A DNA stretch of 23,669 nucleotides, from positions 1-23,669 of the forward strand of contig CAWKAR010000005.1 of the NCBI GenBank assembly GCA_963847625.1, written 5' to 3'. The notes beneath the pieces were generated by a model. It was given only the letters and a program-made list of their open reading frames with translations, was not told the DNA's origin and ran no database searches. Positions 1-23,669 of this stretch are shown here, piece after piece. The translations under genes and the position numbers were made by a program. This DNA comes from a candidate division FCPU426 bacterium. Its GTDB lineage: Bacteria; Oederibacteriota; Muellerivitia; Muellerivitales; Muellerivitaceae. Each line of letters opens with the position of its first letter. Within the stretch, counting starts at the first letter, position 1.

Positions 1-1029
1 CCTGGCACCGGGGAACTACCTTCTGACCTACATAGTTTCGATCAACAACTTCACGCAGGCGGGGCCGATCACGAACTGCGCGGTGATGAGCGTTCCTGGG
101 GCGCTTCCCAGACAGCCTGTGCGATACTGCAGGTGACGGGGAACTACACGGTGAAAGTGGGGGTGTACAACGAGGCGGGGGAACTGGTGAAGGAACTGCT
201 GGTGACGCAGTATTCCCAGCCTTTGGTGGACCTGCAATTGACGAACGGGAACCTGATCAGCGGGTTGAACACGCCGGTGGCGATCTACGACCTGAACACG
301 CAAATCACGGTGTGGAACGGGACGGACCAGAACGGGAACCCGGTGCCCAACGGGGATTACTACGTGAAAGTGGACAATATCGACTCGTTCGGGGTGGACA
401 AGAGCGTGGTATTGAACGTGGTGGTGAGCCGTTCGCTGGAGAAAGTGACAATCGACATCTACAACGAGGCTGGGGAGATCGTGCAGACGCTGTACAGCGT
501 GGTGGAGGACCCGCAGGGGACGGTGATCACGGGGGTGAAGCTGTCAAGCACGGTATTGGAGCCCGGGTCGCCGACGGACGGGACGCTGGTGATCGCGACG
601 AACAACGGGGTGACGACGGTATGGGACGGGCACGGGTCGGGGGGGACGGTGGTGCCCAACGGGAAATACTTCATCGAGGTGCACTCGACGGACGGGAAGG
701 GCGGGGAGACGGTGATCATCACGTCGGTGGTGGTGGTGAACGGGGTGAAACAGGCGGCGCCGAGGGTGTGGGCATACCCGAACCCGGTGACGGGCGGAAC
801 GAGGCTGGTGACATTCCAGGGATCGGCGGCAGGGGTGAAGCTGATAGTGAAGATCTACGACGTGGCGGGTGAGCTGGTGACTGAACTCAATGGAGCGGGC
901 GGGACGAGCCAGGTGACCTGGAACGCGGCGGGGATCGCCAGCGGGCTCTACATCGCCAAGACCGAGCAGAGGGACGCCAACGGGTACCTGGTCGCTAGGC
1001 AGACCCTCAAGATCCTGGTGGAGCAGTAA
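1..1029 (+). CDS. 3' part of a large secreted/surface protein with three FlgD-Ig-like / C-terminal sorting-type repeats; 5'-truncated by the window; apparent 1-nt frameshift at about 107-110
   Basis: ORF 133-1029 has three repeats of (V/I)Y(N/D)xAGE(L/I)V...W(N/D)G...VPNGxY or IASGLY; the last is preceded by YPNP. Frame +2 from position 2 reads LAPGNYLLTYIVSINNFTQAGPITNCAVMSVPGALP and joins frame +1 (QTACAILQVTGNY) at a CCC run. Confidence 0.8.
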   Translation, partial: PGTGELPSDLHSFDQQLHAGGADHELRGDERSWGASQTACAILQVTGNYTVKVGVYNEAGELVKELLVTQYSQPLVDLQLTNGNLISGLNTPVAIYDLNTQITVWNGTDQNGNPVPNGDYYVKVDNIDSFGVDKSVVLNVVVSRSLEKVTIDIYNEAGEIVQTLYSVVEDPQGTVITGVKLSSTVLEPGSPTDGTLVIATNNGVTTVWDGHGSGGTVVPNGKYFIEVHSTDGKGGETVIITSVVVVNGVKQAAPRVWAYPNPVTGGTRLVTFQGSAAGVKLIVKIYDVAGELVTELNGAGGTSQVTWNAAGIASGLYIAKTEQRDANGYLVARQTLKILVEQ

Positions 1030-1343
1030 AGCCACGGGTTTTCGGGAAAAAGAAATACAATAACAATGCATTTTTTCAACTCATCAAAGATTTGTAATCC
1101 TGCCTAGGCCAGCGTTTCTTGAATTTCTCGAAATCCCTTCCGAAAATCAATCTCGGGTGAAACCCAAGCTTTCCAAGCCATCCATTGACGTAAACCGGAA
1201 TGTAGCCAAGTCACCTGGCTTGTGCACACCGCCCTAGGAATGCTATAAATATCACCCCTGTTTAAACCGTGGGTTAAAACCCATTTGAAGTGTTTCAAAA
1301 AAAAGGTGGACAGTTACCATTTAAATCATTCTAAGGAATTCCC

Positions 1344-2030
1344 ATGTCCCAAGCCTATTTCACTCCTGCTTTTTTTAAGTTCCTTCGGGAGCTACGGGCC
1401 AACAATAACCGGCCCTGGTTTCAAGCTAACAAGGAACGTTACGAGTTGGTCGTCCGAAATCCCCTGCTGGATTTCATCGGGGTGCTGGGACCCCGCCTGC
1501 GCAAAATCAGTCCGCACATCGTCGTGGACAACAGCCCGACGGGCGGTTCCATGTTCCGGATTTACCGGGACACCCGTTTTTCCAAGGACAAGACTCCCTA
1601 TAAGACCCACGCCGCGGCCCAGTTCAGGACCTCCCGCAGCCGGGATGTTCACTCCCCGGGTTATTACCTGCACCTGGAACCTGGGGAAGTCTATTCCGGG
1701 GGTGGTATCTGGCGTCCGGAGGCTCCCATCCTGGGACAGATCCGGGATTACCTGGCCTCCCACCCTTCCCGCTGGAAGGCGGTCCTGGCGGGCAAGAACT
1801 TCAAACGCCGCTGTATGATCGAGGGGGAGAAGCTCCTGAGGCCTCCAAAGGGATATCCCCCCGACCACGAACTGATCGAGTACTTGAAGTATAAGGATTT
1901 CATCTTCTTCACCCAGTTTGGCGAAAGGGACGCCTGTTCCCCGGATTTTCTGGAAAGGTACGTGGAATCCTGCGCCGCCGCCGCGCCCATGATGAAGTTT
2001 CTCGCCAATGCCTTGAAGCTCCCCTGGTGA
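1344..2030 (+). CDS. DUF2461 (TIGR02453) family protein
   Basis: 228 aa with family motifs FLRELRANNNRPWFQANK, FRIYRDTRFSKDKTPYK and PGYYLHLEPG; AAGGA ribosome-binding site upstream. Confidence 0.9.
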   Translation: MSQAYFTPAFFKFLRELRANNNRPWFQANKERYELVVRNPLLDFIGVLGPRLRKISPHIVVDNSPTGGSMFRIYRDTRFSKDKTPYKTHAAAQFRTSRSRDVHSPGYYLHLEPGEVYSGGGIWRPEAPILGQIRDYLASHPSRWKAVLAGKNFKRRCMIEGEKLLRPPKGYPPDHELIEYLKYKDFIFFTQFGERDACSPDFLERYVESCAAAAPMMKFLANALKLPW

Positions 2031-2146
2031 AAAACATTTCGAATCCCGATTTCGCGCGTTCAGATATATGAAGAAATCCAATCTGAAAAAGTTCCCGCGA
2101 TTTTTATTTCAAAACTTTAAATTCAACCTGCCGGGTTGGGCTTGAC

Positions 2147-3130
2147 ATGGCTAAACACAGGAGCCTACCCCAGCCTTTTCTCGATAAGCTCCGGAAAATC
2201 ATCCCTGCCGGACAATGGGACATGGCCCTCAAGGCCTTCGCGCGGGAAAAACCCACCACCTTTCGGGTAAACTCCCTGAAATCCAGCGCCGGCCCCGTCA
2301 AGGAACATCTCGAGTCCCAAGGCCTCAAGATCGAGAACGTGCCCTGGTACAAGGACGCCTTTATCCTGAGAAAAGGTTCCCAAAGGGACTTGGAGGGAAC
2401 AGAGGTTTATCAAAACGGGGAAATCTATGTGCAGGGACTCTCCGGCATGATCCCCCCCTTGGTCCTGAGTCCTCAACCGGGTGAAAAAGTCCTGGACCTG
2501 ACCGCCGCCCCGGGCAGCAAGACCACCCAGTTGGCGGCCCTGATGAAAGGCGTGGGGTCTGTCACCGCCAACGACGACAATCCCATCCGGACGGAAAAAT
2601 TGAAAGCTAATATCCGAAACCAAGGCGCCGCCAACGTGTCCGTGCTTTCCCCGGGGGACGGGGGTTTGGTCTGGAAAACCCACATCGAGGCTTTTGACCG
2701 GGTGCTCTTGGACGCCCCCTGCAGTTCGGAGGGGCGGTTCCTTTTGGAGGTTCCCTCCACCTACGGCTATTGGCGGGAAGGCGCCAACCGCAGGATGGCG
2801 AAGGATCAAAGGCGCCTTTTCAAGTCGGCTTTCCTCTGCCTCAAGCCCGGGGGAACGATGGTTTATTCCACCTGCACTTTCGCGCCCGAGGAAAACGAGG
2901 GAGTCCTGCAATGGGCCCTTGACACTTTCACGGACGCGGTGGAATTGGAGGAAATCCCGCTCCCTCTCCCTCCTTACACCCGGGGCCTGGGTGGATGGGC
3001 GGGTTTGAAATTCCACTCCTCGGTGGTAAAGTCGGTGCGGATCTTGCCGTCCCCGGTGCTCGAGGGTTTCTTCGTGGCCCGGATTCGGAAGACCCAATCG
3101 GCACCACCGCCCAGCGCGGGGAAAGGTTGA
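2147..3130 (+). CDS. RsmB/RsmF/NOL1/NOP2 family RNA cytosine-C5 methyltransferase
   Basis: Motif I VLDLTAAPGSKT, motif IV LLDAPCS, motif VI VYSTCT...ENEGV and C-terminal GFFVA; 327 aa, catalytic core only. Confidence 0.93.
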   Translation: MAKHRSLPQPFLDKLRKIIPAGQWDMALKAFAREKPTTFRVNSLKSSAGPVKEHLESQGLKIENVPWYKDAFILRKGSQRDLEGTEVYQNGEIYVQGLSGMIPPLVLSPQPGEKVLDLTAAPGSKTTQLAALMKGVGSVTANDDNPIRTEKLKANIRNQGAANVSVLSPGDGGLVWKTHIEAFDRVLLDAPCSSEGRFLLEVPSTYGYWREGANRRMAKDQRRLFKSAFLCLKPGGTMVYSTCTFAPEENEGVLQWALDTFTDAVELEEIPLPLPPYTRGLGGWAGLKFHSSVVKSVRILPSPVLEGFFVARIRKTQSAPPPSAGKG

Positions 3131-3133
3131 ACC

Positions 3134-3589
3134 ATGAGACGAGAACTTCGCTTTCAAACACTGGACGACGCGAGGGCCGAGTTGGGCCGGTTGGAAAAAG
3201 GACCTGTGGAAACCACCGGCAATTGGTCCTATTTCCAAATCCTCACCCACTGCGGCAAGGCCATCGAGGCCAGCATGACTTCCTTTTCCTCCTTAAAACC
3301 CTGGTACCTGCGCGGGTTCGTCGGCCCATTCGCCTTGAGAAAACTGTTCAAACAGGGTTTCATCCCCGCGGGTGTGGGCGTTCACGCGAAGGGCGTCAAG
3401 GCCGAGCGCGTGGAGGGTGATGAGAAGGCCGCCATGGCAAGATTGCGCAAGGCGATGGACGATTTCCAAAGTCATGAGGGTCCCTGGGCGGAACACCCTT
3501 TTTTCGGGAAACTCGACAAGAAGAAGTGGACGCTACTGACTGCCCTGCACCTGGCCAACCACCTGGGTTTTGCTAAGCCGAAGGGATAA
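3134..3589 (+). CDS. DUF1569 (DinB-like fold) protein
   Basis: RRELRF..L, GNWS..QILTHC and HPFFGKL....W...H.ANHLGF; starts 3 nt after the previous stop. Confidence 0.85.
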   Translation: MRRELRFQTLDDARAELGRLEKGPVETTGNWSYFQILTHCGKAIEASMTSFSSLKPWYLRGFVGPFALRKLFKQGFIPAGVGVHAKGVKAERVEGDEKAAMARLRKAMDDFQSHEGPWAEHPFFGKLDKKKWTLLTALHLANHLGFAKPKG

Positions 3590-4307
3590 CCCATCCCTTA
3601 CGATTATTCCCGCCGGGTCATTACGGTCATCAGAATGTCGGAACGATGTTAGTAGTCATCCCCCCCTACAAACGGCTGGTGAGTCCCAAAAATCGGCTTT
3701 TCGGGCGCAAGGGGTGGAAATAACCGAAAATCGTGGGATTATTGCTTCATAAGCAGAGCAAACAAACAATTAAGTTTTCATTCCATTTCTGCATTGGGGC
3801 AAGAAAATGAGTAACAGGGAAGGTTTATCACCCAAGAAGCCACGGAATCCCACGGGTTACCAGGCGCAAAAACGGTCGAAAGACCCGGTATTGCCCCGCG
3901 TTCCTTTTTGTTTCTTTTCCATCAAAAAGATGGAGTCCTCGATCAAACGCCCAAGAGTTAAAAATGGGCTTAGAATGAAGAAAGGTATTTCATTTTCTCA
4001 GATGGACCCCCGGCCTCGGGTAATTCATACCCTTCAGATCGAACCGCCCGGCATGCCCCGCATGCTGGTAACCATGGGCAAGACTTCCCTCTTTATTCTG
4101 TTCAATTAAATTCCGGCTTTAATTCCCTGGTTTGATTTTTTCCCTTTACAAACCTTACAGGTTGCATGATTTCTCAACCCATCCCACCCCGTCCATCCGC
4201 TTGTTGACTTTCAGAGCAATCTTCCTGATGATCCTTAGGCGTTCAACAGCTAGGATGTCGTCATTCAGAGTTTCTCCGATATCCTAGGATAAAGAGGGGG
4301 TACATCC

Positions 4308-5060
4308 ATGAGACTGACAGGCCGCACTATATTGATCACAGGCGGAAGCTCGGGAATCGGAAAGGGCCTTGCCCAGGCCTTCCACGAGCGGGGTAACCAA
4401 GTTATCATCACGGGCCGGCGGGAGAAAATGCTGGCGGAGACCGCCAAGCGGTTCAAGGGCATGGAGGCCTTCGCGATGGACGTGAGCAAGGAGGCGGACG
4501 TCCGGCGGCTTTTAGCCTCCGTCTCGAAAAAATACCCCGCCCTGGACGTTCTCATCAACAACGCGGGCATCATGCGGTATCCGGATTTTTCCAAACCCGA
4601 GTCCCTGGGGGACGGATTGTTCGATGAGGTGGAAACCAACCTCAAGGGGCTCATTCGGATGACAGCGTTCTTTTTACCCCTGCTCCTAAGACAAAAAGAA
4701 GCCACCTTGATCAACGTCAGCTCGGGGCTGGCCTATGTGCCCCTGGCTTTCACTCCCATCTACTGCGGCACCAAGGCGGCGGTGCATTCTTTCACCGACT
4801 CCCTGCGGCACCAGCTTCGAAAGACTGCGGTCCAGGTGGTTGAGATCGCGCCACCGGGAGTGGAAACCGGACTGGGCAAGGCGCCAGGACGGCCGGACGG
4901 CGGTTATCGGGGAATGGAGCTGGGCGCTTTTATTGCTAAAACCATGAAGGCCTTGAAAACGAACAAGGGGGAACTGCCAATCGCCCAGGCTAAATTCTTG
5001 AAGCTGGGAGCCCGCTTGGCCCCTTCTCGCTTCTTCAGAATGTTGAACCCTTCTAAATGA
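4308..5060 (+). CDS. Short-chain dehydrogenase/reductase (DltE-like)
   Basis: TGGSSGIG Rossmann motif, LINNAG, NVSSGLA and catalytic YCGTK; GAGGGGG ribosome-binding site. Confidence 0.93.
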   Translation: MRLTGRTILITGGSSGIGKGLAQAFHERGNQVIITGRREKMLAETAKRFKGMEAFAMDVSKEADVRRLLASVSKKYPALDVLINNAGIMRYPDFSKPESLGDGLFDEVETNLKGLIRMTAFFLPLLLRQKEATLINVSSGLAYVPLAFTPIYCGTKAAVHSFTDSLRHQLRKTAVQVVEIAPPGVETGLGKAPGRPDGGYRGMELGAFIAKTMKALKTNKGELPIAQAKFLKLGARLAPSRFFRMLNPSK

Positions 5061-5116
5061 GATTGAGCCGCTTCATGAATCCTTGATATTCATTCCATAA
5101 AACTCATGACTGCCTG

Positions 5117-5446
5117 TTAGTTCGTATCATGGATGTGGAAGAATTCCTGCAGGTCAAGCAACTCCAAAAGTTTGTTCATATCCGGGTTCAGGTTAATAAA
5201 TTTGATATCGCCGTTTTTCTTTCGAAAACTCCATTTCATGGCCAGCAGAAAGCCGAACCCCGCGCTGGAGACATAGGTTAAATTCTTGGCGTCCAATATC
5301 AACTTATAGTTTCCCCTATTCATGAATTCCTGGAACTTGTTCTCGAAAGCATCCAACGTATTGATACCCAGCGTCCCATCGACAGAAACGATAATGACGG
5401 AAGAATCGCCTTCCGCCGGCTTGCTGGATATTAAGAGTTGTTCCAT
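5117..5446 (-). CDS. STAS-domain anti-sigma-factor antagonist
   Basis: LILDAKNLTYVSSAGFG motif carries the phospho-acceptor Ser; ATG at 5446 follows GGAGAA, so it is preferred over the 5515 start. Confidence 0.88.
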   Translation of the reverse strand: MEQLLISSKPAEGDSSVIIVSVDGTLGINTLDAFENKFQEFMNRGNYKLILDAKNLTYVSSAGFGFLLAMKWSFRKKNGDIKFINLNPDMNKLLELLDLQEFFHIHDTN

Positions 5447-5709
5447 CAAATTCTCCAAGGTTCTTTTTACACAGGTACGTATATGGAATAAAAGCAAGCC
5501 GCGTGCCAATGACAATGCTTGAAAATCCTTGTTTTTCGAGGGTTGAATGATTATAAAATTTTTAGAAAATCAAAATTTATACAAAATGGGTATTAAAGGG
5601 TCTTTGGTGCGCTTTTCATTGAAGCCTCTCCCCTGGTTAAAGCATTGTGATGGTTGGCGGATTTTAAGAAAATGCCGTAATCCTTTGAAACTTAACCGGG
5701 AGATATGGA

Positions 5710-5737
5710 TTGTCCCTCAAAGGAATTTGGGTACAAT
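5710..5737 (+). promoter_or_regulatory. Putative sigma70 promoter of the tRNA-Ser pair
   Basis: TTGTCC-16 nt-TACAAT followed by GC-rich GTGTCCCCC, about 50 nt upstream of the first tRNA. Confidence 0.5.
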
Positions 5738-5788
5738 GTGTCCCCCTGATAAGAGTGGCGAAAAAAGGGTAAAATCCAATTAATAGGT

Positions 5789-5875
5789 GGAGGGTTAGTC
5801 CTAATTGGTAAGGCAGTGGACTTGAAATCCACCGGGGGAAACCCCTTGCAGGTTCGAGTCCTGCACCCTCCGCCA
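5789..5875 (+). tRNA. tRNA-Ser, anticodon UGA
   Basis: Acceptor stem GGAGGGT/ACCCTCC plus G-CCA; anticodon arm GTGGA-CT(TGA)AA-TCCAC; long variable arm GGGG-GAAA-CCCC; T arm GCAGG-TTCGAGT-CCTGC. Confidence 0.97.
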
Positions 5876-6000
5876 ATTAATGAAGGACGAGAACCTGGGG
5901 TTCATAGGGGCGCAGCCCTTATGGACTTGAAAGAGGGGTACACAGGGGGATTTTCCACTGTGAGCACGGAGTGCGGTTTGATGTCCTGCACCCTCCGCCA
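5876..6000 (+). repeat. tRNA-linked palindromic module 1, ending in an 18-bp copy of the tRNA-Ser(UGA) 3' end
   Basis: GTCCTGCACCCTCCGCCA occurs at 5858-5875 and 5983-6000; three internal hairpins; 5941-5978 matches 6245-6282 at 32/38. Confidence 0.85.
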
Positions 6001-6080
6001 AAATATTAATAATCGAAGGCTTTTTCCAGGCGACATCGGTTCAATAGGTCCGTCGCCGGGTAATCAAATTTTAAACTTGT

Positions 6081-6172
6081 GGAGAGGTGGCCGAGCGGCT
6101 TAAGGCGACGGTTTGCTAAACCGTTGGAGGGGTAATACCCTCTCGAGGGTTCGAATCCCTCCCTCTCCGCCA
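6081..6172 (+). tRNA. tRNA-Ser, anticodon GCU
   Basis: Acceptor stem GGAGAGG/CCTCTCC plus G-CCA; anticodon arm ACGGT-TT(GCT)AA-ACCGT; long variable arm; T arm GAGGG-TTCGAAT-CCCTC. Confidence 0.97.
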
Positions 6173-6303
6173 ATAATAGTTCAATAAAAAAGATTCGAAC
6201 CCGGGGGGGCGCGGGGGTGGGCCCCCGCGATTGGATTGGGGTCACACAGGGGGAACTTCCCCTGTGAGCGCGAAGCGCGGTTCGAATCCCTCCCTCTCCG
6301 CCA
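6173..6303 (+). repeat. tRNA-linked palindromic module 2, ending in a 25-bp copy of the tRNA-Ser(GCU) 3' end
   Basis: GGTTCGAATCCCTCCCTCTCCGCCA occurs at 6148-6172 and 6279-6303; GATTCGAACC (6192-6201) is the inverted T-loop; three internal hairpins. Confidence 0.88.
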
Positions 6304-6468
6304 TTATTTAGAAGCCGTTTTAATGGTGGAACCCTACCGATAGAAGGTCCGGCTTTAAGCTCCTACCATGTCTGGTGCTTAATTCGCATACACCCCTTAT
6401 TTCCTTTTTCATCGGCTTTTATATGAGTAAAATATACTTAAACCAAATAAACACTGTCGGAGACCCAT

Positions 6469-7062
6469 TTGAACGCCCTTAAACAACACCTTACTTTTCT
6501 TGTGGTTTTCGGATTAGTTCTTATTTTGTTGCCCGCCTGCGGTAATAAGAACGCTGTTAAAAGCCAAAAAGCCAGCGAAACTGTTTTAAACTCCAACCCC
6601 ACTCCCTCCTCCCAATCCAATACCTGGGTTGACATTGGAATGCCCGAGCAAACAAAAAAGACTGAAGCTGTTCCCCGTTCTTACGTGGAAAAAATAAAAA
6701 ACGAAGTCCAACCTGAGGCTCCCAGTCTAGCCGCTGCCCCCAATTCCATCAGTGTCACAGCCATGGTACCCACTCCTATTCCAACGGTTGAGAGCGTCCC
6801 AGTTAAAAATACAACCATGGAGAATACCGCACCGGTGAAAAAGAATGTCGGCGCTTACATCCTGTTATGGTTATTGGTCATACTTGCTTTAGGGGGCGCC
6901 GGTTATTACTTTTGGTCTAAAACCCGCATTGAGGAACATCCCCTCCAACCTCAAAAACCCCTGGGCGGGCTTTCACCTGTCAGCGGTTTTACCGCCATCC
7001 GGGGTCAACTCGAAAAGAAAAGAAACACCCAAAAGTCTTTTTGGTTAAAAAAGATCTTTTAA
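6469..7062 (+). CDS. Hypothetical lipoprotein with a Pro/Thr-rich linker and a C-terminal transmembrane helix
   Basis: Hydrophobic N-terminus ending in lipobox LPAC; TM segment YILLWLLVILALGGAGYYFW; TTG start is uncertain. Confidence 0.7.
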   Translation: MNALKQHLTFLVVFGLVLILLPACGNKNAVKSQKASETVLNSNPTPSSQSNTWVDIGMPEQTKKTEAVPRSYVEKIKNEVQPEAPSLAAAPNSISVTAMVPTPIPTVESVPVKNTTMENTAPVKKNVGAYILLWLLVILALGGAGYYFWSKTRIEEHPLQPQKPLGGLSPVSGFTAIRGQLEKKRNTQKSFWLKKIF

Positions 7063-7083
7063 TTTACCCCGGTTTTTCCCCAC

Positions 7084-7713
7084 ATGCCAACCTTGGTAGA
7101 ACCTGATCGTTACCTGGAAATCCTTAAACCCGACCGCTGTCCCATTTGTTTTCTCGTTCAAGACTATGTTCAAGGCCATTTAAGGTCCGTTTTGGACGAA
7201 TGCGCCACGGATCCCGTAACCCGAGAATCCCTTTTTAAATCCAAGGGTTTCTGCCGCCTCCATGCTTGGCAAGCGGTGGGTATGCGCAAGAGTTTGGCGT
7301 TGGGGCTTATTTATGACAGCCTCCTGAAAAAAGGGCTCCACGATTTACCGAACCTCCCCCGATTTTGGTCCAAGAAAAAAACCTGCCTCATCTGTGAATC
7401 CGAGCAAAAATGCGACGAGGCCTTTTCCAGGCAATTTGCTCTCAGTTGGGTCCATTCCGAAAAAATGCGGTCATCATTTACGGATCATGGAATTCTTTGC
7501 CAACCCCATTTGGAAAAAACAGTCTCAAGAAGAATGAACCGTTCATTGCGGAAAAGTCTTTGCGAAGCCGGGAAAAAAGCTTTAGAACGTGTTTTAAAAG
7601 ATTTAAATGAATTCTTGGCAAAACAAGATTATCATCGTTCCGCTGAGCCCCTGGGCGCGGAATGGGACGCCTGGGTCGAGGCTGTTCGCTTGGTGAACGG
7701 TGAAAGGGTTTAG
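7084..7713 (+). CDS. DUF6062 family Cys/His-rich protein
   Basis: Duplicated CxxC...CxxH modules (CPIC...GFCRLH; CLIC...ILCQPH) and C-terminal DYH...W. Confidence 0.75.
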   Translation: MPTLVEPDRYLEILKPDRCPICFLVQDYVQGHLRSVLDECATDPVTRESLFKSKGFCRLHAWQAVGMRKSLALGLIYDSLLKKGLHDLPNLPRFWSKKKTCLICESEQKCDEAFSRQFALSWVHSEKMRSSFTDHGILCQPHLEKTVSRRMNRSLRKSLCEAGKKALERVLKDLNEFLAKQDYHRSAEPLGAEWDAWVEAVRLVNGERV

Positions 7714-7716
7714 GCC

Positions 7717-8157
7717 ATGGCAGACTTTCAAAACTATAAAGACAACCGGGATTGGGGAATCACGGATTACTATTTCATTGACCTGGTTTTGATGCTGGCT
7801 TCCTCCGCGAAAATAGACCTTGGGGAGCTCATCCATCCCTATTACAAGGATAAGGACGTCAACTTGGCAAGAGCCCGCATTACCATCAACATGATCTCAT
7901 CCCTGATTAAGAAGACTTCCGGTAATTTGAACCTTGAGGAAAAAAAAGTTTTGCGGGAGGTTCTCGACGATATTCAAAAAACCTACGTGGATAAAACCAA
8001 AGAAAACGCTAAAACCAATAATTTAGTCTCGTTCCAGTCTTCTCAATCCCGCCCTTTGATTCCCGCTCCTCCGAATGCCGCCCCCAAGACGGATATAAAA
8101 GAATGGATTCACCTCGTGCAGCAGGAAATCGCCAAAAAAAAACAGAATCAAAAATAA
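7717..8157 (+). CDS. DUF1844 domain protein
   Basis: F..LV.MLAS.A...LGE..HP and LARAR.TI.M...L..KT.GNL..EE...L...L....YV pattern. Confidence 0.8.
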   Translation: MADFQNYKDNRDWGITDYYFIDLVLMLASSAKIDLGELIHPYYKDKDVNLARARITINMISSLIKKTSGNLNLEEKKVLREVLDDIQKTYVDKTKENAKTNNLVSFQSSQSRPLIPAPPNAAPKTDIKEWIHLVQQEIAKKKQNQK

Positions 8158-8274
8158 TATAGTGTCTTTTACTTAAAAGCCGCTTACATTTCCCTGCCTC
8201 TTCATCACCTCTTTCCATGGGATGATGCTTTTATTAAATAAGGAAAAAAAGGGGCCTTTTTTTGGGGTAATGAT

Positions 8275-8799
8275 TTAGTTTAGAGTTTTCGCGCCCGGAG
8301 TCCAGCCGCAACCGGTCAACTTGCCGGTTTCAAAGGCCGCCAAAGTGCGGATGGTTTCCTCAACGTTTCGGCCAACCCCCGTGTCGTTGATGGTGGCGTG
8401 CTTTAAGTTGCCTTCCGGATCGATCACGAAGGTTCCGCGAAGCGCGATCCCCTTGTCCTCGATCAACACCCCATAGGCGCGGGAAATATGATGGGCGTTG
8501 TCGGATAAATGCGGGAACTTTAATTTCCCCAACCCACCCTGATCCTGCCAAGCCTTATGACTGTAAACGCTGTCAGTGGAAGCGGTGATCACCTCGGCCC
8601 CCATTTTCTTGAATTCCTCGTATTTCTCATTGAAGGCCTTAATCTCGGTCGGACAGACAAAAGTAAAATCGAGCGGGTAGAAGAACAAGACCACCCACTT
8701 TCCCTTGTAATCCGACAACTTGACCGTCTTAAATTCACCGTTAGGCATAACGGCTTCTCCCTGGAAATCAGGGGCTTTTTGTCCTACTTGAGTTGACAT
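8275..8799 (-). CDS. ahpC: 2-Cys peroxiredoxin (AhpC/Prx1)
   Basis: FFYPLDFTFVCPTE peroxidatic motif, RGTFVIDPEG and VGRNVEE; ATG at 8799 follows AGGAGG. Confidence 0.95.
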   Translation of the reverse strand: MSTQVGQKAPDFQGEAVMPNGEFKTVKLSDYKGKWVVLFFYPLDFTFVCPTEIKAFNEKYEEFKKMGAEVITASTDSVYSHKAWQDQGGLGKLKFPHLSDNAHHISRAYGVLIEDKGIALRGTFVIDPEGNLKHATINDTGVGRNVEETIRTLAAFETGKLTGCGWTPGAKTLN

Positions 8800-9028
8800 G
8801 ACATCCTCCTTTTCATTTTTCGCCGTAGATCCACTTAAGAATAAACGGCTTTTTTTATATTTTTCCTTCCTCCCCATTTATAAAGGAAGTTGAAACTAAC
8901 TTAATCACACGCGATAGCCATCGTTTTTTCCGGCCATCTTTCGTGTCGATCCATAAAACCCACAGGAAAATCATTAATATCCGAACATGAGAAAAAAATA
9001 CCGTTCTGATTTCCTCGCGGGAAACGGA

Positions 9029-9508
9029 TTAAACTTTCCTTTTGGCTAATTTCAAATGCTCCAATTTTTTCATGCAATCCGCGCAATAACCCCTGAAATG
9101 GATCGAAAAATCCACAATTTCAAAATCCCTGGCCTCCAGTTTGGGGCAGTGGAAACGAGGCACCGCTCCGTCCTTTACATCAATCACTTTGTGGCAAGCT
9201 AAGCAGCTCAAGTGGTGGTGTTGCTCGGTGTTAGGATCGTATCGGGCCGCCGAACCCAGGTGGCTTGCCTTGTGAACAACACCCAATTTCACCAATGTTT
9301 CAAGCACACGGTACACGGTCATTCGGGAAAGACCTGATAAACGCCCGGATACGTTTTCGTAAACTTGGTCGGCCGTAGGATGGTCCACCCGAACCAATAG
9401 GGACTCCAATATCGCCCTTCTTTGAACCGTCAGCGGAACACCCTGCTCCCGGCACAATTCCTCGAAGCGCTGCATTTTATCCTGTGTGTTTTCCCGGCGA
9501 GGGTTCAT
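9029..9508 (-). CDS. Fur-family transcriptional repressor, PerR-like
   Basis: LTVQRRAIL, HPTADQVY, TVYRVL, HHHLSCLAC and GYCADC; lies directly upstream of ahpC on the same strand. Confidence 0.92.
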   Translation of the reverse strand: MNPRRENTQDKMQRFEELCREQGVPLTVQRRAILESLLVRVDHPTADQVYENVSGRLSGLSRMTVYRVLETLVKLGVVHKASHLGSAARYDPNTEQHHHLSCLACHKVIDVKDGAVPRFHCPKLEARDFEIVDFSIHFRGYCADCMKKLEHLKLAKRKV

Positions 9509-9511
9509 GAA

Positions 9512-9544
9512 TGATAATATATATCAAATGATATTAAATATCAA
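9512..9544 (-). promoter_or_regulatory. Promoter of the Fur/PerR-family gene overlapped by two 7-1-7 Fur-box-like operators
   Basis: TGATAAT-A-TATATCA (9512-9526) and the perfect inverted repeat TGATATT-A-AATATCA (9529-9543); minus-strand TTGATA-17 nt-TATATT ends 7 nt before the ATG. Confidence 0.7.
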
Positions 9545-9648
9545 CTAGTCTTTTCATTTATTTTTCCCTTAATTTATGGGGGTTTAGGCCTTGTTTGCTT
9601 ATTCGGCGGTGCTTAAAATGATCTCCATCATCGTTTCTGAGGCGGCTC

Positions 9649-10074
9649 ATGCCAGGCGGAAAAGCAAAAATTAAAATAGTTTCAGTCCGGGAAGCTAACG
9701 AACTTTTGCCACAGCTTCACGGATTCTTAAAATCACTTCGTGAACTTCGATGCTCGATCTTACGAATCCAAGCGCAAATTGAAATCGAAGAAATGACCGG
9801 AACAAGCTCGGATAATCAACTTACCCCCGCTGCTCAGGAAAAAGTCATCAAATGCATGGATACTCTGCGTCATCAGACAAGCCAATTTGAGGAACAATTG
9901 GACCGTCTCCTAAAAAAGGGCGCGCTCTTGAAAGACTTGGACGGGGGATTAGTGGACTTTTATACGAACCTGGATGGGGAAATTGTTTTTCTTTGCTGGA
10001 AGGAAGGTGAAAAAAAGATTCACCACTGGCATTCCCTGGGAGAGGGCTTTCAAAACCGAAAACCGTTGTCTTAA
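9649..10074 (+). CDS. DUF2203 family protein
   Basis: EANELLP and LKDLDGGLVDF.......VFLCWKEGE..I.HWH....GF..RKPL. Confidence 0.88.
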   Translation: MPGGKAKIKIVSVREANELLPQLHGFLKSLRELRCSILRIQAQIEIEEMTGTSSDNQLTPAAQEKVIKCMDTLRHQTSQFEEQLDRLLKKGALLKDLDGGLVDFYTNLDGEIVFLCWKEGEKKIHHWHSLGEGFQNRKPLS

Positions 10075-10148
10075 TCAACCCTTTTCGTTGTAAAGAAACC
10101 CAAAAACTATTTATTTTTTTGATCCGGATTCCATTGTTTAGTTTACGT

Positions 10149-11810
10149 TTACTTTTTGGCGGCTTTTTCTCTTTTTGACCTGATTTCCCTCGCCTGATAC
10201 TCCAGGTATTCTGCGTACCGGCCCTTGTAATCGGTATAGGTACCGTCCATTCTCAGTTCCAGGATGCGGTTGGCCACCTTATCAATCAGGTTCTGGTCAT
10301 GGGAGGAAAAAATCACGGTTCCCGTAAACTCGTCCATGGCCTTGCTCAAGGATTCGATGGATTCCAAGTCCATATGGTTGGTGGGTTCATCCAGCATCAG
10401 CATATTGCCTCCCTCCAACATGAGCCGGGCCAACACCATTCGCTGGCATTCCCCGCCGGACAGGACTTTCACGCTTTTTTCCTGTTCCTCCCCGGAAAAA
10501 AGCATCCGTCCCAGCATCGCCCGGATCACCTGGCCCTCCTCCAGGGGGGCGAACTGACGAAGCCAATCCAGGGCGGTTAAATCCTGGGTCAGCTCATCTT
10601 TCACATCCTGGGGCATGCTGGAAAGCCTCACGGTACTCCCCCATACCACCTGACCCTCGTTAATCTTCAGGCCCCATTGGGACAACGTCGATCCTTCGGC
10701 CTGGTAGCCCCCCAGGAGGCACTTGATCAGGGTGGTTTTCCCCACTCCATTGGGCCCGATGATGGCGATCTTGTCCCCGCTCCCCGCGATGAAGCTGACC
10801 TTTTTCAAGACCTTCAGGTTTCCATAGGACTTGCTGATGCTCTTGACGTTCAGGATATCCTTCCCGCTGCCCTGCTTTTCCTTGAAATAAAGCCTGGGAT
10901 ACTGGCGGGAAGAGGGGATGATTTCCTCCAGTTCGATCTTCTCCAGCAAGCGGGCCCGGCTGGAGGCCTGGGCGCTCTTGGAGGCGTTCGCGGAAAACCG
11001 GGAGATGAACACCTTGAGCTCGGCGATGTGCTTTTCCTTGCGCGCGTTCTCGGAAAGCTTTTGGTCCAGGGCCTGCTGGGAGGCCATGACGAAAAAGTCG
11101 TAATCGCCCGTGTAAATCGTGACCTTTTGCCGGTCGACGTCGGCGATATGGGTGCAAACATGGTTCAGGAAGTGCCTGTCGTGGGAAATGACGATGATGG
11201 TTCCGTCATAGGCGTTCAAATAGTCTTCCAACCAATCGATGGTGCGGATGTCCAGGTGGTTGGTGGGCTCGTCCAAGAGCAGAACGTCCGGTTTGGCGTA
11301 AAGCACTTGGGCCAGCAGAACCCTCAATTTCCATCCCCCGGTGAGTTGTTTCATCTTCCATGGATGTTTGGCGGTCTCGATCCCCAGGCCCTCCAATAAC
11401 TCCCCGGCCGCCGCGGTCACGGCATACCCGTCCATTTCCCCGAAGTGGGCTTCCAGTTCCGCGGCCCGCAGGCCCTCCTCGTGGGTCATGTGAGGTTTGG
11501 CGTAAAGAGCGTCCTTCTCGCGCTGGACCTTCCAAAGGTCTTCCCGGCCCATCAGCACCGTGTCCAGGACCGTAAACTCCTCAAAAGCGTATTGGTCCTG
11601 CTTCAGGAGGCCCACCCGGACCCCCCGGTCCACCGCCACTTCACCCTCGTCGGGTTTGATTTGCCCGGCCAAAATCCTGAGAAAAGTGGATTTCCCCGCG
11701 CCATTGGCACCGATCAGGCCATAACAATAACCAGGATTGAATTTGACCGTGACACTGTCAAACAGGGTCTTTTTCCCGAATCGAAGGGTAAGGTCTCTTG
11801 TGGAAATCAT
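10149..11810 (-). CDS. ABC-F family ribosome-associated ATPase (YbiT-like)
   Basis: Two ABC domains (GANGAGKST...LLLDEPTNHLD; GPNGVGKTT...LSGGE...LDEPTNHMD), linker FISRFSANASKSAQASSR and no TM segments; ATG at 11810 preferred. Confidence 0.95.
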   Translation of the reverse strand: MISTRDLTLRFGKKTLFDSVTVKFNPGYCYGLIGANGAGKSTFLRILAGQIKPDEGEVAVDRGVRVGLLKQDQYAFEEFTVLDTVLMGREDLWKVQREKDALYAKPHMTHEEGLRAAELEAHFGEMDGYAVTAAAGELLEGLGIETAKHPWKMKQLTGGWKLRVLLAQVLYAKPDVLLLDEPTNHLDIRTIDWLEDYLNAYDGTIIVISHDRHFLNHVCTHIADVDRQKVTIYTGDYDFFVMASQQALDQKLSENARKEKHIAELKVFISRFSANASKSAQASSRARLLEKIELEEIIPSSRQYPRLYFKEKQGSGKDILNVKSISKSYGNLKVLKKVSFIAGSGDKIAIIGPNGVGKTTLIKCLLGGYQAEGSTLSQWGLKINEGQVVWGSTVRLSSMPQDVKDELTQDLTALDWLRQFAPLEEGQVIRAMLGRMLFSGEEQEKSVKVLSGGECQRMVLARLMLEGGNMLMLDEPTNHMDLESIESLSKAMDEFTGTVIFSSHDQNLIDKVANRILELRMDGTYTDYKGRYAEYLEYQAREIRSKREKAAKK

Positions 11811-11947
11811 TGACTCGCCTTTTGTTCTTTTTCGATTTTCCCAAATCAGTTCAGCGGGGGATCTTCTTAAGGAGCGCAATTGTCGGATGATTTGAATTTA
11901 GAGTCAAGGAACATCCATCGGGGTTGCGAAAGAGTAACCTTCAACTC

Positions 11948-12598
11948 TTACTTATGGCGCTTTGTCCGGATCGAGTGCAGGTGTTCGCGCCACTCCTCCA
12001 TGTCGGCTTCGTCCTCGACCGAAAAATAATATTTGTCCTTGAAGGCGCCCTTGACGTAAACGACAACTTGCCCCTTCTTCGCCATTTCCACATGGCCGTG
12101 GCTGCCGGCCACCACCGCGCCTTCATGTGAAAAAATGCTGACCTGTTCTTTCTGGCGGATGAACTCGAAAAGCGTGCCGTGAAGGCGGCAAGAGACCGGG
12201 CCTGCTGTCACCTCAAAGGGGTAGCTCGGCGCCTTATCCAGCATCGTGATGAGGCGGCCCTGGGAGAGATGGAGGCGGCAAAGAAGTTTTTTGGATTCGA
12301 TATACCTCAAGCGCGAGAACTGGATTTTTGTGTTTTGGGCCAAATGGACATAGGCTTTTTTCGATAAACGCAGGACGGCCTCGCTTTTGGGGCCGGTGGT
12401 GATTTGGTCGCCGTCGTCCACGAACTGGCCGGTTCGCAGCCGGGTGGTCTCGTCCGTCTCATCCCGGAAGGCTGAAACTTGCCCCCGGACATCCAGGACC
12501 TTGAACCGGGGTTGGTCCTCATACTGGGCTTTTACCGCGTCAATATGAATCCCAAAGGTGAAAAAACCGGCCAAGAGGAAAAGAAGCAAACGACGCAT
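11948..12598 (-). CDS. Exported FecR-domain protein
   Basis: Signal peptide MRRLLLFLLAGFFTFG...AVKA; GDQITTGPKSEAVL, LAQNTKI, LSQGRL and FEVTAG...LHGTLF; GAGG before the ATG at 12598. Confidence 0.8.
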   Translation of the reverse strand: MRRLLLFLLAGFFTFGIHIDAVKAQYEDQPRFKVLDVRGQVSAFRDETDETTRLRTGQFVDDGDQITTGPKSEAVLRLSKKAYVHLAQNTKIQFSRLRYIESKKLLCRLHLSQGRLITMLDKAPSYPFEVTAGPVSCRLHGTLFEFIRQKEQVSIFSHEGAVVAGSHGHVEMAKKGQVVVYVKGAFKDKYYFSVEDEADMEEWREHLHSIRTKRHK

Positions 12599-12620
12599 TA
12601 AAACCTCGTTCATCAAAAGT

Positions 12621-12897
12621 GTCAGGGGACGGCCCTTCGCACCGCAGCGAAGGGCAGTGCTTCGGGTCGCCACTTGGCCGGGGAATGCGCCGATTCCCCA
12701 TAAGGCTTTTAAGAAAATCGGTGCTATACCGACCTCTATAAAAGCTTTATGGAAGGTCGGCATGAACCACGGCCAAGTACGCGGTTTGTGCCGATCTTCC
12801 AAAAATACATATTGAGATCGGTACCATACCAACTTCTTTAAATGCTTTATTGAGAGTTGGCATGTCCCCGGCTAAAGCCGGGGCCTTAAACAAACCG
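12621..12897. repeat. Structured intergenic element: four ~40-bp imperfect palindromes in alternating orientation plus enclosing stems
   Basis: Units at 12686-12724, 12725-12764, 12787-12824 and 12825-12864; 100-bp period; compensatory changes between units; extra stems at 12632-12655, 12672-12680/12770-12778, 12782-12789/12890-12897 and 12866-12883. Confidence 0.8.
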
Positions 12898-13015
12898 GTG
12901 GAAAGATTACCCTCTTGTAACGAAAAAATAAACTAAATCCTTGGGGGCTATTTCTTTCTTTTACGCCGCGCCGTAATATAACCTTTGCGTTTATATAAAA
13001 TCAGGAGGTATTCAT

Positions 13016-13255
13016 ATGAGCGAAGCGAAAATAGCGGCGAAATTCCCGGCCAAAGTGGATGTGGAGGCCGGAAAGACTTACGCCTGGTGTTCGTGCGGTC
13101 TCTCGGAAAAACAACCCTTCTGCGACGGACACCATAAAACCACCGAGTTTAAACCCCTCATTTTCAAGGCGGAGGAGTCCAAGACCGTTTTCCTTTGCCA
13201 ATGCAAACAAACAAAAAACAAGCCCTATTGTGACGGTACACATAAGTCACTTTGA
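13016..13255 (+). CDS. CDGSH iron-sulfur protein with two 2Fe-2S motifs (CISD3/MiNT-like)
   Basis: WCSCGLSEKQPFCDGHH and LCQCKQTKNKPYCDGTH; AGGAGG ribosome-binding site. Confidence 0.95.
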   Translation: MSEAKIAAKFPAKVDVEAGKTYAWCSCGLSEKQPFCDGHHKTTEFKPLIFKAEESKTVFLCQCKQTKNKPYCDGTHKSL

Positions 13256-13315
13256 CCGGTTTTAATCCAAGGGATTGTTTAACAAAGTTATCCGGGTTGC
13301 TGACTAATGAATTTT

Positions 13316-13350
13316 ATTAAACCCAAGTCCCCACTTTGGGTTTAATTTGT
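13316..13350 (+). terminator. Possible intrinsic terminator after the CDGSH gene
   Basis: 11-bp inverted repeat ATTAAACCCAA/TTGGGTTTAAT (13316-13346) with T-rich sequence downstream. Confidence 0.45.
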
Positions 13351-13403
13351 TCATTCTCATTTTTCATATAAGAACCGGGGTTTCTAAACCCTTATTGTAT
13401 ATA

Positions 13404-13412
13404 TGTTATAAT
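13404..13412 (+). promoter_or_regulatory. Extended -10 promoter element
   Basis: TG-T-TATAAT, about 48 nt upstream of the ATG at 13461. Confidence 0.5.
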
Positions 13413-13460
13413 TTGATTCGATACTATTCTCCTCCGAAAGTATATTGGTAAAAATCAATC

Positions 13461-15134
13461 ATGAATTCTTCCCTAAATCAAACCTTGAGATGGGCCTTTT
13501 TCTTTTTTCTTCTTGTTAGAGTAACCCTGTTACTCCCCAATCCTGCCGGCGCCGCCACCACCAACAAAGGGACTGATTTTTGGGTGGCTTTTCCCAACAA
13601 CATCGACTCCGGTACCAGCGCTCCCCAACTCTTCATCACCAGCGAGAGCGGCGCCACCGGCACCGTGTCTGGAGCTGGTTTCACTTCGCCTTTCACGGTA
13701 ACCGCAGGTTCCATGGCAACCGTGCCGGTTCCTACCGGGTTCATCGTCACTAGCCGCGACAGCGTCACCCCCCAAGGCATTCACGTGACAGCCACTTCCA
13801 ATGTGGCGGTTTACGGCTTGAACTACCTGGAGGAAAACACCTACGGATACCTGGGGCTTCCCACGGATGGCCTGGGAGTGAGTTATATCGTCGCGACATA
13901 CCAAGTGGATTCGACTTCCAGCCTATTCACCCTCGTTGGGACCTCCAGCAATACCACGCCCGTTACCATCCTCCCCTCCATAACGGTGGGTTCCAGGACG
14001 GCTAATAACCAGTATGTGGTGAACCTGAACCAGGGGGACACCTATCAGTTGCAGGCCGTGAACATCGGCGACGACTTGAGCGGCACCAGGATCACCTCGA
14101 ATAACCAGGTGGCCGTCTTCATCGGGAACAAGTGCGAAATGGTGCCGAATTCCTCCTTTTCTTCCTGTAACCCGCTGATCCAGGAACTTTGGCCCCTCTC
14201 GGATTGGGGCGTGACTTTTTTTACCGTGCCCTTGGCCACCCGGACCGGGGGGGACACGGTCAAGATCACATCCTCTCAAGACGGAACTACTTTAGCTGTT
14301 AACGGCTCAAATGTTTTGCTGAACCCGCTTAAAGCGGGACACGTTTACCAGCAGTTGTTGACCGTAGCCTCACAAATCACTTCAAATTACCCCATTTTTG
14401 TGGCGCAGTATTCCGACGGTCAGGATTGGGATGGCAATCCCATTTCCGACCCCACCATGATTGCCATTCCACCGGTCAGCGGTTACGACACGGATTATCT
14501 CGTTGGAAACCCGCCCACGAGTTTATTTCCCGTCAACTATGAGAACATCATCGCGCCCAGCTCGGCGGTAGGTTCCATTACGCTGGATGGGGTTCCCATT
14601 CCGGCGGGATCCTTTTCTCAAATTTGGACTACTGGATACTACGGCGCCCAAGTTTCGGTTTCAGGGGCGCCTCACCAACTCTTGGGACCCGTTGCCACGC
14701 CTTTCGGGGTGGTTGCTTATGGATTCGCCAGCGCGGACGCTTATGGTTATCCCGCGGGGGTCATCCTCCAGCAAATCCCAACCCCCACCTCGACTCCCAC
14801 CCCGACCTTCACGCCGACGCCTGGCGGGTCTGGGCCAGGGTCTCCCCAGCCTCCCGTCAACACCTGCCAAATCCATCTTTGGCCCGACCCTTACGACCCC
14901 CAAATAGCTGCCTTCCGGTTTTTGAAATTGGACTGTATTCCCCCCGGCGCGACTGTTTCCTTCTACACTGTTTCGGGTGAATTAGTGAACACCGTCACGG
15001 AAACCGGGGGGATCGCCCAATGGGACGGCAAGAACAAGAATGGGATTAACGTGTCTGCGGGCATCTATTTCTATGCGGTCCTGCAAGGGGGGCAATTCCT
15101 GGCAAAGGGGAAATTCCTCATTCTTCGGCGCTAA
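13461..15134 (+). CDS. Secreted IgGFc-binding-protein N-terminal-like domain protein with PT linker and C-terminal FlgD-like/sorting domain
   Basis: Signal peptide; NKGTDFWVAFPNN, GIHVTA...VAVYGLN, LPTDGLG..Y, DLSGTRITSN and AYGYPAG; PTPTSTPTPTFTPTP linker; WPDP...FYTVSGELV...WDGKN..G..VSAGIYF. Confidence 0.85.
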   Translation: MNSSLNQTLRWAFFFFLLVRVTLLLPNPAGAATTNKGTDFWVAFPNNIDSGTSAPQLFITSESGATGTVSGAGFTSPFTVTAGSMATVPVPTGFIVTSRDSVTPQGIHVTATSNVAVYGLNYLEENTYGYLGLPTDGLGVSYIVATYQVDSTSSLFTLVGTSSNTTPVTILPSITVGSRTANNQYVVNLNQGDTYQLQAVNIGDDLSGTRITSNNQVAVFIGNKCEMVPNSSFSSCNPLIQELWPLSDWGVTFFTVPLATRTGGDTVKITSSQDGTTLAVNGSNVLLNPLKAGHVYQQLLTVASQITSNYPIFVAQYSDGQDWDGNPISDPTMIAIPPVSGYDTDYLVGNPPTSLFPVNYENIIAPSSAVGSITLDGVPIPAGSFSQIWTTGYYGAQVSVSGAPHQLLGPVATPFGVVAYGFASADAYGYPAGVILQQIPTPTSTPTPTFTPTPGGSGPGSPQPPVNTCQIHLWPDPYDPQIAAFRFLKLDCIPPGATVSFYTVSGELVNTVTETGGIAQWDGKNKNGINVSAGIYFYAVLQGGQFLAKGKFLILRR

Positions 15135-15199
15135 TAACATCCTCAAATCCCGTCGGAGATGAAGGAATCTTCCCCGCGGAATGATGCGGCAGATTCTTC

Positions 15200-18100
15200 T
15201 TAATTTTCAAACCGGATCCATTCGGGAAGCCTTTTGAAAAGAATCCGCACTCTTTCCCGGGTTCGCTCCACCCTTTCCACCAAGCGCTCGGCGGCTTCCC
15301 TTCCCCGGCCAAGCCCTGTGCGCCAGACGAGCCGTAAAAGACGCTCCGGCGCTTCGGGAAGTTCGTCATCGGAGGTTTCCCTTACCATGCGGTGCCGTGC
15401 CTCCAGGAGCCGGAAGAACCCGTAAGCTTCCAGCAATTCATCCAGCACTTCCCCCGGAACCAACTTTGCCTCTTTCATATAGGTCAAGGCGGTGGGCAAG
15501 TGGGGCACTTTTATTTCGGGAATTTCACGGCCGTAGGCGACCTGGAGGGTCTGGATGAAAAATTCGATGTCCGTGATGCCCCCCGGCGACACCTTGATTT
15601 CCAAGCCTTTGGTTTTTTTCGCTTTTTGCTCCATCTGCTCCCGAATGCCGAGTATCTCGTCCAGTTCCTTCCGTGTTAAACCCCGCCCATAAGTAAAACG
15701 CTCGATTTCCTTTTCCACTTGAAAGGCTGTTTGCCGGTCGCCGGCCAGGAAAGAGCAACGGGTATAAGCCAATCTCTCGGCGGCTTGCCCATAAGTCCGG
15801 AAATACTGCCGGTAGGCGTCCACCGAGTGGGCCATTTGGGCCTCCCGGCCCATGGGCCGGAGCCTCGCGTCCACTTGATAAGCAATGCCCTGCGGGGTGG
15901 GCGCAGCCAGGGCGAAAATGAAGGTTTCGGAAAGCTTCAGGTAATTCTCAAAACCAATTTCCTTGGCTTCCTGGTCGCCGTAGATAAAAAGGACATCCAG
16001 GTCCGACCCGTAATTCATTTCCCGGGAGCCCAGTTTTCCCATCCCCATCATGCAGAAACCCTTGGGGGCGCAAGGCCTTTCCGTGGAGCAGGGAAATCCC
16101 AATTTCACCGCCGCGGCCCCCAACGCGCAGCGGCTTAAGGCTATGGCTAAGCGGGAAAGTTCGGCGAAACAATCGAAAATTTTTCTTTTGCCCAAAAGGT
16201 CCTGGAGGCCCACGCTCAGCACTTCGCCGTCGCGGACTTCCCGAAGAAGGTTCAAACGCCCCTCCCAGTCAGGGGTCTGGGCCATGCGGCCCTCCAGGAT
16301 TTCCAGGAACTCCTGCACTGAGCGGGGGTCCCGTTCGTTGACCGCCCTTTGCACGATGTCAAAATTACCGGGATGCGCAATGAGGATTTGCGAGAGAAAA
16401 AGGCTGTTGGAAAAAAGCTCCAGGAGCAGGCGGAACATGAGCGGGTTTTCCAAAAGGTAGCGAATATAAAGGTCCGGGAGGGAAGTCGCGTTGAGGAAAC
16501 TTTCCATTTGGTTCAAAGCCCGGTCCGGGTGGGGAACCTTGGCCAGGCCTTTGAATAATGCCGGAACGAAAACGGACCAAAGGATCTCCCCTTTGGCCCC
16601 CGCCGAGCGCCGCAGCCTGCCCACGAGCGCCAGGAGATTGGAAGCGGCCTGGGCCGGGTCGAAGAAAAACTTCTTCTCCAAATCCTTTTCCAATTCTTCC
16701 CGGTTGCCGGCGAGGGATTCTTGAACCACACGTGAGGAAACATCCTGCCGGGTCTTGATCCGGAACACTTCCTGGTAAAGGTGGTTGACCCGGGAAGTCG
16801 TATCGGCATAACGGGCCCTGAAAAAGCGGACAGGCTCGTCTTTTTCCCCCTTGAAGCCGAGGGAACGGGCCAAGCTTTGCAAAGCCGGGGCCGATCGGGG
16901 CAGGGTGTGCGTCTGCAGCCCATGGACCATTTGCAGGTGATGCTCGGCGTTGCGGAGGAACCGGTAGGCTTCAGCGAGGAATTGCGCGTCGGCCTTGAGG
17001 AGAATGCCTTCCAATCCCAGGTTTTCCAGGGCCTCCAAGGTATTAGCCCCCCGGATTTCAGGCTTGAGGCCCCCATGGACCAGCTGAAAAAGCTGGACAA
17101 TGAACTCGATCTCGCGGATACCGCCCTTCCCCAGCTTCACCTGGGTTTTTTGCTTGCCCATCCCCTCCATTTTTTTCCGGATGAGAACCATGACTTCCCG
17201 CATCTCGCGAAGCACGGCCGAATCGAAACTTTTCCGGAATACCAGGGGTTCCACTTCTTTGAGGAATTGGATTCCCAAATCCAGGTCCCCGGTGCAGGGC
17301 CTCGCCTTGATCAGGGCCTGCAGTTCCCAGAGCTGGCTCCTGGATTCGTAATGTTCCAGGTAAGCGTCCAGGGACTTGGCCATGTCCCCCAACCCCTCGG
17401 GCCTCAACCGCATGTCCACCTTGAACAAATTGCCCAGGAAACTCGATTCCTGCATGGCGTTGATGATGAATTCGGCCAGGTCATTGTAATAACGGCGGGC
17501 TTCCTCCCCCACCACTTGGGATTGGGGGGAAATCTCGTAGATAAAGAGAAGGTCGATGTCCGAGCAGTAATTCAGCTCGTTCCCGCCCAGCTTGCCCATT
17601 CCCAGGACCACCAACCGGCCCTCGGGTTTTGGTACGCCGGCTTTCGCGAGTTTTTCTTTTCCCACCGCCATAACGGATTCCAAGAGCGCGTCGGCCAATC
17701 CGGAAAGTTCAAGAGTCAGCGTCTTCACGTCGCAAAGCCCCAACAGGTCCCGTCCGCCCAGGCGCAGCATCTGGCGGCGCTTGACCCGCCGGATGGCGTT
17801 CAATTCGCCCTCGAAATCATCGAGGGCCTCCGTTTCCCGAACCAGCGTTTCCACCAAGCGCTCCTTCGAGAAACGGGAATACAATCCGTCCTCGTCCAAA
17901 AGCCAGTAAAGCAACCCGGGTTCCTGGTAAAGGATGGAGGCCAGGTAGGGGCTGAATCCCAGGATTTTGGCCAGAACTTTCCGGGCCTGGGGAACTCGCA
18001 AGAGATACTGGTAGAGTTGGGACCGGTGGAAGGATTTTTCGGCGTAGGTGCCGAACTGGTTGACCGCAAGGTCCGGGTCGGGAGCCTCGGAAAATTCGGG

Positions 18101-18280
18101 CAGCATGAGAGGCAGGCACTCGGCCCAGGCTTCGCGGTCAAAAGGGTTCCGGCTTAATATCGAGAGTTCCTTCCAGACTTTGGCCGGGTTTTTGAATCCA
18201 TACGGTTTTAGGACACGCTGGAGTCCGGCCTTGGAGGGCGTTTCAGACGAGAGGAAAAAAGAGATTAGGGAGGATTCCAT
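15200..18280 (-). CDS. glnE: Bifunctional glutamine synthetase adenylyltransferase/deadenylase
   Basis: 1026 aa with two nucleotidyltransferase domains: GMGKLGGNELNYCSDIDLLF...VDMRLRPEG...KLGKGGIREIEF and GMGKLGSREMNYGSDLDVLF...VDARLRPMG...PGGITDIEF. Confidence 0.96.
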   Translation of the reverse strand: MESSLISFFLSSETPSKAGLQRVLKPYGFKNPAKVWKELSILSRNPFDREAWAECLPLMLPEFSEAPDPDLAVNQFGTYAEKSFHRSQLYQYLLRVPQARKVLAKILGFSPYLASILYQEPGLLYWLLDEDGLYSRFSKERLVETLVRETEALDDFEGELNAIRRVKRRQMLRLGGRDLLGLCDVKTLTLELSGLADALLESVMAVGKEKLAKAGVPKPEGRLVVLGMGKLGGNELNYCSDIDLLFIYEISPQSQVVGEEARRYYNDLAEFIINAMQESSFLGNLFKVDMRLRPEGLGDMAKSLDAYLEHYESRSQLWELQALIKARPCTGDLDLGIQFLKEVEPLVFRKSFDSAVLREMREVMVLIRKKMEGMGKQKTQVKLGKGGIREIEFIVQLFQLVHGGLKPEIRGANTLEALENLGLEGILLKADAQFLAEAYRFLRNAEHHLQMVHGLQTHTLPRSAPALQSLARSLGFKGEKDEPVRFFRARYADTTSRVNHLYQEVFRIKTRQDVSSRVVQESLAGNREELEKDLEKKFFFDPAQAASNLLALVGRLRRSAGAKGEILWSVFVPALFKGLAKVPHPDRALNQMESFLNATSLPDLYIRYLLENPLMFRLLLELFSNSLFLSQILIAHPGNFDIVQRAVNERDPRSVQEFLEILEGRMAQTPDWEGRLNLLREVRDGEVLSVGLQDLLGKRKIFDCFAELSRLAIALSRCALGAAAVKLGFPCSTERPCAPKGFCMMGMGKLGSREMNYGSDLDVLFIYGDQEAKEIGFENYLKLSETFIFALAAPTPQGIAYQVDARLRPMGREAQMAHSVDAYRQYFRTYGQAAERLAYTRCSFLAGDRQTAFQVEKEIERFTYGRGLTRKELDEILGIREQMEQKAKKTKGLEIKVSPGGITDIEFFIQTLQVAYGREIPEIKVPHLPTALTYMKEAKLVPGEVLDELLEAYGFFRLLEARHRMVRETSDDELPEAPERLLRLVWRTGLGRGREAAERLVERVERTRERVRILFKRLPEWIRFEN

Positions 18281-18317
18281 TTGTAACCTTAAGCGAAAAA
18301 TGGTTTTTTATGGTAGC

Positions 18318-18372
18318 TGTCATTGCGACGAGTGACCGCCGAATAGGCGGTCGATAACGAGGAAGCAACCTC
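18318..18372 (+). repeat. REP-like palindrome of the (C/T)GTC-tagged GTCATTGCGA...GAAGCAATC type
   Basis: TGTCATTGCGACGAG-[GACCGCC-GAATA-GGCGGTC]-...CGAGGAAGCAACCTC between the P-II gene and glnE. Confidence 0.6.
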
Positions 18373-18396
18373 AGTTCTAATAATCCTTAGTTTTAT

Positions 18397-18759
<363 letters not shown>

Positions 18760-18781
18760 TTAAACTTTAAGTTTGTAACCT

Positions 18782-18814
18782 CTGAAAAAGTCGGCTTATC
18801 GCCAACTTTTTCAG
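18782..18814 (-). terminator. Hairpin, possible terminator downstream of vapC
   Basis: Minus strand CTGAAAAAGTTGGC-GATAA-GCCGACTTTTTCAG is fully paired with one G-U; a related hairpin lies at 23017-23050. Confidence 0.5.
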
Positions 18815-18823
18815 CAACCATCG

Positions 18824-18867
18824 AAGGTAACCCCACGTTTTCCTGCGGAAATCTTTGGGGTCGAAAC
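18824..18867. repeat. Dispersed repeat copy A (AAGGTAACCCC...CCTGYGGAAATCTTTGGGGTCGARAC)
   Basis: 18824-18834 is identical to 23060-23070; 18842-18867 matches 23171-23196 at 24/26. Confidence 0.8.
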
Positions 18868-18886
18868 CTCTGTTTGTCGCTTTATT

Positions 18887-19279
18887 TTAGTTTTTCAGAG
18901 GTTTCAGCTTTTTAACCTGTTGAATCGAATCAAAATGCTTATCCAAGGTGAGTAACGGGAAATGATGGCGGGAGCAGAGTGAGGCGATAAGCCCGTCCGT
19001 GGCTGGAATTTGAATCCCATTTGCCCGCAAACTGTTCAACAATTCCCCTGCTTTTTGAAAATCGGCCCGTTCGGTTTCAACGTAAGGCAAAGCGGAAAAA
19101 AGTTCCCATAACATGCCTTTTTCCCCGGGTTTGGCGCCCTGGAGGAGTTCCAATTCAACCGGCCCGCACAAGACCGCCTGTTTTTCCTCCAAAAGTTCGT
19201 CCAAGGAATCGGCGGCGGGGCTTTGGCCCCCCCTGAAATATTCAACCCAAACGGAAGTGTCAACGAGGACGTTTGCCAT
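18887..19279 (-). CDS. vapC: VapC PIN-domain toxin
   Basis: VLVDTSVWVEY, ELELLQG, DGLIA and LLTLDKHF acidic PIN residues; overlaps the end of vapB. Confidence 0.92.
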   Translation of the reverse strand: MANVLVDTSVWVEYFRGGQSPAADSLDELLEEKQAVLCGPVELELLQGAKPGEKGMLWELFSALPYVETERADFQKAGELLNSLRANGIQIPATDGLIASLCSRHHFPLLTLDKHFDSIQQVKKLKPLKN

Positions 19280-19493
19280 AGGTGGACCGGTTTTCCTGGA
19301 TTTCCATCGATCGAAGCTTTTCCCAATTGTTTTCCAGGTAAAGCTTCCCGCGCAGGGACCTTAATTTCTCGATCTTCAGGTGCTGGACCCAATCCGCCAA
19401 AGCGCGATTGACCGCTTCCGTGCGGGTCTTGGATTGGGTGTATTTCATCAGCTTTTCTATCACGCCGTCTTCAATGGTAATGGTGGTTCGCAT
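19260..19493 (-). CDS. vapB: VapB ribbon-helix-helix antitoxin (DUF2191-type)
   Basis: MRTTITIED..........T..KTRTEAVNRAL...LRGK; GGAG ribosome-binding site; directly upstream of the PIN toxin. Confidence 0.88.
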   Translation of the reverse strand: MRTTITIEDGVIEKLMKYTQSKTRTEAVNRALADWVQHLKIEKLRSLRGKLYLENNWEKLRSMEIQENRSTYGKRPR

Positions 19494-19523
19494 TCCAAGC
19501 TCCTATCATCAATATCACCATAT

Positions 19524-19552
19524 ATTATATGCTGTACTAAAGCATCATACAA
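19524..19552 (-). promoter_or_regulatory. vapBC promoter with a palindromic operator in the spacer
   Basis: Minus-strand TTGTAT-17 nt-TATAAT; ATGCT-N7-AGCAT at 19529-19545. Confidence 0.7.
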
Positions 19553-19631
19553 TCCGGTATTTGGTGCTATTTAAAAAGATCAGGGGCAACAGTTGCGCCA
19601 AGAAACAAATCCAAGGCTACACCAATATCAA

Positions 19632-19922
19632 TCAATCCAATTTCAATAAACGTTCACTCCGCCAAACCCGGATGACCCAAACATTTTTCGTTTCAACATG
19701 ATAGATAAGGCGAAAAGGCGGCACGATCAATTCCCTTAAAAAAGGGACGCCGAATTCAGGTACGATTCTTCCCGAGTCCGAATATTTCGCGAGCCTTTCC
19801 GATTTATTCAGCAGTTCCGCTACCAAGCGAAGACCTTGATCGGGAACGACTAGTTCCCTGTAATAAAGAACCGTGTTTTCTAAATCCTTGAGGGCGGATT
19901 CGGTTAACCCGACTTTCAACAT
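19632..19922 (-). CDS. RelE/ParE family toxin
   Basis: TESALKDLE, SGRIVPEF....RELIVPPFRLIY and VIRVWRSER; abuts the antitoxin stop codon. Confidence 0.9.
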   Translation of the reverse strand: MLKVGLTESALKDLENTVLYYRELVVPDQGLRLVAELLNKSERLAKYSDSGRIVPEFGVPFLRELIVPPFRLIYHVETKNVWVIRVWRSERLLKLD

Positions 19923-20192
19923 TTATTTCAAGCCGAACTTAAGGCGGGCTTCCGCCACGCTCAATGTTTTTCCCTTTTCCACGTCTTTGAGGCCCTCCAC
20001 CACCGCCTTCATGAAGGCCCTTTCCTCGGCCTGGTCTTCATAATCGCCGATGGATTGGACGATGGCAACCCCCTTGCCCCGGCTGGTCAAAAGAACCGGC
20101 CGGTGAGCTTGCGTTACCTGTTGAATCACCTTGGCGGGATTGGCTTTCATCGTGGTCACTGGCACAACATCTTCCGAGAATTTAACGTTCAT
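19923..20192 (-). CDS. Phd/YefM family antitoxin
   Basis: KFSEDVVPVTTMKANPAKVI...HRPVLLTSRGKGVAIVQS; ATG at 20192 follows AAGGAG. Confidence 0.9.
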   Translation of the reverse strand: MNVKFSEDVVPVTTMKANPAKVIQQVTQAHRPVLLTSRGKGVAIVQSIGDYEDQAEERAFMKAVVEGLKDVEKGKTLSVAEARLKFGLK

Positions 20193-20275
20193 TGGCAGCT
20201 CCTTGATCCACCCCGCGCCCACCAGGGGAGGGGTGACGCTAGATCATGCCAATGGATAGGCCATTGGCAAAGGAT

Positions 20276-20368
20276 CCATTTAAAGGCCTATCAATGAAGA
20301 CCATTTAACAGGTCGTTTCATAGGTCTTTTAATGGCACCTATTTTACAACCTTCAAATTTGATTTCAA
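20276..20368 (-). promoter_or_regulatory. Putative phd-relE promoter and GACC/GGTC operator palindromes
   Basis: Minus-strand TTGAAA-16 nt-TAAAAT (20368-20341), then the nested inverted repeat CCATT-AAAGGCCTAT...GACC-N8-GGTC...ATAGGTCTTT-AATGG. Confidence 0.45.
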
Positions 20369-20624
20369 GAGGCCAGGGCTGTTATGGGGAAGCAGAAGGT
20401 CTTGTATCAAATGAATCTTTTTAAGTACTTGCGGAGGCACTTCACTTTTTCGCGTGAATTTTTGGGGTTTCGCGGAAGAAGTGGGGACTTCTTTTGAACA
20501 CTACCAATCAAATTCACCGTCGCGCGGATGAAAGTGACGAATGTTCACTGCACCAAGCTGAGGAGCTTGGTGCCAGGCCCCTTTTTCCTGCTCGGCTAAT
20601 AAAATTGTTCGGAAATCGAAGCTT

Positions 20625-22712
20625 TCAATTGAGGAGCGGATCCAGTTTTATGCCTTTTTGGAGGACTTGGATATTCTCCATCGGGATTTCGACTGTTGCC
20701 AGGTATCTAACCCCATATTCGTCCTTATAATCCTTCCAAACCGCACGGGGATACAATTGTTGGACTTTAACCTTTTCGGCGTCATATTCTTGCCAATCGC
20801 TGAATAAAAGAACGACGTTTTTGGTCACTTGGGCCTTTATGGGCATGGCCAATGGAGTTCCTTCATTTATCTTTACTTGTTGATAGGTAAGAAATATTTC
20901 CGGACTGTCATAATTACTACAAATGAATTGGTCGGTAAATTTTTTCCCCTCGCAGACTACGTGATCTTTTGGGTAATAGCTTTTAATCACGTCTGCGATC
21001 GAAAAGGCGCTATAACTAAAATACCAACGATTATCGTGATCAACTTCGAATTTGAAAAAATAATTATTTATGTTCATCGACACGGAGCATACCATGATGA
21101 TTACCAACAGCAGGATTCCAGTTATACGAATAGGTTTGGGCCTGGCCGCCATAAATCTTACCGCCCAATCTATTCCTTGAGCCGTTAGAAAACACAAAAA
21201 AGGCAAAACCAGAAAACAACGATGTCCATTAAAGAAGGCGGGATCATTTTCCATGATCGCAAAAGCGTTAGAGATTATTCCGAAAAGCAGCCCGGACAAG
21301 GCCATCAAATTATTGCGCCTCCTAAAATAATAAAAAGCTAATATTAATCCCAAAAAACCAAAAAAGCCCAAAAATGGATCCAGAATCGGGACATTTCTAA
21401 GACCGGCGCCAGGATTGATATTCGAATTCGGCCAAAAAAAAGTATAAAAAGTGCTGATGATTCTTTCAAAGGGCAGGAAGAAAGCATTTTTTTCAATTAC
21501 AACTTTAAATACACTAAAGTTTTTTATTCGATCAAAGGCGTCCGCTGTTTTGGCCGCAGTATTGACAAGAAAGGGCCCCAACAACCAAAAACAGGAAATG
21601 AACATGAATAAAATGTGTTTCCAATATGTCTTGAAATAATTTTTTCCTTCGATGAAATAACTCGCGGTCAACGCAGTAATCACCATAACTGGTACCAATC
21701 GGCCGGAATTATATGTCATGACCGCGGCAGCCATAAAAATTCCAGCCAACCCGAAATAAAGCTGGCGGCCTTTCGACAGGGCCTTGGCTAAGAAAAACAA
21801 AGCTGGGACCTCAAAAACAATCGTGAAAATATGCTGAAAAGGTGAAAGGCTGTAAAAAAGATTCCACCAACAATAGGAAAAGAAGACAGCCGCCAACCAA
21901 GAAGCCAAAACCCCGTAATAAAGCCTGCACCATTTGTAAAAAAAATAAATGGGTACAATCGACAGGGCCGCAGATCCCCCTCGCCCCGCCGCCAAAGTGA
22001 TTCCAAAAATTTTTAAAAAAGGAGCAATAATAAACTGCGGAAAATAATTCCAGAACCAATTAAAGGCGAAAGGCGACCTCGTTTTCCATTGAAGCACATT
22101 GATTGCTCCAAGCAGATTGTTAGCCTCATCGGTTTGGAATCCAGTGAAATTTTGTTGTAGGAAAGGGAAACGGAGAAGAGCCGCCAGGACGATCAACAGA
22201 ATCAAACCCGTTTTTTCCTGGAATAAATCCCTCGTGTTCGAGAGGTTTTTATAATTTCTAGATAATAACAGGAAAGCCCCGATGAATAAGAACGCGGTGG
22301 CCACCCCCGGAATCCACCAATTATTCTCAAAGGATATATAAGAGAACACCCAAGACGTTATTACCAGAAAAACGCGCCAAAGCCAAAATTTGTCTTTTTT
22401 AGGGAAACCCGCTTGTTTTTCAGGGACTGGTTGTTGTGTTTTGGATTGCCCAGGAAAAGCTTTCCAAATCGACCAAAGAGCTATAGCTTGGAAAGAAAGA
22501 CCGAAAAGCCAAGTAGGATTTTCCCCTGATAGAAACCCCGCACCAACTCCTGAGAGCAGAATTCCGATAGCAAGGATATACCAGCGAATTTCGTTTATAT
22601 CTTTCGGTTTGTTAAAATAATTTTTAAGATTAAGTGTTTCATAAACGAAGGCTTTAAATGGCCTCAGTGTTTTCCTAATTGAATGACTTTTTGATTTTTT
22701 TCTATGTTTCAT
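20625..22712 (-). CDS. Polytopic membrane glycosyltransferase, GT-C fold (ArnT/PMT, GT39/83-like)
   Basis: 695 aa with many TM helices; LRFP......GFQTDEA motif after a TM helix, GR..SA, and Y.SGRL; visibly more AT-rich than the core genes. Confidence 0.82.
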   Translation of the reverse strand: MKHRKKSKSHSIRKTLRPFKAFVYETLNLKNYFNKPKDINEIRWYILAIGILLSGVGAGFLSGENPTWLFGLSFQAIALWSIWKAFPGQSKTQQPVPEKQAGFPKKDKFWLWRVFLVITSWVFSYISFENNWWIPGVATAFLFIGAFLLLSRNYKNLSNTRDLFQEKTGLILLIVLAALLRFPFLQQNFTGFQTDEANNLLGAINVLQWKTRSPFAFNWFWNYFPQFIIAPFLKIFGITLAAGRGGSAALSIVPIYFFYKWCRLYYGVLASWLAAVFFSYCWWNLFYSLSPFQHIFTIVFEVPALFFLAKALSKGRQLYFGLAGIFMAAAVMTYNSGRLVPVMVITALTASYFIEGKNYFKTYWKHILFMFISCFWLLGPFLVNTAAKTADAFDRIKNFSVFKVVIEKNAFFLPFERIISTFYTFFWPNSNINPGAGLRNVPILDPFLGFFGFLGLILAFYYFRRRNNLMALSGLLFGIISNAFAIMENDPAFFNGHRCFLVLPFLCFLTAQGIDWAVRFMAARPKPIRITGILLLVIIMVCSVSMNINNYFFKFEVDHDNRWYFSYSAFSIADVIKSYYPKDHVVCEGKKFTDQFICSNYDSPEIFLTYQQVKINEGTPLAMPIKAQVTKNVVLLFSDWQEYDAEKVKVQQLYPRAVWKDYKDEYGVRYLATVEIPMENIQVLQKGIKLDPLLN

Positions 22713-23016
22713 GTATTAATTTAAGAATACTTGACAAATATGTGTTGCCACAAGTGAAAAGCCGTTTTCGAAATTGGTTTTCTGATAGTTTGTAATTATA
22801 AACCCCGAGTTCTTTGCCGATAACCTGCCACTTTGGTGTGAACTACCTTTTTTCCGGGTTTGAACGATTTTATTTGAAGTTTTTATGGCCGCCGGGAACA
22901 GAATCATCAGGAACATATCATTCGTCACTTTAGGTCTTTGAACCATTCGGGGTCTGGCACAAGCCCGGGGCCTTGGCAACCGGTTAATTGAACCTATCTT
23001 CTTTCAGGTTGGGAGT

Positions 23017-23196
23017 GTTGAAAAACCCATCAACGATGGGATTTTTCAACGGCACCTTTAAGGTAACCCCCGATTTGACGGCGCTCATAGGGAAAATCCC
23101 CTATGTACAACGAACTCATAAGGAAGAGCCCCTATGTACCCACGAAACCGAAAAGCCCGCAAAACCAAGGCCTGTGGAAATCTTTGGGGTCGAGAC
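23017..23196. repeat. Dispersed repeat copy B with a preceding TGAAAAA/TTTTTCA hairpin and a ~100-bp internal insert
   Basis: Hairpin 23017-23050; arms at 23060-23070 and 23171-23196; the insert has two tandem CTCATARGRARRRYCCCTATGTAC-like units starting at 23084 and 23115. Confidence 0.75.
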
Positions 23197-23206
23197 TGTT
23201 GCAAGG

Positions 23207-23437
23207 TCACTTTTTGTCCCCGGAACTCTGTTCCAGGGACTTATTCAACAGTCTCAGGTTGTTGCTGAGCCGGTAAACCGCGCCGGCGCCATTGCCTTCC
23301 CTGACCAACCGCCCCTCGGCGATTAACTTGTTCAGGTTACGGAGCACGGTTCGCCTTGGACTTTCCAAGGCATCCACCATAGCGCCGGTTTTGACTTGGC
23401 CGTTCCGCTGGACATGGTCCAATAGCCTCAAAACCAA
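23207..23437 (-). CDS. Small winged-helix protein or C-terminal remnant of a larger gene
   Basis: RRTVLRNLNKLIAEGRLVREGNGAGAVYRL resembles the wHTH tails of Fic/RecG-like proteins; TTG start without a strong RBS; in-frame TGA 15 codons upstream. Confidence 0.55.
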   Translation of the reverse strand: MVLRLLDHVQRNGQVKTGAMVDALESPRRTVLRNLNKLIAEGRLVREGNGAGAVYRLSNNLRLLNKSLEQSSGDKK

Positions 23438-23583
23438 TTCTTCATCATCGGAACGGATTCGACTCCCGTTGGTCGCTCACCGCAGGCTGGCCAGGAACTC
23501 TGGAACCCGGGAACTGTTAAGCTGATAAGGCGGTAAGCCAAGCGGTAAGCCGGTAAGGGCAGAAAATCTTGGGAATGACAACA

Positions 23584-23669
23584 GGTTATCTCGGCTGCCG
23601 ACGGGAATGTGGGCGGTTTATCTCCCTTGCCGACGGGTGCCGACGGAAATGTGGGCGGTTTATCCTCCC
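23584..23669. repeat. Short degenerate tandem repeats running to the window end
   Basis: TGCCGACGGRAATGTGGGCGGTTTATC at 23596-23622 and 23638-23664 (26/27), with a partial TGCCGACGGG at 23628-23637. Confidence 0.75.

Follow-up and report, generated by a model that had tools for sequence, protein, structure and literature searches.

The window, a 23,669-nt stretch of DNA from a candidate division FCPU426 bacterium, contains two genuine tRNA-Ser genes (5789-5875 and 6081-6172), each followed by a hairpin-rich, protein-less module of approximately 125 bases. Direct comparison revealed that the end of tRNA-Ser(UGA) is duplicated at the far end of the first module (5858-5875 and 5983-6000, 18/18 identical) and that the end of tRNA-Ser(GCU) is duplicated at the far end of the second (6148-6172 and 6279-6303, 25/25 identical). 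Each module also carries a backwards copy of the T-arm of its own host: the segment 5881-5895 agrees with the reverse-complemented host T-arm at 12 of 15 positions, and the segment 6192-6201 is a perfect complement (11/11 when extended to 6202). The two modules match each other at 32/38 positions (5941-5978 versus 6245-6282). These values had been reported in a first-pass annotation of the window, and every figure holds. No integrase or transposase was seen by the modules; the flanking ORFs scanned encode one dehydrogenase, one STAS protein, two DUF proteins, and a further protein without a family. At the Rfam gathering score, the only matches were the two tRNAs. The order of parts is host end, A/T-rich spacer or terminator-like hairpin, backwards arm, variable hairpin P1, GGGGT motif, hairpin P2, mini-hairpin P3, junction, and second host end. 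In the window, the parts are located as follows:

5789-5875, + strand: tRNA-Ser(UGA), intact host; duplicated over its last 18 bases (5858-5875)
5884-5896, + strand: module 1 backwards arm, which complements the T-arm of its host except for GA in place of TC at the loop centre; pairing via two G.A pairs is predicted
5900-5926, + strand: module 1 hairpin P1 with a C-GCA-G loop, a subtype common to the orthologous copies in genomes G001 and G002
5935-5962, + strand: module 1 conserved unpaired GGGGTA, then hairpin P2 (5941-5962)
5964-5974, + strand: module 1 mini-hairpin P3 with a C-GGA-G loop
5975-5982, + strand: module 1 junction, a T-loop mimic into which one base is added after position 58
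5983-6000, + strand: module 1 tail, which repeats positions 59-76 of tRNA-Ser(UGA), as seen in the direct comparison and in the alignment with the empty allele
6081-6172, + strand: tRNA-Ser(GCU), intact host
6173-6191, + strand: module 2 A/T-rich spacer
6192-6202, + strand: module 2 backwards arm, perfect complement of host positions 6147-6157
6210-6229, + strand: module 2 hairpin P1
6238-6266, + strand: module 2 conserved GGGGT, then hairpin P2 (6245-6266)
6268-6278, + strand: module 2 mini-hairpin P3 with a C-GAA-G loop, the commonest form of the family
6279-6303, + strand: module 2 junction (6279-6285, with the same sequence as the host T-loop) and tail (6286-6303, positions 59-76)

Other stretches of the window also contain hairpins. 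Between module 1 and tRNA-Ser(GCU), a short hairpin stretch (6014-6062) bears a poorly aligned likeness to part of a longer element of genomes G007, G021, G042, and G006, in which a second copy of the 5′ half of tRNA-Ser(GCU) lies upstream of the gene. On the negative strand, the region 23031-23217 holds a cousin of the module that keeps GGGT and P2, here twice in tandem, and has no tRNA and a different right end; further cousins with GGGT and P2, equally devoid of a tRNA and with a different right end, lie on contigs 26, 27, 40, 3, and 57 of the same genome. The stretch 5923-5933 matches the anticodon arm of the host over 11 bases, but the orthologous copies lack this match, and it was dropped.

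The two modules belong to a repeat family. An iterated profile of the P2-P3 core yielded 31 matches at an E value of <0.01 in the source genome, amounting to approximately 30 copies, and a module lies directly behind 10 of its 44 tRNA/tmRNA genes as well as behind one truncated tRNA-Arg. A backwards T-arm matching at 10/11 positions or better was found within 110 bases behind 10/44 tRNA/tmRNA genes compared with 0.35 % of 2,000 random windows, which, together with the 31 core matches, argues against chance. A model built from 17 copies produced matches in 29 of the 30 other genomes of the family. Beyond the family, under stricter filters, there were only marginal matches (E values of 3 × 10−4 to 1 × 10−3) in 5/68 other genomes of the phylum. 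A strict pattern retrieved 3 loci from a species-genome collection, one of them titled Candidatus Firestonebacteria, and 11 loci from metagenomes; viral contigs searched with three patterns, as well as phages and plasmids, contained no carrier of the module. In public sequencing runs, shares were at most 0.13, the contigs covered the tRNAs only and not the module, and no run contained the stretch.

For further analysis, a copy set was assembled from 29 loci and 60 chosen regions, out of approximately 214 family matches, plus the source genome. It comprises 135 distinct copies, 81 of them full length, and 66/81 of the latter are located behind a tRNA or tmRNA gene. Tandem arrays of two or three modules occur; their polarity is weak, with the first module exceeding the last in 9 of 14 arrays, equality in 2, and the reverse in 3. 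A three-module tRNA-Asn array is present twice in near-identical form, on contigs 4 (10345-10739) and 12 (50-442) of the source genome, one of them at a contig start, and represents either an assembly duplicate or a real duplication. A second module type was also observed, consisting of a terminator-like hairpin, a backwards T-arm that folds with the following GGTTC, other hairpins, and a worn tail. It was seen behind tRNA-Ser(CGA) on contig 24 of the source genome (L199:304-460) and at loci L158-L161, L164, L174, L176, and L178. This type is nearer in look to E. coli rtT and occupies the same sites as the module studied here.

The hairpins of the module are supported by covariation across copies. 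In P2, 908 cells are unchanged, 80 are compensatory, 27 are G-T, 11 are A-C, and 22 are other; P3 has 24 compensatory cells, and a GA-flanked variant of it is frequent. Single modules fold modestly better than shuffled sequences on the + strand (z of −1.9 to −3.7), and this strand folds better in 75/81 copies under DNA rules and in 78/81 under RNA rules. P3 closes a C(GAA)G loop in 56/116 copies, and GCGAAGC is an exceptionally stable DNA mini-hairpin according to excerpts of PMC13037366. The commonest P1 loops, GGGA (30 of 116) and GGAA (8 of 116), are GNRA loops, which are as fit for RNA as for DNA. A strong hairpin with a T-rich tail precedes 19/57 copies, and some hairpin of −8 kcal/mol or better precedes 30/57; both window copies lack an upstream terminator. 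At the other end of the module, the distal T-loop is identical to that of the host in 3 of 57 copies and different in 54, with 38 copies carrying an extra base after A58, while the acceptor strand of the family tails is kept at 86-96 % per base. The combination of an extra base after A58 and a kept acceptor strand places the junction at 58/59 and sets the usual duplication at 18 bases. Module 2 of the window, with its 25-base repeat, is one of the three T-loop exceptions and thus unusual.

The backwards arm is tailored to its host. Among 57 first copies representing 27 host types (1 of 58 was left out for poor register), the arm matches the variable loop base of its own host at a rate of 0.93 versus 0.39 for other hosts, and T-stem base 51 at 0.77 versus 0.26. 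Permutation of the 27 host types gave a P value of 2 × 10−4, which is overstated because kin copies are not independent. Base 51 lies outside the duplication, on its 5′ side; for hosts with a non-G base at this position (n = 33), it was matched by the arm in 22 copies and by the distal copy in none by script and in one by eye. Furthermore, in 52/57 copies, the arm is predicted to pair more stably with the tRNA of its host than with the tail of its module (mean of −15.0 versus −10.2 kcal/mol under DNA rules), and its pairing with its own tail is no better than with foreign tRNAs; the signal was weak when arm and own tail were compared without gaps (8.4 versus 7.9 and 8.0 versus 7.5 of 12). The better fit to the intact target than to the own tail argues for the arm as a target guide more than as the terminal stem of the module, the role that the first-pass annotation had assigned to it. 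In hosts with a CGAG loop, the TC-to-GA change is present in 24/25 arms. Its predicted outcome is a pair of G.A pairs side by side, which is a stable motif. An origin of this change as a four-base micro-inversion was considered and rejected, since the E. coli Tyr and Ser repeats, which have a different loop, show the same GA.

Of the 26 loci fetched for the orthologous Ser-Ser site, 24 were readable. The module follows Ser(UGA) in 4/24 genomes and Ser(GCU) in 7/24, and the remaining genomes carry the second module type with the same kind of arm (approximately 9 and 4, by eye), a different hairpin repeat, or no repeat at all. Empty sites in relatives, which the first-pass annotation had proposed to look for, thus exist, and the site in genome G018 is precisely that of its congener G002 without the module. 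Core similarity was 0.739 for the same host tRNA across genomes versus 0.675 between genomes (P = 0.001) and 0.669 within a genome (P = 0.71). As the cores cluster by host tRNA and not by genome, there is no sign of a recent burst. This clustering also fits an old insertion followed by vertical descent and loss between the direct repeats. Such a loss can explain some of the empty sites, and the empty alleles give no direction (gain versus loss).

The module is not tRNA-specific. Beyond tRNA 3′ ends, the core was found at one protein-gene 3′ end as well as at terminators, tRNA 5′ ends, and acceptor-stem sites, so that one core of approximately 85 bases is used with a protein gene, with terminators, and with at least 19 types of tRNA. 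Hence, the proposal of a non-autonomous, host-tailored miniature element is upheld by the copies, arrays, empty alleles, and lack of an own mobilising gene, while the restriction to tRNAs that went with it has to be abandoned; likewise, the expectation that copies sit only behind tRNA or tmRNA genes describes most full-length copies and leaves out these other targets. The protein target is the 3′ end of a pyridine-nucleotide disulphide oxidoreductase gene (lpdA-like/dihydrolipoamide-dehydrogenase-like). By eye, this site is filled in 8/30 family loci and empty in the source genome. Tails at tRNA and lpdA-like targets mostly start with RTCC.

At seven lpdA-like loci, the 42-base gene-end pairs differ by 44 silent versus 12 non-silent changes, while local duplication followed by neutral decay would give an expected silent share of 0.40 (P = 3 × 10−9). 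The frameshifted G023 locus (3 versus 11) was left out of this count; with G023 included, the numbers are 47 versus 23. Because the differences are mostly silent, the two ends were working alleles of different lineages, and the presence of two working alleles suggests an integration that brought a replacement end. In 7/8 cases, the intact end is a better fit to the arm than the distal end is, sometimes over bases 5′ of the junction. In comparison with empty congeners, the proximal gene end is the closer one in 5/7 comparisons, which does not settle which of the two copies would be foreign.

We read the module as a new family of the tRNA-linked repeat (TLR) class and estimate a probability of roughly 0.6 that it is a non-autonomous small integrating element that acts as folded single-stranded DNA. 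Such an element would carry its own copy of the end of its target gene and would insert at one fixed point, which in tRNAs would lie between T-loop positions 58 and 59, leaving behind an intact gene and pushing the other end downstream. Its working form would be the folded single strand, with the P2-P3 core as a putative handle for an enzyme supplied in trans. The arm would base-pair with the target across the insertion point and could in this way set the specificity, as the guide bases of peel-and-paste elements do. New targets would be gained rarely, by a change of the arm, and lineages may then keep one target gene. For the enzyme, our bet would be a strand-transfer activity for folded single strands (HUH-type or a tyrosine recombinase) and not plain homologous recombination.

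A rather unlikely alternative is that the module is a structured RNA kept by the host, like E. coli RtT or RrB, which is cotranscribed with the tRNA, cut at the repeated CCA end, and acts as a small RNA or through pairing of its arm with the T-arm. The E. coli TLRs RrA/B/F are indeed transcribed and processed and bind Hfq and CsrA, as stated in excerpts of PMC8144298. The better fold of the + strand under RNA rules, the frequent GNRA loops in P1, the missing upstream terminators of the window copies, and the persistence of copies across genera would all suit an RNA. However, there is no CCA in copies that sit at the protein-gene end, at a terminator, or at the 5′ end of a tRNA, between 19 and 30 of 57 copies lie behind terminator-like hairpins, and most orthologous sites are empty. 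The C(GAA)G triloop is a DNA motif (PMC13037366, excerpts), and foreign gene ends would go unexplained. With many copies lacking a CCA end or following a terminator-like hairpin, a CCA-ended decoy RNA, which had been suggested as an alternative in the first-pass annotation, does not account for the family as a general function.

No mobilising gene lies within the module, and among 455 downstream ORFs, there was neither an ORF family common to modules across targets nor a long copy with cargo, contrary to the idea that longer copies carrying a recombinase gene might be found. In the source genome, GIY-YIG, Y1 transposase, tyrosine integrase, reverse transcriptase, IS110, and resolvase genes show no link to the modules. 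The same genome (94 % complete) has no integron integrase over the cut-off and no Mob relaxase. The core was carried by 0/30 Y1-transposase loci, and Y1 matches are absent from 9/31 family genomes, some of which are module-rich and 98-99 % complete.

The modules might instead be passengers of small GIY-YIG (Ssn-like) nucleases that nick at the empty site or at the hairpin, whereupon repair copies the filled allele (homing). In relatives, small GIY-YIG ORFs do lie right behind tRNA-Ser, tRNA-Gln, and tmRNA genes, three of them between two tRNA-Ser ends; one module (L045) is followed by a GIY-YIG ORF, and a broken one in the source genome ends in a tRNA-Asn tail. Moreover, the hairpin repeats that belong to Ssn nucleases are the sites where these enzymes cut single-stranded DNA (PMC11893778, excerpts). 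Nevertheless, a GIY-YIG gene is located within 1 kb of just 1/135 modules, and the SRM consensus pattern was found in 0/135. The 20 GIY-YIG regions had partly been chosen for proximity to tRNA-Ser, and among the best-scoring 30 GIY-YIG loci, only 1 has a tRNA in range. A search with the broken GIY-YIG of the source genome retrieved no autonomous copy. An old distal tail copied by homing should also decay at random, unlike the silent bias seen at the lpdA-like loci. Altogether, we regard homing by such nucleases as improbable.

Several GIY-YIG loci have features of their own. In genomes G011, G016, and G010 (L046:1504-2040, L047, and L048), a GIY-YIG ORF of approximately 90 codons lies between an intact tRNA-Ser(GGA) and a dead copy of it, in which the anticodon arm is swapped for another hairpin and the D-arm encodes the last codons of the ORF; this arrangement looks like a homing-nuclease element in a tRNA gene. 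Among loci L049-L053, L057, L058, L060, and L062, a clade of GIY-YIG ORFs of approximately 80 residues is found behind tRNA-Ser(CGA/GGA), and other GIY-YIG ORFs are located behind tmRNA and tRNA-Gln, preceded by a hairpin repeat whose end resembles that of a tRNA; this repeat also follows the module in G001. The broken ORF of the source genome (70 codons, contig 3, negative strand, L197:1040-1330) has an arm-like stretch upstream and a GA-rich hairpin with a tRNA-Asn tail downstream; this hairpin and tail occur six times in the genome, two of them with a module behind. The GIY-YIG locus L016 (G008) is A/T-rich, with a composition unlike the rest of the family, and may be a misplaced contig.

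It is also quite unlikely that the modules are cargo-less remains (attL-attR scars) of tRNA-integrating islands moved as double-stranded DNA by tyrosine or serine integrases. A regenerated gene end with a terminator is typical of such islands, tandem arrays occur, and the source genome has 18 tyrosine-integrase and 5 resolvase matches. Yet integrases are site-bound, whereas one core serves all of the targets listed above; no long cargo-bearing copy was found among the downstream ORFs, and no resolvase of the genome adjoins a module. In addition, the att sites of islands need neither a backwards target copy nor strand-specific hairpins. Finally, a local replication accident, in which template switching at a hairpin produced a direct-inverted-direct duplication devoid of mobility, is highly improbable, as its order of parts resembles tandem inversion duplications but would not be expected to place a core of approximately 85 bases at unrelated sites with a fixed junction and silent-biased gene-end pairs.

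The proposed small integrating element, with a folded single strand as its working form, can be set against systems that share some of its properties. A MITE would have fixed terminal inverted repeats in all copies, and the arms of the module vary with the target; integron cassettes (attC) go with an integron integrase, which the genome search did not recover. The Rfam family Clostridiales-2 (RF02937) aligns weakly but at full length over P1, the linker, GGGT, and P2 of G001 copies (28.7 and 24 bits), although the best of these scores falls short of the cut-off of 58.6 bits, and weak matches also occur in 9/14 control genomes. Ssn/SRM systems resemble the family in their single-strand hairpins, their GA-flanked mini-hairpins, and the GIY-YIG genes at the same tRNA ends in relatives; they differ in the SRM pattern and in the repeats that flank a GIY-YIG gene, given the single module with such a gene within 1 kb. 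The main text of the Ssn paper, in the excerpts of PMC11893778 available, contains no mention of tRNA.

The IS200/IS605 and REP/RAYT elements (HUH Y1) likewise have single-strand hairpins, a conserved unpaired motif at the hairpin foot, precise empty sites, and, plausibly in common with the module, a target choice by base pairing. In IS200/IS605 peel-and-paste elements, guide bases set the target specificity. In contrast to the module, these elements carry no copy of the target gene end, and none of the 30 Y1 loci contained the core; their mechanism is covered in part in PMC11893778 (excerpts).

Elements that regenerate the 3′ end of their target include tRNA islands, CIMEs, and e14 in icd. 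Such elements share with the module the intact gene with a displaced end, a frequent terminator after the restored end, tandem accretion, and exact empty sites, and a direct repeat of the target end with an exact empty site was indeed found here. Unlike them, the module spans approximately 110-150 bases, has no cargo and no cognate integrase in itself or in a longer copy, serves many unrelated targets with one core, and carries a backwards target copy and strand-specific hairpins.

The closest resemblance in layout is to the E. coli TLRs (RtT/rttR, RF00391; serX, lys, and rrA/B/F). TLRs are defined by an 18- to 19-base copy of the end of the upstream tRNA or rRNA; according to excerpts of PMC8144298, 22 of them are present in E. 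coli K-12, and they have been known since 1978 and described as without known function. A mobilome study observed raised coverage at tyrT-rttR, interpreted in its excerpted text as RNA/DNA hybrids and not circles (10.1101/2024.07.17.603846). We compared 12 genes of E. coli K-12 read directly, three of which are without a repeat. The serX, tyrT, and tyrV repeats contain the backwards T-arm of their own tRNA with the same TC-to-GA change (17-18/22), and the lysQ repeat contains a backwards arm with a perfect loop (16/22); only an arm remnant is left in four lys repeats, and there is none in rrB. Shortly before the tail, which begins at T-loop 58/59, the E. coli tRNA repeats have a GCGAAGC-type mini-hairpin. 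The serX and lysQ copies are preceded by a terminator-like hairpin. In loci L213, L215, and L066 of E. coli K-12, the T-loop junction, the tail start, and the terminal mini-hairpin are common to the ser, lys, and tyr repeats.

The module family and the E. coli TLRs are thus alike in their location behind a tRNA gene, their presence in one to three copies, the backwards T-arm with the TC-to-GA change, the final GCGAAGC mini-hairpin, and the 18-base tail that equals the host end. They are unlike in their middle hairpins and have no sequence match: the RtT covariance model (RF00391, 45-bit cut-off) gave 0 matches in the source genome, and the module profile gave no real match to the E. coli loci. 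The sequences therefore answer to a described repeat family in layout only. By the TLR definition, full-length copies lie behind tRNA genes in the proportion given above, with exceptions at the other targets, the last 18-19 bases repeat the host 3′ end, and arrays of two or three fall within the one to five copies per locus of TLRs. On these sequence features, the module would be classed as a TLR of a new sequence family distinct from RtT. Protein-gene targets and foreign gene ends are features of the module family on which the TLR literature, as far as excerpts of PMC8144298 go, is silent. In a search confined to open-access literature, we found no description of a backwards arm or of mobility of TLRs; excerpts of the Geobacter/Pelobacter repeat papers (PMC2700814, PMC3543383, and PMC2996986) and of PMC9897764 and PMC3184786 contain nothing on the layout of the module.

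The family places the TLR layout in an unrelated candidate-phylum lineage, along with signs of mobility unseen in the E. coli copies, namely exact empty sites, numerous targets, and paired gene ends derived from different alleles. If mobile, it would offer an origin for the long-unexplained E. coli tRNA-linked repeats, and as both shared features, the backwards arm and the terminal mini-hairpin, are open to mutation in E. coli K-12, the origin of TLRs is testable there. More tentatively, and with appreciable doubt, TLRs from E. coli RtT to the modules described here might form one class of minimal mobile DNA, in which a DNA guide within a folded strand would programme site-specific insertion that preserves the gene, and in which a rewrite of approximately 12 bases would retarget an element from a tRNA to a protein gene. 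If the arm is such a guide, the enzyme that acts on these elements would be a compact DNA-programmed insertion tool that spares essential genes.

Follow-up and report, generated by a model that had tools for sequence, protein, structure and literature searches.

A stack of nested palindromic repeats between a FecR-domain gene and a CDGSH-domain gene, including a two-hairpin element that probably moves as single-stranded DNA

The window analyzed here is a 23,669-nucleotide stretch of contig CAWKAR010000005.1 from a candidate division FCPU426 bacterium (assembly GCA_963847625.1, hereafter G000), in which a FecR-domain gene (11948–12598, reverse strand; Pfam PF04773) and a CDGSH-domain gene (13016–13255, forward strand; Pfam PF09360) diverge from a gap that holds 279 bp of palindromic DNA. 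The start position of the fecR gene agrees with that in a genome of the same genus (G001), and the palindromic composite begins 23 bases upstream of its ATG. On the other side of the gap, the region upstream of the CDGSH gene (12902–13015) is conserved in G001, minus the element. An open frame of 885 bp, which starts with a TTG at 12832 and crosses the element to enter fecR, was rejected because G001 lacks the element and keeps an ATG at the position of 12598. Elsewhere in the window, tRNA genes are located at 5789–5872 and 6081–6169, and the PIN, ParE, and Phd genes at 18887–20222 are ordinary.

A sequence-only reading of this gap had described four palindromes, U1 to U4, repeating with a 100-bp period. 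All four are present with every motif quoted for them, U2 (12725–12764) and U4 (12825–12864) exactly as placed and U1 and U3 with arms that begin one base later than had been given (12687 and 12788). U2 and U4 end at positions that differ by exactly 100 bp, and 12686–12725 agrees with U2, taken as its reverse complement, at 24/40 positions. Both flanking hairpins and all three enclosing stems show no deviation from their description, and the compensatory changes between the arms exist in the sequence, with the structure conserved. When compared with shuffles, the folding of 12615–12905 gave z values of −7.4 and −8.3 for the two strands, matched by 0/200 shuffles. Contigs from three public DNA runs (X1–X3), which belong to one study and possibly to the source sample, span the two junctions at 99–100% identity, the left one over 12417–12657 (0 differences) and 12568–12787 (2 differences) and the right one over 12827–13070 (2 differences). 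This indicates that the locus is no misassembly. An Rfam search, which the same reading had proposed as a check, returned no relevant family at gathering score, giving only two tRNAs elsewhere in the window and two miRNA matches far below threshold, and no promoter or terminator match was found in the element.

Every part of the 279-bp stretch was found to be a dispersed repeat in G000. Alignment of 15 copies from this genome defined a host palindromic repeat (12621–12899, forward strand, as are all features below), which is bounded by GT at 12621–12622 and 12898–12899 and measures 101 bp when empty, the length here being due to three inserts. The first insert is an extra hairpin module (12632–12659), which adds 25 bp to the empty host, has edges ambiguous by a few bases, is present in 6/15 host copies, and also occurs alone elsewhere. 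The second is a doublet of U1 and U2, denoted D1, whose 75-bp body (12688–12762) is composed of hairpin U1, a central C-T-A (12724–12726), and hairpin U2; it is flanked by TG at 12686–12687 and 12763–12764, where the empty host has a single TG. A 22-bp host spacer (12765–12786) separates this insertion site from that of the third insert, the U3–U4 doublet D2, whose 74-bp body (12789–12862) is composed of hairpin U3, a central C-C-A (12824–12826), and hairpin U4, flanked by TG at 12787–12788 and 12863–12864. The right arm of the host (12865–12899), including a perfect hairpin at 12866–12883, closes the stack, and the sum of host, hairpin module, and two doublets counted with a TG (101 + 25 + 77 + 76) gives the 279 bp.

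The states of filling expected for such nesting were all found in G000: eight of the 15 host copies (100–102 bp) have no doublet, five have one, and two have two. The host at C33:127584 has neither site filled, that at C45:135889 has a doublet only at site 1, and that at C50:29410 only at site 2. The nearest relative of D1 is the site-1 copy at C45:135954 (89% identity) and that of D2 is the site-2 copy at C50:29268 (86%), whereas D1 and D2 share 65% with each other. Since the closest copies occupy the matching sites of other hosts, the 100-bp period corresponds to one doublet plus the host spacer without any duplication; it is incidental, and the stretch is neither one element of about 270 bp nor a local tandem duplication, as had been envisaged. 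G001 matches 12000–12621 and 12902–13264 with four bases between, so that the entire stretch is missing at the orthologous site. The host copy at C33 is also missing in G001, where a single GT is kept, indicating that the host repeat is mobile too. That the stretch consists of nested mobile repeats is hence regarded as practically certain. Separately, the host at C38:104392 (reverse strand) carries a single doublet with a D1-like first and a D2-like second hairpin and no spacer, as if a two-doublet host had undergone a deletion. One intergenic gap was also seen to hold different repeat composites in G001 (L229) and G000 (C50:29410), each with a doublet.

A profile built from 53 seed doublets located 155 non-overlapping doublet loci in G000 at E ≤ 0.01, of which 126 are near full length, and 0 in the reversed genome; this bears out the suggestion of a BIME-like single-stranded DNA element with many scattered copies. 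Three of these loci are probably counted twice, as the contig ends C45:67–269 and C63:93613–93824 are near-identical. Full doublets make up 120–126 of the 155 loci, and the empty sites lack both units. By covariance model, the family of about 75 bp was detected in 27/30 other genomes of the taxonomic family, with per-genome counts reaching at least 47, and in 0/68 other genomes of the phylum. No exact pattern match was obtained in viral contigs and no blastn match in plasmids, and a literature search, mostly outside subscription journals and supplements, did not find the doublet family described. Among 120 full copies, 117 lie outside long ORFs and 3 inside, and 73/155 loci have a neighbor doublet within 300 bp. 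The genes flanking other copies are unrelated to each other, the orientation classes of the gaps around copies equal the background, and both doublet orientations occur, with a mild bias in co-directional gaps (26 same versus 49 opposite, p = 0.011). Doublet orientation gave no signal against contig GC skew (38 versus 34), the skew itself being weak.

In G001, the doublet also forms head-to-tail arrays, including eight identical 75-bp units and eight identical 76-bp units, in which one TG is shared between units. Arrays of 7–8 units are located at L092:8388–8990, L094:2810–3346, and L094:10580–11190, two of them perfectly identical, and one G001 array stops some 150 bp upstream of a Y1 gene. 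Several variants were noted in G000. Longer doublets with extra hairpins in the second loop are found at C21:16355, 19735, and 25094, C63:92910–93052, C40:94774, and C45:80923, and a diverged TG-bounded two-hairpin family with 13 pattern matches, near 125.8 kb of C26 and elsewhere, stands head to tail with the main doublet in places. The commonest intergenic 14-mers of this genome include several more palindromic repeat families, and some of the 14-mers resemble a type I-E CRISPR repeat. At L092:7033–8465, doublets of equal orientation enclose a DUF433/DUF5615 gene pair, and doublet-rich islands hold other toxin–antitoxin genes, for which capture of cargo by doublets is possible. Shortly upstream of an ABC-ATPase gene that follows yceG, a doublet is found in more than one genome (L048 and L061, about 2500–2580), which may reflect either an ancient insertion that was kept or a hot spot.

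Covariation was evaluated on the non-redundant copies of the fetched loci (97 of 98, after exclusion of a short one) against shuffles that ignore relatedness. The two-hairpin fold was paired in 97.3% of cells and showed 138 two-sided changes, with such change in 10/17 pairs; 0/500 shuffles scored as high. The four-way junction of the earlier reading did not behave in this manner, as its outer (end-to-end) and central stems stayed at shuffle level, with a paired percentage reached by 184/500 shuffles. The terminal inverted repeats of about 6–8 bp were paired in 90% of cells, without covariation. The hairpins take in the inner base of each flanking dinucleotide, and they contain two nearly fixed irregularities, a G-T pair in the first hairpin (197/228) and an A-C mismatch in the second (214/228). 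The pattern of covariation supports two separate hairpins, which would make a dumbbell if the molecule is circular. Energy models also give a dumbbell for D2, and for D1 alone they predict a long hairpin even when circular. Homogenization by template switching could be an alternative source of the covariation.

The junctions of the doublet are defined to the base. Its ends read YR-YGCCRA and TYGGCA-YR, the flanks beyond them vary, and the dinucleotides at both flanks are equal in 108/120 full copies (TG 96, CG 8, and TA 4) and unequal in 12. Shuffles gave a mean of 87.8 equal pairs, 0/10000 being as high, and none of the 120 had TT on both sides. When the left and right flanks were searched separately, 510/512 paired matches were exactly 2 bases apart. 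Empty alleles were obtained for 45/108 distinct flank pairs at 258 positions (TG 130, CG 57, TT 42, TA 27, and other 2), a count inflated by hosts that are short tandem repeats. Doublet hosts include several other palindromic repeats, and a non-repeat case is given by the filled site at C19:167448, whose empty paralogue at C14:26369 has a single TG.

The target dinucleotide was further found to be linked to an internal base of the doublet. Among 228 distinct copies (115 from G000 and 113 from relatives), internal G is present in 15, all of which end in C and have C as the left target base, while left C occurs in only 5/213 copies without internal G. Because of relatedness among the copies and their frequent spread together with the host, the counts overstate independence; after merging by flank similarity, the link amounts to 3/3 versus 2/49 context-states (p = 4.5 × 10−4), and five distinct flanks were recognized by eye for the internal-G copies. 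Internal T accompanies A on both sides in four copies of one host, the link at the second base being less clear. CG targets with internal A mostly show CG..TG or CG..TT (4 versus 1 CG..CG). Because the last base and the target base track the internal base, the apparent duplication would be partly carried by the element and matched to the target, hinting at a choice of target that is set by the element.

The reading we consider probable for all of this is that the 279 bp are nested small non-coding repeats, among which the doublet moves as a single-stranded DNA dumbbell by an enzyme acting in trans, most likely an HUH (Y1) enzyme that nicks and joins. Its observed basis is the dispersal, the filled and empty alleles with two dinucleotides and one, the two-hairpin covariation, the arrays sharing TG, and the internal-base link. 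Taken by itself, a single-strand route of movement is quite probable, and the assignment to an HUH enzyme is tentative. Excision of the doublet at its two TG junctions would yield a circle of 76–77 nt. Within it, pairing of the joined TG to the central C-N-A would leave N without a partner, and the two fixed mismatches may mark the molecule for recognition. During strand transfer, these central bases would also check the target dinucleotide, and a rolling-circle-like re-use of the junction would generate the arrays. Neighboring hairpin repeats may recruit the enzyme, from which the nesting would follow. No regulatory role is needed for this explanation. Excision of a circle and rolling amplification are elements of BIME models in the accessible text of PMC3333891, and TnpA-REP is described in the available part of PMC8266576 as cutting single-stranded DNA within C|T or C|A near REP with selection by guide bases. 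The CA of C|A is TG on the other strand, so that the TG junction is compatible with such cleavage.

The doublet hence appears as non-autonomous DNA similar to REP, BIME, and REPIN, from which it departs in three respects, namely tag, long hairpin, and cognate RAYT. As in REP, the palindromic units of 37–40 bp are extragenic and present in many copies; as in REP, BIME, and REPIN, the unit of spread is an inverted pair of palindromes; and well-conserved tandem arrays and a C|A-compatible dinucleotide junction are shared with the repeats served by TnpA-REP (RAYT), as far as described in the accessible parts of PMC3333891, PMC8266576, and PMC3116915. The unpaired GTAG/CGTC end tag of REP is, however, absent from the doublet, whose units abut with one base between, in distinction to BIME and REPIN. 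A REPIN forms one long hairpin, whereas the covariation of the doublet keeps two, the long fold being favored by the energy model for D1 only. In a REPtron the RAYT gene is flanked by the repeat, for which no counterpart was found for the doublet. The nested REPs of Di Nocera (2013), in the portion of PMC3733652 at hand, are REP dimers inside other small palindromes, like the doublets, which differ from that account in using many host types, in the commonness of empty hosts, and in a junction known to the base. In the guide sequences of IS200/IS605, according to the available part of PMC8266576, bases of the element choose the bases of the cleavage site by pairing, as would those of the doublet; its putative guide is a two-base internal C-N-A suggested by covariation, and not a tetranucleotide 5′ of the hairpin.

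A cognate transposase for the doublet was not found in any enzyme hunt. No gene among Y1_Tnp, tyrosine recombinases, resolvases, Ssn-like GIY-YIG proteins, and recurrent neighbor proteins tracks the doublet or is flanked by it, and no gene-containing version was present among the center motifs of G000. Each of the three Y1 genes in G000 is bounded by GGGGTCAG ends of its own, with the nearest doublets 2.0 and 2.9 kb off or absent from the contig; such ends are similar to those of TIRYT, or subclass 2.1, in the accessible text of PMC6006769 and PMC3733652. A doublet was located within 1.5 kb of 0/28 Y1 loci of relatives and within 500 bp of 3/19 full Y1 genes in wider regions, some of which had been chosen for doublet density. 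Y1_Tnp was not found in G069, G073, G004, and G064, which are 98, 99, 99, and 89% complete and give 44, 26, 10, and 34 doublet model matches, respectively, and it is present in all three doublet-free genomes of the family. As separate observations, copies of an IS110-family element abut the GGGGTCAG terminal repeats of Y1 genes in L001 and L003 (G000 C39:22954 and C24:100257, on both sides at C24), suggesting that this element targets them. At L052:1940–2630, an Ssn-like GIY-YIG gene lies between CGTC-type hairpins, one of which is interrupted by a doublet; Ssn-related motifs (SRM/NTS) are repeats that flank the ssn GIY-YIG gene, and the L052 protein had no homologue in G000 at 1e-10.

Because near-complete genomes rich in the element show no Y1 gene, the enzyme may belong to a class that has not yet been linked to REP-like elements. 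This would make the doublet a self-guiding, 76–77-nt single-stranded dumbbell circle, in which two internal bases read the target dinucleotide, and which multiplies into perfect arrays and parasitizes hairpin repeats and start codons; we consider this version a minor possibility.

An unlikely explanation is that the doublet is moved by a site-specific recombinase, acting either on folded single-stranded DNA (an integron-like or Xer-like tyrosine enzyme) or on a 2-bp core (a serine or IS110-type enzyme), with TG as the crossover core matched in circle and target. Such core matching explains TG..TG, CG..CG, and TA..TA as well as the TG shared in arrays, and it suits a folded circle with dyad symmetry and an unpaired base, the lack of Y1 genes in some element-rich genomes, and a single-copy Xer-like gene in 30/31 family genomes. 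This gene (C60:99799–100836 in G000) scores below the XerC and XerD cut-offs and perhaps represents a one-enzyme dimer-resolution system; it is, however, also present in three element-free genomes. The targets, moreover, have little in common past the dinucleotide, and a doublet lies near only 1/12 tyrosine-recombinase loci, as a degenerate copy beyond a tRNA-like gene, and near 0/5 resolvase loci as judged by coordinates. Integron attC sites have the cores RYYYAAC/GTTRRRY and form same-orientation cassette arrays with an integrase, whereas the doublet consensus lacks these cores. An attC-like cassette was rejected on the mixed orientation of the doublets, despite the toxin–antitoxin pairs found between them in places.

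Still less likely is a classical MITE, in which a DDE transposase would move double-stranded DNA by the terminal inverted repeats YGCCRA/TYGGCA and duplicate a 2-bp target. The inverted ends, 2-bp direct repeats, and empty sites of the doublet would suit it, and the available text of PMC10969869 describes bacterial MITEs as non-coding, intergenic, shorter than 500 bp, and furnished with short inverted ends and short direct repeats, as is the doublet. The ends of the doublet, however, pair and covary with the internal arms and not mutually, and the right base that should be a duplicate tracks the internal base, so that the flanking dinucleotide is partly determined by the element; the unequal flanks at CG targets with internal A are not expected for true duplication. 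No parent IS was seen among the families listed, in which IS30, IS3, IS1380, and IS110 have ends that differ from those of the doublet.

That the stack regulates the FecR and CDGSH genes, whether as a structured RNA, as a leader, or as an array bound by protein, as the option of a non-coding RNA or cis-leader had implied, is very improbable, since its strong folding, covariation, closeness to the fecR start, and mild orientation bias are set against an orthologous G001 site without it, copies in both orientations beside unrelated genes in gaps of background type, equal folding of the two strands, and the empty Rfam, promoter, and terminator searches; the doublet stack is likely not a regulator of its neighbors, and it may incidentally affect how fecR is expressed.

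Nine of 233 copies lead into a frame of at least 150 codons, and seven of these are in frame from the left ATG or TTG, adding 26–28 residues, whereas 51/233 copies have a length divisible by three (p = 6 × 10−4, or 2 × 10−3 if two related genes count once). By eye, all seven proteins look secreted and have a signal-peptide-like N-terminus. The copy at C23:28682 has lost its right ATG, so that the element is probably translated there. In a further 71 copies from metagenomes, no convincing case of a start-codon location was seen. In-frame insertion that adds a short peptide to unrelated proteins is described for the palindromic elements of Rickettsia in the accessible text of PMC10969869; the doublet differs in that only 7/233 copies are in frame, all at start codons.

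The spread of REP-like repeats is still poorly understood, as stated in the available part of PMC8266576. The present family offers filled and empty alleles precise to the base, a natural pair of variants (internal A with TG and internal G with CG), and perfect arrays, so that short oligonucleotides would allow a direct test of the model of a circle and a guide when an enzyme has been identified. Our results illustrate that covariation in a gap between two genes, even when strong, does not have to imply a regulatory RNA, that what looks like duplication of a 2-bp target can in part be borne by the element, and that repeats of this kind can supply N-terminal peptides to proteins that appear, by eye, to be secreted.
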